This document shows, piece after piece, positions 1 through 64,000 of a DNA stretch of 64,000 nt. The position numbers and the translations under genes are program-made. The DNA comes from Candidatus Actinomarina sp. (lineage in GTDB: Bacteria; Actinomycetota; Acidimicrobiia; Actinomarinales; Actinomarinaceae), in NCBI GenBank assembly GCA_038142145.1, contig JAYQJM010000005.1, positions 515,816 to 579,815 on the forward strand. The letters are read 5' to 3'. The notes below the pieces were generated by a model. That model had not been told where the DNA came from and did no database searches. It saw only the letters and a list, made by a program, of their open reading frames with translations. Each line of letters opens with the position of its first letter. The first letter of the stretch is position 1.

Positions 1-54
1 AAACATGTGAAAGTTCGTTTTTTGAAATTTCTAAATAATATCTTCCGCACATAC

Positions 55-729
55 TTATAACTTTAATACATCCAAGCTTATGGTTGAGTTGCCTTGGTGT
101 GTATCATGCTGATCTTTAAATATAATATGTACATTTTGTTTACCTATTATCTCTATTTCATTCTCTGTTAAAACAAAGTAGGTATCTTTTTCTAAACAAA
201 TGAGCTTATACTTTCCTCTGTTTAGCAACTTAACTGTATTTGTTACCCATGAATAGAATGATTCACCATAATGAGGAATAATTAATGAATTTTCTATTAG
301 GCCTAGTCCAGTTCCTTTTATCATCTTCTCCCCCATAATCATTGCTCCAGCACTACAACCTGCAAGAATTCCATTCTCTTTGTGGATTGTTCGTATTAGT
401 TCGTGAAAAGAAGTATTAACAATTTGGCTATACAAATAGTTTGGGCTTCCGCCTGAAAAATATATAAAGTTTGCTTTCTCAACTTCTTGCAATACTTCAG
501 AAGAGTTTAATGCTTTACTATCTAATGCTTGAAAGTCTTTATGTCTTACACCAAGTTTTGAAAAATGTTCATTTGCTAAATCACTCCAGTAATCAATTCT
601 GCTTGAACTCTCTTGACCTGCAGCTGTTGGGAAAGTTAGAACGTATGGGTCTTTTAACTTATTTAACAACTCAGCGTCAACTATTCGAATGGAATCTAAA
701 TACTCGCCTGAACCGGTTATTGAAATCAT
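55..729 (-). CDS. Peptidase S51 family protein (cyanophycinase/dipeptidase E-like)
   Basis: ORF 55..801 trimmed to the internal ATG at 729 (MISITGSGEY...) because the upstream residues overlap tRNA-Cys. Motifs FSGGSPNYL and nucleophile elbow AGCSAGAMIMG are typical of S51 serine peptidases. Confidence 0.6.
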   Translation of the reverse strand: MISITGSGEYLDSIRIVDAELLNKLKDPYVLTFPTAAGQESSSRIDYWSDLANEHFSKLGVRHKDFQALDSKALNSSEVLQEVEKANFIYFSGGSPNYLYSQIVNTSFHELIRTIHKENGILAGCSAGAMIMGEKMIKGTGLGLIENSLIIPHYGESFYSWVTNTVKLLNRGKYKLICLEKDTYFVLTENEIEIIGKQNVHIIFKDQHDTHQGNSTISLDVLKL

Positions 730-733
730 AGTT

Positions 734-807
734 TGGAGGCGACGACCGGAATCGAACCGGTGTACAAGGTTTTGCAGACCTCTGCGTAGCCACTCCGCCA
801 CGTCGCC
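734..807 (-). tRNA. tRNA-Cys (anticodon GCA), CCA encoded
   Basis: Reverse complement reads GGCGACG-TG-GCGGAGTGGCTACGCA-G-AGGT.. with anticodon stem GAGGT/ACCTT and loop CTGCAAA. T arm is ACCGG-TTCGATT-CCGGT, 3' acceptor CGTCGCC, then T-CCA. Confidence 0.9.
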
Positions 808-812
808 GTTAG

Positions 813-886
813 AGCGGTAGAAGGGATTCGAACCCTCGACCTTCTCGTTGGCAACGAGACGCTCTAGCCAGCTGAGCTACTACCGC
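813..886 (-). tRNA. tRNA-Gly (anticodon GCC), no encoded CCA
   Basis: Reverse complement reads GCGGTAG-TA-GCTCAGCTGGCTAGAGC-G-TCTCG-TTGCCAA-CGAGA-AGGTC-GAGGG-TTCGAAT-CCCTT-CTACCGC-T, a full cloverleaf. Confidence 0.9.
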
Positions 887-923
887 ATAGGTTATATATT
901 ACTAAAACTAGTGATTAAATAAA

Positions 924-1367
924 TTAATTTTTACCTGTTGATCCAAATCCACCAGTAGATCTATCTGATGTGTCATGATCGTCAACTTGTTGGAAATTTA
1001 TTGTTTGTGTATTAATGGCTACAAGTTGAGCAATTCTCTCATTGCACTCCACAGTGTAGTCCATGTTTGAATAGTTCATTAAAGGTACCATTAACTCTCC
1101 TGTATATCCTGGGTCAATTAAACCAGGTGAGTTAATTGGTGCAATTAAATGTTTACTTGATAGTCCTGATCTTGGAAGGACAAAGCCTCCTGTATTATTA
1201 GGTAATTCAATTGATATACCAAGGTGCACCATAGTTACAGATTGAGCTTTTAATAAGTATTCATAATCAGAAAAAAGATCATAACCAATATCTTTCTCAT
1301 GTTTTTTAACTGGAACTTTTGCATTTTCATTTAAAAGCTTTATTTTGATATTTATAGTATTGTTCAA
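924..1367 (-). CDS. dut: dUTP diphosphatase
   Basis: 147 aa with dUTPase motifs GYDLFS, RSGLSSKH, IDPGYTGEL, RIAQLV and a C-terminal RSTGGFGSTG. Confidence 0.95.
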   Translation of the reverse strand: MNNTINIKIKLLNENAKVPVKKHEKDIGYDLFSDYEYLLKAQSVTMVHLGISIELPNNTGGFVLPRSGLSSKHLIAPINSPGLIDPGYTGELMVPLMNYSNMDYTVECNERIAQLVAINTQTINFQQVDDHDTSDRSTGGFGSTGKN

Positions 1368-1380
1368 AGGTAACCTTTCA

Positions 1381-2436
1381 ATGATGAATATTATAGATAT
1401 TTTTAACAGAAGAAATAAAACAAATAATAAAATTAAATTACTGGATCTACTTGGTTTTGAGACAGATATAACAATAGAAACATCTACTTATCAACAAAAA
1501 GAGAGTGAAATTACTTTTGAAGAAGAAGTTACATTCGAAACTTTGGTTGACGTTGAAGCTCCCCAAGTAAAACAAAAGCGTTTTGAAACAACTAATGATG
1601 ACTTTCTATTTTCAGATAAATTAGACACGACTCCAACAGATACCTTCAATCCTTTGAACATAACACAACAGATTCAAAAAGTTTGGACAGATCTTGAAAC
1701 AAGAAGAAAATGGTTATTTCCAACACTTATGGCAGCAATATTTATGACTTCAGTGTTTTTAGGAATAAATACATACTCAAATTACCAAACCGAACAGGTA
1801 ATAATAGAAGAAGAAACAAATACTATAACTTCAAATTCAAATAATTTAATTGAATTACTTCCTACACTTATTGAAATATCTACGAATACTTTTTATTCAA
1901 AATACGATGTTTCTAATGCAAGTGCTAATTTGCAACAAATTGAATCTTCTTTAATAGAATATAGAACTAATTTATCTACCAGAGACGACATTAATTTTGA
2001 TGAAGTTAACAACAATTTGAATGGTATTTTTCAACTTGTAAATGAACTTGATTTAGTGATTTCGTATAGAATACTGAACTCAGAAGTATTAATTTACAAC
2101 GAACTACCTATCAAAGAAGAAGATGTAGATATTAACGCAATTACATTGGAGCTATCAAACATAGTAGCTACAAGTAAAGTTAATTATGACCAACTCCCAG
2201 ACTTAGAGGAGTTCAATAATCATAAAAATTTAGTAAATATTGCCATTTCTACTGCAGAAGACCTCCATGGTAGATACCTAGGTGCATTAAGAAATAATGA
2301 ATATGATGTTGCTGCCTCAATTGCAACTGCAATTTACTTAAATAAAGATACAGAACTAGATGCTTTTAAAAAATCTTTAAGTGAATTTAATGAAAATGCC
2401 TTATTAATTTACGATAATTTTTCAGATTTACCATAA
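1381..2436 (+). CDS. Hypothetical single-pass membrane protein
   Basis: ORF 1345..2436, with the start moved to ATGATG at 1381 to avoid overlapping the dut start. One hydrophobic helix (WLFPTLMAAIFMTSVFLGINTY). No motif I recognise. Confidence 0.5.
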   Translation: MMNIIDIFNRRNKTNNKIKLLDLLGFETDITIETSTYQQKESEITFEEEVTFETLVDVEAPQVKQKRFETTNDDFLFSDKLDTTPTDTFNPLNITQQIQKVWTDLETRRKWLFPTLMAAIFMTSVFLGINTYSNYQTEQVIIEEETNTITSNSNNLIELLPTLIEISTNTFYSKYDVSNASANLQQIESSLIEYRTNLSTRDDINFDEVNNNLNGIFQLVNELDLVISYRILNSEVLIYNELPIKEEDVDINAITLELSNIVATSKVNYDQLPDLEEFNNHKNLVNIAISTAEDLHGRYLGALRNNEYDVAASIATAIYLNKDTELDAFKKSLSEFNENALLIYDNFSDLP

Positions 2437-2873
2437 GTAAATTCATCAACTTCTTTTTGAAAGTCACTTGCATCAGAAAACTCTTTATACACAGACGCAA
2501 ACCTTAAATAAGCTACCTCATTCGCCTCTTTAAGGTGGTTTAGTACTGTTTCACCAATAAATTCGGATTTAATTTTGTTTCCTTCAAGTTTTAAATCAGC
2601 ATGAATATTATCAACTAGATTTTTTAGTTGTTTTTCGCTTAGATCTAAGCCACCAAATGCATTTTCTACCCCTTTAAATAACTTTTCATAATCAAATGGT
2701 TGAATATTTCCGTTATTTTTTAAAACTACTTGCTCGATTTCTGCTTTTTCATAGGTAGTGAAACGTATTTCACATGAAGGACATTCTCGACGTCTTCGAA
2801 TAGATTTACCATCATTGTTTTTCCTTGAGTCAATGACGTTTGTTTCAATCTTTTCACAGTAAGGACATACCAT
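2409..2873 (-). CDS. nrdR: Transcriptional repressor NrdR
   Basis: Start at ATG 2873 gives MVCPYCEKIETNVIDSRKNNDGKSIRRRRECPSCEIRFTTYE, a zinc ribbon, followed by an ATP-cone-like region. Confidence 0.9.
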   Translation of the reverse strand: MVCPYCEKIETNVIDSRKNNDGKSIRRRRECPSCEIRFTTYEKAEIEQVVLKNNGNIQPFDYEKLFKGVENAFGGLDLSEKQLKNLVDNIHADLKLEGNKIKSEFIGETVLNHLKEANEVAYLRFASVYKEFSDASDFQKEVDEFTYGKSEKLS

Positions 2874-2928
2874 ATGTAGTATTATTTTACTATATACAAA
2901 ATGTTGTATCAAATGAAATTTATCGTTG

Positions 2929-3192
2929 TTAAGTATTTTTAGGTATTAATAAAATATCATCAACATTTAATTTAGAATTGCTTATTTTATTTATCATTTT
3001 TACTTCGTATAAAAACTTTTCATAGTTCTCTATATTGAGTTTCTTCCCTATTTTCCATAAAGTATCACCCCTTTCAACTTTATATTCAACAAGTTGATCA
3101 ATTTCAGACTCAACAAATGGTTCTTTTGCAATATCTATCATTAAAAAACTAAAAATATAAACCAGAAATACAAAAATTACTTTAACTTTCAT
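2929..3192 (-). CDS. Membrane-anchored LysM domain protein (ChiZ/Rv2719c-like position)
   Basis: N-terminal TM helix plus a LysM motif (YKVERGDTLWKIGKKL...LNVDDILLIP). It is divergent from lexA and shares the SOS-box intergenic region, as in the mycobacterial nrdR-Rv2719c-lexA arrangement. Confidence 0.7.
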   Translation of the reverse strand: MKVKVIFVFLVYIFSFLMIDIAKEPFVESEIDQLVEYKVERGDTLWKIGKKLNIENYEKFLYEVKMINKISNSKLNVDDILLIPKNT

Positions 3193-3229
3193 AATCTAAA
3201 TATAGAAATGAGGTGTGACAAAATTTAAT

Positions 3230-3245
3230 TCGAACATTTGTTCTA
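3230..3245. promoter_or_regulatory. LexA operator (SOS box) in the lexA/LysM divergent promoter region
   Basis: TCGAACATTTGTTCTA matches the actinobacterial consensus TCGAAC-N4-GTTCGA at 15 of the 16 positions, counting the spacer. It lies just upstream of the lexA -10 element. Confidence 0.7.
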
Positions 3246-3250
3246 ATTTG

Positions 3251-3259
3251 TGTTATAAT
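3251..3259 (+). promoter_or_regulatory. Extended -10 promoter element of lexA (TGTTATAAT)
   Basis: A perfect TATAAT at 3254..3259 is preceded by TGT. The lexA ATG (3266) lies 7 nt downstream, so the transcript would be leaderless or nearly so. Confidence 0.5.
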
Positions 3260-3265
3260 CATCCT

Positions 3266-3850
3266 ATGAAAAAACAACTGGAAATACTTAATTTCATTAA
3301 TCAAAAAATTGAAAAAGAAGGATATTCACCTTCAGTAAGAGAAATTGCGTCTGCTGTAGGGTTAAAATCTACAAGTTCAGTTCAACATCATATCAATAAT
3401 CTCGTTTCTAAAGGACTGTTAAACAAAAAACCTAACATTTCAAGATCATTTGTAAAGAATTCTCCAATAAATAATGTAAAATTAGTCCCAATAATTGGTG
3501 CAATATCAGCAGGTACACCATTAATGGCTGAAGAAAATCACATTGGAACAATTCCAATTCCAGAAGAAAAATTTAATAAGAATTTATTTGCTTTAAGAGT
3601 TTCTGGAGATTCTATGATAGATGCAGGCATTTTTAATGGAGATACAGTAGTAATTAATAAAGACATTGAACCTAAAGATGGTGATATTGGAGCTTTTATG
3701 GTTAATGAAAATGAAGCAACAATAAAATTTCTAGACACAATATCCGGTAAAAAATATTTAATACCAGCAAATAAAAATTATGAAAATATTCTTGTCAATG
3801 ACTTTATACAACCTGTTGGTAAAGTTGTCAGTTTATTTAGAGATATTTAA
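3266..3850 (+). CDS. lexA: LexA repressor
   Basis: Start at ATG 3266 (MKKQLEILNFINQKIEKEGYSPSVREIASAVGLKSTSSVQHHINNL, a wHTH). Ala-Gly cleavage site (ISAGTPL), catalytic VSGDSM and Lys (ATIKFL). Confidence 0.9.
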   Translation: MKKQLEILNFINQKIEKEGYSPSVREIASAVGLKSTSSVQHHINNLVSKGLLNKKPNISRSFVKNSPINNVKLVPIIGAISAGTPLMAEENHIGTIPIPEEKFNKNLFALRVSGDSMIDAGIFNGDTVVINKDIEPKDGDIGAFMVNENEATIKFLDTISGKKYLIPANKNYENILVNDFIQPVGKVVSLFRDI

Positions 3851-4571
3851 CATCTCCCTTAAGATATAACTTATCATTTTCAAATTTTAGATTTAAATCT
3901 CCACCTGGATACATAACAAAAGAGTTGTTTATAACCTGCTTTGTTGCATATAGGTAATTAAACAAACATAGAGCACCTGATCCACATGCATCAGTTTCGC
4001 CAACCCCTCTTTCAAAAACTCTTGATTTTATATATTTATTATCTATGACTTGATAAATTTCTAAATTAACTCCATTTTGAAAGTGTTCAGAACTTGAAAT
4101 GATTTTATGAGCATTTGATAAGTCAAAATTGTCAACATTTTCTACTTCAACTAAAAAATGTGGGTTACCAACATTGGATTTGATGCCAGATATATTTCCT
4201 ATATTTATATGATTACTATCAAAATTAGGTAATGGTGCATCTACCTCTACCTCATTTTCAGAAACTGTTGCATCAATATCCCCTACTGGTGTAATTACCT
4301 TAAAATTTGGTGTTGAAACTAAATCATTATCATAGGCATAATAAGCAGAACATCTCACACCGTTAACACATAATTCTGCTTCAGAACCATCATTATTGAA
4401 ATAATGCATTTTTATACATTGATCATTAACGGATTCAACAAAAATTACACCATCTATATCTACATCTGCATCACTAACTAATGCAATTATCTGAATTTCT
4501 GATACTGGCCCGTCATAAATACCAACCAAAAAATCATTCCCAGTTCCAGACATATAAGCAAAATTACTCAT
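3837..4571 (-). CDS. dapF: Diaminopimelate epimerase
   Basis: Motifs GNDFLV and NPHFLV, plus the two catalytic Cys contexts CVNGVRC and ETDACGSGA. Confidence 0.85.
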   Translation of the reverse strand: MSNFAYMSGTGNDFLVGIYDGPVSEIQIIALVSDADVDIDGVIFVESVNDQCIKMHYFNNDGSEAELCVNGVRCSAYYAYDNDLVSTPNFKVITPVGDIDATVSENEVEVDAPLPNFDSNHINIGNISGIKSNVGNPHFLVEVENVDNFDLSNAHKIISSSEHFQNGVNLEIYQVIDNKYIKSRVFERGVGETDACGSGALCLFNYLYATKQVINNSFVMYPGGDLNLKFENDKLYLKGDVKYL

Positions 4572-5388
4572 TTATAACTTTCATTATTTCTTCATACACT
4601 ACTTCAGAATTATCCGTCGTCAACATTTTTAGTTTGGATTCTTTTTTAAACCACGTTATTTGCTTTTTAGCCAGTCTTTTTGTTTTGATATTAATATTTT
4701 CTTCATAATCATCCGATAAATTAAGTCCTATAGCTTGTAATACAGTTTTTGATGGGTTTTGTAAATTATCAACTTCATCAAGTAGTCCATTATTTATCAT
4801 GTTATTAGTTCTCTTTTCAATATTTATTTTGTAATCGGGATGATTCCAGAAAACTCCAACGTAATTATCTGGAATGCATAATTCAGGAAATACATATTTT
4901 GACTCTTCCAATATAAAATCTTCTATATTTCTAATTAAACGTCTTTTATTTAACTCAACATTTGGAAGTGGAATTTTGTTAAGCTCATGAAATAATTTCA
5001 ACTGATCAAAATTTAACTGCTCTAATTCTGATCGAATTGTAGGATCAGTAGGCTTAAATTCGTATCTGTCAAGCATGGCTTTAACGTAAAGACCAGAACC
5101 TCCAACAGCTAATATATCTTCATTAAAAGACTTTTCAGGAATATTTTGTTCAATTAAATAATTTAAATAATCAACGACGGAAAAATTTTGATCAGGATTA
5201 GCAATGTCGATTCCGTAGTACTTAACTTGTGCCTGCATGACTTGAGATGGTTTTGCAGTTAAAATATCCAAACCCTTATAAACAGCCATAGAGTCAACAG
5301 AAAGAATAGACATACCTCGTTCGATAGCGATCTTATGTGCAAGATTTGATTTACCTGATGCCGTAATTCCTGTAAGAAAATATATCAA
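4564..5388 (-). CDS. miaA: tRNA dimethylallyltransferase
   Basis: P-loop GITASGKSNLA and SVDSMAVYKGLDILTAKP. It overlaps miaB in an operon-like arrangement. Confidence 0.9.
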   Translation of the reverse strand: MIYFLTGITASGKSNLAHKIAIERGMSILSVDSMAVYKGLDILTAKPSQVMQAQVKYYGIDIANPDQNFSVVDYLNYLIEQNIPEKSFNEDILAVGGSGLYVKAMLDRYEFKPTDPTIRSELEQLNFDQLKLFHELNKIPLPNVELNKRRLIRNIEDFILEESKYVFPELCIPDNYVGVFWNHPDYKINIEKRTNNMINNGLLDEVDNLQNPSKTVLQAIGLNLSDDYEENINIKTKRLAKKQITWFKKESKLKMLTTDNSEVVYEEIMKVINE

Positions 5389-6638
5389 TTAATAATTTCA
5401 GCTTTCAAATAAAAAGGAGTTGCTTCTTTGATTTCAACATTTATATAATCTCCAACAGCTAGATTATCCTTATCTAGATGTGTAATGTGACCTCCATCTA
5501 TTTTTCCAGTAAATATCTCACTATTCTTTTTTGAAGTTTTCTCGACAAGGACTTTCTGCTTTGTGCCAATAAATCGTTTAAATCTTTTATGGCTAATATC
5601 AGTTTGTATTTCTTTTAATCTATTAAACCTATCAGTAATAATTTCTTTTTCTATGAAATCATCTTTCATATCGTAAGCTCTTGTTCCTGGTCTAGGTGAA
5701 AATTGAAACATAAATATAGAGTCAAATTCTGATGTCATTAAAACTTCTAATGTTTCTATAAAATCATTTTCTGTTTCACCTGGAAAACCAACAATTACAT
5801 CTGATGTTAAACTGACGTTATCTACTGTATTTTTTACTAAGTCAATTTTTTCAAGAAATTTTTCTTTTGTATAACCTCTTTGCATTTTAGACAATACTTT
5901 ACTACTTCCGCTTTGAAGTGGTACATGAACTTGTTTACAAACTTTTTCTAAATCATTAACAGCTTCTAATGTTTCTTTTTTGAAATCTTTAGGGTGAGGT
6001 GAAGTAAACCTAATTCTTTCTAAGCCATCAAGTTCATTTAGCTTATAGAGCAATTGAGCAAAATATGGCCTTGCTTTATTATCTATTCTTAAATCTCTAC
6101 CATAAGAGTTAACGTTTTGACCCAATAATGTAATTTCCTTTACTCCGCTATCTATCATAGATTTTGCTTCATTAATAATATCTGAAGGCCTTCTGCTTAT
6201 TTCAGCACCTCTTACAGAAGGAACTATGCAAAATGTACAAGAATTGTTACAACCAATTTGAATTGTAAGCCATGCTGAAAACTCAGACTCTCTTATTGAA
6301 GGTGCTTCGGTAGGCATTTCATCTATTTCATTGATTATTTCAGTTACAGGACCCCAATCCTCACTTTGATTAAGTAGATTAATTACATTTGTTAAATTAT
6401 GAGTACCCAAAACTACATCTACCCAAGGTGCTTTATCTCTTACTAATGATTTGTCTTTTTGAGCAGCACATCCGCCAACTAACAGTTTTCTATTTTCTTT
6501 TTTTAACTTCCACTGTTTTAACTGCCCTAACGTACCGTATAATTTATCATCAGCATTTTCTCGAATAGTACATGTATTAACAAACAATACATCAGCAGTG
6601 TCCTCATCTAGTTGCTCGAACCATTCCATCTTGTTCAA
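5385..6638 (-). CDS. miaB: tRNA-2-methylthio-N6-dimethylallyladenosine synthase MiaB, main ORF (lacks its true N-terminus)
   Basis: Radical-SAM motif CNNSCTFC, an MTTase N-domain remnant ([20 protein letters not shown]) and a C-terminal TRAM-like region. The first conserved GCQMN Cys motif is encoded upstream in another frame. Confidence 0.9.
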
Positions 6639-6765
6639 ATAGTCCAGCTATTCTTTCACTGTCATGTTCGTTCATTTGACAGCCAAAAGTTTTAAGATGA
6701 TATTTTAAACCAGATCTAGAAGGCTTTGTTATATACTTTTGTTTAATCTCAACAGTTTGTTCCAC
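6604..6765 (-). CDS. miaB: miaB 5' fragment in a different frame (frame-shifted N-terminus)
   Basis: GTG at 6765 opens [53 protein letters not shown], the canonical MiaB N-terminus. It stops at TGA 6604..6606 inside the start of the main ORF. Confidence 0.7.
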
Positions 6766-6805
6766 ATTAAGATTATAAAAAGCTTTTTAAGTAAATAAAC
6801 GTGAT

Positions 6806-7849
6806 TTATTTATCTGAAGGTTCTTCTTCTTGTACTTCTTCCTCAGGAACTTCTTCAGATTCAATTAATCCTACTGCTTTGTAAACATCTGTTTCAAGCT
6901 GTAAAGCGGTATCAGGATTTTCACGAAGAAAGCGTTTTGAATTTTCTTTACCTTGTCCAAGTTGTACCTCATCATAAGTAAACCAAGCACCAGCTTTTCG
7001 AACTATTCCCTGTTCTACACCTACATCAAGTAAGCTTCCTTCTCTAGAAATTCCATGACCAAACATTATGTCAAATTCAGCCTCTCTAAATGGTGGTGCT
7101 ACTTTATTTTTAACTATTTTTGCTCTGACTCTATTACCAATCTGCTCTGGACCAACTTTAAGTGTTTCAATTCTTCTCACATCTATTCTTACAGAGGAAT
7201 AGAATTTTAGTGCTCTACCTCCACTTGTAGTCTCAGGAGATCCCCACATAACACCGATTTTTTCTCTTATTTGATTTATAAAAATTACCGTTGTGTTTGT
7301 TTTATGCAATGATCCTGTAAGTTTTCTTAATGCTTGAGACATGAGTCGCGCCTGTAATCCAACGTGTGTATCACCCATTTCACCTTCTATCTCAGCTTTT
7401 GGCACTAACGCTGCTACCGAATCAATAACAACTAAATCAATTCCCCCAGACTGAATAAGCATATCAGCAATTTCAAGTGCTTGTTCGCCTGTATCGGGTT
7501 GAGAAACGAGTAGCTCATCCACATCAACACCTAATGCTCTTGCGTAAATTGGATCCAAAGCATGCTCTGCATCAATGAATGCTGCAACTCCTCCAGCTTT
7601 TTGAGCTTCAGCAGCAATATGTAATGATAAAGTAGTTTTACCTGAACTCTCAGGACCATAAATTTCAACAACTCTTCCTCTTGGAATACCACCTATACCT
7701 AAAGCAAGATCAATAGACAATGCTCCTGTAGATATTGCTGGAATTTTCTTAATTTGGTCAGCACCTAGTTTCATTAAAGATCCTTCACCAAATTGCTTTT
7801 CAATTTGTGAAAATACTGTATCTATTTTCTTTGCCCTGTCTTTATCCAT
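6806..7849 (-). CDS. recA: Recombinase RecA
   Basis: 347 aa with Walker [10 protein letters not shown], the full RecA core ([28 protein letters not shown]) and an acidic C-terminal tail. Confidence 0.98.
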
Positions 7850-7914
7850 TGTTTTCTCCTATCAATTTAGATTAATTAAATACTATTAAAACATCTCTAT
7901 ATGACATATTTTAA

Positions 7915-7930
7915 TCGAACATCTGTTCGA
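7915..7930. promoter_or_regulatory. LexA operator (SOS box) upstream of recA
   Basis: TCGAACATCTGTTCGA is a perfect TCGAAC-N4-GTTCGA palindrome, 66-81 nt upstream of the recA start, between the cinA stop and recA. Confidence 0.8.
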
Positions 7931-7935
7931 GTCAA

Positions 7936-9129
7936 TTATTTAACAAAATTTATTAAATCCCAAACTATATTGTTTACTGATCTCGCAAGAATATCTTCCC
8001 TATTTCCACGCAGTCTATGCTGAGTGTTTTGGGTATTAGTGTTTGAAGTTATTGAAATAAAGATTTCTCCAATTGCATAATTACTTGAAGGAACTGGTCC
8101 AGCTTCTCCAAGAATTGTAACTGCGATATCTGTTCCATATTTTTCTAATGACTTTTTAGAGAGCTCTTCAGATAAGACTATCCAATCATCAGAAATTTCA
8201 GTATCTAAAAATTCCTCTTTTGCTTTTGTAGTATAAAGCGTGTTTCCAGCAATTAGCACTTTACTAGCACCTGGAAATTTAACCAGTTCTGCAGTGAAAC
8301 TCCCACCAGTAATACTTTCAACAACTGAAATTGTTAATTTTTTTTCATTTAATGTATTAAAAAGAACATTTGGTGCTGATATGTTTTCATAAGCAAGTAT
8401 GTCCTCTGAAAATTCACTTTTAACGTTATTAATAAAATTACTCAACTCATCGTTAGTAACTGAATTTTTATCGTAACGCAATTTTATAATTCCCTTACTA
8501 GCGAGATATGCAAGGTCTAAAGATTCAGGTTTAAATTTATTAATACTTTGAGCTAGTGAAGACTCTGGTTGGTTAAAGAAAGTAATAAACGAATAATCTT
8601 TTTCAGATGATGTAAATTTATCTTTTAATCTAGGAATAACTTCATCTTTTATTAGTGGAATAAATTCTCTTGGTGGCCCAGGTAAAATAAAAACTAATTT
8701 GTTTTGAACTTCTATCAAAATTCCAGGTGCAGTTCCCATTGTATTATTTAATTTTGTTGCACCATTTGGAATTTCTGCCTGTTTAATATTTATTTCTGGC
8801 ATTGATAAGCCTCTAGACTCCCAACGTGATTTCATCCATTCAACATGATCTTGATCAACTACTAGATCTAATTCCAATGCTTCGCAAATAACTTCTTTTG
8901 TAAAGTCATCTTCTGTTGGTCCGATTCCTCCACAAGTAATTACAACATCATTATTAGACAATAATGACATAAATTTTTCATTAATAGAATTTCGATCGTC
9001 TGAAACTGTGACTTCTGAATCTAATAAAAAGCCGTCCTCATATAATATTTTTCCTAGAGATGATAAGTTTGTATTTACTGTATCGCCTAAAAGAATTTCG
9101 GTACCAACGCTCAATAATGAAATATTCAC
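7936..9129 (-). CDS. cinA: Competence/damage-inducible protein CinA (MoCF-like + PncC-type NMN deamidase domains)
   Basis: N-terminal LLSVGTEILLGDTVNTN and GGIGPTEDD, then a C-terminal CinA domain (ESITGG, ILGEAGP). It lies immediately upstream of recA. Confidence 0.85.
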   Translation of the reverse strand: MNISLLSVGTEILLGDTVNTNLSSLGKILYEDGFLLDSEVTVSDDRNSINEKFMSLLSNNDVVITCGGIGPTEDDFTKEVICEALELDLVVDQDHVEWMKSRWESRGLSMPEINIKQAEIPNGATKLNNTMGTAPGILIEVQNKLVFILPGPPREFIPLIKDEVIPRLKDKFTSSEKDYSFITFFNQPESSLAQSINKFKPESLDLAYLASKGIIKLRYDKNSVTNDELSNFINNVKSEFSEDILAYENISAPNVLFNTLNEKKLTISVVESITGGSFTAELVKFPGASKVLIAGNTLYTTKAKEEFLDTEISDDWIVLSEELSKKSLEKYGTDIAVTILGEAGPVPSSNYAIGEIFISITSNTNTQNTQHRLRGNREDILARSVNNIVWDLINFVK

Positions 9130-9170
9130 AGTTTCAGTTTATCAAGGTTAAAAATCAATAATATTAAACT

Positions 9171-9632
9171 ATGTTTGTGAAGAAGTTTATATTTTTGTTT
9201 TTGTTTCTTGCTTTTTGTTCACAAAATATTGAAGAAGAAGTATCTTCATCAGAACTTCCAATAAATGAAATTTCATTTACATATATAAATAGTGATATCG
9301 AAATAGCCAAAGAAGATTTTACCGACAAACAAACGATTATTGTATTTTGGGCTGATTACTGAAGCATCTGCCGACAGGAGTTGCCTGTCTTAGAAGAAGA
9401 ATTAGCAAACCTTACTGATAAGTATGACGTTCTTGCTCTCGCACATAGTGAGTACGGTCCAACATTGGATTGGGTAAGCGAAAACTTAAATGGAGAATTA
9501 AAAATAGGGTTTTCTACATCTGAACTTAGAGATTATTTCAGAGTTGTTGGACAACCTATAACTTTAATTCTTGATACAAATGGTGAGGTAATTTACAGAG
9601 AATTTGGTGCGATAGATTTTTCAAGTTTTTAA
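9171..9632 (+). CDS. TlpA/ResA-like thiol-disulfide oxidoreductase lipoprotein with in-frame TGA (9360..9362) at the first CxxC position
   Basis: Track ORFs 9171..9362 and 9381..9632 are in the same frame. The joined reading is ...TIIVFWADY-TGA-SICRQELPVLEE..., against the family motif FWxxWCxxCxxExP. There is a lipobox (LAFC) and the cis-Pro region VGQPITLILDTNGEV is retained. Confidence 0.6.
9373..9389 (+). promoter_or_regulatory. Hairpin 10 nt downstream of the in-frame TGA (bacterial SECIS-like candidate)
   Basis: GACAGG-AGTTG-CCTGTC forms a perfect 6-bp stem with a 5-nt loop. The loop G residues lie 18-21 nt after the TGA. Confidence 0.35.
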
Positions 9633-9713
9633 GTTTAAATAATCTTTACCTAATAAAAGAATATAATTTCTTAAAGTTGTACTATTAGTTTGTTAGCTAG
9701 CGGAGGAAAAATA

Positions 9714-10823
9714 GTGAAAAAATCATTATTGCTTTTATTATGTCTTGCATTAGTTGTTGCTGCTTGTGGTGGCACAGCTGAGGAGACAGTAGAAGAAACT
9801 GTGGCTGAGGAAAGTGAAACTGAAACTCTAGATACACCTGCAACTACTGCAGCGCCTACTTTAGATAAAATTACTTTCGGTTTCGTACCCAGCGCAGAAC
9901 AAGCTGAGCTTTTAGACAATATTCAACCATTGATGAAAGTCTTGAGTGATGGCTTAGGCATTGAGGTCGAAGGATTCGTTACAAGTGACTATTCTGGTCT
10001 ACTTGTTGCTATGGGTTCTGGACAAGCCGATATTGGAGCATTTAATACCTTAGGGTATGTCAATGCATTAAACGCATTTCCAAAAAGATTGGAAGCAGTT
10101 GCTAAAGTTGTAAGATATGGTTCTGGTTCTTACCATGGAACATTCTGGACAAATGATGTAAGCGTTTGTAAAGAAGCCCCTGTTATAGGAGCATTTGAAA
10201 ATATAGACGGTGTTCAAACTTTAGTTACTGGTACTGCAACATCTGCACCAGATGTAGCAGCATTGCAAGTTGGTTGGACTTTTGGTGATTCAGGTTTAAT
10301 ACCTGATGGAGATATTAGTCCAGGTTATGCTTGTGAAGCAGATCTATCAGTGATGCTAGGCGAAGAAGTACTTTTCGTTGAAGAAGGTTCAACTTCTGGT
10401 TACCTATATCCTTCATTGCAACTTAAAAACTTAGGTATTGATTACCAAAATGATATTACGCAAGTTTTTGCTGGATCACATGATGGTGTTATAGCAGGTC
10501 TATACAATGGTGATGCAAAATTTGGTGTTGCATATGATGACGCAAGAAGAACTTTAAGAAAAACTAACAATGACGTTGGAGAAAAAGTTATTGCAATCGG
10601 CATTACTGCTGAAATACCAAATGATGTTGTTGCTGTAAGATCTGACCTTCCAGAAGATGTAAAAGCTAAAATTTATACTATTTTAAGTGAATACATTCAA
10701 ACTGATGAAGGTTTAGCTGTTATGGATGAAATTTATGGTTGGACTGATATAGTACCAGCAGTTAACTCTGAATTCGATGTAGTAAAACAAGCTGCAGAAG
10801 AATTCGGTCTTTACGACGAATAA
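9714..10823 (+). CDS. phnD: Phosphonate/phosphite ABC transporter substrate-binding lipoprotein (PhnD family)
   Basis: GTG 9714 is preceded by GGAGG (9702..9706). Lipoprotein signal LCLALVVAACGG. PhnD-like core FGFVPSAEQAELLDNIQPL...GQADIGAFNTLGYV. The gene is visibly more GC-rich than its neighbours. Confidence 0.8.
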   Translation: MKKSLLLLLCLALVVAACGGTAEETVEETVAEESETETLDTPATTAAPTLDKITFGFVPSAEQAELLDNIQPLMKVLSDGLGIEVEGFVTSDYSGLLVAMGSGQADIGAFNTLGYVNALNAFPKRLEAVAKVVRYGSGSYHGTFWTNDVSVCKEAPVIGAFENIDGVQTLVTGTATSAPDVAALQVGWTFGDSGLIPDGDISPGYACEADLSVMLGEEVLFVEEGSTSGYLYPSLQLKNLGIDYQNDITQVFAGSHDGVIAGLYNGDAKFGVAYDDARRTLRKTNNDVGEKVIAIGITAEIPNDVVAVRSDLPEDVKAKIYTILSEYIQTDEGLAVMDEIYGWTDIVPAVNSEFDVVKQAAEEFGLYDE

Positions 10824-10832
10824 AAATTATTT

Positions 10833-10867
10833 ACTAGGGCGATTTAAATATCGCCCTAGTAATTTTT
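10833..10867 (+). terminator. Intrinsic terminator/attenuator hairpin between phnD and phnC
   Basis: ACTAGGGCGAT-TTAAAT-ATCGCCCTAGT forms a perfect 11-bp stem and is followed by AATTTTT. Confidence 0.7.
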
Positions 10868-10871
10868 AAGT

Positions 10872-11642
10872 ATGATTGAATTTAAAAACGTAAGCGTAAC
10901 ATATCCTGGTGGTGTTAAAGCACTAGATAATGTGTCATTAAAGATAGAAAAAGGCGATTTCTTAATCATCGTTGGTATGTCAGGAGCTGGTAAGTCAACA
11001 TTATTAAGAACTGTAAACAACCTTGTAAAACCTACCAATGGTGAAGTATTAGTTGACTCTAAAAATGTTACTAATGCTAGTAAAAAAGAACTAAAAGAGA
11101 TTAGATCTGATGTAGGAATGATTTTTCAAACTTTCAACCTAGTTAATAGATCCTCAGTATTAAAAAATGTTCTAACTGGAAGATTAAGTCAAGTTTCGTC
11201 AATCAGATCAATACTTGGACTATGGCCTCAAGAAGATAAACAAATTGCTTTTGAAGCATTAAATAAAGTTGAAATTTTAGAAAAAGCATATGTACGCGGT
11301 TCAAATCTTTCAGGAGGACAACAGCAAAGAGTTGGTATTGCTAGAGCATTAGCTCAAAAACCAAAAGTAATGTTAGCCGATGAACCTGTTGCTTCGCTTG
11401 ACCCAATAACTTCAAGAGTTGTAATGAAGTATTTAAAAGAAATAAATCAAGAATTAGGTATTACTACTATTGTCAATTTGCACTTTTTAGATTTAGCAAA
11501 AGAATTTGGAGAAAGACTTATTGGTCTCAAAGAAGGTAAGTTAGTTTACGACGGAAAGGTTGGAGACGTAAGCGATCAAGATTTTGAAAATATTTATGGT
11601 CGCGCAATTAAAGCATCAGACATGCTCGGCAATGATGATTAA
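10872..11642 (+). CDS. phnC: Phosphonate ABC transporter ATP-binding protein
   Basis: Walker A GMSGAGKST, signature LSGGQQQRV, Walker B MLADEP. PhnC-type N-terminus (IEFKNVSVTYPGGVKALDNVSL). Confidence 0.9.
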   Translation: MIEFKNVSVTYPGGVKALDNVSLKIEKGDFLIIVGMSGAGKSTLLRTVNNLVKPTNGEVLVDSKNVTNASKKELKEIRSDVGMIFQTFNLVNRSSVLKNVLTGRLSQVSSIRSILGLWPQEDKQIAFEALNKVEILEKAYVRGSNLSGGQQQRVGIARALAQKPKVMLADEPVASLDPITSRVVMKYLKEINQELGITTIVNLHFLDLAKEFGERLIGLKEGKLVYDGKVGDVSDQDFENIYGRAIKASDMLGNDD

Positions 11643-12417
11643 TATTCCTAAAAAACCAAAACCTTCATTGCTTTCAATACTTGGATACCCTTTTGCATTT
11701 TTATTTAGTATTTATTCTTTTTTTCAAATTGGATTTAATTTAGAAGACTTTAAAAGAAATCTTCAAAATAGAAGATTGGTTACTGATCCCTTATTTGATC
11801 CTAAATGGGAATGGGCAGTAGAAAATGCAGCAGCTGCATTAATTGAAACAATACAAATAGCAATACTAGCAAGCATTTTAGGTTGTTTTATAGCTTTACC
11901 TTTATCTTTTTATGCGTCAAAAGCAACAAATCAAACAACAATAACATATTACATTTACAAATCCTTTTTAAACTTTATCAGAACAATACCCGATTTATTT
12001 TGGGCAATGTTATTTACTGTAGCAGTAGGACTAGGCCCATTTGCTGGTGTTTTAGCATTAATAATGTTTTCAATGGCAATAATGGGGAAACTACTATCTG
12101 AAACCATAGACAGTATTGACCTAGGGCCACTTGAAGCTGCTAAATCAAGTGGAGCAAAACATAATCAAGCAGTATTCAGTTCAGCTCTACCTCAAATACT
12201 TCCAAACTTTACAGCTTATTTTCTATATATCTTCGAATTGTGTATCAGAGCTTCAGTAATACTTGGTTTAGTAGGTGCTGGTGGTGTTGGACGAATTATC
12301 GAAACACAAAGAATATTTTTAAGATTTGATCGAATAAGTCCAATTATAGTTTTAATTCTATTTGCAGTGATTGCAATTGAGCAATTTAGTGTTTGGCTTA
12401 GAAGGAAGATACTTTGA
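11632..12417 (+). CDS. phnE: Phosphonate ABC transporter permease
   Basis: Start at ATGATG 11632, overlapping the phnC stop. Multi-TM protein with the PhnE-type EAA loop region (IDLGPLEAAKSSGA). Confidence 0.85.
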   Translation: MMINIPKKPKPSLLSILGYPFAFLFSIYSFFQIGFNLEDFKRNLQNRRLVTDPLFDPKWEWAVENAAAALIETIQIAILASILGCFIALPLSFYASKATNQTTITYYIYKSFLNFIRTIPDLFWAMLFTVAVGLGPFAGVLALIMFSMAIMGKLLSETIDSIDLGPLEAAKSSGAKHNQAVFSSALPQILPNFTAYFLYIFELCIRASVILGLVGAGGVGRIIETQRIFLRFDRISPIIVLILFAVIAIEQFSVWLRRKIL

Positions 12418-13217
12418 ACATACCAAAACAACCAATTTCACAAAAAGTTCTTAAGTATTTATTAACAATTTTAATAGTTGCAGCATCAATCTGGTCAGCA
12501 TCAGGCCTTGAAGTAACTCCTGAAAGATTCTTTGAGGCACCGAGTAAAATTTGGATATTAATCTCAGCAATGTTTCCTCTTGATTTATCGAGTGAAGCAA
12601 TAGAAAGAATAGTTCCAAAAGTTGGAGAGTCGCTATTTATTGCTTGGGCTGGAACTGTTATCGGTGCGCTATTTAGCTTTCCAATTTCTTTTCTTGCTGC
12701 AAATAATGTAACTTTTAATATATTAAATAGGTTTACAAAGCAAGTATTAAATATAATAAGGGCTTTCCCAGAACTTATACTTGCATTTGTTTTCCTTCCG
12801 ATAACTGGTTTGGGACCGCTTACAGGAACTCTTGCTGTTGGGATTCACTCAATAGGAACACTAGGTAAATTATCTTCTGAAGTTATTGAAGGTATTGACG
12901 AAGGCCCTCTTGAAGCAATAAAGGCGTCTGGAGGCTCAAAAGTAAGTGAACTATTATTTGGTGTAATACCTCAAGTAATGCCAACAGTTGTTTCGTATTG
13001 GCTATACAGGTTTGAAATAAACTTAAGAGCTTCAGCGGTGCTTGGTGTTGTAGGTGCAGGTGGCGTTGGTGCAGAATTAATCAATCAACTTAGATTTAGA
13101 GATTTCCCAAGAGCAGGAACTGTTTTAGTGGTGACTATTGCTATGGTTTTAATCGTAGATACAATTTCTGCTGCAATAAGAAAAAGAATTATTAAAGGTA
13201 GAGATATAAAAGTTTAG
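12414..13217 (+). CDS. phnE: Phosphonate ABC transporter permease (second copy)
   Basis: Paralogous to the preceding permease (IDEGPLEAIKASGG, LGVVGAGGVG). Its start overlaps the upstream stop. Confidence 0.85.
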   Translation: MNIPKQPISQKVLKYLLTILIVAASIWSASGLEVTPERFFEAPSKIWILISAMFPLDLSSEAIERIVPKVGESLFIAWAGTVIGALFSFPISFLAANNVTFNILNRFTKQVLNIIRAFPELILAFVFLPITGLGPLTGTLAVGIHSIGTLGKLSSEVIEGIDEGPLEAIKASGGSKVSELLFGVIPQVMPTVVSYWLYRFEINLRASAVLGVVGAGGVGAELINQLRFRDFPRAGTVLVVTIAMVLIVDTISAAIRKRIIKGRDIKV

Positions 13218-13218
13218 A

Positions 13219-15612
13219 TTACTCTTCGAACCAATCGTCTTCTTTGGATTCTTCTTCAGTGTTCTCAATGACATCTTCAGACTCTTCCACGACAATTTCT
13301 TGAGAATCTTCAATGCTAGAAAGATTCTCTGTTTCAAATTCTTCTACAGTAATTAATACTTCTCGTGCTTTTGAGCCTTCTGAAGGACCAACTATACCTT
13401 GAGCCTCTAAAATATCCATTAATCTTCCCGCTCTAGCAAAACCGACTCTCAATTTCCTCTGAAGCATAGAAGTTGAGCCCATTTGGGATCTTACAACAAG
13501 TTCCTTTGCGGTTCTTATCAATTCTTCATCTTCACCAAAATCTTCATTTGAAGAATTTGTTGCCTGCTTTTGCTCTTCAGTAACTGCAGGATTGTATTCT
13601 GCTTCTTTTTGTTCTTTAACCCAAGAAACCACATCCTGAACTTCATTTTCATTAACCCAAGCACCTTGAATTCTTTCCAATCTTGGGTTTGAAGCCGTGA
13701 CAACTAACATGTCACCTAACCCAATCAATTTCTCAGCACCAGATTGATCAAGAATAACTCGTGAGTCAGTTGTTGACGCTACAGAAAATGCCAATCTTGA
13801 TGGAATATTAGCCTTCATTACACCCGTAATGACATCAACTGATGGTCTTTGTGTTGCGACAACTAAATGGATTCCAATTGCTCTTGCCATTTGAGCTAAC
13901 CTAACAATTGCTGATTCTACTTCCCTTCCAGCAACCATCATTAAATCGTTCAACTCATCAATGAATACAACGATATAAGGAAATCTGTCAAACTTATCTT
14001 CATCTAATAAACCTGCATCATATTTTTCGTGATAACCGTTAATATCTCTTACCTGACTATCAGCAAGCAGATCGTATCTCCTATCCATTTCTGCTACTGC
14101 CCACCCAAGTGCGTCAACAGCTTTCTTTGGGTTTGTAATAACTTTCGTAAGAAGGTGTGGAACGTCGTTATATTGCCCAAGTTCAACTCTCTTTGGGTCA
14201 ACCATTACCATTTTGACTTCATCTGGATTAGTTCTAACTAACAACGATGTAACAATTGAATTAATACATGAAGATTTACCAGCACCAGTTTGACCAGCTA
14301 TTAACACATGGGGTAACTCTGCTAAGTTAAGCAACCTAGGCTTACCTGAAATATCTAAACCTAAACCTATATTTAGAGGATGTTCAGCTTTTTTAGCTTC
14401 TTGTGAAGATAAGACATCACCTAAAGAAACAAGTTTTCTTTGTCTGTTTGGAATTTCTATACCAATTGCACTTCTACCTGGTATTGGTGCTAATAATCTA
14501 ACATCAGGTGTTGCTAGAGCGTACGCTATATCATGCGAAAGTGAAGTTACTTTAGAAACTTTTACTCCTGGTGCTAATTCAATTTCATACCTTGTAACAG
14601 TTGGGCCAGGCACTACGTTTGTCAACTCAGCTTCAACTCCATGTTCTTTAAGTAAGTTTGTTAGATCTTTCGCTGTTTCTTGTAAAAGTTTTTTAGATGT
14701 AGATACAGCGTTTCCAAGTTTTAATAACTTAACAGGTGGCAATACATATTTACTATTCTTAACGTTTGGTTTTGGTGTAGTTTTTTTTGTTTTAGAATCT
14801 TTTTTATCTTTAAAATCTGTAATATTTGAAACGTTATTAATTTTTTCTGCAACTTTTGCTTTTGTTAATCTATTAGGTTTTTTATTAGGTACCTCAGGTT
14901 CTTTAAAATCTTCAATAGATTCTTGATAAAATTCTTCAAAAACTAGATTATTTGCTTCTTTTCTTGCTTTTACAAATGCATAAATAAATTTGTAAATATA
15001 AACAATAATGGCTTGTATGCCACCGATTAGATCTTTGAGTTCAATATTTGTCATATACAAAACAGACATAATTAGACCTAGTAAAAGAAGTGTGTGTGTC
15101 ATTTGAAGTCCAACGCTATTCGTTAATGGATATACAATAAATGCAGATAGATGCCCACCAGATTTTAATAGCAGTTCTGAGCCAGAACTTAGTGGTAATG
15201 GCTCTGAGTGGATTAAAGAATGAAATATGCTGGATGAAAAGATTTGTATCCACAAAGTACCAATTAGCACTCTTTGGCTTATTGCTTCATCTTTATCTCT
15301 GATCAAAATAGCTGTACCGTAGAAAAAGAAAACTGGCAAGGCAAAAACTGCATATCCAAAAGCCCATTGAAGAATTTTAAATACCACATCACCAACTGGA
15401 CCACCTAAGTTAAAAATTGCTAAGGAAGTGAGCAAAGCGAAAGAAAACATAAATATAGCAACAGATTGATAAGACTGGACGAACTTATTAAACGCACTTG
15501 AAGTAGTGTTTTTAAGTGTAGAAATTGCCCTGTCTACAGTTATTTTATTGTTTTGTTTAGACACCCGCTTTCGCCCATTTACCCTTTTGCGAGTGGATGT
15601 CTTTACAGCCAC
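13219..15612 (-). CDS. ftsK: DNA translocase FtsK
   Basis: N-terminal TM helices, a Pro/Lys-rich linker, motor domain with Walker A GQTGAGKS and VVFIDELNDL, a gamma wHTH (SMLQRKLRVGFARAGRLMD) and an acidic tail. Confidence 0.9.
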   Translation of the reverse strand: MAVKTSTRKRVNGRKRVSKQNNKITVDRAISTLKNTTSSAFNKFVQSYQSVAIFMFSFALLTSLAIFNLGGPVGDVVFKILQWAFGYAVFALPVFFFYGTAILIRDKDEAISQRVLIGTLWIQIFSSSIFHSLIHSEPLPLSSGSELLLKSGGHLSAFIVYPLTNSVGLQMTHTLLLLGLIMSVLYMTNIELKDLIGGIQAIIVYIYKFIYAFVKARKEANNLVFEEFYQESIEDFKEPEVPNKKPNRLTKAKVAEKINNVSNITDFKDKKDSKTKKTTPKPNVKNSKYVLPPVKLLKLGNAVSTSKKLLQETAKDLTNLLKEHGVEAELTNVVPGPTVTRYEIELAPGVKVSKVTSLSHDIAYALATPDVRLLAPIPGRSAIGIEIPNRQRKLVSLGDVLSSQEAKKAEHPLNIGLGLDISGKPRLLNLAELPHVLIAGQTGAGKSSCINSIVTSLLVRTNPDEVKMVMVDPKRVELGQYNDVPHLLTKVITNPKKAVDALGWAVAEMDRRYDLLADSQVRDINGYHEKYDAGLLDEDKFDRFPYIVVFIDELNDLMMVAGREVESAIVRLAQMARAIGIHLVVATQRPSVDVITGVMKANIPSRLAFSVASTTDSRVILDQSGAEKLIGLGDMLVVTASNPRLERIQGAWVNENEVQDVVSWVKEQKEAEYNPAVTEEQKQATNSSNEDFGEDEELIRTAKELVVRSQMGSTSMLQRKLRVGFARAGRLMDILEAQGIVGPSEGSKAREVLITVEEFETENLSSIEDSQEIVVEESEDVIENTEEESKEDDWFEE

Positions 15613-15655
15613 ATCATATTATACCATATTTTATTAGGGGAAAACTTAAAATTAA

Positions 15656-16531
15656 TTAATTAATTGAGTTATAAATTTCTGTTAGTTTTTGAGCTAAATC
15701 AGTAGAGATTTCAGTAATTGGCAACATCGGAATACCAACATCTTCCCATGAATATGTTAATAAATGTTTAATTGGACCCGGACTTGGTTCATCAAAAATA
15801 GCATTAAATAGTGGTAAAAGCTTTTCTTGTTCTTTTTGCGCATCTTCTAGCTTTCCTGATTTTACTAGTTTTATCATATCGCTGATTTCATTGCCAATAA
15901 CATGAGAAGCAACTGATACGACTCCTTTAGCGCCAGCATTAATAAAATCTATAGTCTCTGAATCGTTACCTGAATAAATAAACACCTTTTCATTAAGCTC
16001 CTCAATTTCAATTTTTGAAAATGACCAATCTCCTACTGCATCTTTAATTGAGTGAATGCCTATATCATCTATTAAAGTATTCAAGGTTGAGACTTCAATT
16101 AATGTACCCGTTCTTCCAGGAATGTTGTAAGCCATAATAGGTAAATCTGTAATTTTACTAATAGCTTCAAAATGTTTCACAATTCCATACTGAGATGGTT
16201 TTGAATAGTAAGGAGTTACAATCATAATTCCATCAACGCCCTGGTCTACAGCCATTTTTGTTATCTCGATAGATTCTGAAGTAGAATAAGTTCCAGAACC
16301 TGCAATTATGTTGGCCTTATCACCTACTGCATCTTTTGCAGTACTATATAAGATTTTTCTATCTTCAAATGATAAATTCGGTGATTCTCCCGTTGTACCT
16401 GATAAAACAAGACCTTCAGATTTCTCATGCACTAATTTTTTACACAATCTCCAAAAAGTATCAGTACTAATAACTCCATTATTATCAAACGGGGTTATGA
16501 CTGCTGTGAGAATTTCACCAAAATCTTTCAT
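15656..16531 (-). CDS. dapA: 4-hydroxy-tetrahydrodipicolinate synthase
   Basis: Motifs SGTTGESPNLS and AYNIPGRTG, with the catalytic Lys context SIKDAVGD. Confidence 0.9.
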   Translation of the reverse strand: MKDFGEILTAVITPFDNNGVISTDTFWRLCKKLVHEKSEGLVLSGTTGESPNLSFEDRKILYSTAKDAVGDKANIIAGSGTYSTSESIEITKMAVDQGVDGIMIVTPYYSKPSQYGIVKHFEAISKITDLPIMAYNIPGRTGTLIEVSTLNTLIDDIGIHSIKDAVGDWSFSKIEIEELNEKVFIYSGNDSETIDFINAGAKGVVSVASHVIGNEISDMIKLVKSGKLEDAQKEQEKLLPLFNAIFDEPSPGPIKHLLTYSWEDVGIPMLPITEISTDLAQKLTEIYNSIN

Positions 16532-16533
16532 GC

Positions 16534-17283
16534 CTAGATACTAATATTCCTATTTAAAATAGTTTCAAGACCATAAACAAAACCTTTAAAATTATCTACA
16601 TTATCTAAAACCAACTTTACACCAAAGAGGTAAGCCCTTCTGTCGTTCACTATATGTTCTGAGTTTAAATGCTCAAATTCGTTTGAAAATAAAACTTCCT
16701 GCTCAGCCATATATTTATCATCACGCAATGACATAATGATTTTGTCATTTATATCATTTTTAGAATAAAAATCTCCCTCAATTCCTGATGATTTTAAATT
16801 GTCAGGAAGACTAAGAGCCAAGTCTATTGCTGTGCCAGATGGTGCATCTTGTTTTCCTGAATGATGTTTCTCCACTATCTCAACTTTTTGAAAGCTTTGA
16901 GCTATGATATTTGATGTAATTTTTTGCAATGCAGCTCCTACAGAAAAATTAGGAATAACAAAGATTGATCTATTTTCTAAACTCCTAAGATTAGCAACAA
17001 GCTTTTCTTCAATTCCTGATGAACCAATAATCAAAGTTGAATTTGTTTTAAGCAGTTTTTCCAAATTGTCATTTATTTCTGAGGCTGGAGAAAATTCAAT
17101 TACTATATCTGAATCTACGTTCTCTAAATTGTTAACTTTTGAGTACTCTCCTTCTGTATAAGAGGGATCAAAAATTCCAACAACTTTAAAATCATCTCTA
17201 GACTCTAGGTAATCAGTAATTAAATTTCCCATTTTTCCGCCGCCACCAGAGACAACTACAGTTTTTACCAACTTATCATTCAT
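16534..17283 (-). CDS. dapB: 4-hydroxy-tetrahydrodipicolinate reductase
   Basis: Rossmann motif VVVSGGGGKMG and the DapB signature EKHHSGKQDAPSGTA. Confidence 0.9.
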   Translation of the reverse strand: MNDKLVKTVVVSGGGGKMGNLITDYLESRDDFKVVGIFDPSYTEGEYSKVNNLENVDSDIVIEFSPASEINDNLEKLLKTNSTLIIGSSGIEEKLVANLRSLENRSIFVIPNFSVGAALQKITSNIIAQSFQKVEIVEKHHSGKQDAPSGTAIDLALSLPDNLKSSGIEGDFYSKNDINDKIIMSLRDDKYMAEQEVLFSNEFEHLNSEHIVNDRRAYLFGVKLVLDNVDNFKGFVYGLETILNRNISI

Positions 17284-17335
17284 TTCATAACTTCCTTATA
17301 CTTAATAGGTTAATTGTTTTTTTAACAAAATTGAT

Positions 17336-19288
17336 ATGAGTAAAGATAAAAATAATTTAGAACAACAAATTGTTGAAGACTTTGAAAAAATAAGGCCAGC
17401 AATTACCAGACTTTTACAAACCCAATTAGACAATGAGAACATTTCTCTTAGATATGGAAGAACTTCTTCGTCTGATAACAATGACATTGTAATAAACCCA
17501 TCAATTTTGGTTAAAGCATTGTCTGAATCAAAATTAGATAAAGAAGAAGTTTTAATTGGAACGGTAGTGCATGAAGCGATACATTCAACTCAAAATTATT
17601 CATTCAACCAACAACAACTAACAGAAAGATTTGGAGAGGATTTATCTGATGTAGGTGACTTAGAAGATGTTCTTGAATATCTAGCTGGTCCTTTTGGGAA
17701 ATATATTTTTGAAATACTTATTCACTCAATAGAAGAAAGAATTTTTGTAAAAGAATATGATGGACTTACCTCAATTCTTAAAGATGTTTATGAAGAATCA
17801 TTTCACCAAATAAAAAATCTTAATCCATTTAATCAGTTTCTTAGTTTACTTTTTCACTCTATTACATCATATATTTCGCTTAAGTACGACAGTTATAAAA
17901 AACCAGTGGTGAAATCACTAAACGAATCTTTGCAACTCCTAAAACCTTTAAATTATTCAGAAGTAAACGTATCAGAAGTTGTAGAAGTAACAATTCAAAT
18001 TATTGATATTTGTAGAAGATTTAATATCCTTCCTGATATCGAAAAATATAACCTTGGTGAACAACGTGAAATATTAGAAAATTTTGAAGACTCTGTTGTG
18101 GATGGAATGAGCAAAACCCTAATACCATCATCTAACAACATTACAACCGGCAATACTCTTCAAAAATTTCTTGGTCAAGACTCAAAAAATCCAAATGAAG
18201 AGAAGATCAATCAAATGGATGATCATATCTCAAAAATTGGTGCATCATCAACTATTTACTTGCCATCAGGTGATATTTCGAAAATAATTGAAACAAAATT
18301 GCCTGATAAATTTAAGTATTTATCAGATAAAGGAAATAAAACATTTGAATCTTTATTGAGTGACTGGAACCTACCAATTTATAAAGTAACAAACAAGATA
18401 AAACCTTATTTTATTCATAACCAAAAAAGGCAAAGAATAAGTGGCTTTGATCAAGGAGACTTGTCGCCACATGTTCCGACAATGCTTGCATCAGGCAGAT
18501 ATGAAAGAATGTTTGAACAAAAACAAAGATTATCAAACAAGTCTTATGCAATATCACTTTTAATTGACGGGAGTGGTTCAATGCTTGAAAAAAATAGAAA
18601 TGAACTTTATCCATGGTCTCTTACTTCTGCTTTGCTTGGGGCTAGCTATTTATCTCAAATTTGTTATGAACTAGATATGGATTTTGAAATGGCTATTTTC
18701 AACAGAGGCTTTGTATCAGATTTTAGTGAGAATGAAGACACCTATATAAAAAGAAAGTACAGTGTCTCATCAATGTTAAACAGTACTTACGGATCTGCAG
18801 CTCAAGAAATTTACAATACCGCTAATCATTACTTTTTAAAGGAATTTAAAGACTCTTGGAAAGATAATTACAAACAATTCATCGGGCTAATAGAGTTTTC
18901 ACGCCATTTAAGAAACTCTATAAACGATATTGAAGATAAAGACTTCTACCCTCCCATCAGTATGTTTGAAAAAGGCACGAACATAGATGAAATCAATATA
19001 ATTCATGCTTCCAAACGTTTATTATCTCATCCATCTAATACAAAACTTTTAGTTGTTCTCTCCGACGGAATGACCAGAGGATCTGTTGAAAATCTAAAAA
19101 GTAGTATAAAATTTGCTACAAAACAAGGTATTGAAGTTATCGGAATAGGTATTGGCAATAGAGGGTCTTGGAAAGAATATCAAAATAATGTTCAAGTTGA
19201 ACATCCTGAACAACTAATACACTCTATCGTAAATATCACAAAAGATATACTTATTAAAAATGCAAAGAAGAATATCGGAGTTGCTTAA
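17336..19288 (+). CDS. CobT-like protein with C-terminal vWA domain
   Basis: 650 aa. The N-terminal region resembles the CobT N-domain (FEILIHSIEERIFVKEYDGLTSIL) and contains an HExxH string (VVHEAIHS). The C-terminal vWA domain has MIDAS LLIDGSGSM and LLVVLSDGMTRG. Confidence 0.6.
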   Translation: MSKDKNNLEQQIVEDFEKIRPAITRLLQTQLDNENISLRYGRTSSSDNNDIVINPSILVKALSESKLDKEEVLIGTVVHEAIHSTQNYSFNQQQLTERFGEDLSDVGDLEDVLEYLAGPFGKYIFEILIHSIEERIFVKEYDGLTSILKDVYEESFHQIKNLNPFNQFLSLLFHSITSYISLKYDSYKKPVVKSLNESLQLLKPLNYSEVNVSEVVEVTIQIIDICRRFNILPDIEKYNLGEQREILENFEDSVVDGMSKTLIPSSNNITTGNTLQKFLGQDSKNPNEEKINQMDDHISKIGASSTIYLPSGDISKIIETKLPDKFKYLSDKGNKTFESLLSDWNLPIYKVTNKIKPYFIHNQKRQRISGFDQGDLSPHVPTMLASGRYERMFEQKQRLSNKSYAISLLIDGSGSMLEKNRNELYPWSLTSALLGASYLSQICYELDMDFEMAIFNRGFVSDFSENEDTYIKRKYSVSSMLNSTYGSAAQEIYNTANHYFLKEFKDSWKDNYKQFIGLIEFSRHLRNSINDIEDKDFYPPISMFEKGTNIDEINIIHASKRLLSHPSNTKLLVVLSDGMTRGSVENLKSSIKFATKQGIEVIGIGIGNRGSWKEYQNNVQVEHPEQLIHSIVNITKDILIKNAKKNIGVA

Positions 19289-20271
19289 TGGTTAAATTTG
19301 AAAACCCTGGTAAACAAAAAAATTATATTGAACTTAACGAATGTGTTGTAGATAAGAAATTAGATGATTATGAATCTAGGTTAAACAGAGTTCCAGAAAT
19401 TGATGACTATTATGTCGACCTTGGTACTCAATTTAGGCTTGCTCAAGTCATAGAAGCCAAATTAAATGCATTTAAAAATGAACTTCCTATTCATGTAGCT
19501 TTAAAAGGCCATATGGGTACTGGTAAAGATCACGATATAGAACAATTCGCAGCAAAATTAAAATATCCATATTACAGAATTCCCCTCTCTGGTGAAGTCA
19601 GAGATGTAACTTTGCTTGGGTCCGTACAATTATATGGAGATGGCAAAGGTGGTACAGAAAGTAGATGGCAAGATGGAGAACTAACAAGAGCTTTAAGAGG
19701 ACCTGCAATTGTAAATCTCTCAGAGTTAAATGCAGCTGGTCCAGAAGTTTTATTTGCCCTTCACTCACTATTGGATAGGCATAAAAAACTAGAGCTACCT
19801 AATGGTGAAGTACTTCAACTTAGAGATGATACATTTATATTTGGAACTATGAACCCCACAAGCCTAAGAGATTATGCGGGTACACAATCATTAAATAAAG
19901 CTTTTGCTGATAGATGGGTAATTTGGGATAAGCCTTTTCCAAATAAAGAACAACTTGAATCAATATATTTAAAGAGGTATCCAACTTTACAAAAGTCATA
20001 TACAGATTTAGTAATAAAACTAGCTTTAGAGATAAATAATTCGTTTATGTCAGATGACATCAGTGTAAATATTGAAACCCCTATGAGTTTACGAACTATT
20101 GTCGAAAGAATACCTTTAGGTTTGAAAGTAAGTTCCGATGCAGATGATCCATTAAAAGAAGCATGGGGAAATTTCGTTCTTCCCCACGTAAGCAAAGAAG
20201 ACTTAGATCATTATCAAACTTTGTGGAACACGATAGTAAGAAAAGGGCCGTCTGAAAAACCTAAACTTTAG
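19288..20271 (+). CDS. CobS-like AAA+ (MoxR-class) ATPase with non-canonical Walker motifs
   Basis: GHMGTGKDHDIEQFAAKLKYP, VNLSELNAAGPEVLFALHSLLD and YAGTQSLNKAFADRW parallel the CobS motifs GYHGTGKSTHIEQVAARLNWP, VFDEYDAGRPDVMF and YHGTQQINQAQMDRW as I recall them. Its start overlaps the stop of the CobT-like gene. Confidence 0.7.
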   Translation: MVKFENPGKQKNYIELNECVVDKKLDDYESRLNRVPEIDDYYVDLGTQFRLAQVIEAKLNAFKNELPIHVALKGHMGTGKDHDIEQFAAKLKYPYYRIPLSGEVRDVTLLGSVQLYGDGKGGTESRWQDGELTRALRGPAIVNLSELNAAGPEVLFALHSLLDRHKKLELPNGEVLQLRDDTFIFGTMNPTSLRDYAGTQSLNKAFADRWVIWDKPFPNKEQLESIYLKRYPTLQKSYTDLVIKLALEINNSFMSDDISVNIETPMSLRTIVERIPLGLKVSSDADDPLKEAWGNFVLPHVSKEDLDHYQTLWNTIVRKGPSEKPKL

Positions 20272-20710
20272 AAAGAAGCACTAGAGGAATATTTCTGTCA
20301 GTACGATTTCTATAAGTAATAAAAGTTGGATAATGCTTATCTAATAAATCCCAGTAGTATTTTTTTTCATTATCCTCTAAAAACTTAGATTCGACTTCAA
20401 ACCTTTCACTATCCACTGTTATATATGCATTTGAATGTTGTAGATTAAAACACCAGTCAGGTGTTTTGTCATTTCCACTATAGGAAGCAGCGATTAAATA
20501 TTTTTCTTTATGAACCACATAAGTTAATGGTGTTTTCCTTAACTTTCCACTTTTATTTCCTATAGTCTCAAGTAGTAAAATACTATCTCCAATAATTTTA
20601 GTTCCAAGCTTTGTATGATTTGCTTTGATAAGTTTTGAATGAGTATTAGATATAAACTTGTAAAACCAAGTTGGCCAGTAATGTGCAGTTTTACCGAATA
20701 ATCTCCACAT
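20261..20710 (-). CDS. Deazaflavin (F420H2)-dependent nitroreductase/quinone reductase family protein (Ddn-like)
   Basis: LLLETIGNKSGKLRKTPLTYV, AASYSGNDKTPDWCFNL and YRNRTDRNIPLVLL match the Ddn-family pattern (TTGRKSG..R..PL, HP.WY.NL, T.R.IPVV.L). Confidence 0.7.
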   Translation of the reverse strand: MWRLFGKTAHYWPTWFYKFISNTHSKLIKANHTKLGTKIIGDSILLLETIGNKSGKLRKTPLTYVVHKEKYLIAASYSGNDKTPDWCFNLQHSNAYITVDSERFEVESKFLEDNEKKYYWDLLDKHYPTFITYRNRTDRNIPLVLLSKV

Positions 20711-20724
20711 GGGATAATTGAAAA

Positions 20725-20940
20725 CTAACTGTCTTCTTGAGTGTCTTCAGTATCTCTAAAAGTTGAATCGTACTTTTTGAAAAAGTCTTTTATTTTATTT
20801 TCTAGATCTTCTGTTTCTAAGTTAGCTAATTCGTTTCGTAATTTAGTGATTTGTTCTTTTACATGTACATTTTCATCCAAAAGACTCAAAATATAACGAA
20901 CACCTACTAAAAAGAGGATGAATTTTAATAACTTTTTCAT
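20725..20940 (-). CDS. Hypothetical small membrane-anchored coiled-coil protein
   Basis: 71 aa with an N-terminal hydrophobic helix, then a charged helical region and an acidic tail. No motif recognised. Confidence 0.4.
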   Translation of the reverse strand: MKKLLKFILFLVGVRYILSLLDENVHVKEQITKLRNELANLETEDLENKIKDFFKKYDSTFRDTEDTQEDS

Positions 20941-21037
20941 AAATTTTATACTAAATACATATTTTATATATAAAAAGTCTTTTTTTTGTATTAATTACCA
21001 CTTTAGAAATTAGTCAACAACCATTAAACTTATATCA

Positions 21038-21775
21038 ATGCAAACAATTTTAAGCAATCTCGTCGCTGAGCAGCAATTACTAGACCAATACCTGCAAAGT
21101 ATTCCTGTAAGACATTGGAATACTAAAACCACATTTAAAAATTGGGATATCACCGCACATGTATCTTATCTTGCTGGTCTTGAAGATTTAGCTTTAAACG
21201 CTTTAAAGAAAAAAGGAACAGAATTCAATAAATATAAAGGTCCAAAAGGTTTGGAAAAATTTGAGAAAGAGTGTATTGCTAAAGGTAAAGACATGAGGCC
21301 TCAAGATGTTATTGAATGGTGGAGAATTTCAAGAGCTGATGTCATAGAAACTTTAGCAAAATCAGCACAAGGTAAAAAATTAACTTGGTGGAAAAATGAG
21401 ATTGACTGTATGACTTTTTCAGTTACGAAATTAGCAGAGACTTGGTCACATAGTTTAGATATTTACGAAGGTATGAAAAAAGATTATGAAGATTCAATTC
21501 GAATTGAACATGTTGCAATGTTTGGCTGGTTAAATGCTCAAAATGCTTCAAAGCTTAACAAATTAAAGTTTCAAGATTTAAGAGTTGAATTAATTGGACC
21601 AGAATATAAAGCTTGGCAGTTTGGTGATGAAAATAGTGAAAATTCTATAAAAGGTAGTGCAGGTGACTGGTGTAGAGTTGTTACTGGAAGATTGTCTAAA
21701 AGCAGTAAGCCTACTCTAACAACTGAAGGAGAATTTGCTTCAAAGTTTGTTAAGATGAACCACGTAAAAATATAA
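21038..21775 (+). CDS. DinB/MDMPI_N-like (mycothiol-maleylpyruvate-isomerase N-terminal domain, TIGR03084-type) protein
   Basis: The N-terminal pattern LVAEQQLLDQYLQSIPVRHWNTKTTFKNWDITAHVSYL resembles that actinobacterial family. Judged by eye only. Confidence 0.45.
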   Translation: MQTILSNLVAEQQLLDQYLQSIPVRHWNTKTTFKNWDITAHVSYLAGLEDLALNALKKKGTEFNKYKGPKGLEKFEKECIAKGKDMRPQDVIEWWRISRADVIETLAKSAQGKKLTWWKNEIDCMTFSVTKLAETWSHSLDIYEGMKKDYEDSIRIEHVAMFGWLNAQNASKLNKLKFQDLRVELIGPEYKAWQFGDENSENSIKGSAGDWCRVVTGRLSKSSKPTLTTEGEFASKFVKMNHVKI

Positions 21776-22536
21776 TGCAAGTTTACGGAGTTGTACACTT
21801 AAAAAGCCTTCCTGGCTCACCTTCCAATAGATTGTCTATTGATGAAATAATTGATTCGGCTCAAGAAGATGTAAATAGCTTAATATATGGTGGCGTAGAT
21901 GGCATCATAATTGAAAACTTTGGTGACACGCCATTTGTTAAAGATGATATTTCAAAAAGAACACTAGCTAGTTTTACAACTGTTGTTGAAAATCTATCTA
22001 TTGAAAGAGATATCAAAATAGGTATCAATGTCTTGAGAAATGATGGTATCGCTGCGTTGTCTATAGCGGAAGCAACTAAGTCTCATTTTGTAAGAATTAA
22101 TGTATTAAATAATACAATGTATACAGATCAAGGAATCATAGAGGGTGATGCTCATACAGTAAATCAGTTTAAGTCCTCTTTAAACAACTATATTGAAATC
22201 TTCGCTGATGTTTTTGTAAAACATGCTGTTCCACCACCTGGATCAAAAATAGAAAATCATGCTGAAGAATTAATACATCGAGCAGGTGCAGATGTTGTAA
22301 TCGTAACTGGTGATGGCACAGGACACGAAATAAATATTGAAGATTTGCAAAAGGTTAGAAATATCGTACCTCAAGGTAAGTTAGCTATAGGATCTGGAGT
22401 TACCACAACAAATGTTGATGCATATCAAGATATTGCAGATATATTGATTGTTGGTACTAGTTTTAAATTTGATAATGATGTCGCAAAAAGAGTTGACATC
22501 AATAGAGTCGAAGAGTTAGTTAGAAAAGTTAAATAA
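21775..22536 (+). CDS. BtpA/SgcQ family protein
   Basis: VYGVVHLKSLPGSP...GGVDGIIIENFGDTPF is the characteristic BtpA N-terminal signature. Its start overlaps the upstream stop (TAATG). Confidence 0.75.
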   Translation: MQVYGVVHLKSLPGSPSNRLSIDEIIDSAQEDVNSLIYGGVDGIIIENFGDTPFVKDDISKRTLASFTTVVENLSIERDIKIGINVLRNDGIAALSIAEATKSHFVRINVLNNTMYTDQGIIEGDAHTVNQFKSSLNNYIEIFADVFVKHAVPPPGSKIENHAEELIHRAGADVVIVTGDGTGHEINIEDLQKVRNIVPQGKLAIGSGVTTTNVDAYQDIADILIVGTSFKFDNDVAKRVDINRVEELVRKVK

Positions 22537-22586
22537 TTTTTTTTAATTAAAAACAAATTCAATATCTAACTATCATTTTTATTTAA

Positions 22587-23525
22587 ATGGAAGCCTTTTT
22601 AAATCCCGCGTTAATATTGTTTATTTCAGGAATTCTTATTGGCATATCTTTTAAGTTGTCACTTTCAGACATTTTTTCAAAATATTTGGGTTATTATCTA
22701 CTTCTTGCTCTTGGTATAAAGGGTGGCTTAAGTTTACAAGAAAATGGATTTACTAGCGAAGTCGTAAACGTTTTGTCCCTAGGTGTATTTTTTGCATTGT
22801 TTATACCCATAGTTTCTTATTTATATTTAAGAAAAAAACTTAATAATGATGATGCATCAGCATTATCAGGAACTTATGGATCTGTTAGCGCGGTAACTTT
22901 TGTTACTGCAATTACATATATTTCTTCAGGGGGTCAGAATTTTGATGAGTATATGTCAGCAGTTCTTGTAGTTATGGAGTTTCCCGCAATATTTATGGCA
23001 TTATTTTTAGTAAAAAATACTGGTACTAAAAATTTAAGTAACTTTGAGAATTTAAAAACTGCTTTTCTTGAGGTTCCAAATATAATATTAATCTCTTCTT
23101 TACTTGCTGGTTACCTTATAAACAAAAATAGCATTTCAAGCCTAAACTTTTTTACTATTACAATTTTTGACTATGTTTTATACATCTTCCTTTTTGTAAT
23201 GGGGACAAGAGTTGCTAAAAGAATTGGGGAACTTAAGGGTAAAGGTGCTAGCTTAGTAGGTTTTGCTCTAACTACCCCATTAGTTGGTTCTCTCTTAGCT
23301 CTTGTAGCGTCAATAAATTTCGATCTTTCGATTGGAAACTCAACATTATTAATGGTTCTTACAGCAAGTGCAAGCTATATTGCAGTTCCAGCAGTTGTAA
23401 AAGATGCTATACCTTCTGCAAACCCAGCAATTTATTTAGGATTAAGTCTTGGAGTCACATTTCCATTTAATATAATTATTGGAATTCCTCTGTATAACGA
23501 ATTGGCTATTTACTTTCTGGGCTAA
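22587..23525 (+). CDS. SbtA-like (DUF897) sodium-dependent transporter family permease
   Basis: About 10 TM segments. The N-terminus LNPALILFISGILIG...YLLLALGIKGG resembles the DUF897/SbtA family. Confidence 0.6.
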   Translation: MEAFLNPALILFISGILIGISFKLSLSDIFSKYLGYYLLLALGIKGGLSLQENGFTSEVVNVLSLGVFFALFIPIVSYLYLRKKLNNDDASALSGTYGSVSAVTFVTAITYISSGGQNFDEYMSAVLVVMEFPAIFMALFLVKNTGTKNLSNFENLKTAFLEVPNIILISSLLAGYLINKNSISSLNFFTITIFDYVLYIFLFVMGTRVAKRIGELKGKGASLVGFALTTPLVGSLLALVASINFDLSIGNSTLLMVLTASASYIAVPAVVKDAIPSANPAIYLGLSLGVTFPFNIIIGIPLYNELAIYFLG

Positions 23526-24233
23526 TTAAAGTAAAAAACCACCGTCAATTGTTACAACTTCACCAGTTATCCAAGAAGCTGATTCACTTGATAAAAAATA
23601 TATTAAGCTAGCGATATCTTCTGGTTCTCCAAGTTTTTTAAGTGCATGAAGATCTGCACTGCCTTGTTCGTCCCCTGCCCAAAGCATTTCTGAAAGTTTT
23701 GTTTTTACTACTGCTGGAGCTATACCATTTACTCTAATATCTGGTGCAAGCTCCATTGCTAATTGCTTTGTCATATAAATTAATCCAGCTTTTGAAATAT
23801 TGTAAGCCCCCATGTAGTGTGATGGTTTCATTCCTCCTACAGAACAAACATTCAAAACTGATTCTTTTAATCCAGCTTTCACTGCTTCTCTTGTCCACAT
23901 TAGAGGACCCATTAAATTTACATCCCATGTTTTTTGTACAGCTGAAAGATCAACATCAAGCAAGCTGCCGCCTGAGGGATTTGTACCAGCATTGTTAATT
24001 AAAACATCTATAGACCCTGTCTCGTCAATAATTTTTCTACAAGTATCAGATGCAGCAGCTAAGTCATCAGCCCTTGCAACAAAACCTTTTAGCTGTGAAT
24101 TTTCTGAGAGCACTGCTTGTAGATTCTCTTCTTTTCTAGATGTGATGTACACATTCCAACCTTGATTAATAAATTTTTGAGCAGTGGAAAGTCCTATACC
24201 TCTTGTTCCACCGGTTACAAGTGCTGTTTTCAT
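23526..24233 (-). CDS. SDR family oxidoreductase (FabG-like)
   Basis: TGGTRGIG cofactor motif, NNAG, and catalytic YNISK (YxxxK). Confidence 0.85.
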   Translation of the reverse strand: MKTALVTGGTRGIGLSTAQKFINQGWNVYITSRKEENLQAVLSENSQLKGFVARADDLAAASDTCRKIIDETGSIDVLINNAGTNPSGGSLLDVDLSAVQKTWDVNLMGPLMWTREAVKAGLKESVLNVCSVGGMKPSHYMGAYNISKAGLIYMTKQLAMELAPDIRVNGIAPAVVKTKLSEMLWAGDEQGSADLHALKKLGEPEDIASLIYFLSSESASWITGEVVTIDGGFLL

Positions 24234-24285
24234 TATTTTTAAAGTATAGTAGTTATTTCTCTGTTCAGTTACAGTTGAAAAGCAA

Positions 24286-25524
24286 ATGGAAAATTTTAAA
24301 AAATATAAGGTGTTGCTTACTGAAAATAAAAACTTCCGTAAGTTGTTTATAGCCAGATTAATAACTCTTGGAGGTGACTGGTTATTGACTGTTCCTCTTT
24401 TAGGAATTATATATGGCTTAACAGAAAATCCATTTATTACTTCATTAGTTCTGGTAGTTCAAAGTGCTCCATTATTTATACTGGGAAGTTTTGGAGGATA
24501 TTTAGCTGACAAATATAATAGAAAAAAAATTATTGCAATATCAGAATTTTTATCTGGTTTAACAGTTCTTTTAATCCTGTATGCAGTAACAACTGAAAAT
24601 GTAGTATTTATTTTATTTTCATTTGGTATGTTGTCAGTAGTAGGTTCTCCTTATATGCCAACATCTGACGCAGCATTGCCTAATGTAGTAAAAAAAGAAA
24701 ATTTAGCTGAAGCAAATGTAATCTTTTTCTCAAGTTGGGGTGTTATGGCTGGTATAGGAGCTGGTATAGGCGGTTTTTTAACAACTGTAATAAGTAGAAA
24801 TATGCTTTTTGCAATAGATAGTTTCAGTTTTATATTGTCGGCATTAATTGTTTATTCAATCAAAAAAAACTTAAGTGAAGATTCTCAAAATAATGAAAAA
24901 GATGAAAATATAACTTATGTAGAGGGAATCAAATATGCAGCGTCTAAAAGAGATGTTTTTTCATTAATTATTACAAAAGGCACATTTAGTATTTCTGCTA
25001 GTGGACTGCTGTCTTTATTTACTGTTTTATCATATGATATTTATAAGACTGGAGATTTTGGTACTGGTTTAATGTTTGGTGCAAGAGGTGTGGGCGCTCT
25101 TGTAGGACCTATTGCAATTAGATATTTTTTTGGCCATTCTGATGGAAAACTTCTTAACACAATAGGTCTTACCATAATGGTTTGGGGATTATTTTATTTC
25201 TTTATACCATTTTCTGTATCCCTTTATTTGACTGTTTTTTTATTAGTTCTTGCACATTCCGGAGGAGGATCACAATGGGCGTTTTCAACTTACGGACTTC
25301 AAATACTTACACCTGACAGATTAAGAGGAAGAATTTCAGGTATTGACTACTCTTTTAACTTTTTAATGAATACAATTTCAACACTAATGATTGGATATCT
25401 TGCATCCATTTATGGTGTGATATTTGTATATAGACTTTTCCCTGTTCTAGGTTTTACATTTGGTCTAACTTGGTATCTTTCAACAAAAAAATTATGGAAA
25501 AAATTAGATTCCTCATTGGGATAA
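24286..25524 (+). CDS. MFS transporter
   Basis: 412 aa with about 12 TM helices and the MFS loop motif GGYLADKYNRKK. Confidence 0.8.
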   Translation: MENFKKYKVLLTENKNFRKLFIARLITLGGDWLLTVPLLGIIYGLTENPFITSLVLVVQSAPLFILGSFGGYLADKYNRKKIIAISEFLSGLTVLLILYAVTTENVVFILFSFGMLSVVGSPYMPTSDAALPNVVKKENLAEANVIFFSSWGVMAGIGAGIGGFLTTVISRNMLFAIDSFSFILSALIVYSIKKNLSEDSQNNEKDENITYVEGIKYAASKRDVFSLIITKGTFSISASGLLSLFTVLSYDIYKTGDFGTGLMFGARGVGALVGPIAIRYFFGHSDGKLLNTIGLTIMVWGLFYFFIPFSVSLYLTVFLLVLAHSGGGSQWAFSTYGLQILTPDRLRGRISGIDYSFNFLMNTISTLMIGYLASIYGVIFVYRLFPVLGFTFGLTWYLSTKKLWKKLDSSLG

Positions 25525-25527
25525 AAA

Positions 25528-26391
25528 TTAAATTTTAAATAAATTTTTACCTTCAAACTTTTTTGTCCCATTCACATAACTAAAGTATTTTCTGCATTCA
25601 CAAGATTGATACTCTATGTCAATAGGATAAAACTCTCTTTTCGCTTCAGGCCAATACTCTTTTTGAAGTTCTATCATTTTACTGCCTACATCTTGGTGGC
25701 TATCTAAATTTAAATACTTTTGTAGCCTGTCTAAATATGGCTCAGCCCCTATACCCGTAGGAACATCAGTGGTGATTGGTATTACATCTTCTCTAAACCA
25801 AGCAATATCAATTAATGCCATAAATATTGGGAAGTCATTATTCATCTTAAATTGTTTATTTACATTGTTTGTAGCAGCAATAACATCTCTATTAGAATTT
25901 AATATAATTTCAGCTAACTCTTCTTTTTTTTCATAAAATTTATATGTTGCAGCATCAATTCGTTTATATATCTTTTCACCCCAGTAAGAATCATGTACTG
26001 GGTATGCTGTGAAATTCTCCCATTGTTCTAAACCAAGGAGTTTATTTTTTAAAGCTTCTGGATTACTTAAATCATTTATTGTTAATTGATTAATAGTTAA
26101 ATCTCTGTTGCACCACCTACTGAAAAATAATGCTTGGATTAATAAAGGTAAGTCCCCTTTTGCTGGTTCAGCAAATTTAATTATTGATTTACTTACTTTG
26201 TCATCTTCTCTAAAAACATTTAAAAAACGCCCCTTTTGTAAAATCGGATCATCGCTCCAAGGATATCCTTCTCCTGACTCTCTTTTTACACGTACAGCTT
26301 CACGTTTCTTGCAGTAATCAAAAAAACTTTGTACAGGGTCTACTATTATTAATCCATCAAGTGAATTTGCATATGGATTTTCTAAAACCAT
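25528..26391 (-). CDS. Hypothetical protein, possibly of the helical-domain family linked to thymidine hypermodification (5-hmdU DNA kinase helical domain / aGPT-Pplase-like)
   Basis: 287 aa with no P-loop. The motif block KRESGEGYPWSDDPILQKGRFLNVFREDDKVS ... ALFFSRWCNRDLT ... FTAYPV resembles, from memory, the PWTxDPILxxYRFTNxxRExDRxT ... FRxFN ... FTGAY pattern of that family. It lies 34 nt downstream of umuC on the same strand. Confidence 0.4.
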   Translation of the reverse strand: MVLENPYANSLDGLIIVDPVQSFFDYCKKREAVRVKRESGEGYPWSDDPILQKGRFLNVFREDDKVSKSIIKFAEPAKGDLPLLIQALFFSRWCNRDLTINQLTINDLSNPEALKNKLLGLEQWENFTAYPVHDSYWGEKIYKRIDAATYKFYEKKEELAEIILNSNRDVIAATNNVNKQFKMNNDFPIFMALIDIAWFREDVIPITTDVPTGIGAEPYLDRLQKYLNLDSHQDVGSKMIELQKEYWPEAKREFYPIDIEYQSCECRKYFSYVNGTKKFEGKNLFKI

Positions 26392-26425
26392 ATCTTTAAT
26401 TAAAACAGATTATTCCCGACTTTTC

Positions 26426-27691
26426 TTACTTCACAAATGGTATTTGAAACATGTTTGTTGTGTAAGCACCAGACTTTTTTTCTGACTTCATTTTCCAATC
26501 TTTTTTAACACCTTGTGCTCCCAGCATTAATGCACTTGAGCCATATCTAGCATTGACGCTATCTAATGTTTTCATAACACTATCTGATAGATCATAATTC
26601 TCATACTCATAAAAACTATATTGTTCATTTTCTGCATCAGTAATGTCCAGCAACATAACGCCAATTTTTTGATATTCATACCCATATATAAAAAGTTTTC
26701 TTGTTAATCTTTTTACTTCTTTGATAATTTTTGAAGTATTGCTTGTTGGAATTGTAAAAAAAGCACTCACACCATTGCTATACCTCTTGTCTGGATCGAT
26801 GAATGGACTTGTTCTTAGGAAAACATACACACCTCTTGCTCTAGAATTCTGAGATCTTAATTTCTCACATGCTCTTGATGTATAGTTTGACACAGCTTCT
26901 TCTAACTCCTGTAAGAGCATGACTTTTCTTCCGAATGATTTAGAGGAGATTATATTCTTCTTGTTTTTTACCTCTTCAATATCAATACACGAAACTCCGT
27001 TTAACTCGTGGTGTATTCTCTCTCCAACAATGCTCAGAGTTTTTCTCACATAGCGTGGATTTGCTTTAGCTAAATCAAGGGCTGTCTCTATACCAATCTT
27101 TCTAAGTCTTCTTCCCCATCGTGTAGAAATTCCCCAAATTTCCTCTAATGGAAGCTGCTCTAAAATTCCCTCTCTAATTGCTTCATCTCGTATATCAAAA
27201 ACATTAGAGGCTTCATATTTTTTGGCCTGCCTATTTGCCACTTTAGCCAAGGTTTTAGAAGGACCAATTCCTATGGACACAGGTATCCCTGTCCACTGCT
27301 TGATAAGGCTTCTAATTTCATGAGCAGTTTCTTCTAAGTCACAGTAGTAAAAACTACTAATATCTAAAAAGGCCTCATCAATTGAATAAATCTCTATATT
27401 TTTAACAAGAGATTTTAACGATGTCATAACACGAGCTGACATATCTCCATAAAATGTGTAGTTTGATGAAAAAACATGAACATTATTTCTTTTGATTAGT
27501 TGTTCATATTTAAAATACGGAGCACCCATTGGAATCCCCAAAGCTTTTGCTTCGTTAGACCTTGCTACAACACATCCATCATTATTAGAAAGTACAACGA
27601 TTGGTTTCCCTTCAAGACTTGGGTTGAACACCCTCTCACAAGATGCATAAAAATTATTACAATCTACTAGGGCAAAAATTTTATTATTCAC
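26426..27691 (-). CDS. umuC: Y-family translesion DNA polymerase, UmuC-like
   Basis: GTG start preceded by [56 protein letters not shown] parallels the E. coli UmuC N-terminus, and the catalytic SIDEAFLD is present. Confidence 0.85.
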
Positions 27692-27705
27692 TTACTTACT
27701 CCTTT

Positions 27706-27723
27706 GAATACTGTACACTATTC
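27706..27723. promoter_or_regulatory. Near-perfect 18-bp palindrome in the umuC / umuD-like divergent control region (candidate operator)
   Basis: GAATACTGTACACTATTC has 16 of 18 positions self-complementary (GAATA-c-TGTACA-c-TATTC). It does not match the host TCGAAC-N4-GTTCGA box. Confidence 0.4.
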
Positions 27724-27745
27724 TAAGAAAAAAGAAAGACATTTT

Positions 27746-28261
27746 ATGCCTCGAGGTGGAGCAAGAAAAGGAGCCGGTAGACCGAAAGGTCAAGGTAAGT
27801 ATGGAGAGCAGACAAAAGCTATCCGTATTCCTGTAAGTAAGGTTAAATATATTTCTGAAATTGTCAGTAAGGGGCTTTATGAAGTTCCTATGTACAGCAA
27901 TAAAGTGGCAGCTGGATTTCCATCCCCTGCTGATGATTACCTAGAGGATAAAATTGATCTCAATCAATATCTAGTCAAGCATCCTGCAGCTACATTTCTT
28001 GTGAGGGCATCTGGAGAATCAATGATTAATGCTGGTATATTTCCAAATGATATTTTAGTTGTCGATAGGAGTTTAAAAGCTGAAGAAGGAAAAGTGGTTA
28101 TAGCTGTTGTGGACAATGAGCTTACTGTAAAAAGATATCGAAAAAAAGGTAAGAATATTGTTCTAGAACCTGAAAACGAAGCCTACGATCCCATTATTAT
28201 TTCAGAGGAAAGTGAAGCATTTGTTTGGGGTGTTGTTACCAATGTCATTCACAACCTATAA
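27746..28261 (+). CDS. umuD: UmuD-like S24 peptidase with extended basic N-terminus
   Basis: Start taken at ATG 27746 (MPRGGARKGAGRPKG...). VAAG-FPSPADDYLEDKIDLNQYL, ASGESM and TVKRY parallel the UmuD cleavage site, catalytic Ser and catalytic Lys. Confidence 0.8.
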   Translation: MPRGGARKGAGRPKGQGKYGEQTKAIRIPVSKVKYISEIVSKGLYEVPMYSNKVAAGFPSPADDYLEDKIDLNQYLVKHPAATFLVRASGESMINAGIFPNDILVVDRSLKAEEGKVVIAVVDNELTVKRYRKKGKNIVLEPENEAYDPIIISEESEAFVWGVVTNVIHNL

Positions 28262-28264
28262 AAA

Positions 28265-28987
28265 TTAGATTTTTGCTTTACCCCAATAGTTATATCCCAA
28301 AAACTTCTGTGTTCCTGGTAAATAGATGTTGTCTAAATTTATGAAGTTAAATCCTGCATTTTTTAAAAGCATTTCTATATTTCTATTAGTGTGACAACCT
28401 CCTGAAATTTCGGGATAAAAAAAGTCTGTTGAGTTTTGTATAAAAGATACAAATTTATCGGGTGATAAACCATGTTCAGAAAATATAAAAATACCATCTT
28501 TCTTAAGGACTCTTTTAATTTCTTGTAAAGTTTTATCAGGTTCAGGAATTGAACATAATGCATAAGTACTAACTACAGTATCTATTGAATTGTCTTCAAC
28601 CGATAATTTACTAGCTGACTCTATCAAAAATTCAATATCTAAATCATGCTTGTTAGCTCTTTTTCTAGCTATTTCATTTAATTCTATTGAAGGATCTATG
28701 CCATATATTTTTTTTATCTTAGAACTGTCATAATGTTTCAAGTTAGACCCTGGTCCAATACCTATTTCTAGAACAACCCCGTATGCTTCAGGTATCACTT
28801 TCTTTCTTTGATAGTCAATAGGTCGAGAATTACATGTTGTATTAATTAATACTGGAAGAATATATTTTTCATATAAAGTTTTACTAAAAAGACGAATAAT
28901 TGGAAAAATTAAAAATAATAATATATTTGAAACAATTAGATATACTAACTTTTTCAAATTAATGTCCTCCTCGAGGAACTCCCCCAT
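28265..28987 (-). CDS. Class I SAM-dependent methyltransferase with N-terminal TM helix
   Basis: Motif I VLEIGIGPGSN and post-I IYGIDPS, in a Methyltransf_11-like layout. Confidence 0.75.
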   Translation of the reverse strand: MGEFLEEDINLKKLVYLIVSNILLFLIFPIIRLFSKTLYEKYILPVLINTTCNSRPIDYQRKKVIPEAYGVVLEIGIGPGSNLKHYDSSKIKKIYGIDPSIELNEIARKRANKHDLDIEFLIESASKLSVEDNSIDTVVSTYALCSIPEPDKTLQEIKRVLKKDGIFIFSEHGLSPDKFVSFIQNSTDFFYPEISGGCHTNRNIEMLLKNAGFNFINLDNIYLPGTQKFLGYNYWGKAKI

Positions 28988-29465
28988 ATTTCATACGTGT
29001 ATCACCCATATAAGCTGCTCTCTCGTCTGGATTATTGGTGTTACAATCGACAATCTCGCCAACAAAAAAAGTATGAGTTCCAAAATTAATTTTTTCTTTA
29101 GTTTTCAACTCAAACCAAACTGATGCATTTTCAAAAATAGGAACAGAATTATTTGTTAACTTTATTGGTTCTTTGTTTAAAAAACCTACATTGTATTCAG
29201 CTGGTTTAGAAAATTTCACAAAAACCTTTGTATATTCAGGTGAAAATAAATTTACCGTAAAAAAGTCACTATTATTCATTAGTTTATAAGTGACACTTTT
29301 GTTGTCTATACCAACTCCAATTAAGGCTGGATCCATACTAACTTGAGTAAGCCAACTAGCAGTCATACCATTGAATTCTCCATCTGCGTGGCTACCAATT
29401 ATTGCTAGTGGACTTGGAATTTTCCAAGTAGAAACATTTATATCTTCTGGGGTGAGATCACTCAT
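28959..29465 (-). CDS. Flavin reductase-like (split-barrel FMN-binding) protein
   Basis: PSPLAIIGSHADGEFNGMTASWLTQVSMDPALIG is the typical flavin-reductase domain signature. It overlaps the upstream LLM oxidoreductase gene. Confidence 0.75.
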   Translation of the reverse strand: MSDLTPEDINVSTWKIPSPLAIIGSHADGEFNGMTASWLTQVSMDPALIGVGIDNKSVTYKLMNNSDFFTVNLFSPEYTKVFVKFSKPAEYNVGFLNKEPIKLTNNSVPIFENASVWFELKTKEKINFGTHTFFVGEIVDCNTNNPDERAAYMGDTRMKYGGVPRGGH

Positions 29466-30504
29466 TTAAATTTTCAATTATAAATTTTATAGTTTCAAAA
29501 TCTAGTGGAATACCAATCGATAATTCAGTTACATTCGATTTTTTCCAATTTTCTAATTTTTTTAGAATAGATTCTTTTGATCCAACCAAAGTTAAATCAT
29601 CTAATAGTTCAGCTGGAAAATGTTTTTCAGCTTCTTGTTTATCGCCTGCCAAATATAAATCTTGTATTTTTTCAGCATTTTCCTTGTATCCATAATCACA
29701 TAAAAGATTGAAATAAAAATTTTTAGTTTTTGCTCCCATTCCACCAACATACAATGTGTATGTTGATCTAGCTGGTGATAGATAGATTTCTTTTTCTTCT
29801 TCTTCACATATCCTTGCATAAACTGGTGCAGAAATCTCGAAAGATTTTCTTTTATCAGGATTGTTAGACTTCTCAAAGCCTGAATCTAAATATTGATTAA
29901 AAATATTATCACCTTTTGTTGGTGAATACATAAAAGGTAACCAACCGTCTGCAATCTCTGCTGTAAGTTCAATATTTTTTGGACCGATTGCAGCTAAATA
30001 TATTTCTATATCTTTTCTTAATGGATTTTCAATTAGTCTTAAAGGTTTTCCTAGATTTGTTGTTCCCTCTCCTGATAAAGGAAGATTGTAGTATTCTCCC
30101 TCAAACTCTAGATTGGTTTCTCTTTTAAATATTTTTCTTACAATTTCAACGTATTCTCTAGTTTTTTTTAAAGGCTTACCGTAAGGCACACCATGCCAAC
30201 CTTCTACAACTTGTGGACCAGATACACCTAATCCCATCCTAAAACGTCCATTTGAAAGTTTGTCTAAAGTAACTGCAGTCATAGCTGCCATCGCGGGTGT
30301 TCTAGATGGTATCTGCATGATGCCAGATCCAAGTTTGATATTTTTTGTTAAACCAGCAAAATATGAAAGCGGAGTTATTGCATCGTAACCATAAGCTTCC
30401 GCAGTCCAAATGCATTCGACACCAATATTATCAAGATTTTTTATGAGTTCTACATCGTTTGATATGTGTGGTCCAAAATATCCTACATTTACGCTGACTT
30501 TCAT
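29458..30504 (-). CDS. LLM-class (luciferase-like) oxidoreductase, F420- or FMN-dependent
   Basis: WTAEAYGYDAITPLSYFAG...GSGIMQIPSRTPAMAAMTAVTLDKLSNGRFRMGLGVSGPQVVEGWHG matches the LLM F420-dependent oxidoreductase pattern. Confidence 0.8.
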   Translation of the reverse strand: MKVSVNVGYFGPHISNDVELIKNLDNIGVECIWTAEAYGYDAITPLSYFAGLTKNIKLGSGIMQIPSRTPAMAAMTAVTLDKLSNGRFRMGLGVSGPQVVEGWHGVPYGKPLKKTREYVEIVRKIFKRETNLEFEGEYYNLPLSGEGTTNLGKPLRLIENPLRKDIEIYLAAIGPKNIELTAEIADGWLPFMYSPTKGDNIFNQYLDSGFEKSNNPDKRKSFEISAPVYARICEEEEKEIYLSPARSTYTLYVGGMGAKTKNFYFNLLCDYGYKENAEKIQDLYLAGDKQEAEKHFPAELLDDLTLVGSKESILKKLENWKKSNVTELSIGIPLDFETIKFIIENLNE

Positions 30505-30513
30505 GTAATTAGC

Positions 30514-31035
30514 TTACTCGATAGATATTGATATGTAATTTTCGGGTGTAAATAGTGAATTCATGGCAACATCATGGTCTTCGGTAGGTACAGAATGAAT
30601 AATTCTTGAATTATTAGCTATTCCTATTTTTATTGATTTCGGATAATTTACTAATAACTTATCATAATAACCAGCTCCTCTTCCCAATCTGTTTCCACCT
30701 AAATCAAAAGCTAAACCAGGTACTAGAAATACATCCACGTTGTTTACTTCATCAATGTTAAAAGGCTGCTTTACACCAAATTTATTCAACTCAAAAGGTT
30801 CTGATAAACGAGTTACTTTAACTTCATCATAGACATCAGCAAGAACACTGACATCCGAAGCAACATTTAAAAAACTATTAATATTTATTTCATTTTTTAA
30901 AGGTAGATAAGTACAAATTGATTTATTAGATATAACATCAATAAAATCATTCAATGATTCATGTGATGGTGTAAAACTCGTATTTGAGTTCATTAAAGCA
31001 AATTTTCTTAACTCTTTTTTTAAATCTGTTGTCAT
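30514..31035 (-). CDS. 5-formyltetrahydrofolate cyclo-ligase
   Basis: VFLVPGLAFDLGGNRLGRGAGYYDKLL is the family signature. Confidence 0.8.
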   Translation of the reverse strand: MTTDLKKELRKFALMNSNTSFTPSHESLNDFIDVISNKSICTYLPLKNEININSFLNVASDVSVLADVYDEVKVTRLSEPFELNKFGVKQPFNIDEVNNVDVFLVPGLAFDLGGNRLGRGAGYYDKLLVNYPKSIKIGIANNSRIIHSVPTEDHDVAMNSLFTPENYISISIE

Positions 31036-31065
31036 TATGCAATTATTTTAAAGTACAATATCTAC

Positions 31066-31797
31066 ATGTTAAAGAACAAAATATTTTCTTGGATAAATAT
31101 GTTCATTATGGCAATTTATACAATTCCAGTTGCATATTCAATATGGTTTGTGGGATTGTTTGATAAATATTCAAAAATTAAATACCACATTGCTCAAAGT
31201 TGGGCAACAGTTTGGATGTGGGCTGCTAGATCGAAAGTAACATTAATCAAAAATTTTGAATACCAAAAAAATCAACCTTATGTTGTAATATCAAATCACC
31301 TTTCAAATCTAGATCCAATGATCCAATTTAAATACTTAAAAATTAAGTGGGTATTTATGGCAAAAAAAGAAGTATATAAATTACCTTTTTTCAGGACTGC
31401 TGCCAAATCTTTTAACTTTATTAAAGTTGATCGATCTGACAAAAATGATAGACAAAGTATTAACGAACAAGCAAAAGTGTTGTTTAAAAACGGATGGTCT
31501 TTAATGGTTTATCCACAAGGCACAAGAGCAAAAAAAGATTCCTTTCTGCCATTTAAAAGTGGTGCATTTCATATAGCTATGGATAATAATATACCCATAT
31601 TGCCTGTTGTTATTGCAGGTACAGGTGACATTTGGCCTAGGGGTGCTAAGTACTTAAAAAGCGGTAAAGCATTCATTAAAACTTTAGAACCTATTGATAT
31701 TTCAAAATACAATAAAGAAAATATAGAAGAATTGGTCTACGAAACTCAAGAAAAAATGAAAAAGGTATATCTTGAATTAGTAGAAAAAGTAAAGTAG
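31066..31797 (+). CDS. plsC: 1-acyl-sn-glycerol-3-phosphate acyltransferase
   Basis: HxxxxD motif (SNHLSNLDP) and PQGTR, with an N-terminal TM helix. Confidence 0.8.
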   Translation: MLKNKIFSWINMFIMAIYTIPVAYSIWFVGLFDKYSKIKYHIAQSWATVWMWAARSKVTLIKNFEYQKNQPYVVISNHLSNLDPMIQFKYLKIKWVFMAKKEVYKLPFFRTAAKSFNFIKVDRSDKNDRQSINEQAKVLFKNGWSLMVYPQGTRAKKDSFLPFKSGAFHIAMDNNIPILPVVIAGTGDIWPRGAKYLKSGKAFIKTLEPIDISKYNKENIEELVYETQEKMKKVYLELVEKVK

Positions 31798-31802
31798 TAA
31801 TT

Positions 31803-32318
31803 ATGGACTTACTTTTAGCTGCTTTAGGCATTTTTCTTTTACGCTTACTAGATCAAACACTTGGGACATTAAGAACCTTGTATGTAAACAAAGGTATGCC
31901 TGTGTTTGGTGCAGTTTTAGGTTTTGTAGAATCGGCAATCTGGATTGTCGCTATCTCTCAAGTTATTCAAGACATAAGCGACCCACTCTTAATTACTGGA
32001 TATGCTCTAGGATTTGCTTCTGGAACAATAGTTGGTTCTTATATTGAAAACACAATCGCTATTGGTGATGTTGTTGTAAGAATCTTTGCACCTAAAGACA
32101 GCGATAGTACTGAAGTAGCAAGAGTATTAAGAGAAGAAGGTTTTGGAGTAACAATTATTAATGGTGAAGGCATGCATGGAGAGGTTTCCATAGCATGGTG
32201 TGTCACACCACGAAAAAAAGTAAAGCAAGTATTAAATATAGTTTCTGAAATAAATCCAGATGCTTATGTTACAACAGAACCTACTAACCCAACTAAGTTA
32301 ACAGGTAATAGAAAATAG
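31803..32318 (+). CDS. UPF0316/DUF2179 family membrane protein
   Basis: Three N-terminal TM helices (LGTLRTLYVNKG...) plus a C-terminal DUF2179-like domain (GFGVTIINGEGMHGE). Confidence 0.7.
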   Translation: MDLLLAALGIFLLRLLDQTLGTLRTLYVNKGMPVFGAVLGFVESAIWIVAISQVIQDISDPLLITGYALGFASGTIVGSYIENTIAIGDVVVRIFAPKDSDSTEVARVLREEGFGVTIINGEGMHGEVSIAWCVTPRKKVKQVLNIVSEINPDAYVTTEPTNPTKLTGNRK

Positions 32319-32319
32319 A

Positions 32320-34620
32320 CTAGAGTCCTTTTTCAAATTCATCTTCAAAGGAAACTCTTTTTCTTTTTTGATTTCCATTACCAGATGGTTTTGAACCATT
32401 CCTTCTATTATTTCTACCTCTATCGTTAGAGGGCTTGCCTCTTTTAGAATCTGATTTTCCTTCAGAGACAGCATCCTCAGGAATTTCTAAATCTTCTTTA
32501 GGTGATAAACTAACTTTTCCTTTTTCGATTGAGTCCACCTTAACAACTAATTTATCACCAACACTGACAACTTTTTCAACGTCGCCAACTCTTTTTGATG
32601 AGTGAAATTTAGAAACGTGAAGTAGACCATCTCTTCCAGGTAAAATGTTAACAAAAGCACCATACGAAGCAACACTTACGATTTCTCCTTCATACTCTTC
32701 CCCCACTTCTGCTTCTGGAGGATCGATAATTAACATAACCATTTCTTTTGCAACTGCAATGCTTTCTTCTTCAGTTGATCCTAAAGTTAATATTCCATCA
32801 TCATCGATTTCAACAGTGCAACCAGTTTCTTCTTCAATCTTCTTAATGTTTTTTCCTTTAGGTCCAATTACTTCACCAATTTTATCTTTCGGCAATTCAA
32901 TTGTTTCAAGACGTGGTGCATTTCCAGATAGACTTTCAGCAGGTTCTGAGATAGTATCTTCCATTATGTCTAAGATATGATGCCTAGCATCCATTGCTTG
33001 ATTGAGTGCTTTTCTCAATACATCAGAAGGTAATCCCTCTATTTTCATATCTAGCTGTAATGCTGTAATTACATTTCTAGTACCAGCCACTTTAAAGTCC
33101 ATATCACCAAGAGCATCTTCAGCACCTAGAATGTCTGTTAAGGTGACGTATTCACCATCTTTAGATATTAATCCCATTGCAATTCCTGCTACATGTTCTC
33201 TAATTGGAACTCCTGCTGCCATCAAAGATAAACTTGATGCACAAACTGAAGCTTGTGATGTAGAACCATTTGAAGAAATAGCTTCACTTACAAGTCTTAT
33301 AGTGTATGGAAAATCTATTTTAGGTGGGACAACTGGAACTAATGCTTTTTCAGCCAGAGCGCCATGACCTATCTCACGCCTCTTTGGACCTCTCATTGGA
33401 TAAGCTTCACCAGTTGAATAAGGTGGGAAGTTGTAATGATGCATGTAGCGTTTTGATGTCACTGTATCAATCGTATCCAACATTTGCTCTAGTCTTGACA
33501 TACCAAGTGTTGTTACATTTAATACTTGCGTTTCTCCTCTAAGAAACATTGCTGATCCATGAACCTTTGGTAAAAGATTAATTTCTGCTGTTATGTTTCT
33601 AATATCTGTAGGAGTTCTACCATCTAACCTTGGACCACCAGAAATTACTCTACCTCTAACAGTTGATTTAACTAAAGATTTAAATGCAGATTTAATTGCA
33701 CCAGTGTTATCTTCTTCAGAATCTAAAAATTTCTCAATAACTTCTGCTTCAAGAGATTTCTGAGCTTCGCTTCTTTCAGACCTATCTGTAATAGCAACAA
33801 CATCTTCAACAGTAGTTTGAAATTCTTGTGTTATTGAATCAAGTAATTCTTGTGGATAATCTTCAACCATAGGCCATTCAATTTGTGGAACTTCTCTTTG
33901 AGAAACCAATTCTTTTTGTGCCTTAATTAGTTCCATAATGTAATCTTTTGAAAGATCAATACCATCTGCAACGACATTTTCTGATGGAGCTAAACTACCC
34001 TCATCAATTTTTGAGAATGAACTTTCATTAGCACCAGCCTCAACCATTACAATATCTATTTGATCACTGCTATTAAGACTTCCAGCAACAACCATATCAA
34101 ATACAGAATCTTCTAACTCGGTATTTGTTGCTTGAGCTACCCATTCATCATTTATAAGGGACATTCTAACTGCGCCTACTGGTGACTCTAATGGAACTCC
34201 TGCTAGTTGAAGACCAAGTGAAGCTGCATTGAGTGCTAAAATATCATACTCATTTTCATTATCAACGCTAAGAACAGTCGCTATGATTTGAGTTTCACAC
34301 CTGAATCCATCTTTAAATGAGGGTCTAAGTGGTCTGTCTATTAACCTACTTGCAAGAATTGCTTTTTCTGTTTGCCTACCTTCTCTTCTAAAAAAACCAC
34401 CAGGAATTTTACCAGCAGCATACATTCTCTCTTCAACATCAACTGTTAGTGGGAAGAAATCTATACCATCTCTTACAGACTTGTTAGCAACTGAAGTAAC
34501 CAAAACATTGGTTTCGCCAGAAGTAACAACAACTGAGCCTGGAGCTTGAAGTGCTAATTTTCCTGTTTCAAAAGTAATTTCAGAATTACCAATAGTAACC
34601 TTGACGTTATTAACGGTCAT
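32320..34620 (-). CDS. pnp: Polyribonucleotide nucleotidyltransferase (PNPase)
   Basis: 766 aa with two RNase PH domains, a KH domain (IGEVIGPKGKNIKKI), an S1 domain (YGAFVNILPGRDGLLHVS) and a basic C-terminal tail. Confidence 0.97.
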   Translation of the reverse strand: MTVNNVKVTIGNSEITFETGKLALQAPGSVVVTSGETNVLVTSVANKSVRDGIDFFPLTVDVEERMYAAGKIPGGFFRREGRQTEKAILASRLIDRPLRPSFKDGFRCETQIIATVLSVDNENEYDILALNAASLGLQLAGVPLESPVGAVRMSLINDEWVAQATNTELEDSVFDMVVAGSLNSSDQIDIVMVEAGANESSFSKIDEGSLAPSENVVADGIDLSKDYIMELIKAQKELVSQREVPQIEWPMVEDYPQELLDSITQEFQTTVEDVVAITDRSERSEAQKSLEAEVIEKFLDSEEDNTGAIKSAFKSLVKSTVRGRVISGGPRLDGRTPTDIRNITAEINLLPKVHGSAMFLRGETQVLNVTTLGMSRLEQMLDTIDTVTSKRYMHHYNFPPYSTGEAYPMRGPKRREIGHGALAEKALVPVVPPKIDFPYTIRLVSEAISSNGSTSQASVCASSLSLMAAGVPIREHVAGIAMGLISKDGEYVTLTDILGAEDALGDMDFKVAGTRNVITALQLDMKIEGLPSDVLRKALNQAMDARHHILDIMEDTISEPAESLSGNAPRLETIELPKDKIGEVIGPKGKNIKKIEEETGCTVEIDDDGILTLGSTEEESIAVAKEMVMLIIDPPEAEVGEEYEGEIVSVASYGAFVNILPGRDGLLHVSKFHSSKRVGDVEKVVSVGDKLVVKVDSIEKGKVSLSPKEDLEIPEDAVSEGKSDSKRGKPSNDRGRNNRRNGSKPSGNGNQKRKRVSFEDEFEKGL

Positions 34621-34645
34621 ATAACCTCTTTCTTGACCAAGGTTA

Positions 34646-34680
34646 TTAATTGTCAGCTTTCAACAAAAGCTCTCAATTAA
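34646..34680 (-). promoter_or_regulatory. Stem-loop in the rpsO-pnp intergenic region (candidate pnp leader processing/attenuation hairpin)
   Basis: TTAATTG-tc-AGCTTT-caaca-AAAGCT-ct-CAATTAA forms 7-bp and 6-bp stems around a 2x2 internal loop. No trailing T-run. Confidence 0.35.
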
Positions 34681-34698
34681 CAACACAAGGTCTATGTT

Positions 34699-34965
34699 TT
34701 ATCTTCTTAAACCTAACTTTTCAATAATATCACGGTATCTTTGAACATCCTGATTTTGAAGATACTGTAAAAGACGTTTTCTTTTTCCTACCAACATTAA
34801 AAGACCTCTTCTTGTATGATGATCTTTTTTATGAGTTTTCAAATGTTCAGTTAAATGATCAATTCTGTTGCTTAATAGTGCAACTTGAACTTCCGCTGAA
34901 CCAGTATCGGAATCAGACTTACCGTATTCGTTAATTATTTCTTGTTTTGTTTTCATTCGAGTCAA
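34699..34965 (-). CDS. rpsO: 30S ribosomal protein S15
   Basis: 88 aa with the S15 signature ([35 protein letters not shown]). Confidence 0.97.
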
Positions 34966-34998
34966 TAATAGTATCTTGTATATCTAAAGTGAAGAATA

Positions 34999-35892
34999 TT
35001 ACTTATTCTTTATTGAGTCAATATCAGCTTGTATTTGTTCAAGAAGATCGTCTATTGATTCAAATTTTTTTTCAGGTCTGATAAATCGTTGGAGTCTTAT
35101 CTTTATTTCTTCTCCATAAATATCTTGATCAAAATTAAATAAATGAGCCTCAACTTTAAGAACTTTTCTATCGACTACAGTAGGTGCATAACCAATATTG
35201 ACTATTCCCCTATAAACATCATTATTTAAATCACATTCAATTTCATAAACACCCAATCTAGGAAAATAAATTTCATGCTCTAATTTAATGTTTGCAGTTG
35301 GAAAACCAATCTTTGACCCCAACCTCATACCTTTAACAACTTTACCTGAAATTTCATACTCCCTACCAAGAAAAGCATTCACTTTACCAATATTGCCTTC
35401 ATCTAAATAATTTCTTATTTTTGTAGATGATACTTTTTCATTCTCAATAAAAAAATCATCTAAAATAATCACATTTTCATCTCCGAAAAAATTGATTAAT
35501 GTTTGAACATCTCCGGACCTATCTTTCCCAAATTTGAAATCTTTACCAACTATTATTTTTTTGGTTTTAAGGTTTTTTACTAATAAGTCTAAAAATTCCT
35601 CTGAAGAAATTTTATTTACTTTACTAAATTCTAAATAAACAATATTGGAAGGATTAAAGCTTTTTAAAATGGTGTTTCTTAAAGTATTACTTAAAATTGG
35701 CTTTAATTTTTTGTTAAAATATATTTTGGGTAATGTGTCAAAAGTAATAATTTGAAAATTCTTACTATATTTAAACGTACTTTTTATAAGTTCCAGATGA
35801 CCAAGATGCAAACCATCGAATGCACCAATGCATGAAATATCGATTTCTGAATTAACTACATCTTTACTTGAGAAGTGTTCGTATATATTCAT
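34999..35892 (-). CDS. ribF: Bifunctional riboflavin kinase / FMN adenylyltransferase
   Basis: GAFDGLHLGH, then the riboflavin-kinase half (GFPTANI, YRGIVNIGYAPT, PEKKFESIDDL). Confidence 0.9.
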   Translation of the reverse strand: MNIYEHFSSKDVVNSEIDISCIGAFDGLHLGHLELIKSTFKYSKNFQIITFDTLPKIYFNKKLKPILSNTLRNTILKSFNPSNIVYLEFSKVNKISSEEFLDLLVKNLKTKKIIVGKDFKFGKDRSGDVQTLINFFGDENVIILDDFFIENEKVSSTKIRNYLDEGNIGKVNAFLGREYEISGKVVKGMRLGSKIGFPTANIKLEHEIYFPRLGVYEIECDLNNDVYRGIVNIGYAPTVVDRKVLKVEAHLFNFDQDIYGEEIKIRLQRFIRPEKKFESIDDLLEQIQADIDSIKNK

Positions 35893-36770
35893 ATAAATAC
35901 TTTATCTGGTTTAAAAAAATCTTCCGAAAATGGTTCATAAATAGCAACTAAATTGTTTTCGAAACTAATTGCAAACTTTTCTCTACTAGAAAACTCACTT
36001 GAGTCTATTAAATTACCATTACGTATATTTCCTATTTGATTGTCTTTAACTTTTAATTCTTTTAAACCAATAATTTCACTCCAATGTATTGACTCTATAA
36101 ATGTATCAAATTTTAAAGCTTCGACGTTTGAAATTAATCTAGAATCTTCAGAGCTAAGAGAACCAATGTTGATTCTTTTTAAATTATTTACAATGGCTGT
36201 TGTATTAATGAATTCACCAAGTTCACGGACTATTGATCTAATATAAGTTCCTTTACTGACTTTTATATCAAATGTTACGATATTTAAATTATAAGAAATA
36301 TTTTCAATATTAAAAATTTCGATATCTCTCATGGGAATATCCACATCTTTATTTTGTCGCGCATACTTGTATAGTCGCTTTCCTTTAACTTTTACGGCTG
36401 AATACTTGGGAGGTTGTTGTTTAGATTTTCCAAGTTTAGTTTCAAAAAACACTTTAATATCATCACTGCGATCAACAGCTACTACGTCTTCTTTCTTTGT
36501 CACTTCTGACATTATGTCTAATGTTTCTGATTCAAAACCTAAAAGTGCTTCAACTCTGTAATTTTTTGTAGTGTCATCAATGTAATCAAAGAGCTTTGTG
36601 TATTTGTTGGTGGCTAACAGCATTAATCCTGTAGCTAAAGGGTCTAAAGTTCCTGAATGTCCAACTTTATCAAACTTATAATTTTTTCGGAATTTAGTAC
36701 ATAAATCTTGTGAAGTCCATGTTTTAGGTTTGTCTGCTAAGTAAAAATTAGAGTTGAGTTCTAATTTCAT
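35889..36770 (-). CDS. truB: tRNA pseudouridine(55) synthase
   Basis: KVGHSGTLDPLATGLMLL contains the catalytic Asp motif, and GTYIRS is present. Confidence 0.9.
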   Translation of the reverse strand: MKLELNSNFYLADKPKTWTSQDLCTKFRKNYKFDKVGHSGTLDPLATGLMLLATNKYTKLFDYIDDTTKNYRVEALLGFESETLDIMSEVTKKEDVVAVDRSDDIKVFFETKLGKSKQQPPKYSAVKVKGKRLYKYARQNKDVDIPMRDIEIFNIENISYNLNIVTFDIKVSKGTYIRSIVRELGEFINTTAIVNNLKRINIGSLSSEDSRLISNVEALKFDTFIESIHWSEIIGLKELKVKDNQIGNIRNGNLIDSSEFSSREKFAISFENNLVAIYEPFSEDFFKPDKVFI

Positions 36771-37689
36771 TTTTTACTTGGTTAACTATTTCATCTTGAT
36801 TTAAGCTTGAAGAAAATCCCGATGCTGCCTTATGCCCTCCTCCATTAAATGAAGAAGCAACTTGTTGTACGTTAATTGAACTTCTTGATCTTAAACTTCC
36901 TTTATAAGTTCCATCTTTTTGCTCTTTAAGCAGAAGTGCAACATTAGTTCCTTCAACCAATCTTATTGAATCAATTAAAAAATCCATTTCTGATTCATCT
37001 ATTTTAAATTTCGCATAGTCTTCTTGTAAGACATAAGAACATACTAATTTTTCTTCATCATGAACATTAATTCTATTGACAACTTCACTTTCTAAATTCA
37101 TAGCATTTAAATTTTTGGTACCATAAATATTTTCTGAAATAACTGCTACTTCTGCTCCTAAATCAACAAGTGCTGCAGCTATAGATAAAACTTCGGAAGT
37201 AGTGTTTGAATATTGAAACCTACCAGTATCAGTTATTAATCCAGTCATCAAACAATTAGCTACTTCTTTAGTTATAAGGTCTTTTTCATCTACTAATTCT
37301 CTATACAACACTTGTGTAGTGCTTGCTGCATTTGAATCTATGATTTGTATATCACCAAATGTAGGGTTTATGTGGTGATCAACAACTATAACTTTGTTAC
37401 TTTCAAGGGCTACTTTTTCAACTATGCCTAAACGACTGGAAGACCCACAATCAAATACATACACTGTATCGTACTTGTCTTTAATTTCTTCATTTATAAA
37501 ATGTAAAGGTAAATGATTTAAAGTATTTGGAAATTTTGTCGTTTTATCAAAATACACATCTGATTCTATCCCTTTAGATTGAAAAATTAATTTAAGTGCT
37601 AATGCTGAACCTAAAGCGTCGCCATCTGGATTGATATGTCCAGTAATTAAAATACTTTCATCTTTTAAATGGTCAATTAACTCACTCAT
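36748..37689 (-). CDS. nrnA: DHH-family phosphoesterase (NrnA-like oligoribonuclease/pAp phosphatase)
   Basis: Start at ATG 37689 (MSELIDHL...). DHH motifs HINPDGDALGS, VFDCG and VVDHH, plus DHHA1 GGGHKAASG. Confidence 0.8.
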   Translation of the reverse strand: MSELIDHLKDESILITGHINPDGDALGSALALKLIFQSKGIESDVYFDKTTKFPNTLNHLPLHFINEEIKDKYDTVYVFDCGSSSRLGIVEKVALESNKVIVVDHHINPTFGDIQIIDSNAASTTQVLYRELVDEKDLITKEVANCLMTGLITDTGRFQYSNTTSEVLSIAAALVDLGAEVAVISENIYGTKNLNAMNLESEVVNRINVHDEEKLVCSYVLQEDYAKFKIDESEMDFLIDSIRLVEGTNVALLLKEQKDGTYKGSLRSRSSINVQQVASSFNGGGHKAASGFSSSLNQDEIVNQVKNEIRTQL

Positions 37690-38032
37690 CTGGATTAACC
37701 TTTTCAAGTAAATTGTTGATTCTAAATACATTATTTATTGTGTTATCAATTTCAAATATTATTTTTGGAACATTCTTAGTTGTCATTTCTTGACTGAGAA
37801 CCTTTTGAATTTTTGTTCTATTTTTCTCAAGTGAGTTTTTCAATGAGCCTTCATTTCCTTCCATGGTTGAAACAAATACTAGACACTTTTTTAGATCAGG
37901 AGATGTTGAAACATGCGTAACAGTTGCTTTATTTAATATTGGATCTGAATTTTTTATTAAAGCTTTTGAAATTATTTGGTGAACCAATGGATTTATTCTG
38001 TTGATTCTTCCGCCTCTTGATTGGTTACTCAT
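37682..38032 (-). CDS. rbfA: Ribosome-binding factor A
   Basis: 116 aa. RINPLVHQIISKAL...VTHVSTSPDLKKCLVFVS is typical RbfA. Confidence 0.9.
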   Translation of the reverse strand: MSNQSRGGRINRINPLVHQIISKALIKNSDPILNKATVTHVSTSPDLKKCLVFVSTMEGNEGSLKNSLEKNRTKIQKVLSQEMTTKNVPKIIFEIDNTINNVFRINNLLEKVNPDE

Positions 38033-38038
38033 ATATTT

Positions 38039-40054
38039 CTATACTTCGACTTCACCAAGTATTTCTATAGTATCGCCTTCTTTAATATCTTTATAATCAG
38101 ATAAACCAATACCGCACTCAAGTCCTTCATTAACTACTTCAACACTATCTTTGAATCTTCTTAGTGAAACAACAGTTCCTTCATAAATCACTACACCGCC
38201 TCTAAGAAGTCTTGCTTTTGCATCCAATTCAACTTTACCCTCTGTAACAATTGACCCAGCAACCACACCAACCTTAGGAGCTCTAAAGGTTGTTTTGACT
38301 TCAACCATTCCAATTATCGCCTCTTCAGTCTTAATTGTCATTTGTCCAAGAACTGCTTCGGTAACATCGTCTAAAAGTTCATAAATTATTTGATAAGTTC
38401 TTACATCAATACCTTTACTTTGTGCCATATTTCTAGACTGACTATCTGGTCTTACATTAAACCCAATTACTATAGACTCAGTAGCACTTGCTAAGTCAAT
38501 GTCGGATAAAACTATACCTCCAACAGCAGCATGTACAATTTGAATATTTACATCATCTGTTGCAAGTTTGTTGATTCCGTCACGAATAGCTTCAACAGAA
38601 CCATTTGTATCAGCTTTTAAAATAATATTTACAGTATTGAGTTCACCTTCTTGGAGTAATTTCATCATATCCGACATTCTTGATTCAACTGAAAAATTTG
38701 AATTGTCATGGTCTTTAAGTTTATTTTTGTTTTCTTCTGCTTTTGCCTTAGCTTCTTTTTGATTTTTTACAGCAACAAATTGGTCACCAGCAGTTGGAGA
38801 TTCATCCCACCCAATTAAATCAATTGGAGAACCTGGTACAACTTCTTTTTGTGTTTTGTTATTGTGATCAAACATTGATTTTATTCTGCAAAATGCTTGT
38901 CCAGCATACAAAAAGTCACCTTGTTTCAATGTTCCCCTTGTCACAATAACAGTTGCAACATTGCCCCTTCCCACTTCCATTCTGGACTCGACTATATATC
39001 CTGATGCTTGTGTGTTGTAATTAGCTTTTAACTCTTCTATTTCAGCAACAAGTGATAGTGTTTCTAAAAGATCATCTATACCTGTTCCATTTATTGCTGA
39101 GACTTCAACAATTGGTATATCTCCACCTAAATCTTCAGCGATTACATCATATTTAGTTAGCTCAGCTTTTATCATCGACGGGTTTGCTTCAGGTAAATCA
39201 CATTTATTTATAGCAACGACAATAGGCACTTTAGCTGCTTTAGAGTGATTTATAGCTTCTATTGTTTGAGGCATCACACCATCATCAGCTGCTACAACAA
39301 GAACCACTATATCAGTAACATTAGCTCCTCTTGCTCTCATTTGAGTAAAAGCCTCATGACCAGGAGTGTCTATAAAAGTAATTCCTGTTTCACCAGACTC
39401 AACTTTGTATGCACCAACATGTTGCGTAATTCCCCCAGCTTCACCATCAGCTACTTTTTCATTCCTTATATAGTCAAGCAAACTTGTTTTTCCGTGGTCA
39501 ACATGACCCATAACTGTAATGATCGGTGCTCTAAGTTTTAGATCTTTTTCATCATCTTCAAAAGACTCTACATCAATTACATCTTCTCTTGAGACACTAA
39601 CTTCTTCTTGAATATCCGCAATTAAATTATATTTTTCAAATAGTGACTCAATCTCAGAATCCGTCAGAGGAGAATCCATGCCTTTCATGACACCAATCCC
39701 CATTAAGTCAGCAACTATTTCTGTTGCGTCTTTTTCGATTAAATCAGCAATTTTACTTGGAGAAGAATTTTGAAATACTTCTACTATTTGTACATCTTCT
39801 TCGAGTTCTTCTTCCTTAGGTTGAGCTACTTCATCCAGCTCATCATCAGATTCCAATTCTTCTACAGATGTTTCAGGAGTGTCTTCTATTACTTCTTCTG
39901 GTTGAAAAGCTAACTTTACTAACTCTTCTTCTTCCTCAGTTAACCCACTAGAAGCAGTCTTAACTTCCAAGCCTAATTCTTTAGCTTGGAATAAGACATC
40001 TGCTGAAGCTACATCTAATTCTTTAGCGATTTGATGGATTCGCTTTTTCGCCAT
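38039..40054 (-). CDS. infB: Translation initiation factor IF-2
   Basis: G-domain MGHVDHGKTSLLD, DTPGHEAF and NKCD, with a short acidic N-terminal region. Confidence 0.97.
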   Translation of the reverse strand: MAKKRIHQIAKELDVASADVLFQAKELGLEVKTASSGLTEEEEELVKLAFQPEEVIEDTPETSVEELESDDELDEVAQPKEEELEEDVQIVEVFQNSSPSKIADLIEKDATEIVADLMGIGVMKGMDSPLTDSEIESLFEKYNLIADIQEEVSVSREDVIDVESFEDDEKDLKLRAPIITVMGHVDHGKTSLLDYIRNEKVADGEAGGITQHVGAYKVESGETGITFIDTPGHEAFTQMRARGANVTDIVVLVVAADDGVMPQTIEAINHSKAAKVPIVVAINKCDLPEANPSMIKAELTKYDVIAEDLGGDIPIVEVSAINGTGIDDLLETLSLVAEIEELKANYNTQASGYIVESRMEVGRGNVATVIVTRGTLKQGDFLYAGQAFCRIKSMFDHNNKTQKEVVPGSPIDLIGWDESPTAGDQFVAVKNQKEAKAKAEENKNKLKDHDNSNFSVESRMSDMMKLLQEGELNTVNIILKADTNGSVEAIRDGINKLATDDVNIQIVHAAVGGIVLSDIDLASATESIVIGFNVRPDSQSRNMAQSKGIDVRTYQIIYELLDDVTEAVLGQMTIKTEEAIIGMVEVKTTFRAPKVGVVAGSIVTEGKVELDAKARLLRGGVVIYEGTVVSLRRFKDSVEVVNEGLECGIGLSDYKDIKEGDTIEILGEVEV

Positions 40055-41092
40055 TTATTCTTCCTCTTTAGATGGGCTTTCATCTTCTTGAACCACTTCT
40101 TCTTCCTGTGGCGAATCTCCCAGTCCTTCAATATCTATTTTATAACCAGTCAATTTTGCAGCTAAACGAGCGTTTTGCCCTTCTTTTCCTATTGCTAATG
40201 AAAGTTGGCTATCTTTAACTACTACTCTTGCAGTTTTTAGATATTCATCAATTTCAACTTCATCAATATCAGCTGGTCCTAGAGCTTCTTTAATAAATCT
40301 TACTTTGTCTTCTCTCCATTCAATGACATCTAGTTTTTCACCTCTTAACTCATTAACAATTTGTCTTACTCTGTTTCCTCTTGAACCAACACATGCTCCT
40401 TTTGGATCTACATTTGGATCATTGCTAAATACTGCAATCTTAGTTCTGCTTCCAGCCTCTCTTGCAATTGCTCTTAACTCAACTGTTCCATCAACTAATT
40501 CTGGTACTTCAAGTTCTAACATTTTTTGGACAAACTCAGGTCTGCTTCTGCTTACAATAATTGGAATACCTTTAGCATCTTCTCTTACTTCTGTAATGAG
40601 TGCTTTAACTCTATTTCCCCTTTCAAGCCTCTCAAATGGTACTCTTTCTCCAGATGGAATTACTGCTTCTGCGTCCTGTAAATCTAAGATTGTTTGGTTA
40701 AATCTTGGATCAAACTGAGTAACAATTCCTGTTATTAGTTGGCCTTCTCTACCAAAATATGCATCTAATACCGTAGCTCTTTTTGCGTCTCGAATTTTGG
40801 TTGTCATCATCTGTTTGAAAGACTGTGCGGCAATTCTTCCAAATTCATCCTCGTCTAGTTCTACCTTCCATTCTTCTATTACGTTTCCTTCAACATCAAG
40901 TTCTTGAGCGTAAATTAAAACTTCACCAGAATCAGGATTTAAAGTTACTCTAGCTTCTTCTGCTGCACCTGGAATACGCATATAAGCAGATCTAAAGGCA
41001 GAAACTAACGCTTCATACATGCTTTCAACCGTTACGCCTTTTTCTAAAGCCAAAGACTCAATTGCTTGTTTGCTTTCATTACCTAATTTCAT
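40055..41092 (-). CDS. nusA: Transcription termination/antitermination factor NusA
   Basis: S1 domain plus two KH domains (GACVGSRGNRVRQI, AIGKEGQNARLAAKLTG) and an acidic tail. It directly abuts the infB start. Confidence 0.97.
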   Translation of the reverse strand: MKLGNESKQAIESLALEKGVTVESMYEALVSAFRSAYMRIPGAAEEARVTLNPDSGEVLIYAQELDVEGNVIEEWKVELDEDEFGRIAAQSFKQMMTTKIRDAKRATVLDAYFGREGQLITGIVTQFDPRFNQTILDLQDAEAVIPSGERVPFERLERGNRVKALITEVREDAKGIPIIVSRSRPEFVQKMLELEVPELVDGTVELRAIAREAGSRTKIAVFSNDPNVDPKGACVGSRGNRVRQIVNELRGEKLDVIEWREDKVRFIKEALGPADIDEVEIDEYLKTARVVVKDSQLSLAIGKEGQNARLAAKLTGYKIDIEGLGDSPQEEEVVQEDESPSKEEE

Positions 41093-41095
41093 AAT

Positions 41096-41569
41096 TTAAC
41101 CTCTTACCTTTTGCTTAAATTTTTTATATTCTAATTTTGCTGATTTCACATTATTGAAATCTATACATAAAACTTCATCATTGATATTTAAAAATAAATT
41201 ATCATTTTCAATTTTTTCTAATGACCCTTCAAAAACATATTCTCCATTGATGTTTTCAGTAGTTTTTATTCTTAATAACTCACCCACTGATAGTTCAAAA
41301 TGTCTTTTGTTTTTAATTTTTCTTTCAACACCAGGACTTGATACAATCATTTCAAAAGATCCTTTTTCATATCCTAAATCTTCAAGAATTCTTTGAAATT
41401 GTCTATTGAATCTAGTTGTTGTTTCTAAATTAATATTTTCTTCAGAGTAAACAAAAGCTTCAACTTTAGAAATATTTGGATGGTTTACTACATTTAAATC
41501 ATAGAGTTCAGAACCCTCGATTTTTAGATATGAATCAAAAGATTCAAAGATTTCATCAACTGAAACCAT
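41096..41569 (-). CDS. rimP: Ribosome maturation factor RimP
   Basis: Start moved to ATG 41569 (MVSVDEIF...), preceded by GGAGGG, because the track start at 41584 abuts the proS terminator T-run. The RimP-like core is VSSPGVERKI. Confidence 0.85.
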   Translation of the reverse strand: MVSVDEIFESFDSYLKIEGSELYDLNVVNHPNISKVEAFVYSEENINLETTTRFNRQFQRILEDLGYEKGSFEMIVSSPGVERKIKNKRHFELSVGELLRIKTTENINGEYVFEGSLEKIENDNLFLNINDEVLCIDFNNVKSAKLEYKKFKQKVRG

Positions 41570-41584
41570 AATCCCTCCATTCAT

Positions 41585-41608
41585 AAAAAAAGTGGGTCAA
41601 ACCCACTT
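41585..41608 (-). terminator. Rho-independent terminator downstream of proS
   Basis: The minus strand reads AAGTGGGT-TTG-ACCCACTT followed by TTTTT, an 8-bp GC-containing stem. Confidence 0.65.
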
Positions 41609-41667
41609 CACATAGCTAAGTTGTTAAGATAATTTTAACAAATTTTGATAATTAACTAAAGAGATTT

Positions 41668-43098
41668 TTAATAAGCTTTAGAGAATATTGCCAATTTACC
41701 TTTTTGCGATGGTTCGTTTACTGAATTTTTTAATTTTTTATCATCTAACACGTAACACCGCAATGTTCCTTTGGTTAAATTCTTTACTTCATCCTCTTGT
41801 TCACTATTTTCATTCCAATAACATGAAACAAATCCCGGTTTATCATTCAAAGTTGATATTAAATCATCATAACTATCTACATGCACAGTGTTTGACTCTC
41901 TGAATTTTTGAGAACTCTCTAATAATTTATTTTGAATATCTTCAAGTTCTTTTTGTACATAATCATTTAATTCATTTAATGAAACGCTAATTTTTTCTTT
42001 CTCACCATCTCTTCTAGATACAACAACAGAATTATTTTCAATATCTCTTGGTCCTATTTCTATTCTTAATGGAACGCCCTTTAATTCCCATTCATTAAAT
42101 TTAAATCCTGGTGATAAGTTGTCCCTATCATCAACGTAAACTCTTGTATCTTCATCAAAACTTTTTTTAACATTATCGACAGATTCTAAAACCATTGATT
42201 TAAATTCTTCTTTAGGAATGATTGGAACTATTACAACTTGAATCGGTGCTAGTTTTGGAGGAAGATTAAGACCTTTATCATCTCCATGTGCCATTATTAT
42301 CATACCTATTAGACGAGTGCTAACTCCCCAACTAGTTTGATACGGATGTTGCAGTTCATTATTTTCATCAGAAAATTGAATTTCAAATGCTTTAGAGAAA
42401 TTTTGTCCTAATTCATGAGACGTTCCAGCTTGTAATGCCTTCATGTCTTTCATCATGGCTTCTATTGAATACGTTCTAGTAGCACCAGCAAATCTCTCAT
42501 TTGCAGATTTTGTACCTTTAACAACAGAAACAGCTGCAATGTTTTCAGCAAATTCAGAGTAAACATCAAGCATCTTTAAAGCTTCTTTAGTTGCTTCTTG
42601 TTCAGTTGCATGTGCAGTATGGCCCTCTTGCCATAAAAATTCAGAAGTTCTTAAAAATAATCTTGTTCTCATCTCCCATCTAACTACATTGGCCCATTGA
42701 TTAATTAACATAGGAAGATCTCTATGACTACTAATCCATTTTGAAAACATATGGTTAATAATTGTTTCAGAAGTTGGCCTTACAACAAGTGGTTCTTCTA
42801 GCTCTTTTCCGCCTGCATGAGTTACAGTTGCTAATTCAGGTGAAAAACCTTCTACATGTTCAGCTTCTTTTTGTATAAATGAATTAGGAATAAAAAGTGG
42901 AAAATAAGCATTTTGATGACCAGTTTCTTTAAATCTTTTATCAAGATAAGCTTGGACACTCTCCCAAATTGAATATCCATATGGCCTTATAACCATTGAG
43001 CCTTTAACCGGTGAATAGTCAGCTAACTGAGCTTGTTGAATGATATCTGTATACCACTCATTAAAATCCTCTGACATTGGTGTAAGCTTTTCAACCAT
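41668..43098 (-). CDS. proS: Prolyl-tRNA synthetase, short archaeal/eukaryote-like type (no INS editing domain)
   Basis: 476 aa with class II motifs (VIRPYGYSIWE, FRTSEFLWQEGHTAH, GTSHELG). There is no insertion between motifs 2 and 3, and the protein ends in the conserved C-terminal Tyr (..FSKAY). Confidence 0.9.
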   Translation of the reverse strand: MVEKLTPMSEDFNEWYTDIIQQAQLADYSPVKGSMVIRPYGYSIWESVQAYLDKRFKETGHQNAYFPLFIPNSFIQKEAEHVEGFSPELATVTHAGGKELEEPLVVRPTSETIINHMFSKWISSHRDLPMLINQWANVVRWEMRTRLFLRTSEFLWQEGHTAHATEQEATKEALKMLDVYSEFAENIAAVSVVKGTKSANERFAGATRTYSIEAMMKDMKALQAGTSHELGQNFSKAFEIQFSDENNELQHPYQTSWGVSTRLIGMIIMAHGDDKGLNLPPKLAPIQVVIVPIIPKEEFKSMVLESVDNVKKSFDEDTRVYVDDRDNLSPGFKFNEWELKGVPLRIEIGPRDIENNSVVVSRRDGEKEKISVSLNELNDYVQKELEDIQNKLLESSQKFRESNTVHVDSYDDLISTLNDKPGFVSCYWNENSEQEDEVKNLTKGTLRCYVLDDKKLKNSVNEPSQKGKLAIFSKAY

Positions 43099-43116
43099 GT
43101 TTATATATTAAAGGCT

Positions 43117-44337
43117 TTAGTCTTCTAAATCAGTCTTTGTAGTAATCTCTACAACTGACTTCGTCTTCTCTTCAAAATTATTTATATCTCCTTGAAAATC
43201 TAATAATTCTTCAACATCTTTTCTTGCAATTTCGGCAGCATCTTTATCTGCAGCAGCTAGTCTTGCCTCTATCCCTTCTTCAGCAAGTAGCTTTCCTTCT
43301 TCTAATAAGGCATCAACCATATCTTCTTCTTTAACTACTTTTACAACTTGGCCTTTAATGAACAAATGACCTCTTTTTTTACCTGCAGCAATACCTATGT
43401 CGGCTGATCTTGCTTCTCCTGGTCCATTAACAACACAACCCATAACAGCAACCTGAATGGGAAGACCTTCTTTTTCCAATGCTTCTTGTGCTTTTTTAGC
43501 AACATCAATTACATCAACCTCCGCTCTTCCACAACTAGGACAAGCAATTAAATCTAAAGAATTTCTTTCTCTTAATCCAAGATACTCTAACAACTGCCTA
43601 CCACTCTTTGCTTCTTCTACTGGATCAGCTGTTAAAGATAATCTAATTGTGTCACCTATACCATCTGTTAGAAGTGATGAAATGCCTGCAACAGATTTAA
43701 TTAACCCACCTGGCAAAGGCCCTGCTTCAGTTACGCCCAAATGAAGTGGGTATTCTACTTTTTCAGCTAAAAGCCTATAAGATTCAACCATTAAAGGTAC
43801 ATTTGAATGCTTGACAGATATTTTTATATCATGAAAATCTACTTCTTCTAAATATCTTGCTTCTAATAATGCAGATTCAACCAAGGCTTCTGGGGTTGCT
43901 TCACCATATTTTTCGAGTAAATCTTTGTCTAGAGATCCTGCATTTACTCCTATTCTTATAGGTATCCCTGCAGACAAACATTCTTTAGCTACTTGTTTGA
44001 TTTGATTTTCATTTCTTATATTTCCAGGATTAAGACGTAAACCTTGGACACCAGCTTCGATAGCAGCAAGTGCTAATTTATATTGAAAATGTATATCGGC
44101 AATTATTGGAACTGGACTTCTTGTACAAATCTTAACCAAAGACTCTGCTGCTTCAATTTCATTACAAGTTACTCTTACTATGTCTGCACCATTCGAAGCA
44201 AGTTCATATATTTGACCTAAGGTTTCATCAGTTTTTCTAGTTTTTGTAGTGGTCATAGACTGAACCGAAACAGGAAAATCAGAGCCTACACCTACATTTC
44301 CAACATGAAGTTGGGTTGTTTTTCTTCGATCTTTCAT
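43117..44337 (-). CDS. ispG: 4-hydroxy-3-methylbut-2-en-1-yl diphosphate synthase
   Basis: VQSMTTTKT, LRLNPGNI, and Fe-S Cys motifs ACPSCGR and MGCVVNGPGE. Confidence 0.95.
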   Translation of the reverse strand: MKDRRKTTQLHVGNVGVGSDFPVSVQSMTTTKTRKTDETLGQIYELASNGADIVRVTCNEIEAAESLVKICTRSPVPIIADIHFQYKLALAAIEAGVQGLRLNPGNIRNENQIKQVAKECLSAGIPIRIGVNAGSLDKDLLEKYGEATPEALVESALLEARYLEEVDFHDIKISVKHSNVPLMVESYRLLAEKVEYPLHLGVTEAGPLPGGLIKSVAGISSLLTDGIGDTIRLSLTADPVEEAKSGRQLLEYLGLRERNSLDLIACPSCGRAEVDVIDVAKKAQEALEKEGLPIQVAVMGCVVNGPGEARSADIGIAAGKKRGHLFIKGQVVKVVKEEDMVDALLEEGKLLAEEGIEARLAAADKDAAEIARKDVEELLDFQGDINNFEEKTKSVVEITTKTDLED

Positions 44338-45437
44338 AATCTTATAGGTTGAGTAATGTCTAAATAAAATGCAGTAACACCTAAAAATATAAAAATAAAT
44401 ACTACAAAAGCAGCAACTGGATAAAGTTTTCTATCAGAAACCTTTCTCCCTGTTATGCCTTCTATCAACGCTAAAACAATTCTCCCTCCATCTAGAGGAA
44501 TAAGAGGAATTGAATTAAATACAGCTAAAAATATGTTTACAAACGCCAAGAGGCTGAAAAGATTTACATACCCACCTTCAGCAATTTGGCTTCCAGCTTG
44601 AGCTAAACCTACAGGACTTAACGGTCTTACTTCATCAGGAACTTCTTGTCCTGTATAGGTGCCTAGTAAAGTTTGAATATTTTGGGGACTAAACAAAGTA
44701 AAAATTCCGTCTACTGCAGCTAGTGTCATGTCAATTTCAATCAAAGTTGTTGAGATTACTGCTTCGAAAGGATTTAATCTTTGAAGTTCTACTGTTGGAG
44801 ACACTCCTAAATAGCCACTAGTAGTATTTCCAACTAATCTTTCTTCAAGAACTGTAGTTGTTAAATACAATTGACCATTTCTTAAATATCCTATTGAAAC
44901 CTCGTTATTACCATTTATTTGAATTTGGCTAACTAGCTCTTCCCAGGATTCAACTTCTTGACCATTAAATGTTTTAATAATATCGCCTTCTTGTAAACCA
45001 GCTTTTTGTGATGGTGAATCATATATAGCATCTACTGATGAATCACCAATTGAACTAATTTGTAATGTAGGTTGTTCAACTCCATGAAAAACAAATATTG
45101 AAAACAAAATTATCCATGCAATAGCAAAATTAATTAAAATACCTGATGAAGCTATGTAAAGTTTTTGGGTCCATTTTGCATTATGAAAAAGTTCATCTTG
45201 GTTATAACCTTCAGCTTCATCATTTTCATCCATTCCAGGAATTTTTACATAACCTCCTAAAAGAAGAGCTTTAAGACCATATTCTGTCTTATTTCTTTTG
45301 AATGAAAACAATCGAGGTCCAAATCCAACAAAAAATTCAGAAACAGCTACTTTAGATCTCTTTGCGGATACATAGTGTCCAAGTTCGTGTAAGACAACAA
45401 ATAAAGTCAGCAATACTATTGTGAGTATTCCATTCAT
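44334..45437 (-). CDS. M50 site-2 protease (RseP/Rip1-like) with PDZ domain
   Basis: HELGHY zinc motif, a PDZ-like segment (GLQEGDIIKTFNG) and the C-terminal NxxPxxxLDGG motif (NSIPLIPLDGG). Confidence 0.85.
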   Translation of the reverse strand: MNGILTIVLLTLFVVLHELGHYVSAKRSKVAVSEFFVGFGPRLFSFKRNKTEYGLKALLLGGYVKIPGMDENDEAEGYNQDELFHNAKWTQKLYIASSGILINFAIAWIILFSIFVFHGVEQPTLQISSIGDSSVDAIYDSPSQKAGLQEGDIIKTFNGQEVESWEELVSQIQINGNNEVSIGYLRNGQLYLTTTVLEERLVGNTTSGYLGVSPTVELQRLNPFEAVISTTLIEIDMTLAAVDGIFTLFSPQNIQTLLGTYTGQEVPDEVRPLSPVGLAQAGSQIAEGGYVNLFSLLAFVNIFLAVFNSIPLIPLDGGRIVLALIEGITGRKVSDRKLYPVAAFVVFIFIFLGVTAFYLDITQPIRL

Positions 45438-45455
45438 ACTTAATTATTACACTTT

Positions 45456-46364
45456 TTAAATTAAATCTAAAAACTCAATTACAAAGACTAGCAATGGGAA
45501 ACTTATTAACTGTGAGTCTATCCTATCAAGTACTCCTCCATGTCCTGGAAGAAGGGAACTGGAATCCTTTATTTCGACTGATCTTTTAATTCTGGATTCA
45601 AATAAGTCACCAATCGTACCAAATGATATAAAAATCAATGCAACAATAATTGATAGTGTTATGGAAATATCAAAATAACTATTTAATACAAAAGTCATAG
45701 AGATGCTACCAGCCAATAAGCCCATAAGAAATCCTTCAATAGTTTTATTTGGAGATATCGATTCAGCAAGTTTTCTTTTACCAAATCGTCTACCAAATTC
45801 GTATGCGGCAATGTCAGATAAAGAGATTGATATAAGAGCAAGAAGTGTAAAAGTCGGAGAAATATTGCTTAAAGTATATCCAATACATGCCAAACCCATA
45901 CCAAACCAAATTAGGAACAAAAAAGAAGAACCAAATTTATCGTATATTCCATAAGAAATAAATATTCCCGTATAAACGATTACTCCTATAGGAAATATGA
46001 AAAGCGGTATGTGGAGATTATCTAGTCCATAAAAAAAAGTTATTATTAATGGAGTAAGTGCTGCATAAATTAATAGCGGATATGGTATTACAATCCCGTA
46101 TTCAAAAATATCAAACCACTCCTTCGATGCAATAAGTCCAACAACTACTAATAAAATAAATGCAGAGTTTTTGTTTAAGAAAAACAAAACAACTAGTAAT
46201 AACAATCCAAGACCTGTATAAACTCTAGGATTAGATGAAAAGTTAGTATTTAGATTTTCTTCAGAATCATCATTTTGGTTTTCCTCTGGAATCTCTATGT
46301 ACCCAGGCCAAAAAGTACCTTCATTGTCTGACTGTTGTTTGTGATTAAACCTCAAGTAATTCAT
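45456..46364 (-). CDS. cdsA: Phosphatidate cytidylyltransferase
   Basis: Multi-TM protein with the C-terminal signature SRIKRSVEIKDSSSLLPGHGGVLDRIDS. Confidence 0.85.
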   Translation of the reverse strand: MNYLRFNHKQQSDNEGTFWPGYIEIPEENQNDDSEENLNTNFSSNPRVYTGLGLLLLVVLFFLNKNSAFILLVVVGLIASKEWFDIFEYGIVIPYPLLIYAALTPLIITFFYGLDNLHIPLFIFPIGVIVYTGIFISYGIYDKFGSSFLFLIWFGMGLACIGYTLSNISPTFTLLALISISLSDIAAYEFGRRFGKRKLAESISPNKTIEGFLMGLLAGSISMTFVLNSYFDISITLSIIVALIFISFGTIGDLFESRIKRSVEIKDSSSLLPGHGGVLDRIDSQLISFPLLVFVIEFLDLI

Positions 46365-46896
46365 TCTGCTTTACTGAAAGTAGTTCATCAATCTTAACAA
46401 CATATTTATCTGTTAAGTCTTGGACCCTTGATTCAAGTCTTTTAATTTCATCTGCAGAATGATCATCTTTTAATTTAGTAATTTCATCAATACCAAATCT
46501 TCTATGGTTTCTAATACCAACTTTGGAATCTTCAGCTGCTTTTGATGCAACTTTTCCAAGTTCTTTTCTTCTTTCCTCGGATAATGGAGGGATTGGAATT
46601 CTTATAACTTCACCATCGTTTACAGGATTTAAACCTATGTCAGCATTCATAACAGCTTTTTCAATTTCATCTAAAGCACCTTTATCAAAAGGTTGGATAA
46701 CTAACAACTTAGGATCTGGTACAGAGATCGTTGCCAATTGCTGTAATGGTGTTTTCGTACCGTAATACTCAACATTAAGTTTGTCTACTAGTGCTGGGTT
46801 AGCTCTTCCAGTACGGATACTAGAAAATTCATCAACTAAATGATTGATTGAGCCTGCCATTTTGCCTTCAACTTGTTGGATTAAAGCTTCACTCAT
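46345..46896 (-). CDS. frr: Ribosome recycling factor
   Basis: 183 aa. SIRTGRANPALVDKLNVEYYG...IPIPPLSEERRKEL is typical of Frr. Confidence 0.95.
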   Translation of the reverse strand: MSEALIQQVEGKMAGSINHLVDEFSSIRTGRANPALVDKLNVEYYGTKTPLQQLATISVPDPKLLVIQPFDKGALDEIEKAVMNADIGLNPVNDGEVIRIPIPPLSEERRKELGKVASKAAEDSKVGIRNHRRFGIDEITKLKDDHSADEIKRLESRVQDLTDKYVVKIDELLSVKQNELLEV

Positions 46897-46900
46897 ATTG

Positions 46901-47602
46901 CTATTTTATTAATGTTCCTATGGATTCTCCACTTAAAGCTTTAAATATGTTGTCTTGTTTAGTTCCATCAAAAACTCTTACTTGCATTTTATTCTCTTCA
47001 CATAAAGTAATAGCTGTTAAGTCCATCACTTTTAATTTTTGATCTAAAACGTTTTTATAAGATATTTCATCAAACTTTTGAGCATCTGCGTGCTGTTCAG
47101 GATCTTTATCGAAAACACCGTCAACTCTTGTAGATTTAAGCATCAAGTTTGCGTCTATTTCTGCAGATCTTAATGATGCTGCTGTATCGGTAGTAAAGTA
47201 TGGATTACCTGTCCCAGCTGCAAATATTACTACCCTTCCTTTTTCTAAATGTCTTATTGCTCGAAGTCTTATGTAGGGTTCAGCAACTGCTGTCATGGTA
47301 ATTGCAGATTGTACTCTAGTTTGTGTACCGTTTTTATCAAGTGCATCTTTCAGAGCAACTGCATTAATTACAGTTGCTAACATACCCATATAATCAGCAT
47401 TAGCTTGAGCCATGTTTTTTGCAGATTCCTGAACACCTCTGAAAAAGTTACCACCACCAACTACGACGCCAATTTCAATCCCTTGATTATTAGCCTTGGT
47501 AATTTCTTTGGCAATTCTCTCAATTACCTCTGGGTCAATACCAAAATTTGTGTCCTGATTTGCAAATGATTCGCCAGAGAGTTTTAAAAGAATTCTACTC
47601 AA
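46901..47602 (-). CDS. pyrH: UMP kinase
   Basis: [18 protein letters not shown] and [16 protein letters not shown]. Confidence 0.95.
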
Positions 47603-48211
47603 TTAAGCACCGACCTCAATTCTTGAGAATTTTTTAATATAAATTTTTTCACCTAATTTTCCTGAAAGCTCTTCAATCATTGTTCCAACTTTACCCTCAT
47701 AAAACTCAGGATTGCAAAATACTTGTTCGTTTAAAACGAAGTCTTTGTAGAACGAAGATATCTTACCTTCAACAATTTTTTCTATTACTTCTTGGGGTTT
47801 CCCTTCATTCTCTGATTGTTTTTGTATTATCTCTTTTTCTTCTGCAATTCTTGATTCTGGAACATCTTCAACATTTAAAAATTCAGGCTTAATTGCAGCA
47901 ATATGCATTGCTACTTGCTTAGCAATGTTGTTAAATTCCTCTGATTTAGCAACAAAATCTGTTTCGCAAGCTAATTCAACTAATACACCAGAAACTGCTC
48001 TGTCTTGTTGGTAATGAATGTAATCGCCAATTGCTCCTTGGTTAGCATCTTTATCTGCTCTTTTTTTAGAGTCTGCCAAGCCTTTTTCACGTAGATACTT
48101 AACAGCTTTGTCAAAATCACCATCATTTTCACTCAGTGCTTTTTTTGCATCCATCATTCCAGCACCAGTCATATCTCTTAGTTTTTTAACATCTCCAGCT
48201 GAAATAGACAT
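47603..48211 (-). CDS. tsf: Elongation factor Ts (short form)
   Basis: N-terminal UBA-like motif VKKLRDMTGAGMMDAKKAL. It is 202 aa, shorter than typical actinobacterial EF-Ts. Confidence 0.9.
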   Translation of the reverse strand: MSISAGDVKKLRDMTGAGMMDAKKALSENDGDFDKAVKYLREKGLADSKKRADKDANQGAIGDYIHYQQDRAVSGVLVELACETDFVAKSEEFNNIAKQVAMHIAAIKPEFLNVEDVPESRIAEEKEIIQKQSENEGKPQEVIEKIVEGKISSFYKDFVLNEQVFCNPEFYEGKVGTMIEELSGKLGEKIYIKKFSRIEVGA

Positions 48212-48921
48212 TATTCGCTCTCCTTATTTTCTACTTCTTCTCTTTTACCAGATCCTTTTAAGCAAGCATCAGCAATAGAAGATGTAATTAATTCGATCGA
48301 TCTTATTGCATCGTCATTTCCAGGTATTACTATCTCAACACCTTCAGGGTCAACATTTGAATCAGCAAGTCCTATTACAGGAATACCAAGTTTTTTTGCT
48401 TCAGTGATAGCAGTCGATTCATTTGCTAAATCAACGATAAAAATTGCATCAGGTAGTTTATTTAAATTAACTATTCCACCAATTGATTTGTTGAGCTTTT
48501 CAATTTCACGTCTAATTTTTAATCTCTCAGATTTTGTATATGCATTAATTTCTCCAGAGCTATCCAAAGACATTAATTCTTTTAAATATACAACTCTTTT
48601 AATGATCGTTTTAAAGTTAGTAAGCATTCCACCCAGCCATCTAAAATTAACATATGGCATTCCCGCTCTTATTGCTTGTTCTTCAATTACGCCTTGTGCT
48701 TGGGGCTTAGTACCTACAAAAAGTACTTTTCCACTATTTGCAACTAGCTTTTGAACATAATCATGAGCTTGTTCTATTGCTTCGTATGTGATTCTTAGAT
48801 CTAATATATGTATGCCGCTCTTTGCATCATAAATATAATTACTCATTTTTGGATTCCATCGTTGAGTTTGATGGCCAAAATGAACGCCTGCTTCGAGCAA
48901 GTCTTTCATTGATGTTGACAT
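48211..48921 (-). CDS. rpsB: 30S ribosomal protein S2
   Basis: LLEAGVHFGHQTQRWNPKM and FVGTK...RWLGGMLTN. RBS GGAG lies upstream. Confidence 0.97.
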   Translation of the reverse strand: MSTSMKDLLEAGVHFGHQTQRWNPKMSNYIYDAKSGIHILDLRITYEAIEQAHDYVQKLVANSGKVLFVGTKPQAQGVIEEQAIRAGMPYVNFRWLGGMLTNFKTIIKRVVYLKELMSLDSSGEINAYTKSERLKIRREIEKLNKSIGGIVNLNKLPDAIFIVDLANESTAITEAKKLGIPVIGLADSNVDPEGVEIVIPGNDDAIRSIELITSSIADACLKGSGKREEVENKESE

Positions 48922-48945
48922 TATTCTCCTTTGGTTATTTCATCC

Positions 48946-49004
48946 CATGTTCCTTGCTTTCGCGACTTCCAAACTTTCGTTCACCAAGGAAGCTTGCAAA
49001 CATG
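48946..49004 (-). promoter_or_regulatory. Structured, relatively GC-rich element in the rpsB 5' leader (candidate S2 autoregulatory leader)
   Basis: The minus-strand RNA is CAUGUUUGC-AAG-[CUUCC..AAC-GAAA-GUU..GGAAG]-UCGCGAAA-GCAA-GGA-ACAUG. It has an outer stem of about 9 bp and an inner hairpin capped by a GAAA tetraloop, and ends 24 nt upstream of the start codon. Confidence 0.35.
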
Positions 49005-49044
49005 GTGTCTAATCAATGCAAGTTTAATATGATGTAATTATTAA

Positions 49045-49902
49045 TCAACCCCTTGGATGGGATTGTTGATGCTTTAATTTCAATTGTTTTTTTGATACAT
49101 GAGTATAAATTTGAGTTGTACTTGGATCATTATGTCCTAAAAGTTCTTGCACTACTCTCAAATCAGCTCCTCCTTCAAGTAAATGTGTTGCAAATGTGTG
49201 ACGAATACTGTGAGGAAAAGTACCCAACCTAAGCTTTACAACTCTTCTAATCTCTCTATCACTAATTCTTGAACCTCTAACACCTAAAAACAATGCATTT
49301 TCAGAAGATTTAATATTCAGATTACTTCGAGAATTGTGAACATATTGTTTGATTGCTTTTGATGCTCGCTTTGTAATAGGAAGGATTCTTTCTTTATTTC
49401 CCTTTCCTAAAACTTTTATAGAGTTATTTTCATTAAAATCATTTAAGTTCAAATTACTTACTTCACTAACTCTTAAACCTGATGAGTACATAATCTCTAA
49501 TATTGCCATATCTCTAATTTCTTTACTGGTTGAATTAGGTAGTGTGTCTAGTAGCTGATTAATGTAATTAGAAGTCATGATAGAAGGAAGTTTTCTCTCT
49601 GCTTTAAGACTAAATACTGATTCTATTTTAGATTTGTCAAAATAATTTTTATCGCCGCACCAAATAAGAAATGTTTTTATTGCAGTTACTTTTCTATTTA
49701 TCGTTGATTTTGATAATTTTTTTTCGTAACAATCAGAAAGAAATAATGAAAAATTACCTAATTTAAAATCTCCATTTAAATATTGTTCAATATCCGTTTT
49801 GTAAGATTTTGCGGTATTTATAGAATAATTTTTGAGATTTGTTAAGTCATTTATATAAATACTTAGTATTTTTTTTTGGTCTGCTTTATTATTTAGTTTC
49901 AA
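49045..49902 (-). CDS. xerC: Tyrosine recombinase XerC/XerD family
   Basis: C-terminal catalytic region [39 protein letters not shown]. It occupies the conserved position next to rpsB. Confidence 0.8.
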
Positions 49903-50641
49903 GTTTTTTTTCTAAATTTCTTTGTAAACCAGACAAAAGAAGAGTAATGCTTAGATACAAAACTGTAAGTACAACATAGGTTTCTGTAAATCTAAATGTG
50001 CTACCTGAGTAAAGACGACCGGCATAAGTTATGTCTTGAACAGCCAAGACAGAAAGCAATGAAGAATCCTTCATCATTGAAATAAAATCATTTCCTAAAG
50101 CTGGGAGCATATTTCTAAATGCTTGCGGTAAAACTATGAATCTCATTGTTTGCTTATCATTGAGACCTAGAGACGCTCCACCTTCTCTTTGGCCAACAGG
50201 TACAGATTCAATTCCTGCTCTAAAAACTTCAGCAATATAAGCTGCATAAAATAAGCTTAAAGCAATAATCGCACGAGCCAACATGGGAACATTTCCATTA
50301 TTGATATTAAAAAATTTAGCTGCGTCTACAACAACAACAAATGCAATAGTAAATATCAAAATAAGAATTGGAACTCCCCTAATGAATTCAATATAGGTTC
50401 GAGAAATTGTACTTAAAAATGTATTATTTGAAATTCTCCCTATTCCTAATAGCAGACCTAAAACTATTGCAATAAAAAAAGAAACTATGGTTGCTCCAAA
50501 AGTAATTTTTATACCAGGGATGATAAATTTAAAGGCTTTGAGATATTCTTCACCGGTAATGATTGTGTAAACCATCCAAGATATGATGAAGAATAAAATG
50601 AAAGCCCACGAGTTTTCAGCTTTAAATATTTTCTTAATCAT
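49889..50641 (-). CDS. Amino-acid ABC transporter permease (His/Glu/Gln/Arg family)
   Basis: EAA-loop region [30 protein letters not shown], with 5-6 TM helices. Confidence 0.85.
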
Positions 50642-50652
50642 ATATAACCATC

Positions 50653-50686
50653 ATAAAACAATAGGCACGGATAACCGTGCCTATTG
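50653..50686 (-). terminator. Hairpin terminator/attenuator between the amino-acid SBP gene and the permease gene
   Basis: CAATAGGCACGG-TTAT-CCGTGCCTATTG forms a perfect 12-bp stem and is followed on the minus strand by TTTTAT. Confidence 0.6.
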
Positions 50687-50706
50687 AATTAAATATTACT
50701 ATTTAT

Positions 50707-51558
50707 TTATTCGTCGTATGATACATCTTCGATGTCATCATATGAAACAGTAAATCCAGGTGAGAAGAATTTATCATTAATCTCTTGTAACTTACCATTT
50801 TCTTTCATCAAAGCTAGACCTTGATTGATTACATCAACTAATGGACTTCCTTCTGGGAAAGCAAATCCTAATGGATCAGTTTGAAGACCTTCACCAACTA
50901 GTTTTACTTTGTCTTTATTTGCACCCATATATCCAAGACCTGCAACTTCATCAACAATTGATGCATCTGCGTCGCCTGAAATAACAGCTGCTATAGCAAA
51001 ATCAAACTGGTCGTAAGCGTCTACTTTATCAGCTCCAAAAAGTGATACTGCTAACTCGTAGTTAGTTGTTCCTTTTTGTGTAGCTACTTTAAAGTCACCA
51101 TTTTGAATATCTGCTGCTGTTGTAATATCAGAATTACCACTAGCAACTAGAATTCTTTGTTGTAAAACTATATAGCTATCAGAGAAATCGATAATTTTAT
51201 CTCTTTCTTCTGTTATTGAAATACCATCACCAGCAATCATGTACTGACCATCTGCAACAGCTTGGATCATTCCATCCCATGCAGCTGCAACATATACTGG
51301 TGTGAAATTCATTTGTTCAGCTAAATAATTGAAAACGTCATAATCCCAACCCTTGGCTTCACCATCTGCAGCATCAACATAGTTAAAAGGTAAATATGCA
51401 TTCTCAACAGCAAATGTAAATTCGCAGCCATCTAGATCTGGAAGACCGTTTTCTCCTGTAGTGATTTCAACTTCATCACATGGTGTAGCCGCTGTAGAAC
51501 AAGCAGCTGCAACAAGACCTAAAATTAAAATCAATAAAAGTGATTTTTTATTTTTCAA
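50707..51558 (-). CDS. Amino-acid ABC transporter substrate-binding lipoprotein
   Basis: TTG start preceded by GGAGG. Lipobox LVAAACS. Type-3 SBP features (FAVENAYLPFNY, GDGISITEERDKIIDFSDSY). Confidence 0.8.
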   Translation of the reverse strand: MKNKKSLLLILILGLVAAACSTAATPCDEVEITTGENGLPDLDGCEFTFAVENAYLPFNYVDAADGEAKGWDYDVFNYLAEQMNFTPVYVAAAWDGMIQAVADGQYMIAGDGISITEERDKIIDFSDSYIVLQQRILVASGNSDITTAADIQNGDFKVATQKGTTNYELAVSLFGADKVDAYDQFDFAIAAVISGDADASIVDEVAGLGYMGANKDKVKLVGEGLQTDPLGFAFPEGSPLVDVINQGLALMKENGKLQEINDKFFSPGFTVSYDDIEDVSYDE

Positions 51559-51586
51559 TTAATAATCCTCCGTTTTCCTAAGTTAG

Positions 51587-51632
51587 AATTATTGCATAAA
51601 TATTCATTTATATGTATATTTATGCAATTATT
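51587..51632. repeat. Inverted repeat upstream of the amino-acid SBP gene (candidate operator or AU-rich terminator)
   Basis: ATTGCATAAATAT (51591..51603) and ATATTTATGCAAT (51116+500 region, 51616..51628) are perfect 13-bp reverse complements separated by 12 nt. The arms extend to 17 nt with one mismatch. Confidence 0.35.
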
Positions 51633-52388
51633 TTATTCATCCAATGTATTTTTAAATTTAGGTAGTCTTTTATCAAAAAATGCCAGCATACCTTCTGCAG
51701 CATCACTATGAAGGAATCTAGATTTTTGATTTTTAGTTTCAATATCTAAGGAATCTTGGAATGTTCGATCTAGCCCTTTACGTATTTGATCTTTAACCAT
51801 ACATATAGAAATAAAACTTTGTTTATTTAACGTATCAATTAACAATTTAAATTCTGAATCAAGCTCGGAACTATTGCAGAGTTTATACAAAACATTTAAT
51901 TTATCTAAATCACTCCCATTAATTTCATTAGATGTCATCATTAATTCTTTTGCTTTTTGAATACCTACTATTCTTGGCAATAACCATGATCCTCCAAAAT
52001 CAACAACTAGACCTCTTCTAACGAACACTTCTATAAATCTTGTTTCAGGAGTGGCGATTATAAAGTCACTAAGCAGCAACATGTTAGAAGCAGCTCCAGC
52101 AGCTATACCATCAACAATTGAAATTACTGGTTTTTTGCAATTCCATAAAGCAAGAGCCGCATTAGAGACATCATCCATAGCTGAAACAGAATCTTCACCA
52201 AGTTGTGCACCTGCAGAAAAATTGCCATTTACATGTTTTAATACTAAATATTTACATTCACTTTTTTCAAATTTTTCTACTTCATCGATTATGTTTTTCC
52301 AATCAGTTGAAGCAATAGCATTTAAAGACGCCTCATCATTAAATTGGATATAATAAACTTCATTTGAAGTGCTTGATTCTAAAACCAT
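51633..52388 (-). CDS. Enoyl-CoA hydratase/isomerase (crotonase) family protein
   Basis: Oxyanion-hole region NFSAGAQLG and DGIAAGAASNMLLLSDFIIA, consistent with a crotonase fold. Confidence 0.8.
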   Translation of the reverse strand: MVLESSTSNEVYYIQFNDEASLNAIASTDWKNIIDEVEKFEKSECKYLVLKHVNGNFSAGAQLGEDSVSAMDDVSNAALALWNCKKPVISIVDGIAAGAASNMLLLSDFIIATPETRFIEVFVRRGLVVDFGGSWLLPRIVGIQKAKELMMTSNEINGSDLDKLNVLYKLCNSSELDSEFKLLIDTLNKQSFISICMVKDQIRKGLDRTFQDSLDIETKNQKSRFLHSDAAEGMLAFFDKRLPKFKNTLDE

Positions 52389-52425
52389 TATCTAAGTTTA
52401 ATCTATTTAAACCTAGAATGTTTAC

Positions 52426-52533
52426 ATGGGGTTTGATCCAAATAAACCATATAAAGCTAACAAGACAGATTATATAAATATTATTTTAGCTCTCGCTTTA
52501 ACAGCAGCTGTTGTTATTTGGGCACTAAATTAA
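52426..52533 (+). CDS. Candidate 35-aa single-TM micro-protein
   Basis: ATG-initiated ORF MGFDPNKPYKANKTDYINIILALALTAAVVIWALN in an otherwise unassigned 125-bp gap. Its 3' end overlaps the rnhB stop by 20 nt. No RBS is evident. Confidence 0.2.
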   Translation: MGFDPNKPYKANKTDYINIILALALTAAVVIWALN

Positions 52534-53101
52534 AAGATTCTCTATGTACTTCACTTAACCCGTATTTCACCAATGCAAGCCTGTGATCTTTTGTTCCGTA
52601 TCCTTTATTTTTTTCAAATAAATATTCCGGATATTTTTTAGAAAACTTAACCATAAGACTATCTCGTAAAACTTTTGCAATAATACTCGCTAGAGCAATA
52701 GGGCGTGAATTATCCTCACCTTTTACTAGAGAGATGGAGTGAAATTTATTGATTTTAAAATGATCAACATAAACAACATCACCATTTGAATAAACTTCTT
52801 CTATAGATTTAGTTAATACTTTTTCGTTTGAGTATTTAATTCCGAATTTATCTATTTCTTTATTAGATGATTCAACAAATGAAAACTGTATTTGATTATC
52901 AATAGCTAATTCGTAAATTTCGTTTCTTTTTTTTTCGGATAATTTTTTTGAGTCTTTTACATGTTGAAAGCTTTGCATTTGATGATAATTTACTCTTACA
53001 GCAGAAGCGCATATAGGTCCTGCGAAAGAACCTCTACCAACCTCATCTGCGCCAATAATAAATTTTTCTGGATTATCTGACCAGATCTTATCTTCAATCA
53101 T
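52514..53101 (-). CDS. rnhB: Ribonuclease HII
   Basis: IGADEVGRGSFAGPI (catalytic DE), DSKKLS and KGYGT. Confidence 0.9.
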   Translation of the reverse strand: MIEDKIWSDNPEKFIIGADEVGRGSFAGPICASAVRVNYHQMQSFQHVKDSKKLSEKKRNEIYELAIDNQIQFSFVESSNKEIDKFGIKYSNEKVLTKSIEEVYSNGDVVYVDHFKINKFHSISLVKGEDNSRPIALASIIAKVLRDSLMVKFSKKYPEYLFEKNKGYGTKDHRLALVKYGLSEVHRESFNLVPK

Positions 53102-53690
53102 CTAGATTTTTAAAATTATCAAATGGGTAAACAATAAACAACGCTTTACCTACTAAATTTTTCTTTGGTATAGTTCCTATAAATCTGGAGTCTTGACTGT
53201 TGTCTCTATTGTCACCAAGTACGAAATATTCTCCTACTGGCACGTTGTAAGTTTGTTCTTGAAAGTTTCTTCCTTCATCAATATTTAATACTGTAAACTC
53301 CTCAGCATTAACAAACACCTGTCCGTTTTCTTTAATAAGAATTTCGTCTCCACCAGTTCCTATAACCCTTTTTATAATTGCGGCATTCAAGTATGATTCT
53401 TCCGGATTAAAATTCCAAAGAATTTTGATACCTTCTATAAACTCTGCACCAATGTTTTGTATATATGGATTGTCAGGTGAGTAGAAAACTACGATATCTC
53501 CTGGTTTTATTTCTGAATTAATAATGTGATTTTTAACTACAAGAACTCTATCATTAATGTTTAATGTTGGCTCCATTGAGGAAGACGGTATATAGTAGAG
53601 TTGAACAACTGCAGTTCTTACAAAAGTAGCTGCACAAATTGCTAAAAAGATTGTTGTAAGTGTTTTAAAAAATTTTTTAGTATTTAAAAT
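53094..53690 (-). CDS. lepB: Signal peptidase I (start codon uncertain, ATT at 53690 proposed)
   Basis: The track ORF starts at MEPTL (53576), but the catalytic-Ser box and TM anchor continue in frame upstream: (I)LNTKKFFKTLTTIFLAICAATFVRTAVVQLYYIPSSSMEPTL. Box D (IIKRVIGTGGD) and box E (GDNRDNSQDSR) are present. Confidence 0.8.
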   Translation of the reverse strand: MLNTKKFFKTLTTIFLAICAATFVRTAVVQLYYIPSSSMEPTLNINDRVLVVKNHIINSEIKPGDIVVFYSPDNPYIQNIGAEFIEGIKILWNFNPEESYLNAAIIKRVIGTGGDEILIKENGQVFVNAEEFTVLNIDEGRNFQEQTYNVPVGEYFVLGDNRDNSQDSRFIGTIPKKNLVGKALFIVYPFDNFKNLDD

Positions 53691-53692
53691 TT

Positions 53693-54037
53693 CTAGTTTC
53701 TATCTTCTTTAATTTTTGCAGATTTTCCGACTCTGTCTCTTAAATAATAAAGCTTTGATCTTCTAACTTTACCTTTTCTAACAACTTCAATAGAGTCGAC
53801 GATAGGAGCATGCACTGGGAAAATTCTTTCTACACCTACGCCAAATGAAAGCTTTCTAACTGTAATAGTTTTGTTTACACCAGCACCATTTGCTGCAATG
53901 ATAACACCCTCAAAAGTTTGAATTCTTTCTCTATTTCCCTCGATAACTTTGACATTAACTTTAACGGTGTCACCTGATTTAAATGCAGGTAAATCTTCTT
54001 TTAAGTATTCACTTTCAATGTTATTTATTAAGTCCAT
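53693..54037 (-). CDS. rplS: 50S ribosomal protein L19
   Basis: 114 aa. [30 protein letters not shown] is typical of L19. Confidence 0.97.
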
Positions 54038-54074
54038 ATTTACTCCAGATAGAGATTATAAAGCCAAAAATAGT

Positions 54075-54713
54075 TTATATGTCTTTTAAATTTTTCTTTT
54101 TCCACAAGTCTATTTCCTTGTGATTTCCAGAAAGTAGAACCTCAGGTACAATTTTTCCTTTAAATTCTTCTGGTCTTGTATACACAGGGTAATCAACTTT
54201 ATCATTAGTAAATGTTTCTGAATTTAATGATTCTGGATTGCCTAAAACTCCAGGTATTTTTCTTATTAAAGATTCCATAAGAAACATTGCTGGTACTTCC
54301 CCACCAGAGACAACACTGTGACCAACTGCAATTTCATAGTTTGAATGTAGATCCAATATTCGCTGATCGAATCCCTCGTACCTACCGCAAACTAAATTAA
54401 TTTTTTTATATTCATGTAATTCAGTAATTAGATCTTCATCTAGTTGTTTTCCTGCAGGTGTGAGAAAAATATTAATATCAGCATCAGAAGAATTAATAGC
54501 GGCATCTAACGGTTCTGGCATCATGACCATTCCTGGACCACCTCCATATGGTGCGTCATCAACTTGTTTATAATTTCCAGTACCAAAATCTCTTAAATCA
54601 ATTTCAGATATTTGAAATAACTCTTTTTTTAAGCCTTGATTTACAACACCACATTCTTTCCAAGAACTAATTAGCTCAGGAAATAATGTAATAACTTTAT
54701 AATCTGTGATCAA
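54075..54713 (-). CDS. trmD: tRNA (guanine37-N1)-methyltransferase
   Basis: DDAPYGGGPGMVM, LVCGRYEGFDQR and SGGEVPAM. Confidence 0.95.
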   Translation of the reverse strand: MITDYKVITLFPELISSWKECGVVNQGLKKELFQISEIDLRDFGTGNYKQVDDAPYGGGPGMVMMPEPLDAAINSSDADINIFLTPAGKQLDEDLITELHEYKKINLVCGRYEGFDQRILDLHSNYEIAVGHSVVSGGEVPAMFLMESLIRKIPGVLGNPESLNSETFTNDKVDYPVYTRPEEFKGKIVPEVLLSGNHKEIDLWKKKNLKDI

Positions 54714-56563
54714 AATTGTTTCACATTCTCAAAATTTGAAAACTCTGTATATAAAGTATTTCTAAGATATGGTGTTTTATTCTCTGAAGAAATAATATCT
54801 ATAAATTGATCTTGGGTTGTTTCCTGTCCATGATCTGCACCAGATGCTCGACTTATATTCTCATTTATTAACGTACCACCCAAATCATTCACTCCAGCAT
54901 GCAATAGTTTTCCAGCCCCATCATGTCCAAGTTTTACCCAGCTTGCCTGTATATTATTTATTGAGTTATTGAAGTAAATTCTAGCTAATGAATGTATCAA
55001 GACAACTTCGTCCCAAGTTGGTCCTGTCATACTTTTTCCTTGTAAAAATATAGGTGAACCCATGTGAACGAATGGCAATGGAACTATTTCAGTAAAACCA
55101 TTGGTATTTTTTTGAATTCTTCTAATTAATGAAAAATGGTTTACCCAAGAATCAACATCGTCAATATGACCAAACATTATTGTTGCGGTTGACTTAATTC
55201 CTAAACTATGAGCTACTTCCATTACATAACCCCACTGGGATGATGTTATTTTGTCAGGACATAAATATTCCCGAATCCTATCGTCTAAAATTTCAGCTGC
55301 AGTTCCGGGTAAAGTATTTAATCCTGCATCTCTTAGAAGAGTTAAATATTCCTCTACACTTTTTCCTATCGTTTCTGCACCTTGCCAAATTTCAAGTGGT
55401 GTAAAACCATGTATATGCATATTTGGCAATTTTTCTTTAATCTTGGTTACCATTTCTAAATAGAAATTTCCTGTGTAATCAGGATGTATTCCACCCTGAA
55501 GACAAACTTCAGAAGCACCCATTTCATAAGCTTCAATTGTTCTATCAACAACTTCTTCAATATCTATTGAATAAGGTTTTTCTTTAAGATTTAAACTATG
55601 AGGACCTTTTGAAAATCCGCAAAAGCCGCATTTGTAATAGCATTGATTCGTGTAATTAATATTTCTATTTTTAACAAAAGTAACCCTGTCTCCATTTTTT
55701 TGAATATTTAATTCGTTAGCGATATTTGCAATTTCGTTTACTTTGCTTCCAGAAGTTAAGAACAAATTTTTCAAATCTTCATCTGAGATTTCTACGTTTG
55801 TTTGAATTTTTTGAATTATTTCAGCAAAATCTTTACTTTCAAAATTACTAATGTTGTTAAATGAAAAGTTTTTTAATTTTGGAATATTTTGACCAGATCC
55901 AGGGTACCAATTTGTATCCACTCTTTTATATCCCCTGACGTCTTTAGTTAGAAGAAATCTAGTAAAAGTCTCCTTACTAAACTCTTGACGAGCTTCATTT
56001 ATTGAAAATTTACTTGATATTAAAGTTGTTTCATATAAGTTGTAATCAGATTGATTTTGCAATTTATTTATATCCTCTATGCTCCAATCTCTTAACCAAA
56101 TTGAATCTATACCATTACTTATATACCTATCAGCTTCCTCAATTTCATTGACATATTTTGCCGTGTAGAAACTTTTGTTGAAGTTTAAATTATTCAAAAA
56201 ACTTAATTGTTCGAAATTATTAATAAGTACAACACCAGGCTTCAATCTTGAGAGAATTTCTAATGCTTCTTCTTTATTGTCACTAATGGTATAAACTAAC
56301 CTCTTTGAATTGAGTGAGTTAAACTCTTTCCAGTTTTCATCATCAACAAACCAGAAGTCAGAATCAATATCTAATGTTTTTGAAATAGTTTGAAAATTTT
56401 TACTGTGTATATTATTTAAATTCAATTTTAAATCGTCTTTTACAACGAACGAACTAGTACCTTCTTTTTTGCGTGAATTTAAATATATTTCATTATCGCT
56501 ATCACAAGGTCTAATTCTCAAAAAAGAAATATTACGATTTGAATTAAATTTTTGGATATCCAT
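54710..56563 (-). CDS. cofH: FO synthase CofH-type radical SAM subunit with a long N-terminal extension
   Basis: The CofH core begins about residue 258 of the track ORF (NINYTNQCYYKCGFCGF, GASEVCLQGG, GGTLINENI). The preceding region of about 245 aa has no motif I recognise. Start taken at ATG 56563, though 56605 is also possible. Confidence 0.8.
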   Translation of the reverse strand: MDIQKFNSNRNISFLRIRPCDSDNEIYLNSRKKEGTSSFVVKDDLKLNLNNIHSKNFQTISKTLDIDSDFWFVDDENWKEFNSLNSKRLVYTISDNKEEALEILSRLKPGVVLINNFEQLSFLNNLNFNKSFYTAKYVNEIEEADRYISNGIDSIWLRDWSIEDINKLQNQSDYNLYETTLISSKFSINEARQEFSKETFTRFLLTKDVRGYKRVDTNWYPGSGQNIPKLKNFSFNNISNFESKDFAEIIQKIQTNVEISDEDLKNLFLTSGSKVNEIANIANELNIQKNGDRVTFVKNRNINYTNQCYYKCGFCGFSKGPHSLNLKEKPYSIDIEEVVDRTIEAYEMGASEVCLQGGIHPDYTGNFYLEMVTKIKEKLPNMHIHGFTPLEIWQGAETIGKSVEEYLTLLRDAGLNTLPGTAAEILDDRIREYLCPDKITSSQWGYVMEVAHSLGIKSTATIMFGHIDDVDSWVNHFSLIRRIQKNTNGFTEIVPLPFVHMGSPIFLQGKSMTGPTWDEVVLIHSLARIYFNNSINNIQASWVKLGHDGAGKLLHAGVNDLGGTLINENISRASGADHGQETTQDQFIDIISSENKTPYLRNTLYTEFSNFENVKQF

Positions 56564-57653
56564 TTGTATCAATAATATTATTGGCTTTTTCAAAAATTTT
56601 ATCATTTAACCAATCTTTTTTTATATGACTTGGATAAACTGGCAAACGCTTGGTTAGTTTTTGCTCAGTAGCTTCGACATCCTCAGACAATTTTTTTAGA
56701 TTAGGCCATAAATGATCCGGATTTACCCAGTCTAAAGTTACTGGAGAAATTCCACCTAAATCATTAATTCCTGATTTAAGAAACTTATCGAGGTCTGTAG
56801 AAAGGTTTGGTGGAACTTGTATTGAAACATGATGCGCCGAGTAAATCCTGACTGTGGCGACAGCTCTTAAAAACAAATCATTAGTGATTTCAGGATTGTT
56901 TTTCATTTGAGTGTTAACTTTTGCTCTAAAATTTTGAAGTATTATTTCTTGAATTGCAGTATTTGTTTTTGTAAGTTCAATTATTTTGCAAATATCATCT
57001 ACCAATTCTTCCTTCGACTCTGTGATGCCTAACAATAAACCTGTAGTGACGGGATATTTTACTTCCTCTGCATTGTTTAAAGTTTCTAATCTTAAGTCAA
57101 CAAATTTTGTTGTTGTTTTGTAATGAGCTTTTCCTTTATCATATATTTTTTTAGAGAATGACTCAATCATAAGTCCTCCAGATGGAGAGTATTGTTTTAA
57201 ATCTTGTATTTCAAATTTAGTCATTAATCCAGGATTAGCATGGGGAAATAGAGTTGTACTTTCTAATACTGACTTCATAGAACTAACTAAATAATCATGC
57301 GTAGAATTAAATCCCAATTCATTAAGTTGATTTGCTGCTTCTTTCCACTTTAATTCTGGTTTATCTCCTAAAGTGAAAAGTGCTTCGAAACAACCACTTT
57401 CCTCTCCTACTTTTGAAATAGCTATTACATCGTCGTGGTTTAAATAAACACCACCTTCTTTAGGAGATTTAACAAATGTACAATATGCACACTTATCTCT
57501 ACACAAGGTTGTTAGAGGAATAAAGACTTTAGGACTGTAAGATATAACATCCCCAAACTCTTTAATTTTTATTTCAAAAGCTTTATCTAATAATTCTTGA
57601 GTAGAGACTTCTCCAAAAAGCATTGAAGTAATTATTTGCTTTAAATCATTCAT
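56544..57653 (-). CDS. cofG: FO synthase CofG-type radical SAM subunit
   Basis: PLTTLCRDKCAYCTF (CxxxCxxC) and a CofG-like C-terminus (RLPVYPSHIKKDWLNDKI). Confidence 0.85.
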   Translation of the reverse strand: MNDLKQIITSMLFGEVSTQELLDKAFEIKIKEFGDVISYSPKVFIPLTTLCRDKCAYCTFVKSPKEGGVYLNHDDVIAISKVGEESGCFEALFTLGDKPELKWKEAANQLNELGFNSTHDYLVSSMKSVLESTTLFPHANPGLMTKFEIQDLKQYSPSGGLMIESFSKKIYDKGKAHYKTTTKFVDLRLETLNNAEEVKYPVTTGLLLGITESKEELVDDICKIIELTKTNTAIQEIILQNFRAKVNTQMKNNPEITNDLFLRAVATVRIYSAHHVSIQVPPNLSTDLDKFLKSGINDLGGISPVTLDWVNPDHLWPNLKKLSEDVEATEQKLTKRLPVYPSHIKKDWLNDKIFEKANNIIDTNGYPKI

Positions 57654-57715
57654 ATGTAATTTTTTTAAGGTATATTATTAGTTGATTGTAACAACTATTG
57701 AGTGATTAAGAAAAA

Positions 57716-58729
57716 ATGAAAAATATGGTAAATGTTTCTCTTGTTGGGTTTGGAAGGGTCGGAAGGGACCTAGTAAGACAATCTATCGAAAATGATAATA
57801 TAAACATAATTTCGATCTCGGATACCGCTGATAAATCAAATCTTATTTACTTACTTAAATATGACACTATTTATGGAAAGTTAAATGCTGAAGTTATTGA
57901 AACTGAAAACGGAATAAAAATCGATAATAAGGAAGTTTTATTTAATAATTGGAAAGATGCTTCCGAATCAGATTGGGAATCATTAAATACAGATATTGTT
58001 GTTCTAGCAACTGGAAAGCCTCAAAATAGCAATGAAGTTCAAATGCATCTAGAAAAAGGCTGTAAAAAAGTTATTATTGCATCTACACCTGAAGAGTTTG
58101 GAGATATTCAGATTTATGTACCAGGTGCGAATGATGAAGTTGTTGACTTTAGTAAAAATGTTTTCTCACTTGGTTCAAACACTGCAAATGCTGTAGCACC
58201 GGTTTTAAAAGTGTTAAATGATAGTTTTGGCATTGAAAGAGCTTTCTTAACTACAGTACATGGATACTCAAATTCAAATAGACTTGCTGATGTCGCTGGT
58301 GAAGGTTTTAGATTAAATCGTGCTGCTGGAGAAAATATTATACCAAGTATCACTTCGTCTTCAGAAGTTATTTCAGAAGTTGTCCCATTTATAAAAGGAA
58401 ATATTGCTTCATCTTCTATGACAGTGCCAATACCAGATGGAAGTACCGTAGATTTAACAATTGACCTTGCAAAGGAATCATCAATCGATGAAGTTAACAA
58501 TAAACTTTTAGAGGCTTCCCAAAATGAACTAAAGGATATTATTGGCTTAACTTATGACCCAATTGTTTCCTCAGACGTTGTTAAAAGTACTCTATCAGGA
58601 CTGGTTGATGGACTTGCAACTATGGGTATTGAAAATAGAAAAATAAAACTCATTATTTGGTTCGATAATGGGTGGGGTTATTCTGCCAGAATTATCGACA
58701 CAATTAAAAAATTAAGTCAGGAGCTCTAA
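57716..58729 (+). CDS. GAPDH-family paralog lacking the catalytic cysteine (predicted non-dehydrogenase)
   Basis: It aligns end to end with the downstream gap and keeps GFGRVGR, TTVHGYS and WFDNGWGYS. However, SNASCTTNCLAP is replaced by SLGSNTANAVAP (Cys->Asn at codon 58178..58180), TSTGAAKAV by SITSSSEVI, and MRVP by MTVP. Confidence 0.8.
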   Translation: MKNMVNVSLVGFGRVGRDLVRQSIENDNINIISISDTADKSNLIYLLKYDTIYGKLNAEVIETENGIKIDNKEVLFNNWKDASESDWESLNTDIVVLATGKPQNSNEVQMHLEKGCKKVIIASTPEEFGDIQIYVPGANDEVVDFSKNVFSLGSNTANAVAPVLKVLNDSFGIERAFLTTVHGYSNSNRLADVAGEGFRLNRAAGENIIPSITSSSEVISEVVPFIKGNIASSSMTVPIPDGSTVDLTIDLAKESSIDEVNNKLLEASQNELKDIIGLTYDPIVSSDVVKSTLSGLVDGLATMGIENRKIKLIIWFDNGWGYSARIIDTIKKLSQEL

Positions 58730-59733
58730 TGTCAAGAATTGCAATCAACGGTTTTGGTCGAATTGGAAGGTCCATATTAAGAATTATTGTTGAACAACAA
58801 TCAGATATAGAAGTTGTTGCTATTAATGATCTTGGTGATTACAAAAATCTAGCATACTTACTAAAACATGATTCAGTAATGGGTATTTTAAATGAAAACG
58901 TTTCAGTAGACGGAGATGTCATGAAGGTTGGTGACAGATCGATTAAATTAATCTCTGTAAAAGATCCAGCTAATTTACCTTGGAAAGATTTAGAAATTGA
59001 CGTTGTTATAGAGTCAACAGGTATATTTAGAGATAATGATTCTTTAAACAAACATTTAAATGCTGGAGCAAAAAAAGTTTTACTTACAGTTCCTCCAAAA
59101 GATGAAATAGACGCAACTATTGTCCTCGGTGTGAATGATGAAGATTTAAGTCCAGAACATAAGATTGTTTCAAATGCTTCATGTACTACGAACTGTTTAG
59201 CTCCAATTGCAAAAGTGTTGGATGATAATTTTGGAATAAAGTCTGGCCTCATGACTACTGTCCATGCTTACACCAACGACCAAGCATTAGCAGAAACTAC
59301 TCACAGCGACTTTAGAAGAGGAAGAAGCGCTACACAAAATATTATCCCTACATCTACTGGTGCCGCAAAAGCTGTTGGGATGGTCCTTCCAAAGCTTAAC
59401 GGAAAACTAGATGGTATGGCAATGCGTGTCCCTGTGCCAGATGGCAGCGTTGTTGACTTAGTAGTAGAACTAGAAAAAAATGTAACAATTGAAGAAGTTA
59501 ATAAGGCGGTCAAAGAAGCCGCGGAAAATGAACTAAAAGGAATTTTAGAATATTCAGAAGTCCCCTTAGTTTCAACTGATATTCTTAACAATCCCCATTC
59601 AAGCATTTATGATGCATCATCAACTCAGTTAATCGGAGAAAATCATTTAAAAGTTGTATGTTGGTATGACAATGAATGGGGTTATTCAAACAGGGTCGTT
59701 GATTTAATTGGCAGCCTTGTTTCAGATGGATAA
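58729..59733 (+). CDS. gap: Type I glyceraldehyde-3-phosphate dehydrogenase
   Basis: NGFGRIGR, SNASCTTNCLAP, TTVHAYTNDQ, TSTGAAKAV, MRVPVPDGS and WYDNEWGYS. The ATG overlaps the upstream TAA and is preceded by AGGAG. Confidence 0.95.
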   Translation: MSRIAINGFGRIGRSILRIIVEQQSDIEVVAINDLGDYKNLAYLLKHDSVMGILNENVSVDGDVMKVGDRSIKLISVKDPANLPWKDLEIDVVIESTGIFRDNDSLNKHLNAGAKKVLLTVPPKDEIDATIVLGVNDEDLSPEHKIVSNASCTTNCLAPIAKVLDDNFGIKSGLMTTVHAYTNDQALAETTHSDFRRGRSATQNIIPTSTGAAKAVGMVLPKLNGKLDGMAMRVPVPDGSVVDLVVELEKNVTIEEVNKAVKEAAENELKGILEYSEVPLVSTDILNNPHSSIYDASSTQLIGENHLKVVCWYDNEWGYSNRVVDLIGSLVSDG

Positions 59734-60142
59734 TTTACCAGAAGCACCAAAAGCTATAGGTAACTACACAACAATAAAACAAATCGGTGATCTTATTTAT
59801 ACATCTGGGCACATACCTGTAACTGATACTAAAAAATTTATAGGTAAAATTCCAAATGAAATTTCAATAGAAGAAGGCTACGAGGCAGCTAGCCTCTGTG
59901 CTCAATTAACAATTTCTACATTAACTTCAAGCAATATTGAACTTCATAAAATTACACCGATTAATATTGTAGGATTTGTGAATTCAGAAGAAAATTTCAA
60001 AGAACATGCGAATGTGTTAAATGGATTTACTGATGAGTTTGCAAAATATTTTAAAGATAAATCGACAAGATCAGCTGTTGGTGTGACTAGTTTGCCTCTA
60101 GGTGTTTGTGTAGAGGTACAATGTATTTTTCACTATGAATAA
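59726..60142 (+). CDS. RidA/YjgF/UK114 family protein
   Basis: Start at ATG 59726, overlapping the gap stop. PKAIGNYTTIKQIGDLIYTSGHIPV and the C-terminal VGVTSLPLGVCVEVQ are typical of the family. Confidence 0.7.
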   Translation: MDNLPEAPKAIGNYTTIKQIGDLIYTSGHIPVTDTKKFIGKIPNEISIEEGYEAASLCAQLTISTLTSSNIELHKITPINIVGFVNSEENFKEHANVLNGFTDEFAKYFKDKSTRSAVGVTSLPLGVCVEVQCIFHYE

Positions 60143-60839
60143 ATTAATAGCCATTTCTACAGGTACAAAAGAAGTACAGATGGCACCAGGTGAAATAGAG
60201 TGTACAGTTATTAATCAAGATTTTATTAATGTTTGTAATAGATTAGGTGCAACAGTTGTCATCGTAGGACCACATCAAGATACTGACTCTATAGACATAA
60301 GCAAATTTGATGCACTTGTAGTGACTGGTGGTGGTGATATAAATCCAACCTTATATGGACAAGAATTGGGTGATAAAACAATAAGAATCTCTGATAAAAG
60401 AGACTCGACTGAAATGGCTTTACTTAAATCTGCTGAGGAAAATAATATAAAAACATTGGCAATTTGTAGAGGTCATCAATTGCTTAATGTATATAAAGGT
60501 GGAACTCTTTTTCAAGATTTAATAGACCAAAACGTTACTGAGTTTAACCATGACAGACCATTTGATGAAGCAAGAGAGCACATACATGATGTAAACATAA
60601 ATGAAGATTCTAAGTTATTCAGCATTGTTAAAAGTAAAAATTTTCAAGTAAACTCAATTCACCATCAAGCTGTAAATAAACTGGGAGAAAGTTTAAGGAT
60701 TTCTGCTAATTCTAGTGATGGAGTTGTTGAGGGAATAGAATCCACAAATGGATGGGATGTAATAGGTGTTCAGTGGCATCCAGAAAATATGATCGACGAT
60801 CAATACAGTGTCAAAATTTTTGACTGGCTAATTAGCTAA
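60135..60839 (+). CDS. Class I glutamine amidotransferase-like / peptidase C26 (PuuD-type gamma-glutamyl hydrolase) family protein
   Basis: Nucleophile elbow LAICRGHQLLNV, plus SIHHQAV and GVQWHPE. Its start overlaps the RidA stop. Confidence 0.8.
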   Translation: MNKLIAISTGTKEVQMAPGEIECTVINQDFINVCNRLGATVVIVGPHQDTDSIDISKFDALVVTGGGDINPTLYGQELGDKTIRISDKRDSTEMALLKSAEENNIKTLAICRGHQLLNVYKGGTLFQDLIDQNVTEFNHDRPFDEAREHIHDVNINEDSKLFSIVKSKNFQVNSIHHQAVNKLGESLRISANSSDGVVEGIESTNGWDVIGVQWHPENMIDDQYSVKIFDWLIS

Positions 60840-61307
60840 TTTATCGAAGTTAACTTCAAGGCAACCTTCAACAAACGAAAAAAAATCCTTATTGTATGGT
60901 ATTTCAAAACTTTTGAACTCTTTTAGCTTACAGAAATAAGTTCCTTCGATAATCGAATAACTTTCAATTAAATCTAAACCATCATTTACTTTAGTATTCA
61001 CAAAAAAACCAATCCAAGGAAGATCATCTTTATTTAACAAGTCATTCTTATATTCGGTAGTTAGATACACGGCTTGGTTTCTTAGCTGAGATATACTCTC
61101 AATTGAGTCGAATCCTACAAATTTAATTAAGTTTCTATTTTTCAGGTGTTTCTTGAAATCTTCCACTACAAACTTTTCACCGTTAATTGTTAAAGAGATA
61201 CCCTTTAAATTAAATTCACGAAAAAAATAATCAATATTTATGTACTGATAACCTTTTAATGAGTGAGGTTTACCTAGTAAACCAATTGAATATAAAGAAT
61301 TAGTCAA
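60828..61307 (-). CDS. rimM: 16S rRNA processing protein RimM
   Basis: IGLLGKPHSLKGY N-terminal motif in a 159-aa protein, between the KH protein and the operon end as in the rpsP operon. Confidence 0.8.
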   Translation of the reverse strand: MTNSLYSIGLLGKPHSLKGYQYINIDYFFREFNLKGISLTINGEKFVVEDFKKHLKNRNLIKFVGFDSIESISQLRNQAVYLTTEYKNDLLNKDDLPWIGFFVNTKVNDGLDLIESYSIIEGTYFCKLKEFKSFEIPYNKDFFSFVEGCLEVNFDKLAN

Positions 61308-61551
61308 TAAATTCTATACTTGATTGCAAACCTTCTTCGTCTGCAGCCGCTTGAGCAACGGTACGAATAGCTCTTGCTACCCTTCCACGTTTACCAATAA
61401 CTCTCCCCATGTCTTCTGGAGCAGTCCTAACTTCAATAGTTACATTTTCATCATCAGAATCAGAAATATCCACTTTTACTGACTTTGTGTCTTCAACTAT
61501 TTGACTGACAATATACTCAACAACGTTTTTGACTATTGAATCTGATGCCAT
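61300..61551 (-). CDS. KH-domain RNA-binding protein (YlqC/KhpA-like)
   Basis: 83 aa with GRVIGKRGRVARAIRTV, in the conserved rpsP-KH-rimM position. Confidence 0.85.
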   Translation of the reverse strand: MASDSIVKNVVEYIVSQIVEDTKSVKVDISDSDDENVTIEVRTAPEDMGRVIGKRGRVARAIRTVAQAAADEEGLQSSIEFID

Positions 61552-61554
61552 TAT

Positions 61555-61953
61555 TTACTCTTCTTCTTTCGAGGTTTCTTCGTCAGAAGCTTCTTGTGAT
61601 TCTTCAGCTGATGCTTCTAGTTTTTTCTTATTAGCTTTGGAGCTACTTTTAATCTTTTCATCGGGTGCTTGAGGTATGGATACCACTTCACCTTTACTAG
61701 ACCTCCATTGTGCCCATGCACCAGAAATCTCCAAAAGTTTTTGTGCTCGCTCAGAAGGTTGTGCACCTTTATCAAGCCAAGAAACAGCCTTCTCAACATC
61801 AATTTCAACTGTTGAAGGATTGTGGTGTGGATTGTAAAAACCTAAATCTTCAATAAACTTACCATCTCTTGGTGAACGTGAGTCAGCAACAACAACTCTG
61901 TATGTTCTATTTTTTTTCTTGCCTCTTTGTGCAAGTCTTATCTTTACAGGCAT
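61555..61953 (-). CDS. rpsP: 30S ribosomal protein S16 with charged C-terminal extension
   Basis: MPVKIRLAQRGKKKNRTYRVVVADSRSPRDGKFIEDLGFYNP. Confidence 0.95.
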   Translation of the reverse strand: MPVKIRLAQRGKKKNRTYRVVVADSRSPRDGKFIEDLGFYNPHHNPSTVEIDVEKAVSWLDKGAQPSERAQKLLEISGAWAQWRSSKGEVVSIPQAPDEKIKSSSKANKKKLEASAEESQEASDEETSKEEE

Positions 61954-62079
61954 TTATTTCCTTAATTCAATTGCAATACATTATATTACATGAAGTAACA
62001 CTTAAAATGTACTTTTTATAGATTAACTTCTTCTCAAAAATAACTAGAAAAGAAATATCATTTTGGTAATCTATTTCTG

Positions 62080-62700
62080 ATGCAAATAATAGAAGTCAAC
62101 CATCCACTTAAAGAACATTATCTTTCGATATTAAGAGATAAAAATACAACTTCAGAAAATTTTAGAATTTATGCTGAAAAATTGTCTTTTATATTATTAC
62201 TTGAAGGGTCTAAAAATATTACATTAAAGGAAAAGCCTATTCAAACTCCTCTAACGGACACTACTGGTTATGAAATTGAAAATGATATTGTAGCAGTAGC
62301 TGTTTTACGTGCTGGCTTAGGTCTAGTTGATGGTATAAAAAATTTAATTCCAAGTACAGCCATAGGATACATTGGAGTTCAGAGAAATGAAGAAACTGCT
62401 GATCCAGAATATTATTACGAAAACTTGCCAGATCTAAAAAATAAAAACGTCTTTATATTAGAACCAATGCTTGCAACAGGTGGATCTTTAGCATTTGCAA
62501 TTGAAAAAATAAAAGAATTCAATCCTAAAAATATTATTGCTCTTACTGTTATTTGTGCACCAGAGGGCTTAGAGAGAATTAAAAAAGATCATCCTGAAAT
62601 TACGCTTGTTACAGCTAAAATTGATCAAAATCTAAATGAAAATTGGTACATAGTACCTGGTCTTGGAGACATGGGCGATAGGCTCTTTGGAACAACTTAA
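62080..62700 (+). CDS. upp: Uracil phosphoribosyltransferase
   Basis: The PRPP loop FILEPMLATGGS and the C-terminal YIVPGLGDMGDRLFGT. Confidence 0.95.
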   Translation: MQIIEVNHPLKEHYLSILRDKNTTSENFRIYAEKLSFILLLEGSKNITLKEKPIQTPLTDTTGYEIENDIVAVAVLRAGLGLVDGIKNLIPSTAIGYIGVQRNEETADPEYYYENLPDLKNKNVFILEPMLATGGSLAFAIEKIKEFNPKNIIALTVICAPEGLERIKKDHPEITLVTAKIDQNLNENWYIVPGLGDMGDRLFGTT

Positions 62701-63851
62701 TGAAAAGATGTTTTCTACTTATTATTGACTCCTTAGGAGTTGGAGAAGCTCCTGATGCTAAAGAGTATGGTGATGAAGGTACAAATACTCTAGGAAATGT
62801 AGGTAAAGCAGTCGGTCCATTAAATCTTCCAACGATGGAAAAATTAGGATTTGGAAAAATTACAGAAGTCAACGGACTAAAGAGAATTAACGAATCAACA
62901 GTAGGAAGGCTATCTGAAATATCTGTTGGAAATGATTCTACTACAGGCCATTGGGAGTTAGCAGGATTAATTACAGAAACAGATTTTCAAATTTATGAAA
63001 ATGGTTTTCCCGAAGAATTAATTTCTAAAATTGAAAATGAAACAAACTATAAATTTATTGGTAATCGACATGCTTCTGGAACACAAATTATTGAAGAATT
63101 AGGTGATAAACATCTTAATTCAGGTGAAATTATTCTTTATACATCTGGTGACTCTGTTTTTCAAATTGCAGCTCATGAAGATGTGCTTTCAATAGAAGAG
63201 TTATACGAGCTATGTGAAGTTTCAAGAAAACACTGTAATTCTTACAATATCGGAAGAGTAATAGCCAGACCTTTCAAAGGTAAAGCTGGGAATTTTGAAA
63301 GAACTTATGATAGAAAAGATTATGGGATAGAACCTCCTGGTGAAACAATATTAAGCCATTTAAGTAAAAATAATTTCACAACATATGGAATAGGTAAAAT
63401 TATGGACTTATTTGGTACTGAATATTTATCAAGTTTTGTACACACTGAAGGTGATGAAGACGGCTTAGAACTTCTTAAAAAAGAAATCAATAGCGGTAAT
63501 CATGATTTCACATTTGTAAATTTGGTCGATTTAGATATGGTTTATGGTCACAGAGAGGATCCTGAGGGTTATTATAAAGGACTTCAGTTAATCGATAAGC
63601 ATCTTGGAACTATAATAAATGAATTAAAAGACGACGATTTGTTAATTATAAGTGGTGACCACGGTACAGACCCAACTGATGGAAAAACAGATCACTCAAG
63701 AGAATATGTTCCCCTTATTGCATTTAAAAAGGAGTCTCAAAAATTGTACCTCGGAGACCTTCATGGATTTACCAATGTAGCTTCTACTATTTCAGAATAT
63801 TTTGGAATTGAAAATGTATTTCCAGGAACAAGCTTTTTAAACCAAATTTAA
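62700..63851 (+). CDS. deoB: Phosphopentomutase
   Basis: LLIIDSLGVGEAPDA, GNDSTTGHWE, VDLDMVYGHR and SGDHGTDPT. Confidence 0.9.
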   Translation: MKRCFLLIIDSLGVGEAPDAKEYGDEGTNTLGNVGKAVGPLNLPTMEKLGFGKITEVNGLKRINESTVGRLSEISVGNDSTTGHWELAGLITETDFQIYENGFPEELISKIENETNYKFIGNRHASGTQIIEELGDKHLNSGEIILYTSGDSVFQIAAHEDVLSIEELYELCEVSRKHCNSYNIGRVIARPFKGKAGNFERTYDRKDYGIEPPGETILSHLSKNNFTTYGIGKIMDLFGTEYLSSFVHTEGDEDGLELLKKEINSGNHDFTFVNLVDLDMVYGHREDPEGYYKGLQLIDKHLGTIINELKDDDLLIISGDHGTDPTDGKTDHSREYVPLIAFKKESQKLYLGDLHGFTNVASTISEYFGIENVFPGTSFLNQI

Positions 63852-63869
63852 TTTATTATTCTTAACAAT

Positions 63870-64000
63870 ATGGAAAAAATTATTGAATCTAAAAACTTTA
63901 TTTCTGAAATAATTGATAACAGATCTGTAGAAACATTAATAGTACTGGGATCTGGTATGAGTGGCTTCGAGGAAAAATATGATCATGAATATCAAATAAA
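63870..64000 (+). CDS. Probable purine nucleoside phosphorylase, 5' partial (runs off the window)
   Basis: MEKIIESKNFISEIIDNRSVETLIVLGSGMSGFEE resembles the PunA N-terminus (..IILGSGLG..) and follows deoB. Only 43 codons are visible. Confidence 0.45.
   Translation, partial: MEKIIESKNFISEIIDNRSVETLIVLGSGMSGFEEKYDHEYQI

Follow-up and report, generated by a model that had tools for sequence, protein, structure and literature searches.

The stretch of Candidatus Actinomarina DNA analysed here, 64,000 nucleotides long and referred to below as the window, contains two open reading frames (9171..9362 and 9381..9632) that share one frame and translate as a single 153-codon product interrupted by one internal stop, a TGA at codon 64 (Table 1). 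The gene is flanked by cinA/recA on one side and phnDCE on the other. Its product begins with MFVKKFIFLFLFLAFC, the N-terminus of a predicted lipoprotein, and both the hydrophobic character of this segment and the lipobox cysteine are conserved in 17 aligned orthologues, where the lipobox takes an [LVI][ASG]C-like form. Around the TGA, the active-site motif reads FWADY-TGA-SIC-RQELP, that is, Y63-U64-S-I-C67-R-Q-E70-L-P72, with E70 and P72 invariant in the same alignment alongside C67. The residue preceding U64 is a tyrosine in place of tryptophan in Actinomarinales, while the tryptophan is kept in the Sec (selenocysteine) forms of Acidimicrobiia. Further along, a VGQPIT block aligns with the cis-Pro loop of homologues in the PDB. 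The original prediction had described the two frames as one thioredoxin-fold protein with an LAFC lipobox and a cis-Pro region, and the single-frame translation and the orthologue alignment bear this description out.

Table 1. Coordinates of the gene and of its observed and predicted parts.
Feature	Position	Strand	Remarks
Complete candidate selenoprotein gene	9171..9632	+	153 codons + TAA; predicted TlpA/ResA-like thioredoxin-fold lipoprotein with U64-x-x-C67
Predicted lipoprotein signal peptide (residues 1-15) and lipobox L-A-F-C	9171..9218	+	Read from the sequence
Cys16, predicted lipidated residue	9216..9218	+	Invariant in 17 aligned orthologues
UGA codon 64, predicted Sec, nucleophilic first position of UxxC	9360..9362	+	Aligned to the first Cys of CxxC
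TGC, Cys67, resolving residue of UxxC	9369..9371	+	Invariant in the 17-orthologue alignment and in all homologues
Candidate bacterial SECIS	9373..9389	+	Stem 9373-9378 / 9384-9389; loop AGUUG, 9379-9383
CCT, Pro129, predicted cis-proline of the GQP loop	9555..9557	+	G127, Q128 and P129 invariant
TAA, true stop of the gene	9630..9632	+	Stop position shared by 30 Actinomarinales sequences

Judged by sequence and model, the protein is a divergent member of the TlpA/ResA/CcmG-like thioredoxin-fold oxidoreductases (cd02966). An AlphaFold model (pLDDT 80, pTM 0.73) places residue 64 at the N-terminus of helix 65-76 (alpha1), directly after strand 54-60, and Pro129 immediately before strand 130-134. 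The core is preceded by strands 35-40 and 45-49, which correspond to the N-terminal beta-hairpin by which the family is recognised. The top Foldseek matches to this model are Etrx1/2, ResA, DsbE/CcmG, StoA, TlpA and DsbF (E ~1e-8, TM 0.63-0.77), and sequence matches in the PDB to ResA, TlpA, DsbE and Etrx span residues 28-150. In alignments to solved ResA/TlpA-type structures such as 3ia1 (FWASWCTVCKAEFP), the TGA falls on the first cysteine of CxxC, the nucleophilic position to which it had originally been assigned. Profile matches are weaker: the Pfam model AhpC-TSA gives 26.2 bits, with its cut-off at 26.0, while Redoxin (22.4 against 26.6) and Thioredoxin_8 (22.7 against 27) stay below theirs, and the NCBIfam models for ResA, DsbE and TlpA score far under their cut-offs.

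On long contigs in public databases, the gene is annotated as two fragments, each called a 'hypothetical protein'. Taken at face value, this annotation would describe a pair of genuine genes, one for a lipopeptide of 63 residues that stops at the TGA and one for an 83-residue protein with its own start. However, the thioredoxin fold and the active site span the TGA, so that neither half is a folding unit. The part after the TGA lacks a separate signal peptide, although it contains the cis-Pro loop, which has to lie opposite the U/C site. In 15 of 30 species, the sole candidate start for a second gene, the TTG at 9381, reads TTA and so cannot serve as a start, and the annotated fragments begin at differing positions, with products of 70 to 88 aa. 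We consider a pair of separate genes very improbable.

The TGA itself recurs across independent assemblies. It is present in 12 independent contigs from 12 samples of this lineage (two NCBI genomes, JGI and Logan, produced with several assemblers) and is kept, together with the hairpin described below, in 35 other genomes, single-cell genomes among them. An error at this codon, raised with the original prediction as a base-call alternative, is a general possibility in assemblies from metagenomes or long reads, with nothing further in its favour; these independent assemblies refute it, and we put the chance of a sequencing or assembly artefact at next to nil.

Among relatives, each of the 29 species-level Actinomarinales genomes retrieved has the TGA at this site, even where amino-acid identity falls to 48%. 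Every one of the 48 interrupted copies has TGA as codon 64, with no TAA or TAG among them, and 36 non-redundant copies carry TGA at the column. Beyond the order, six homologues at ~30% identity also have it, of which five come from high-GC metagenome-assembled genomes (MAGs) of Acidimicrobiia/Actinomycetes and the sixth from an Anaerolineae MAG. In ten further homologues, which are uninterrupted and more distant still, this codon is TGC or TGT, so that the column forms a Sec/Cys pair.

The reading frame beyond the TGA is also maintained. Over 30 Actinomarinales sequences, the downstream 89 codons have a median dN/dS of 0.157 (pS 0.61), compared with 0.05 for the upstream block, and contain neither internal stops nor further lesions in any of the 30. 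The gene ends exactly 89 codons past the TGA in every one of them, with TAA in 29 and TAG in one. Both halves are thus under purifying selection.

These data bear directly on whether a TlpA-like gene has been inactivated by a nonsense mutation that turned TGY or TGG into TGA in one step. TGC, TGT and TGG all lie a single substitution from TGA, TGA is an ordinary stop in the window, and the same genome does contain a real lesion, a frameshift in miaB. That lesion, by contrast, is confined to this lineage, whereas the TGA is fixed across the 29 species and the six distant homologues and is followed by a constrained frame. The apparent argument for a TGG ancestor came from the database orthologues, since all 27 that we pulled have tryptophan at the site; in all six contigs that encode the 'full-length' protein P0001, however, the DNA reads TGA. 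Full-length forms are restricted to contigs no longer than 5 kb, where gene callers gave a TGA=Trp table the better score, and the tryptophan appears because these short contigs were translated with that table. We therefore reject a family-wide tryptophan, and the pseudogene reading, the other alternative named at the outset, is refuted by the conserved TGA and the constrained downstream frame and retains only a very slight probability.

Ten nucleotides past the TGA begins a perfect 17-nt hairpin, GACAGG-AGUUG-CCUGUC, with loop G residues 18 and 21 nt downstream of the TGA. It spans codons R68 to V73 and thus overlies the conserved ResA-type Glu70 and Pro72. Published criteria for bacterial SECIS elements (bSECIS; PMC13188914) specify a loop of 3-9 nt, an upper stem of 4-16 bp, a UGA-to-loop distance of 16-37 nt, a G within the first two loop nucleotides, with G or U as the usual next base, and a minimum free energy (MFE) of -7.5 kcal/mol or lower. 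The hairpin agrees with all four published criteria, having a 5-nt loop, a 6-bp stem, a G at loop position 2 followed by U and a UGA-to-loop spacing of 16 nt, as had been anticipated from its SECIS-compatible geometry. Its MFE is -7.7 kcal/mol for the 17-mer and -10.5 kcal/mol for 45 nt; some orthologous 17-mers are weaker, at -6.1 to -7.0 kcal/mol. A 60-nt region around it is not significantly more stable than shuffled sequences (z = -1.2), so the case for this short hairpin rests on comparative evidence. No Rfam model matches it in a search of the window, and permissive thresholds applied to 9300..9470 returned chance-level matches only.

The comparative evidence is consistent across several measures. 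The hairpin is perfect in 34 of the 36 TGA forms (median MFE -7.2), is the sole consensus helix predicted by RNAalifold, with no conserved lower stem, and shows 97.9% pairing compared with 40-59% in slid controls. One pair displays an A-U / G-U / G-C series, with double changes, found at that pair only, in five sequences. In those Cys forms whose peptide is also CR[RQ]ELPV[LV]E, the hairpin is missing, with medians of 2 contiguous pairs and -2.6 kcal/mol; one exception, locus L050, reaches 5 pairs. Codon choice under the helix departs strongly from the backgrounds of genomes of ~32% GC: GAG is used in 30 of 30 sequences (background 19%), CGG in 16 of 16 (1.8%), CAG in 14 of 14 (18%) and GTC in 28 of 30 (7.5%), while CCA, at 47% in the background, is used in none of 30. 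The next glutamate, beyond the helix, is GAA in 23 of 30, and synonymous divergence falls from 0.61 to 0.34 inside the hairpin codons. The RNA structure is under selection independent of the encoded peptide. Weighing against this, the conserved catalytic-motif codons under the hairpin would promote some of the pairing (CAGG...CCUG) on their own.

A conserved in-frame UGA could also be decoded as something other than Sec, through lineage-wide reassignment to Trp or Gly, context-dependent read-through by a near-cognate tRNA-Trp, or insertion of Cys by a Cys-tRNA(Sec). The genome is AT-rich (32.5% GC), like lineages in which UGA has been reassigned; gene callers prefer the TGA=Trp table on short contigs, as described above; and no Sec machinery was found in the window or the flanks examined. 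Against reassignment, TGA terminates 11 of 67 long ORFs in the window, and ATGA or TTGA stop/start overlaps occur at six junctions, so UGA retains its meaning as a stop. The column holds Cys in homologues, not Trp or Gly, and the UGA is paired with a conserved hairpin of SelB-type SECIS geometry that the Cys forms lack; both are retained by high-GC relatives. For the 84 complete Actinomarina genomes, a 2026 preprint, not peer-reviewed, further reports that every one has selC (tRNA-Sec with anticodon UCA), selA, selD and a selB of divergent sequence, with about five selenoproteins per genome (10.64898/2026.04.03.716425). Non-Sec decoding is very unlikely on this evidence. Read from the comparative sequence data, the apparent stop codon almost certainly encodes selenocysteine.

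Our own search for the machinery covered the window (ARAGORN and Rfam) and 45 loci (ARAGORN), and neither tRNA-Sec nor selA, selB or selD was found within these 64 kb or in the flanking regions retrieved; tblastn of E. coli SelA, SelB and SelD against all loci returned IF2 only. According to the genome map in the preprint, the sel genes are expected several hundred kb from this gene (10.64898/2026.04.03.716425). The NCBI genome list of that preprint does not contain GCA_038143875.1 or GCA_038105105.1, both of which carry the exact gene, and its survey may therefore not extend to this lineage. Metagenome contigs were also scanned with an AT-biased back-translation of the SelA motif GDKLLGGPQ, and among the 120 genuine sel loci recovered, none could be assigned to Actinomarinales; tetranucleotide correlation did not discriminate among them. 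Two sets of candidates were rejected, locus L132, which looks deltaproteobacterial, and the L127/L162 clade, which carries TonB-receptor genes. Within the window, an in-frame-TGA scan and a search for the SECIS core GGAGTTRCC revealed no second selenoprotein gene, the match to the core at 22396 falling in an uninterrupted ORF.

With the alternatives weighed, we consider it very likely that the locus is one gene for a lipid-anchored, extracytoplasmic TlpA/ResA/CcmG-type oxidoreductase whose UGA 64 is read as Sec. The original proposal of a candidate UxxC selenoprotein is supported by the conservation of the TGA, by the Sec/Cys pairing, by the hairpin and by purifying selection. The gene is an unannotated addition to a known class, the thioredoxin-fold UxxC selenoproteins, and its mechanism is not new.

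Selenoproteins with UxxC and a thioredoxin fold have been catalogued since 2005 (PMC1088965). A closely similar described group is the 'Thiol-disulfide isomerase-like protein' family (cd02966 / PF13905, UxxC), predicted from the Sargasso Sea metagenome on the basis of four anonymous reads without an assigned organism (PMC1088965) and subsequently listed in PMC9312934 and PMC13188914. It resembles the present gene in being marine, in its TlpA-like thioredoxin fold with Sec first in UxxC, in its widespread Cys homologues and in a bSECIS stem-loop directly 3' of the UGA. Its representatives (MAK15852.1 / MGB1650493.1) were compared by description only, and the description matches. The gene described here differs in being placed in the Actinomarinales, fixed across the order, and in encoding a predicted lipoprotein. 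UxxC groups from the GOS data, 'Prx-like 1' (PF00578), 'Prx-like 3' (PF08534) and 'Trx-like 1' (COG0526), likewise combine UxxC with a thioredoxin fold and are abundant in marine samples (PMC2398784), and the weak Pfam matches of our lipoprotein (AhpC-TSA, Redoxin) are to the same models. In contrast to these groups, which were also compared by description, this protein has ResA, CcmG, Etrx and TlpA as its structural neighbours rather than peroxiredoxins, and CxxCxxExP is a ResA/TlpA-type motif.

Compared with Cys-type TlpA-like reductases (Bacillus subtilis ResA, Bradyrhizobium TlpA, E. coli CcmG/DsbE, S. pneumoniae Etrx1/Etrx2 and M. tuberculosis DsbF), the protein shares the fold (TM ~0.65-0.75), the active site at the N-terminus of alpha1, the cis-Pro loop, and a conserved Glu six and Pro eight residues after the start of the active-site motif; those reductases are membrane-anchored or lipoproteins, and a lipid anchor is predicted here. 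It differs in its predicted Sec in place of the nucleophilic Cys, in having Y-U rather than W-C, in an identity of only 14-22% and in the position of its gene outside any cytochrome c maturation or sco operon. The NCBIfam family NF041054, a 'ResA-like WAxxUGC motif-containing protein' that is also listed as a UGC-containing TlpA family selenoprotein, is likewise a ResA/TlpA-like selenoprotein with Sec after a WAxx block. Its motif, however, is U-G-C (UxC) in a protein of ~354 aa, whereas here it is WADYU[SG]xC (UxxC) in 153 aa; with 13.4 bits against a cut-off of 300 and a different motif spacing, the protein is not a member.

Like the E. coli fdhF-type SECIS and the bSECISearch consensus, the candidate element is a stem-loop that lies within the coding region, immediately 3' of the UGA; its small apical loop, 16 nt from the UGA, has G followed by U. 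In sequence it is unrelated to the fdhF SECIS, and it has neither the bulged U nor a conserved lower stem. In E. coli, the minimal SECIS consists of an upper stem-loop of 17 nt at a distance of 11 nt from the UGA, and the hairpin described here has the same size and placement. Binding by the divergent SelB of Actinomarina is predicted by analogy with these elements.

From these features we infer a course for Sec insertion, export, lipidation and redox chemistry, as well as the nature of the substrate. When the ribosome reaches the UGA, the hairpin downstream would serve as a bacterial SECIS and recruit SelB with GTP and Sec-tRNA(Sec), so that Sec would be inserted without termination. The signal peptide would then direct the product to the Sec translocon, followed by lipidation at Cys16. 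Once outside the membrane, U64 and C67 could cycle between a selenolate/thiol pair and a selenenylsulfide, thereby reducing or isomerising disulfides of a partner protein. By analogy with family members, this partner may be apocytochrome c, a copper-centre assembly factor or a methionine sulfoxide reductase, and a CcdA/DsbD-type membrane protein would re-reduce the active site.

Because the SECIS would overlie the catalytic codons R-[Q/R]-E-L-P-V, its apical GGAGUUGCC appears frozen at the nucleotide level. This apical sequence is common to Actinomarina at 32% GC, to high-GC Acidimicrobiia and to one Anaerolineae (Chloroflexota) MAG, which suggests either an ancient Sec form or inter-phylum horizontal spread of the protein and its SECIS as one module. 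A tentative extension, which we regard as possible though somewhat less than an even prospect, is that the gene represents a distinct, unnamed Sec-form lineage of TlpA-like surface lipoproteins, present order-wide in the Actinomarinales, with its SECIS over the catalytic codons, ancient or horizontally spread, and one of the roughly five clients that justify keeping a Sec machinery in a genome of ~1.1 Mb.

The gene is mis-annotated in every record examined and is consequently missing from functional inventories. The tryptophan artefact is a more general database hazard, since it allows a true selenoprotein to mimic a TGG-to-TGA pseudogene; read in reverse, the same artefact could serve to mine low-GC lineages for selenoproteins. 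The Actinomarinales count among the ocean's smallest free-living bacteria and also among its most abundant, and an order-wide selenoprotein would provide a concrete reason for maintaining Sec machinery in a genome of this size. It would also tie their extracytoplasmic redox chemistry to the marine selenium supply.

The two ORFs that the original prediction had joined lie in the same frame, and the region spanning both translates as a 153-codon product with a TGA as its sole interruption (coordinates are collected in the table below). The translation also bears out the proposed lipoprotein features, with a LAFC lipobox following a hydrophobic signal at the N-terminus, and contains the motif FWADY-TGA-SIC-RQELP, with VGQPIT farther downstream. 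With Cys put in at the TGA position, profile searches returned weak matches to the thioredoxin-fold families AhpC-TSA, Redoxin, and Thioredoxin_8, and matches to the NCBIfam ResA, DsbE, TlpA, and StoA models that fell far under their cut-offs. Alignment with solved ResA/TlpA/DsbE/Etrx structures over residues 28-150 places the TGA on the first Cys of the CxxC motif, as had been proposed. Modelled by AlphaFold from the alignment of orthologues (pLDDT 80, pTM 0.73), the protein displays a TlpA-type thioredoxin fold, in which residue 64 forms the N-terminus of helix 65-76, directly after strand 54-60. Its structural neighbours are, best first, the pneumococcal surface lipoprotein thioredoxins Etrx1 and Etrx2, followed by ResA, DsbE/CcmG, StoA, TlpA, and Mycobacterium tuberculosis DsbF. 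The ResA-type Glu (+6), the Pro (+8), the cis-Pro loop, and the lipobox Cys are invariant among the aligned orthologues. The predicted protein would most likely be an extracytoplasmic, lipid-anchored reductase or isomerase acting via a selenenylsulfide; the genes on either side, cinA/recA and phnDCE, offer no hint of its substrate.

Features of the TlpA-like gene, its distant homologues, and other loci mentioned in the text
Feature	Location	Strand	Remark
TlpA-like gene	window 9171..9632	+	candidate selenoprotein gene
Upstream ORF	window 9171..9362
Downstream ORF	window 9381..9632		possible TTG start at 9381
In-frame TGA	window 9360..9362
Hairpin GACAGG-AGUUG-CCUGUC	window 9373..9389
Distant homologue	L044:4868		TGA at first active-site position
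Distant homologue	L045:10145		TGA at first active-site position
Distant homologue	L046:5049		TGA at first active-site position
Distant homologue	L047:6612		TGA at first active-site position
Distant homologue	L048:2959		TGA at first active-site position
Distant homologue	L051:10085		TGA at first active-site position
miaB 5' end, frame disruption	window 6600..6774	-	main ORF 5385..6638
Second SECIS core copy	window 22396..22404	+	in ORF 21775..22536
ARAGORN "tRNA-Stop"	window 24741..24839	+	in ORF 24286..25524
Dehydrogenase-like ORF	window 57716..58729	+	337 aa
Dehydrogenase-like ORF	window 58729..59733	+	334 aa
tRNA-SeC (anticodon tca)	L066:1340-1432	-	metagenome contig, unrelated organism
tRNA-SeC (anticodon tca)	L129:3544-3636	+	metagenome contig, unrelated organism

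The window has a GC content of 32.5%, and its genes include some for F420 biosynthesis and one for an actinobacterial-type RecA that is 88-90% identical to that of each named Candidatus Actinomarina representative, with synteny kept; gene content and related loci therefore place it in the order Actinomarinales. Two adjoining ORFs with GFGRIGR-type N-terminal motifs resemble glyceraldehyde-3-phosphate dehydrogenase and, from a reading of their translations, may be a tandem paralogue pair. A lineage-wide reassignment of UGA to Trp or Gly is excluded because TGA is an ordinary stop here, terminating 11 of 67 long ORFs in the window, and because ATGA/TTGA stop/start overlaps occur at six gene junctions.

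A base-call error, one of the alternatives originally raised, is likewise excluded because 12 independent contigs agree on the TGA. Six of these, from two NCBI assemblies, two JGI metagenomes, and two Logan assemblies, encode an identical N-terminal fragment of 63 residues up to the TGA, and the other six encode the best protein-collection match, P0001. A scan of species-representative genomes yielded 29 genomes from Actinomarinales, a mix of SAGs and MAGs; in all 29 the codon is TGA, with no TAA or TAG, and the frame is open and homologous on either side down to 48% identity.

Protein databases give a different impression. Apparently full-length orthologues (151-160 aa, 54-97% identity) are plentiful in a large protein collection, and 27/27 of those inspected carry Trp at the TGA position, which at face value would indicate a WxxC family with a simple TGG-to-TGA nonsense mutation, and hence a pseudogene, in this genome. 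The DNA argues against this reading: translation of the six P0001 contigs failed to reproduce the query, and the codon in these Trp-annotated contigs is TGA. According to cluster listings, the full-length forms are confined to contigs of at most 5 kb, and long contigs, which reach 912 kb, have the gene split into two pieces of 63-88 aa, both annotated "hypothetical protein"; one 911,943-bp contig carries both. Most likely, a metagenome-mode gene caller picked a TGA=Trp table on short AT-rich contigs. This artefact may disguise a selenoprotein as a TGG-to-TGA pseudogene, and could equally be used for mining selenoproteins in low-GC lineages.

Sequence evolution on the 3' side of the TGA shows purifying selection. 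Across 30 Actinomarinales sequences, the 89 downstream codons have a median dN/dS of 0.157, no internal stops, and a common stop position; their synonymous sites are almost saturated (pS 0.61). In the conserved block 5' of the TGA, dN/dS is 0.05. That the downstream ORF starts independently of the upstream half is countered by its sole possible start, a TTG that reads TTA in half of the species. The window also holds a model of a true lesion, at the 5' end of miaB, where a one-nucleotide disruption leaves one frame running into a stop while the neighbouring frame carries on. It is common to the window and the contig of GCA_038143875.1 (L007, JAYQMS010000004.1), which a SNP elsewhere tells apart, and the frame is intact in 28/28 other Actinomarinales species; the disruption may reflect either a pseudogene confined to the lineage or a recoding site. 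The TGA of the TlpA-like gene is unlike this lineage-confined disruption, which argues against the nonsense-pseudogene alternative.

Beyond the order, six distant homologues (~30% identity) read FWAEW-TGA-xxC or FWSST-TGA-xxC, five of them from high-GC Acidimicrobiia/Actinomycetes MAGs and one from an Anaerolineae (Chloroflexota) MAG. A further ten homologues read WCxxC, with the first Cys encoded by TGC or TGT, and by sequence comparison the two groups form a classical Sec/Cys pair.

The perfect hairpin reported downstream of the TGA is present. According to the bacterial SECIS consensus (PMC13188914), the apical loop spans 3-9 nt and has G at its first or second position, mostly with G/U next, the upper stem has 4-16 bp, the loop lies 16-37 nt from the UGA, and the MFE is at most -7.5 kcal/mol. 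In the window, the loop A-G-U-U-G has 5 nt, the stem 6 bp, the spacing is 16 nt, and the MFE is -7.7 kcal/mol (-10.5 with a weak, non-conserved lower stem). The hairpin is alike in size and placement to the minimal element of Escherichia coli fdhF, a 17-nt upper stem-loop 11 nt from the UGA. The stability of the 60-nt region alone is not significant (z = -1.2), and the argument for a SECIS is therefore comparative. RNAalifold recovers the helix as the sole consensus structure of 33 Sec-form sequences. Pairing holds in 97.9% of cells, compared with 40-59% for slid placements of the 3' arm; one stem pair varies between A-U (16), G-U (11), and G-C (5). All six pairs of the helix and an AGUUR loop are conserved in 34/36 TGA forms. 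In these genomes of ~32% GC, codon choice within the hairpin is skewed strongly toward pairing: GAG for Glu in 30/30 (background usage 19%), CGG for Arg in 16/16 (1.8%), CAG for Gln in 14/14 (18%), GTC for Val in 28/30 (7.5%), and CCA for Pro in 0/30 (47%). The next Glu, just beyond the helix, is GAA in 23/30, and synonymous divergence falls to 0.34 inside the hairpin codons.

The cleanest control is provided by the ten Cys-form homologues, which share the peptide CR[RQ]ELPV[LV]E. In these, the loops vary, contiguous pairs number only 2 at the median, and the median MFE of the 17-mer is -2.6 kcal/mol, versus -7.2 in the 36 TGA forms; the hairpin thus tracks the UGA and not the protein sequence. 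Its apex, GGAGUUGCC, is kept in 6/6 distant TGA homologues, of which L045 has a 17-nt hairpin identical to that of the window, and L048 and L051 keep only 4/6 pairs. No Rfam family matched the hairpin region, as expected since bacterial SECIS elements are sparsely represented there. The SECIS core GGAGTTACC occurs twice in the window, versus 0.24 expected; the second copy, in an uninterrupted ORF with no upstream in-frame TGA, is judged a chance match.

Neither the 64-kb window nor any fetched flank contains tRNA-Sec, selA, selB, or selD. The tRNA finder is capable of detecting tRNA-Sec, since it called one on each of two metagenome contigs recovered by the SelA motif scan described below, ~150 nt from selA in L066 and ~2.7 kb upstream of selA in L129. 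Within the window, ARAGORN reported a 99-nt "tRNA-Stop" inside a 412-aa transporter-like ORF; its anticodon is tta where tRNA-Sec needs tca, the Rfam tRNA model does not detect it, and the call is probably spurious. Metagenome contigs were scanned for Actinomarinales SelA with an AT-biased motif; this found 120 genuine sel loci, of which 0 could be assigned to the order. A recent preprint ("Actinomarina, resolved", 10.64898/2026.04.03.716425) reports tRNA-Sec(UCA), selA, selD, and a divergent selB in 84/84 complete Actinomarina genomes, with ~5 mostly uncharacterised selenoproteins predicted per genome; its genome list is without the two NCBI assemblies bearing the exact gene, and its text does not mention thioredoxin or TlpA. 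In its supplement, phnC, rpsO, and nusA are genes 651-683 of one genome, an order that agrees with the window; on this map selD, selC, and selA lie several hundred kb off. From the preprint and the order-wide conservation of UGA plus SECIS, we infer that the Sec machinery is present in this particular genome.

With the Sec/Cys pair, the UGA-linked hairpin, and downstream purifying selection, the Sec reading of the TGA is upheld, and we are highly confident that the TlpA-like gene is a real selenoprotein gene. Thioredoxin-fold UxxC proteins are the commonest predicted bacterial selenoprotein class, recorded in marine metagenome surveys of 2005 and 2008 (PMC1088965, PMC2398784), the GOS survey adding Prx-like and Trx-like groups (PMC2398784); compared by family description only, the protein may belong to the same family as one of these. 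Membership of the NCBIfam WAxxUGC family was rejected (13.4 bits versus a cut-off of 300, different motif spacing). The class is already known, and the mechanism is not surprising. What is new is the assignment of a UxxC TlpA-like gene, unannotated in public data, to Actinomarinales, in which it is fixed across the order; its putative nature as a lipoprotein and the characterisation of its predicted SECIS; and apparent related Sec forms in high-GC Acidimicrobiia/Actinomycetes MAGs and an Anaerolineae MAG. It is a solid finding, of use in annotation and in understanding how streamlined marine bacteria use selenium.

Follow-up and report, generated by a model that had tools for sequence, protein, structure and literature searches.

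Conserved divergent umuD-umuC module encoding a long-form UmuD in Candidatus Actinomarina, joined in one subclade by a cellular member of the HMUDK_hel family

Organisation of the locus

We have analysed a umuD-umuC locus within a 64-kb stretch of DNA, referred to as the window, from Candidatus Actinomarina, a member of the order Actinomarinales with a GC content of ∼32%. Few free-living bacteria of the sunlit ocean are as small or as abundant as Actinomarina, and every retained gene is therefore informative. LexA, UmuC and SOS are not mentioned in the full texts of the Actinomarinales genome papers PMC7771536 and bioRxiv 10.64898/2026.04.03.716425. An earlier note, made from the sequence alone, had described a UmuC/UmuD-type module in an actinobacterial genome in which a umuD-like S24 gene is divergent from umuC and in which umuC is followed after 34 nt, on the same strand, by a gene for a 287-aa protein, hereafter hel. 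The identity of the host and the open reading frame coordinates agree with this description, umuD lying on the plus strand and ending at 28261. The features of the locus are as follows.

25528-26391, minus strand: hel, 287 aa, HMUDK_hel / aGPT-Pplase clade-1 family, all-helical
26392-26425, minus strand: umuC-hel spacer, 34 nt
26426-27691, minus strand: umuC, 421 aa, GTG start, UmuC-type Y-family polymerase
27692-27745, no strand assigned: divergent regulatory region, 54 nt, umuD/umuC intergenic
27699-27705, minus strand: umuC ribosome-binding site AAAGGAG, 7 nt upstream of umuC
27706-27723, no strand assigned: palindromic candidate operator GAATAcTGTACAcTATTC, 18 bp
27746-28261, plus strand: umuD-like gene, long form, 171 aa, S24
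27746-27913, plus strand: UmuD N-terminal arm, residues 1-56, MPRGGARKGAGRPKGQGKYGEQTKAIRIPVSK..., candidate DNA-binding part

The umuD start listed at TTG 27704 would leave just 12 nt between the divergent genes. Since umuD relatives are called at 171 aa, the true start is probably ATG 27746, giving an intergenic region of 54 nt (27692-27745). hel, umuC and umuD are all under purifying selection, with dN/dS values of 0.03-0.17; pS is ∼0.7 in umuC and the synonymous sites of flanking genes are near saturation. The GC content of the cassette is ordinary for the 64-kb window and no composition anomaly is observed. The cassette had also been placed in the least conserved part of the window, a view not borne out at the protein level by comparison with orthologues, to which the cassette genes are 85-92% identical, compared with 83% for PNPase; gene content immediately outside the cassette does vary.

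UmuC and the long form of UmuD

UmuC. The umuC product contains the PF00817 (IMS, E 2.7e-39), PF11799 (IMS_C, E 5.9e-21) and PF13438 (DUF4113, E 1.8e-17) domains, and the acidic catalytic residues, the D of the DxxxFY motif and the DE of the SIDE motif, are present, with YSIDEAFLD read in the translation. On the NCBIfam UmuC model NF002955 it scores 425.2 bits, a marginal miss of the 431 cut-off, the runner-up model (Pol IV) reaching 184 bits. The initial description of a UmuC-like polymerase with an intact catalytic site is thus upheld. Judged from these motifs, umuC encodes a Pol V-type catalytic subunit, a putative translesion polymerase, which shares its domain set and intact acidic motifs with the UmuC of E. 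coli umuDC (Pol V, UmuD'2C).

UmuD. The divergent gene product matches PF00717 (Peptidase_S24, E 9.6e-31), NF007621 (166 bits, cut-off 110) and phrog_811 (UmuD-like), and scores 101.9 bits on the LexA model, under its cut-off of 110.95. It carries a cleavage-site motif at Ala56-Gly57 (VAAGFPSPADDY) and a dyad of Ser92 (GESM) and Lys129 (TVKRY). The G57-S92-K129 spacings are 35 and 37 residues, which we take to be equal to those of G25, S60 and K97 in E. coli UmuD. The genes are adjacent as in E. coli, but they do not form a umuD-umuC operon, being divergent both in the window and at every Actinomarinales locus, and the UmuD arm is 56 residues long compared with 24 and bears a conserved basic motif. 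This arm consists of a basic Gly/Arg-rich segment, AT-hook-like in its GRP, followed by a short strand and a helix; in homologues of 58-84% identity, residues G4, G5, R7, A10, G11, R12, P13, K14, G15, G17, E21, T23, R27, P29 and S31 are invariant. A Pfam search with UmuD residues 1-57 returned zero matches at E<=1 and no recognisable winged helix-turn-helix (HTH). We infer from this pattern of conservation that the arm is a candidate DNA-binding part which would be lost on autocleavage. Long-form UmuD is also encoded in other bacteria, where umuD and umuC are co-directional in the classical order.

A conserved palindrome in the divergent intergenic region

The palindrome GAATACTGTACACTATTC at 27706-27723, in which 8 of 9 positions pair, is present as a single copy in the 64-kb window, in keeping with the proposal that the module has a palindrome of its own. 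It occurs exactly once in each of the 35 Actinomarinales loci (35/35) that include the umuD-umuC intergenic region. This region, 54-56 nt in length, is almost invariant across Actinomarinales (28 + 4 loci aligned) despite the near-saturated synonymous sites that flank it. Candidate -10 elements, TAGAAT on the umuC side and TATTCT on the umuD side, appear to overlap the arms of the palindrome.

Other organisms with co-directional umuD-umuC operons likewise have the palindrome, GAATAnTGTACAnTATTC, upstream of the long-form umuD gene (loci L093 and L157-L163) and, with one mismatch, in L183-185 and L199. In L093 (44% GC) it lies between TTGACT and TATTCT. Among long-form umuD loci at 50-58% identity, roughly one in two lacks the strict palindrome. 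Association of the same palindrome with long-form umuD in other organisms indicates that the site travels with the gene across hosts and suggests self-repression, as performed by UmuDAb in Acinetobacter. UmuDAb, which is homologous to UmuD and represses in the manner of LexA, has an N-terminal domain of some 78 residues, for which a winged HTH has been modelled, and its operator is AACTTGAA-N11-TTCAAGTT (PMC4807011). Both proteins are UmuD homologues with an extended N-terminus and a palindrome in a divergent promoter region, and self-cleavage relieving repression would be a further likeness, one only proposed for Actinomarina UmuD. In contrast, the Actinomarina arm is shorter, Gly/Arg-rich and devoid of an HTH, its putative operator is GAATAnTGTACAnTATTC, and the divergent partner is umuC as opposed to ddrR.

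Alternatively, the palindrome may be the SOS box of the host LexA, with the S24 protein acting only as a Pol V subunit whose long arm is a UmuD-arm variant having no role in DNA binding. Classical umuDC operons are controlled by LexA, the arm has no recognisable DNA-binding domain, and one copy of the palindrome can be examined per genome fragment, all of which would be accommodated by LexA control. LexA motifs, however, vary between phyla, the same site accompanies long-form umuD in unrelated hosts (44% GC in L093; L157-L163) and in both gene arrangements, and the arm is far more conserved than is expected of a disordered tail. To our knowledge the palindrome is unlike either the actinobacterial TCGAAC-N4-GTTCGA box or the Cheo box; compared with E. 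coli umuDC, the operator contains no recognisable LexA box and the host is a low-GC, streamlined actinobacterium. Control by host LexA is thus conceivable but doubtful, and we favour self-repression by long-form UmuD.

Inheritance of the umuDC module

Actinobacteria usually use ImuA'-ImuB-DnaE2, and the cassette had accordingly been regarded in the earlier note as horizontally acquired. A recent horizontal island, or cargo of a mobile element inserted in an actinobacterial backbone, would also be in line with the closest UmuC and UmuD homologues outside Actinomarinales being marine Alphaproteobacteria/Rickettsiales-like, with one outgroup copy (L095) adjoining a prim-pol/terminase element and with the variable gene content directly flanking the block. 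The synteny pnp...luciferase-like / umuD<->umuC / SDR-BtpA-MDMPI_N is common to Actinomarinales loci whose UmuC proteins range from 99% down to 55% identity, and the Actinomarinales UmuCs form one clade in a neighbour-joining (NJ) tree, that is, they are apparently monophyletic. No GC anomaly is present, the ORF list of the window shows no sign of an integrase, a tRNA or repeats, and identity to orthologues equals that of core genes. Recent acquisition is therefore very improbable. As the divergent pair, its intergenic region and the palindrome are located at the same syntenic locus throughout the order, they are ancestral to it, and the combination of synteny, apparent monophyly and normal composition indicates vertical descent within the order. 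What is left of the claim of horizontal acquisition is a possible ancient event at the base of Actinomarinales, from, or shared with, marine Alphaproteobacteria-like lineages.

hel belongs to a family of phage thymidine-hypermodification proteins

The hel product, previously presented as a protein of unknown function, belongs to an existing Pfam family, PF18723 (HMUDK_hel), scoring 63 bits compared with the 25-bit cut-off, with the best stretch covering residues 20-72 only. The same family is matched by 22 of 22 diverse hel homologues. The family is DNA-related and not a housekeeping one, an outcome that the earlier note had left to a Pfam search of 25528-26391. hel also matches phrog_2396 over its full length and aligns full-length by hhalign with ORF13 of Pseudomonas phage Ab18 (probability 99.9%, E 2e-35), with which it shares a CE-x-x-KY motif. 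An AF2 model built from the homologue alignment (pLDDT 94.8) has the same predicted fold as the helical domains of phage 5-HMUDK proteins from phiRSL1, PhiW-14 and SP10, the last being the N-terminus of the SP10 5-hmdU DNA kinase (Foldseek E 9e-7 to 3e-5, TM 0.6-0.72). Thus, hel is a cellular member of the phage thymidine-hypermodification family HMUDK_hel / aGPT-Pplase clade 1, a clade whose role is not required in published in vitro reconstitutions (PMC8989533).

Residues R30, W45, D48, R61, D64, G215, C264, E265 and K268 of hel are invariant, and an HhH-like GIGA hairpin is located at residues 213-216. The model also resembles an AADT-domain protein (TM 0.62), consistent with a similar helical, HhH-containing fold in aGPT-Pplase clade 2 / AADT (M6 gp51, PaMx11 gp46, 15599 Pplase2). 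Sequence similarity to this second clade differs in not being significant, either by hhalign against a single AADT sequence (E 0.15) or against the AADT profile (E 0.073, 27 columns). In the profile alignment hel E260-x3-C264 is paired with E-T-I-L-C of AADT, the equivalent of E222/T223/C226 in 15599 Pplase2, and the C-terminal residues of hel may, on this sub-significant alignment, be the counterpart of the metal-binding Glu and catalytic Cys of Pplase2. A transferase role is putative for hel, and no pathway to an activated 5-PmdU substrate is evident in the Actinomarina host. The probable targets of hel are C5-substituted pyrimidines in DNA; the RefSeq-style label 'putative DNA base hypermodification protein' is likely to claim more than is known.

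Comparison of hel with solved HhH DNA glycosylases gave no significant structural similarity, the best PDB fold matches (OGG 3i0w, DUF2419 7uk3) having E>=0.5 and TM about 0.2 with the GIGA hairpin as the sole visible resemblance. A sequence search of PDB with hel gave no significant match.

Genomic context differs between the phage and cellular branches. Phage members adjoin P-loop 5-hmdU DNA kinase, dUMP hydroxymethylase and AADT or form fusions with them (37, 49 and 23 of 55 loci, respectively), whereas homologues of the kinase, AADT and hydroxymethylase were found neither in the 64-kb window nor at 83 cellular hel loci. Exceptions are a small number of relatives carrying a fused AAA_28 P-loop domain (P0121, P0123, L082); the contigs bearing these kinase fusions are too short to tell much of their surroundings.

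An anti-phage function can be envisaged for hel, in which it would recognise hypermodified or 5hmU phage DNA, have no role in host repair and adjoin umuC by accident. aGPT-Pplase domains were predicted, although not validated, as defence-associated by DefensePredictor (PMC13092281), and outside the cellular clade the family is carried by phages and linked to 5hmdU chemistry. However, a PADLOC search with hel, UmuC and UmuD gave zero matches, hel occupies fixed housekeeping positions, not defence islands, in very streamlined genomes, and the gene is under strong purifying selection. A defence factor is, on balance, improbable.

Linkage of hel to umuC

The earlier note had proposed the 287-aa protein as a polymerase partner that could define an accessory function in translesion synthesis. 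hel is located behind umuC in one Actinomarina subclade only. No umuC or umuD was found within about 6 kb in any of 51 other cellular hel loci, nor at any of 55 phage loci of the family, so that hel is not linked to umuC outside this subclade, the outcome that the earlier note had itself named as counting against its proposal; conversely, hel was found at one of 80 long-form umuD loci, that of Actinomarina itself. Elsewhere hel follows pyrimidine-biosynthesis genes, lptF/G or other housekeeping genes. Given this lack of linkage beyond a single subclade, and an identical umuDC locus without hel in sister Actinomarinales clades, a general accessory role in translesion synthesis is unsupported: hel is not a general Pol V partner and the idea should not be propagated in annotation.

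Within the subclade, the arrangement is stable. The umuC-hel spacer is 34-35 nt long, contains no terminator-like site and retains its 3' half (ATCTGTTT(T/A)AATTAAAG) in all loci of this arrangement, making co-transcription of umuC and hel probable. In an NJ tree of hel, in which resolution is poor, loci that have the umuC context are not clearly set apart from those that lack it, while homology of the spacer favours relocation of hel behind umuC in a single event rather than twice. These genomes are compact, hel always following within a few nt of whichever gene precedes it, and its adjacency to umuC is consequently weak evidence of function; the stability of that adjacency and partial conservation of the spacer are compatible with true functional recruitment.

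Such recruitment would make hel a true polymerase partner in this subclade, a damage-induced enzyme that recognises or processes a damaged pyrimidine, such as 5-hydroxymethyluracil or a thymine altered in another way at C5/C6, together with Pol V, and brought there by selection. The two genes have stayed adjacent through long divergence (hel 67-98% identical, synonymous sites near saturation) with the terminator-free spacer conserved in its 3' half, members of the family are directed at DNA bases and conserve a putative active site, and the host lives in sunlit surface water (PMC7771536). Against this, sister Actinomarinales carry the identical umuD/umuC locus without hel and have hel elsewhere without the operator, the linkage is absent in Marinimicrobia, in phages and in other carriers of long-form umuDC, and close packing behind any preceding gene would produce the same adjacency. 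We regard a selected partnership as rather unlikely and prefer to see hel as a relocated passenger.

The palindrome was also searched for in loci with hel but without umuC/umuD and was absent. A regulon shared by hel and umuDC was rejected, since the operator is absent upstream of umuC-unlinked hel.

Proposed mechanism and its consequences

The explanation we favour as a whole, with a probability of about 0.6, is that the locus represents an old Pol V-type umuDC module, passed on vertically and probably self-regulated, and that hel is no general partner but was relocated. In this scheme the basic 56-residue N-terminal arm of UmuD would bind the palindrome GAATAnTGTACAnTATTC as a dimer and, because the palindrome overlaps the -10 elements of both promoters, binding would repress umuD and umuC together. 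DNA damage would lead to RecA-stimulated autocleavage at Ala56-Gly57 by the Ser92/Lys129 dyad, removing the arm, so that a single cut would both lift repression and yield UmuD', which would in turn activate UmuC for translesion synthesis. Following its presumed relocation behind umuC in one Actinomarina subclade, hel, probably co-transcribed with umuC, would become damage-inducible.

Should long-form UmuD self-repress, it would constitute a compact, LexA-independent SOS-like switch present in several marine lineages, paralleling UmuDAb of Acinetobacter with a different DNA-binding device. A more far-reaching version links two ideas. Long-form UmuD would represent an undescribed, widespread bifunctional class, its AT-hook-like arm serving as a LexA-independent self-repressor and one autocleavage both derepressing and activating Pol V, and the cellular HMUDK_hel clade would supply a new repair or editing enzyme for DNA pyrimidines, dependent on Cys and metal, drawn from phage hypermodification machinery and wired into a damage-inducible operon in one Actinomarina lineage. 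This combination is speculative and, taken together, unlikely to hold in full.

Although known only from thymidine hypermodification in phages, the family to which hel belongs includes a conserved cellular branch, whose putative active site is probably intact. This branch is a concrete target in the search for a new DNA-base transaction in bacterioplankton, and the cellular HMUDK_hel clade is frequent among streamlined bacteria that abound in the ocean (Actinomarina, SAR406).

Gene organization and family assignment

The locus is a umuDC of known kind in an unusual form and host: the two genes diverge, UmuD is of a long form, and the operator moves with it. It carries hel, a passenger gene that is specific to one lineage and belongs to a phage DNA-hypermodification family. 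The features of the locus are:

25528-26391, minus strand: hel, 287 aa, 34 nt 3' of umuC
26426-27691, minus strand: umuC, 421 aa, GTG start
27692-27745: intergenic region from which umuC and umuD diverge
27706-27723: palindrome GAATACTGTACACTATTC, 8/9 positions paired, single copy in the window
27746-28261, plus strand: umuD-like S24 gene, 171 aa, start corrected to ATG 27746

The ORF list and the Pfam and NCBIfam searches bore out the three-gene layout with a palindrome proposed in the earlier note, with a correction to the umuD start. The automatic start, TTG 27704, leaves a gap of only 12 nt to the divergent umuC, and ATG 27746 was adopted because all relatives are called at 171 aa. GC content is ∼32% across the window and similar (0.31-0.37) at 25-28 kb. 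The polymerase translation contains Y-family motifs (a 13-residue motif and YSIDEAFLD) and matches Pfam IMS, IMS_C and DUF4113, scoring 425 bits on the NCBIfam UmuC model against a cut-off of 431, with the Pol IV model as runner-up at 184 bits. For the S24 protein, the Pfam hit is Peptidase_S24, and the UmuD model gives 166 bits (cut-off 110).

Inheritance of umuDC

All three proteins have close homologues in Candidatus Actinomarina and other Actinomarinales single-cell genomes and MAGs. Gene neighbours are kept in many loci, with pnp, DUF2179, acyltransferase, 5-FTHF cyclo-ligase and luciferase-like monooxygenase genes on the umuD side and SDR, BtpA and MDMPI_N genes on the opposite side, and umuD/umuC synteny is retained at UmuC identities of 99, 86, 78, 71 and 55% to the window. 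Orthologue identity of the cassette genes (85–92%) equals or exceeds that of flanking core genes (PNPase, 83%), and their dN/dS is 0.03–0.17. A rough NJ tree groups the Actinomarinales UmuCs in a single clade, with marine Alphaproteobacteria/Rickettsiales-like sequences as the next neighbours. The umuDC module is therefore ancestral to the order and vertically inherited. The horizontal acquisition suggested earlier is, as a recent event, not supported by the order-wide synteny, the single UmuC clade or the identity values; acquisition, if any, could only have been ancient.

Local differences in gene content were also observed. Most relatives carry an abhydrolase (alpha/beta-hydrolase) gene between the methyltransferase gene and umuD (L001:5221-6120) which is absent in the window (28261-28265), and in some genomes (L010, L011, L017, L020) inserted ORFs of 488–875 aa, one of them IF2_N-like at its N-terminus, separate hel from the MFS gene. 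A 447-aa radical-SAM gene lies between the luciferase-like monooxygenase gene and umuD (or the flavin reductase gene) in other Actinomarinales (L084, L086 and L088, about 3075-4420); the window and the relatives closest to it lack this gene. In an outgroup long-form umuD locus (L095:580-7110), an additional 105-aa ORF separates umuD from umuC and the module adjoins HTH_17, prim-pol/DUF3987 and Terminase_2 genes, having the appearance of an integrated mobile element that carries the module.

Long-form UmuD and its palindrome

The Ala56-Gly57 motif, Ser92 and Lys129 of the window UmuD are spaced as in E. coli UmuD, whereas the arm predicted to be lost on cleavage comprises 56 residues here and 24 in E. 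coli. The N-terminus of the arm, MPRGGARKGAGRPKGQGKYGExTKAIRIP, is kept nearly residue for residue in homologues of 58–84% identity. A Pfam search with the arm returned no match; its GRP core and flanking basic residues resemble an AT-hook.

In all 35 fetched loci covering the umuD-umuC intergenic region, the palindrome is exact and the 54–56-nt spacer near-invariant, and umuC synonymous sites are near saturation in the compared genome pairs (pS about 0.7). The palindrome arms appear to overlap plausible -10 hexamers, TAGAAT on the umuC side and TATTCT on the umuD side, with AAAGGAG following TAGAAT 7 nt ahead of the umuC GTG.

A metagenome scan with the long-form UmuD alignment returned 80 loci, among which divergent umuD/umuC is limited to Actinomarinales, all other umuC-bearing loci being co-directional umuD-umuC. 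Such classical operons are a widespread setting of long-form UmuD beyond Actinomarinales (L093:4840-5003; L157-L163, L183-L185, L199); the protein there has 171 aa and the N-terminus M-x-R/H-GG-x-R-x-GAGRPKG..., and in many of these operons the same palindrome, GAATAnTGTACAnTATTC, overlaps the promoter. This site, GAATAnTGTAC(A/G)nTATTC, lies 45–83 nt upstream of umuD in L157-L163, while L183-185 and L199 have it with a single mismatch; in L093 (44% GC) it is placed between TTGACT and TATTCT. L164-L182 lack the strict palindrome and may use a variant site.

We propose that long-form UmuD binds the palindrome upstream of its own gene, because the palindrome accompanies long-form umuD across hosts and gene arrangements. 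Control of the module by host LexA is the rival explanation; a site that follows the gene in this way is best explained by binding of the gene product, and long-form UmuD is thus probably self-repressing. Acinetobacter UmuDAb, a LexA-like repressor, provides a precedent for this logic (PMC4807011), although its N-terminal domain and palindrome differ from those of long-form UmuD.

The hel protein family

Although described in the earlier note as an unknown protein, hel matches Pfam PF18723 (HMUDK_hel, formerly aGPT-Pplase clade 1) at 63 bits, and 22/22 diverse homologues also match this family. phrog_2396 covers it full length, and in NCBI 'putative DNA base hypermodification protein' is the name given to a close relative. 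The AlphaFold model (22-sequence alignment) is confident and all-helical, with a pLDDT of 94.8. It has no significant neighbour in the PDB; among predicted structures it resembles the helical domains of the phiRSL1, PhiW-14 and SP10 5-hmdU DNA kinases (TM 0.61–0.72) and an amino-acid:DNA transferase (AADT) domain protein (TM 0.62). Pseudomonas phage Ab18 ORF13 matches hel from end to end (probability 99.9%, E 2e-35); the phage gene is flanked by a thymidylate-synthase-like hydroxymethylase and a P-loop 5-hmdU DNA kinase mis-annotated as small terminase in the record. The label 'terminase small subunit' recurs on the kinase beside the hel homologue in several records of Pseudomonas and Bordetella phages (e.g. 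L092:4414-4983, NC_026594.1 ORF12), and is likely a mis-annotation there because these genes lie in a hypermodification cluster.

Residues R30, W45, D48, R61, D64, G215, C264, E265 and K268 are invariant. In a weak, sub-significant and local profile-profile alignment (E 0.073), E260-x3-C264 is aligned with the AADT motif E-T-I-L-C, which in 15599 Pplase2 supplies metal ligands E222/T223 and catalytic C226 (PMC13458397). From this alignment and the residue conservation, hel may be an enzyme that acts, with related chemistry, on DNA uracils substituted at C5, and not a passive helical module. Its closest non-Actinomarina relatives (51–58% identity; P0121 and P0123 of L090 and L091, and L082:6001-7490), from a Rhodothermales MAG and two metagenomic sources, carry a C-terminal AAA_28 P-loop domain (GPCSGKST), a 5-hmdU-DNA-kinase-like architecture on apparently cellular or metagenomic contigs; one fusion is from GCA_002998485.1, an assembly with millions of contigs.

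Association of hel with umuC

The context of hel was surveyed in 83 cellular loci, comprising 80 close-clade genome loci (58–98% identity) and three contigs of one close relative. Only one Actinomarina subclade (32 loci; L001-L027, L035-L037, L039) has the divergent umuD/umuC followed by hel. In sister Actinomarina clades, umuD/umuC holds the same position, with SDR or MFS as the next gene 3' and no trace of hel. In other Actinomarinales, hel follows carB, pyrF, a DHO_dh-like gene and a 118-aa gene after a 3–6-nt gap, or an ABC permease gene; in Marinimicrobia (SAR406) it follows lptF/G and elsewhere an old-yellow-enzyme or glycerophosphotransferase gene. The operator is absent from all hel loci outside the umuDC context (pyr cluster, lptF/G and others). 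Among 55 phage hel loci, umuC or umuD occurs in none, kinase in 37, hydroxymethylase in 49 and AADT in 23, and only one of the 80 long-form umuD loci, from Actinomarina, contains hel. Linkage to umuC is thus confined to one subclade, the outcome that the earlier note had named as refuting its view, and a general accessory role in translesion synthesis, as had been envisaged, is not supported.

Within the subclade, the umuC-hel spacer is 34–35 nt, lacks a terminator and is conserved in its 3' half. Co-transcription is plausible there, and hence damage-inducible hel expression; lineage-specific functional recruitment of hel to umuC is the rival to the passenger reading.

hel closes the pyrimidine-biosynthesis cluster in most other Actinomarinales (L028, L030-L033, L038, L040-L050; about 4300-6850), in which the 118-aa ORF gives a faint phosphoribosyltransferase hint. 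Compaction may have placed it there by chance, or the position may hint at a pyrimidine-metabolic link. In the same genome pairs (window 25528-27691 versus L005, L020, L024 and L026), pS is clearly lower for hel (0.34–0.53) than for umuC (0.68–0.74), which suggests recombination or a separate history. Some pyr-context Actinomarina hel sequences (L057, L058, L069) cluster in an NJ tree with Marinimicrobia (loci L043-L080) and not with other Actinomarina; exchange between phyla of marine bacterioplankton, or an artefact of the tree, may account for this.

Targeted full-text literature searches, including Actinomarinales genome papers, returned no mention of a self-repressing long-form UmuD or a cellular HMUDK_hel clade; the former, itself probable, and the conserved clade in abundant marine bacteria may both be new. 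Elsewhere in the window (17336-20271), the gene for a 650-aa CobT_C/VWA-like protein shares a single base with that for a 327-aa AAA_5 (MoxR-like) ATPase, a conserved pair also found in relatives (L001).

Follow-up and report, generated by a model that had tools for sequence, protein, structure and literature searches.

Glyceraldehyde-3-phosphate dehydrogenase (GAPDH) ranks among the most-studied enzymes and, in bacteria, it is treated as a homotetramer. Two GAPDH paralogs coexist within the chloroplast A2B2 enzyme of plants, where catalytic activity resides in both subunits (GapA and GapB) and the C-terminus of GapB is extended by a regulatory segment. Other divergent type I paralogs, i.e., Epd and the ArsJ-associated GAPDH, have their own NCBIfam models and retain the catalytic Cys. 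In other enzyme families, the active enzyme is accompanied by a dead paralog, as in the Firmicute ADP-glucose pyrophosphorylase GlgC/GlgD, whose genes are adjacent, and in HisG/HisZ. The trypanosome AdoMetDC and its prozyme constitute another enzyme and dead-paralog pair (PMC6221367). In the literature searched, no such partner has been reported for GAPDH, and no description of a GAPDH/dead-paralog gene pair was found either in NCBIfam or in that literature, whose coverage left out most subscription journals.

In the window analysed here, i.e., a 64,000-nt stretch from Candidatus Actinomarina sp., a canonical type I gapA is directly preceded by a gene for a GAPDH-fold paralog without the catalytic Cys (hereafter X). 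With type I GAPDHs (Geobacillus stearothermophilus 1GD1, B. subtilis GapB 8WWZ), X shares both Pfam domains, the fold (the Foldseek TM-score of its model to 1gd1/1dbv is 0.91), 37-38% identity, the Rossmann motif, Asp32, His176 and Asn313. Unlike them, it has no Cys149, Arg195, Arg231 or Thr207-Gly209, its Glu314 is replaced by Gly and it stays under the trusted cutoff of every GAPDH model; lacking those residues, it is not expected to use the thioester mechanism. The chloroplast enzyme has in common with the arrangement proposed for X that two GAPDH paralogs form one tetramer, but X has neither the catalytic residues nor the extension, and its genes are a bacterial overlapping pair. The likeness to the prozyme and GlgD type lies in a paralog that is deprived of catalytic residues, is maintained by selection and would have its role only in company with the active enzyme, although X belongs to another enzyme family, and for X both the complex and an influence on activity are proposals. 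We favour, with a probability of roughly 55%, the reading that X takes part in a heteromeric GAPDH, formed with the GapA encoded downstream, as a subunit that has no catalytic role and probably binds NAD.

The X-gapA pair and its genomic surroundings

X occupies positions 57716..58729 of the + strand (337 aa; ORF map, profiles and model) and is followed by gapA (ORF A) at 58729..59733 of the same strand (334 aa). A preliminary description of this DNA had presented them as a tandem GAPDH pair with a TAATG overlap and a canonical type I enzyme as the downstream copy, and both statements hold. The overlap lies at 58727..58731, with one base common to the stop codon of X (TAA, 58727-58729) and the start codon of gapA (ATG, 58729-58731), and a Shine-Dalgarno sequence, AGGAG (58719..58723), is located within the 3' end of X, making up a junction (58719..58731, +) of apparent translational coupling. 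As for GapA, it reaches 452 bits in TIGR01534 (the type I GAPDH equivalog; cutoff 367.2) and its signature C149/H176/R195/G209/R231/E314 is intact, its catalytic Cys152 being encoded at 59182..59184 (+). An ATG at 57725 is an alternative start for X, and it is the start position used by most relatives.

Between X and a divergent cofG-like gene there is an intergenic region of 62 nt (57654..57715; ORF map), which is presumably the site of the X-gapA operon promoter. The promoter and terminator scans stayed at background level, and the one weak sigma-70-like match (57649-57678) gives no sign of function, since the number of matches equals that of the shuffled control. Behind gapA, a RidA-family gene with an internal ATG start (59726..60142, +) and a class I glutamine amidotransferase/peptidase C26 gene (60135..60839, +) are tightly packed in the same run, their Pfam assignments being taken from the syntenic loci L001-L006. 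These two genes are found beside the pair in Actinomarinales only and are absent there in the other phyla examined, i.e., they are operon mates outside the conserved X-gapA pair. A link to F420 was also considered, as cofG/cofH (split fbiC) genes are divergent from X, but it was discarded: they hold that position in Actinomarinales only and are missing in all other pair-bearing lineages examined.

Residues, fold and selection of X

All the motifs and replacements in X quoted in the preliminary description were recovered, namely GFGRVGR, SLGSNTANAVAP, TTVHGYS, SITSSSEVI, MTVP and WFDNGWGYS. The Rossmann dinucleotide-binding motif GFGRVGR comprises residues 11-17 (57746..57766, +), and the equivalent of Asp32 is Asp36 (57821..57823). 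In the ex-active-site segment (58166..58201, +), the canonical SNASCTTNCLAP has become SLGSNTANAVAP, in which the codon AAC at 58178..58180 puts Asn at the position of Cys149, whereas the equivalent of the catalytic base His176 is kept as His182 (CAT, 58259..58261, +). The S-loop (residues 185-207, SNSNRLADVAGEGFRLNRAAGEN; 58268..58336, +) has a Leu at the Arg195 equivalent and is invariant across the aligned Actinomarinales clade, as is the former active-site region. SITSSSEVI (58346..58372, +) takes the place of the Pi-site TSTGAAKAV directly upstream of Thr236 (ACA, 58421..58423, +), which stands at the position of Arg231, the lost residue that binds the substrate C3-phosphate. Finally, the C-terminal motif WFDNGWGY (58658..58681, +), a signature of the family described below, retains Asn313 and has Gly for Glu314. 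The window X reads N-H-L-S-T-G at positions 149/176/195/209/231/314, and its anion (Ps/Pi) sites carry R231T, R195L, G209S and T207S, with Thr208 as the only residue retained and a Ser at position 179.

X and GapA share 37% identity over 331 aa (E = 7e-81), and both match the Pfam domains Gp_dh_N and Gp_dh_C, X with 82.8 and 136.8 bits versus cutoffs of 31.7 and 24.4, respectively. In TIGR01534, by contrast, X scores 273.5 bits, 94 bits short of the cutoff, and every GAPDH and E4PDH model has a cutoff higher than its score. It is not Epd, given its lack of Cys and its 196 and 209 bits in TIGR01532 and NF010058 (cutoffs 530 and 539), nor an ArsJ-associated GAPDH (NF033735; 248.7 bits versus a cutoff of 450), and no arsJ adjoins X in the window, where the neighbours are cofG, gapA, ridA and the amidotransferase gene. 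Judged by these features (no Cys149, anion sites gone, score below the cutoff), X appears to fall outside type I GAPDH (TIGR01534 / EC 1.2.1.12), and it is predicted to lie within the GAPDH superfamily fold (Gp_dh_N + Gp_dh_C). Its AlphaFold2 monomer model has a pLDDT of 88.4 and a pTM of 0.89, and the S-loop is the sole segment with a pLDDT below 50.

The preliminary description had also taken the ORF as intact, and dN/dS values of 0.06-0.11 for X versus 0.03-0.09 for GapA speak against decay: purifying selection acts on X, which thus combines paralogy and loss of catalytic residues with selective maintenance, as expected of a pseudoenzyme subunit. The Asn is genuine as well. It is found (as GSNTA) in 120/120 of the relative clusters listed (90%-identity clusters, 66-98% identity), which come from many independent assemblies and so exclude a read or assembly error. 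Furthermore, Actinomarinales genomes are of ~1.1 Mb and hold only ~44 paralogs (PMC7771536), and it can be argued from the persistence of X in such streamlined genomes that it is needed. GAPDH is not mentioned in that genome paper.

The wider X family and its partner GapA

The X family, as delimited here, comprises proteins with a residue other than Arg at position 231, Gly (or Ser/Ala) for Glu314 and loss of Gly209, with genes that immediately precede a canonical gapA of the same strand; the window X shows both this residue signature and this position. Members were sought in one genome per species by means of a degenerate DNA pattern encoding W[FY]DNGWG[YF], which returned at least 120 loci. 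The pattern presets E314G and N313, so that the conservation of those two columns is biased, and X genes found by other routes can have a degenerate motif (WFDTGWGY, WHSTLGHS). Members are present in at least 10, mostly uncultured, bacterial phyla, the carriers including Actinomarinales/Acidimicrobiia, Marinimicrobia, Acidobacteriota, Desulfobacterales, Planctomycetota and Eisenbacteria, among others.

Among the matches listed, Arg231 occurs in 0/87 X sequences (N in 76, T in 7, D in 3 and S in 1) and G209 is retained in 6% of them. Position 149 is far from uniform in the matches listed (C 31, S 23, N 16, A 5, F 5 and a few I, P, V and G), with ~36% of the members retaining Cys149 and with different residues occurring within single phyla. 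The changes that define the family are R231->N/T, E314->G and the loss of G209, and not the loss of Cys, which seems to have happened many times and towards differing residues; this variability indicates that the thiol is not required for the function of the family. The idea, raised in the preliminary description, that Cys-less copies might be a conserved clade always beside gap is supported, the gene being directly upstream of gapA in all listed loci with enough sequence, with the refinement that part of the family still has the Cys. Among the matches listed, GxGxxG is found in 100% of the 87 X sequences, R10 in 93% and D32 in 91% (D, otherwise E). The residues that keep the structure, i.e., GxGxxG, D32, R194/R197, NxIP, VPxxxGSxxD and VSxD, are conserved at 91-100% in these matches. 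In the same listed matches, His occupies position 176 in 94% of the sequences, Asn position 231 in 87%, and S148, T150 and T208 are kept in 92-100%. Positions 207 and 209 are variable across the family, and His176, Asn313 and Arg10 are also missing in some lineages.

A full-length X was obtained from 102 of the pattern loci, and among these matches listed a same-strand GAPDH gene follows directly in 99/102, while in the other three the sequence ends after X; X is therefore followed by gapA in 99/99 listed loci with enough sequence. Of the 99 downstream genes, 87 are full-length with an intact signature and 12 are incomplete, mostly cut at the end of the locus. Stop and start codons overlap in 75/99 of the pairs listed (spacing from -8 to -1 nt), and Shine-Dalgarno-like motifs are found at the junction in eight lineages ranging from 31 to 71% GC, with spacings from -8 to +5 nt. 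The genes flanking the pair, on the other hand, are wholly different by lineage (F420 genes, leu genes, fumarase, pheST, iPGM...pgk-fba or pyruvate kinase). No natural X-GapA fusion was seen among 150 representatives: the candidate P0133 turned out to be a miscalled X-tail/GapA junction, and the multi-GAPDH giants P0123 and P0130 are unrelated.

The partner GapAs, including that of the window, group together in neighbour-joining (NJ) trees, where a single split holds all 87 of them and only three extra members (P0132, P0175 and P0133). In a reciprocal test, P0132 and P0175, chosen from the tree alone, each proved to have an upstream X overlapping the start by 4 nt. Exact bootstrap values are modest, with 47/100 for the partner-GapA split and 27/100 for the X split (NJ). 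NJ did not place X and partner GapA as sisters (1/100), this relation being favoured only by mean distances and by a common Ala in the S-loop. That Ala, in RLAD, is present in 93% of X and in 93% of partner GapA sequences, versus 0% of other GAPDH representatives (n=100), and would be a derived state restricted to both proteins. X and GapA are co-inherited. Their distance matrices correlate (r = 0.87, with X evolving 1.57 times faster), a correlation that shared descent alone would predict. The S-loop columns of X are frequent among the top pairs in inter-protein mutual information, a statistic that ignores kinship and was computed with a Neff of 50.

X as a putative GAPDH subunit and the rival readings

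In the mechanism that we propose, X most likely enters a hetero-oligomeric GAPDH, e.g., an A2X2 tetramer, as a subunit in stoichiometric amount. A pseudoenzyme, a regulatory subunit and a hetero-tetramer partner were among the roles considered in the preliminary description, a line of interpretation that the present results support. Co-transcription and translational coupling with gapA would supply both proteins in roughly equal amounts. X would retain the elements that form the oligomer (S-loop and strands of the catalytic domain), along with its GAPDH fold and the half of the NAD site for the adenine dinucleotide, and, with the thiol nucleophile and both phosphate sites gone, it would not oxidise glyceraldehyde-3-phosphate. 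By filling half of the tetramer positions, it could determine how stable or cooperative the two catalytic GapA subunits are, or how they respond to NAD(H). The physical association, its stoichiometry, the binding of NAD and the effect on GapA activity would all follow from this model. Coupling in three quarters of the pairs listed indicates matched stoichiometry, the separate clade of partner GapAs suggests mutual adaptation and, with nine different residues at position 149, no Arg231 and hardly any G209 in the matches listed, the former active site seems to conserve no chemistry.

There are also arguments against a subunit. Conserved adjacency and coupling would equally fit two separate proteins of the same pathway, members with Cys149, His176 and Arg195 (~36% of the family in the matches listed) could still be enzymes, Asn231 hints at a pocket that is re-specified rather than dead, and the invariant ex-active site in Actinomarinales also fits a new ligand or catalytic site. 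X might have been neofunctionalised into a ligand-binding protein or an NAD(P)-dependent enzyme that stands alone, with thiol-free direct hydride transfer and a non-phosphorylated or differently charged substrate, and its link to GapA would be the pathway rather than a complex. Some families with the GAPDH-like C-terminal fold do function without a Cys nucleophile, and the Rossmann motif, Asp32, His176 and Asn313 of the window X, together with S148, T150 and T208 in the listed members, would suit such a role. Nevertheless, we regard it as unlikely: the pocket is not conserved family-wide, no common catalytic residue replaces Cys, and an independent enzyme would not be expected to stay beside gapA in every pair listed, mostly with overlapping codons, as the other neighbours change. 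Somewhat less probable is that X, without being an enzyme, regulates or moonlights, e.g., as a free sensor of NAD(H) or as a factor binding RNA or protein, and that it shares its expression with GapA but is no stoichiometric subunit of it. The loss of catalytic residues with the dinucleotide-binding half kept, and the co-transcription with gapA, are compatible with it, but the indication of matched amounts, the clade of partner GapAs and the fact that the best-conserved parts of X are oligomerisation elements all point elsewhere, and neither Pfam nor Foldseek revealed any extra domain or motif for another partner.

That X is an active or low-activity GAPDH with an alternative nucleophile or mechanism is very improbable. 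It does show the fold and His176, its NAD site is largely in place, and Cys-containing family members narrowly pass the type I model (383 and 368 bits versus 367.2); the window X, however, has lost Cys149, Arg195, Arg231, Thr207 and Gly209 altogether and misses that cutoff widely, and Asn is unable to form the thiohemiacetal or the thioester. Hardly any weight is left for a duplicate in decay or an artefact of assembly or sequencing, for which the ~1.6 times faster evolution of X could be adduced: the ORF is intact in all relatives examined, Asn recurs in the independent assemblies, and X is kept in streamlined genomes. Lineage-specific decay is likewise ruled out by the relatives, the multi-phylum family and dN/dS.

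The recurrent X-gapA pair suggests that a central metabolic enzyme has an undescribed form with two subunits. Extended to the whole family, this reading would make glycolytic GAPDH obligately heteromeric in at least 10 phyla, a catalytic GapA being joined by a co-evolving, degenerate, NAD(H)-binding paralog with an inbuilt allosteric or stabilising function; this extension is tentative, at somewhat less than even odds. If true, a conserved non-catalytic second subunit would be a new quaternary form of a textbook enzyme, in phyla that include the abundant marine Actinomarinales and SAR406/Marinimicrobia and the common soil and sediment Acidobacteriota and Desulfobacterales, and, for these very abundant uncultured marine and soil bacteria, models of the kinetics and regulation of central carbon metabolism would be affected. 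The many independent losses of Cys would then be a natural experiment on the passage from a half-of-the-sites homotetramer to an enzyme/pseudoenzyme heterotetramer, and a tractable system for the evolution of pseudoenzyme subunits from negatively cooperative homomers. Annotation would be corrected too, as Cys-containing members are automatically named ‘type I GAPDH’ and Cys-less ones bear a generic domain name or ‘hypothetical protein’.

Two overlapping GAPDH-family genes

X, a GAPDH-fold paralog without the catalytic cysteine (57716..58729, + strand, 337 aa), and the canonical type I gapA (58729..59733, same strand, 334 aa) are both GAPDH-family ORFs and share a TAATG stop/start overlap (58727..58731, +), with an AGGAG motif 6 nt 5' of the gapA ATG. 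Pfam domains Gp_dh_N and Gp_dh_C are found in both products, which are 37% identical over 331 residues, and no further GAPDH is present within the 64-kb window. GC content (32%), synteny and matches named as Ca. Actinomarina SAGs and MAGs place this DNA in the Ca. Actinomarinales. Against the type I GAPDH equivalog model (TIGR01534, cutoff 367 bits), GapA reaches 452 bits and X 273 bits, and X stays under the cutoff of all GAPDH and erythrose-4-phosphate dehydrogenase models. Where X starts is ambiguous: its reading frame opens with MKNM, most relatives begin at the Met4 position (ATG at 57725 instead of 57716), and there is no clear Shine-Dalgarno motif 5' of either candidate ATG.

All the motifs quoted for X in the preliminary description were found in its sequence: the codon of the catalytic Cys (58178..58180) is AAC, encoding Asn, the second Cys is replaced by Ala, TSTGAAKAV by SITSSSEVI and MRVP by MTVP. 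GFGRVGR, Asp36 (Asp32 in standard GAPDH numbering) and His182 (His176) are kept, and the C-terminal WFDNGWGY retains Asn313 and has Gly for Glu314. Since Cys149, Arg195, Gly209 and Arg231 are missing, the residues of X indicate that it cannot work by the GAPDH mechanism.

The Asn is real: among close relatives retrieved from 5.8 billion proteins (66-98% identity), whose sources are numerous independent marine assemblies as well as Acidimicrobiia/Acidimicrobiaceae records of NCBI, GSNTA occupies the site in all 120 clusters listed. In an alignment of 19 relatives, no variation is seen around the old active site and the S-loop (TTVHGYSNSNRLADVAGEGFRLNRAAGENIIP, SSSMTVP.PDGS, DPIVSSDVV and WFDNGWGY). 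The dN/dS values of Actinomarina-clade loci (Nei-Gojobori) are 0.06-0.11 for X and 0.03-0.09 for gapA, ratios that are only rough because dS is mostly saturated, their direction being clear. The AF2 model of X is confident (pLDDT 88.4, pTM 0.89), with the S-loop (residues 185-207) as the sole segment of pLDDT <50, and superposes on the GAPDH of G. stearothermophilus (TM-score 0.91). Ca. Actinomarinales genomes are so small (~1.1 Mb), with ~44 paralogs altogether (PMC7771536), that the retention of X is meaningful.

The X family and its former active site

When 1.84 billion representatives were searched with a profile, the Actinomarinales clade was reduced to four sequences, and more GAPDH-like proteins appeared in which Arg231 and Gly209 are lost, Gly, Ser or Ala stands in for Glu314, and residue 149 is N, V, S, A, P or G, and in some even C; these X-like proteins separate from canonical GAPDH in a neighbour-joining (NJ) tree. 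A profile built from ten members gave thousands of additional matches, whose named records (Acidobacteriota, Thermoanaerobaculia and Desulfobacterales MAGs) are labelled 'type I GAPDH' or 'GAPDH NAD-binding domain-containing protein'. Among the best 120 of these thousands, Cys149 is retained in 111, Asn231 is found in all 120, and Glu314 in none (Gly in 117, Ser in 3). Cys-containing members lie barely above the TIGR01534 cutoff (383 and 368 vs 367.2 bits), Cys-less members fail it, and NCBIfam holds no dedicated model for the family. X belongs by fold to the GAPDH superfamily and is outside the type I GAPDH, Epd and ArsJ-associated families.

The partner GapAs, i.e., the canonical GapAs encoded directly downstream of family members, served as reference, using the 112 alignment columns conserved at ≥95% in 87 of them. 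At these columns X keeps GxGxxG, Arg10 (93%), Asp32 (91%) and His176 (94%), as well as Arg194/Arg197, NxIP, VPxxxGSxxD and VSxD. It has lost Asn6, Asn31, Phe99, Thr119/Ala120, the rest of the SCTTNC helix, His190, Thr207 and Glu314 (columns 312-319 being biased by the pattern used to find the loci); Cys149 is retained in 36%, Gly209 in 6% and Arg231 in 0%, with Asn at the latter position in 87%. X genes found independently of that pattern carry WFDTGWGY, or WHSTLGHS together with GLGHIGR, so both the C-terminal motif and Arg10 can degenerate. The latter combination, in place of WYDNEWGY and the Rossmann motif, is that of a paralog (L140:1982-3004) with pyruvate kinase directly upstream, and its motifs suggest that NAD binding may have been lost in some lineages.

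Position 149 tracks taxonomy only loosely: Cys occurs in Acidobacteriota, Desulfobacterales, Planctomycetota and Eisenbacteria, Ser in Marinimicrobia, and Asn in Acidimicrobiia and Actinomarinales, while F, V, I, P, A and G are scattered and several states coexist within one phylum, from which repeated loss of the thiol follows. The most degenerate active sites seen have Phe149 and Arg for His176, and belong to Ca. Multivorans, Thermoanaerobaculia and other Acidobacteria MAGs; positions 149/176/195/209/231/314 read F-R-K-G-D-G in L048, L050, L059 and L121 (with Asp231), and F-R-S-E-N-G in L093 and L098, and a canonical-type gapA still overlaps each of them (in L048 the locus stops inside that gapA). 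With residue 149 variable and His176 lost as well in the F-R-K-G-D-G subtype, the family keeps the fold and its oligomer-forming parts around an old active site that has no common catalytic residue.

Pairing with gapA and possible role of X

For six representative proteins of the family (P0125, P0127, P0129, P0307, P0301 and P0366), what follows in every case is a GAPDH, which starts -4 to +5 nt from the X stop and has SNASCTTNCLAP wherever its sequence was read (the P0125 contig stops after 27 residues); the genes flanking these pairs have nothing in common. A scan of one genome per GTDB species for DNA encoding W[FY]DNGWG[YF] gave at least 120 loci, one of them (Ca. Nitrotoga) a chance match, and full-length X at 102 of those listed. 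The preliminary description asked whether Cys-less copies always adjoin gap; among these matches, Cys-bearing ones included, a GAPDH lies immediately downstream on the same strand at 99 of the 102, and the remaining three loci end right after X. This GAPDH is full-length with C149/H176/R195/G209/R231/E314 in 87 of the 99 and incomplete in the other 12, mostly cut by the locus end; a stop/start overlap is seen in 75 of the 99 listed pairs. The conserved unit is the X-gapA pair. Its carriers, almost all MAGs or SAGs, comprise Actinomarina/Acidimicrobiia/Actinomycetota, Neomarinimicrobiota (SAR406), Thermoanaerobaculia, Holophagales and other Acidobacteriota, Desulfobacterales/Desulfosarcinaceae, Planctomycetota, Eisenbacteria, Krumholzibacteriia, 'Ca. 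Multivorans', Myxococcota, Fidelibacterota, and uncultured Bdellovibrionales, Fibrobacteraceae and Gammaproteobacteria. Three high-GC MAG loci (L065, L105 and L127), left out of the pair statistics, have overlapping or fragmented GAPDH-like ORFs in the pair region, for which frameshifts, faulty assembly or spurious long ORFs may account.

Pairwise distances of X and partner GapA are correlated (r = 0.87), X evolving 1.57 times as fast. An NJ tree built from 295 sequences puts all X in a single split and the 87 partner GapAs together in another (exact bootstrap 27/100 and 47/100; 60 and 73 if two stray taxa are allowed); X and partner GapA were not recovered as sisters in it. The sole additional members of the partner-GapA split were P0132, P0175 and P0133, so an X was predicted upstream of each: P0132 and P0175 do have one, with 4-nt overlaps, and P0133 is a gene call joining an X tail to GapA. 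Compared with 102 other GAPDH representatives, the partner-GapA clade is the nearer one to X in all 87 cases, and the Ala of the S-loop RLAD is shared by 93% of X and 93% of partner GapAs (0/100 other GAPDH representatives).

The simplest account, to which we assign a probability of roughly 0.55, is that X would be a catalytically inert subunit assembling with GapA, because the pair is strictly conserved and translationally coupled, the GapA clade is partner-specific, catalytic and phosphate-binding residues are lost and the nucleophile position is variable, the Rossmann half and interface elements are retained, and purifying selection is strong. GAPDH tetramers show negative cooperativity in NAD binding, passed across subunit interfaces, and a tetramer with two positions held by an NAD-binding X that does not turn over could plausibly fix or tune it. 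A stand-alone role, as a re-specified enzyme or ligand binder, is a less probable alternative, and a non-stoichiometric regulator is somewhat less probable still. Residual GAPDH activity is very improbable for X, though Cys-bearing family members might still be weak enzymes; decay or artefact has the least weight, as GSNTA in the listed relatives, the low dN/dS and the confident fold exclude decay, assembly error and sequencing error.

The inert-subunit reading has conceptual parallels in the enzyme/dead-paralog partnerships GlgC/GlgD and HisG/HisZ. Plant GapA/GapB differs in that both subunits are active. AdoMetDC/prozyme (PMC6221367) also pairs an enzyme with a dead-paralog partner, as the predicted X-GapA association would. 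In the full-text literature searched, whose coverage is incomplete, no tandem gapX-gapA report was found; neither there nor in the PDB was a natural Cys-less GAPDH partner found, and an earlier report is possible.

Gene neighbourhood and multi-domain proteins

Divergent from X, the FO-synthase for coenzyme F420 (fbiC) is split (54710..57653, - strand) into cofH-like (631 aa) and cofG-like (369 aa) genes that overlap each other; this neighbourhood is conserved within Actinomarinales only, and is therefore coincidental to the gap pair. On the 3' side of gapA, genes for a RidA-family protein and a class I glutamine amidotransferase/peptidase C26 (59726..60839, +) follow with overlapping or nearly overlapping junctions; the resulting four-gene operon, seen in L001-L006 too, replaces the usual gap-pgk-tpi in Actinomarinales. 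In a Desulfobacterales MAG (L015/L016:3197-9498) the pair is part of a cluster of glycolytic genes in the order iPGM, X, gapA, pgk, fba, a more direct tie of X to glycolysis than its Actinomarina neighbourhood offers.

Two giant proteins, P0123 (2089 aa) and P0130 (1455 aa), were also among the matches of the representative search. Both have an N-terminus resembling a signal peptide and contain two to four GAPDH-like domains, which alternate between two types; P0123 has in addition a phosphoglycerate-kinase-like segment, and P0130 has HEAT-like repeats. They look like secreted or fused multi-GAPDH architectures.
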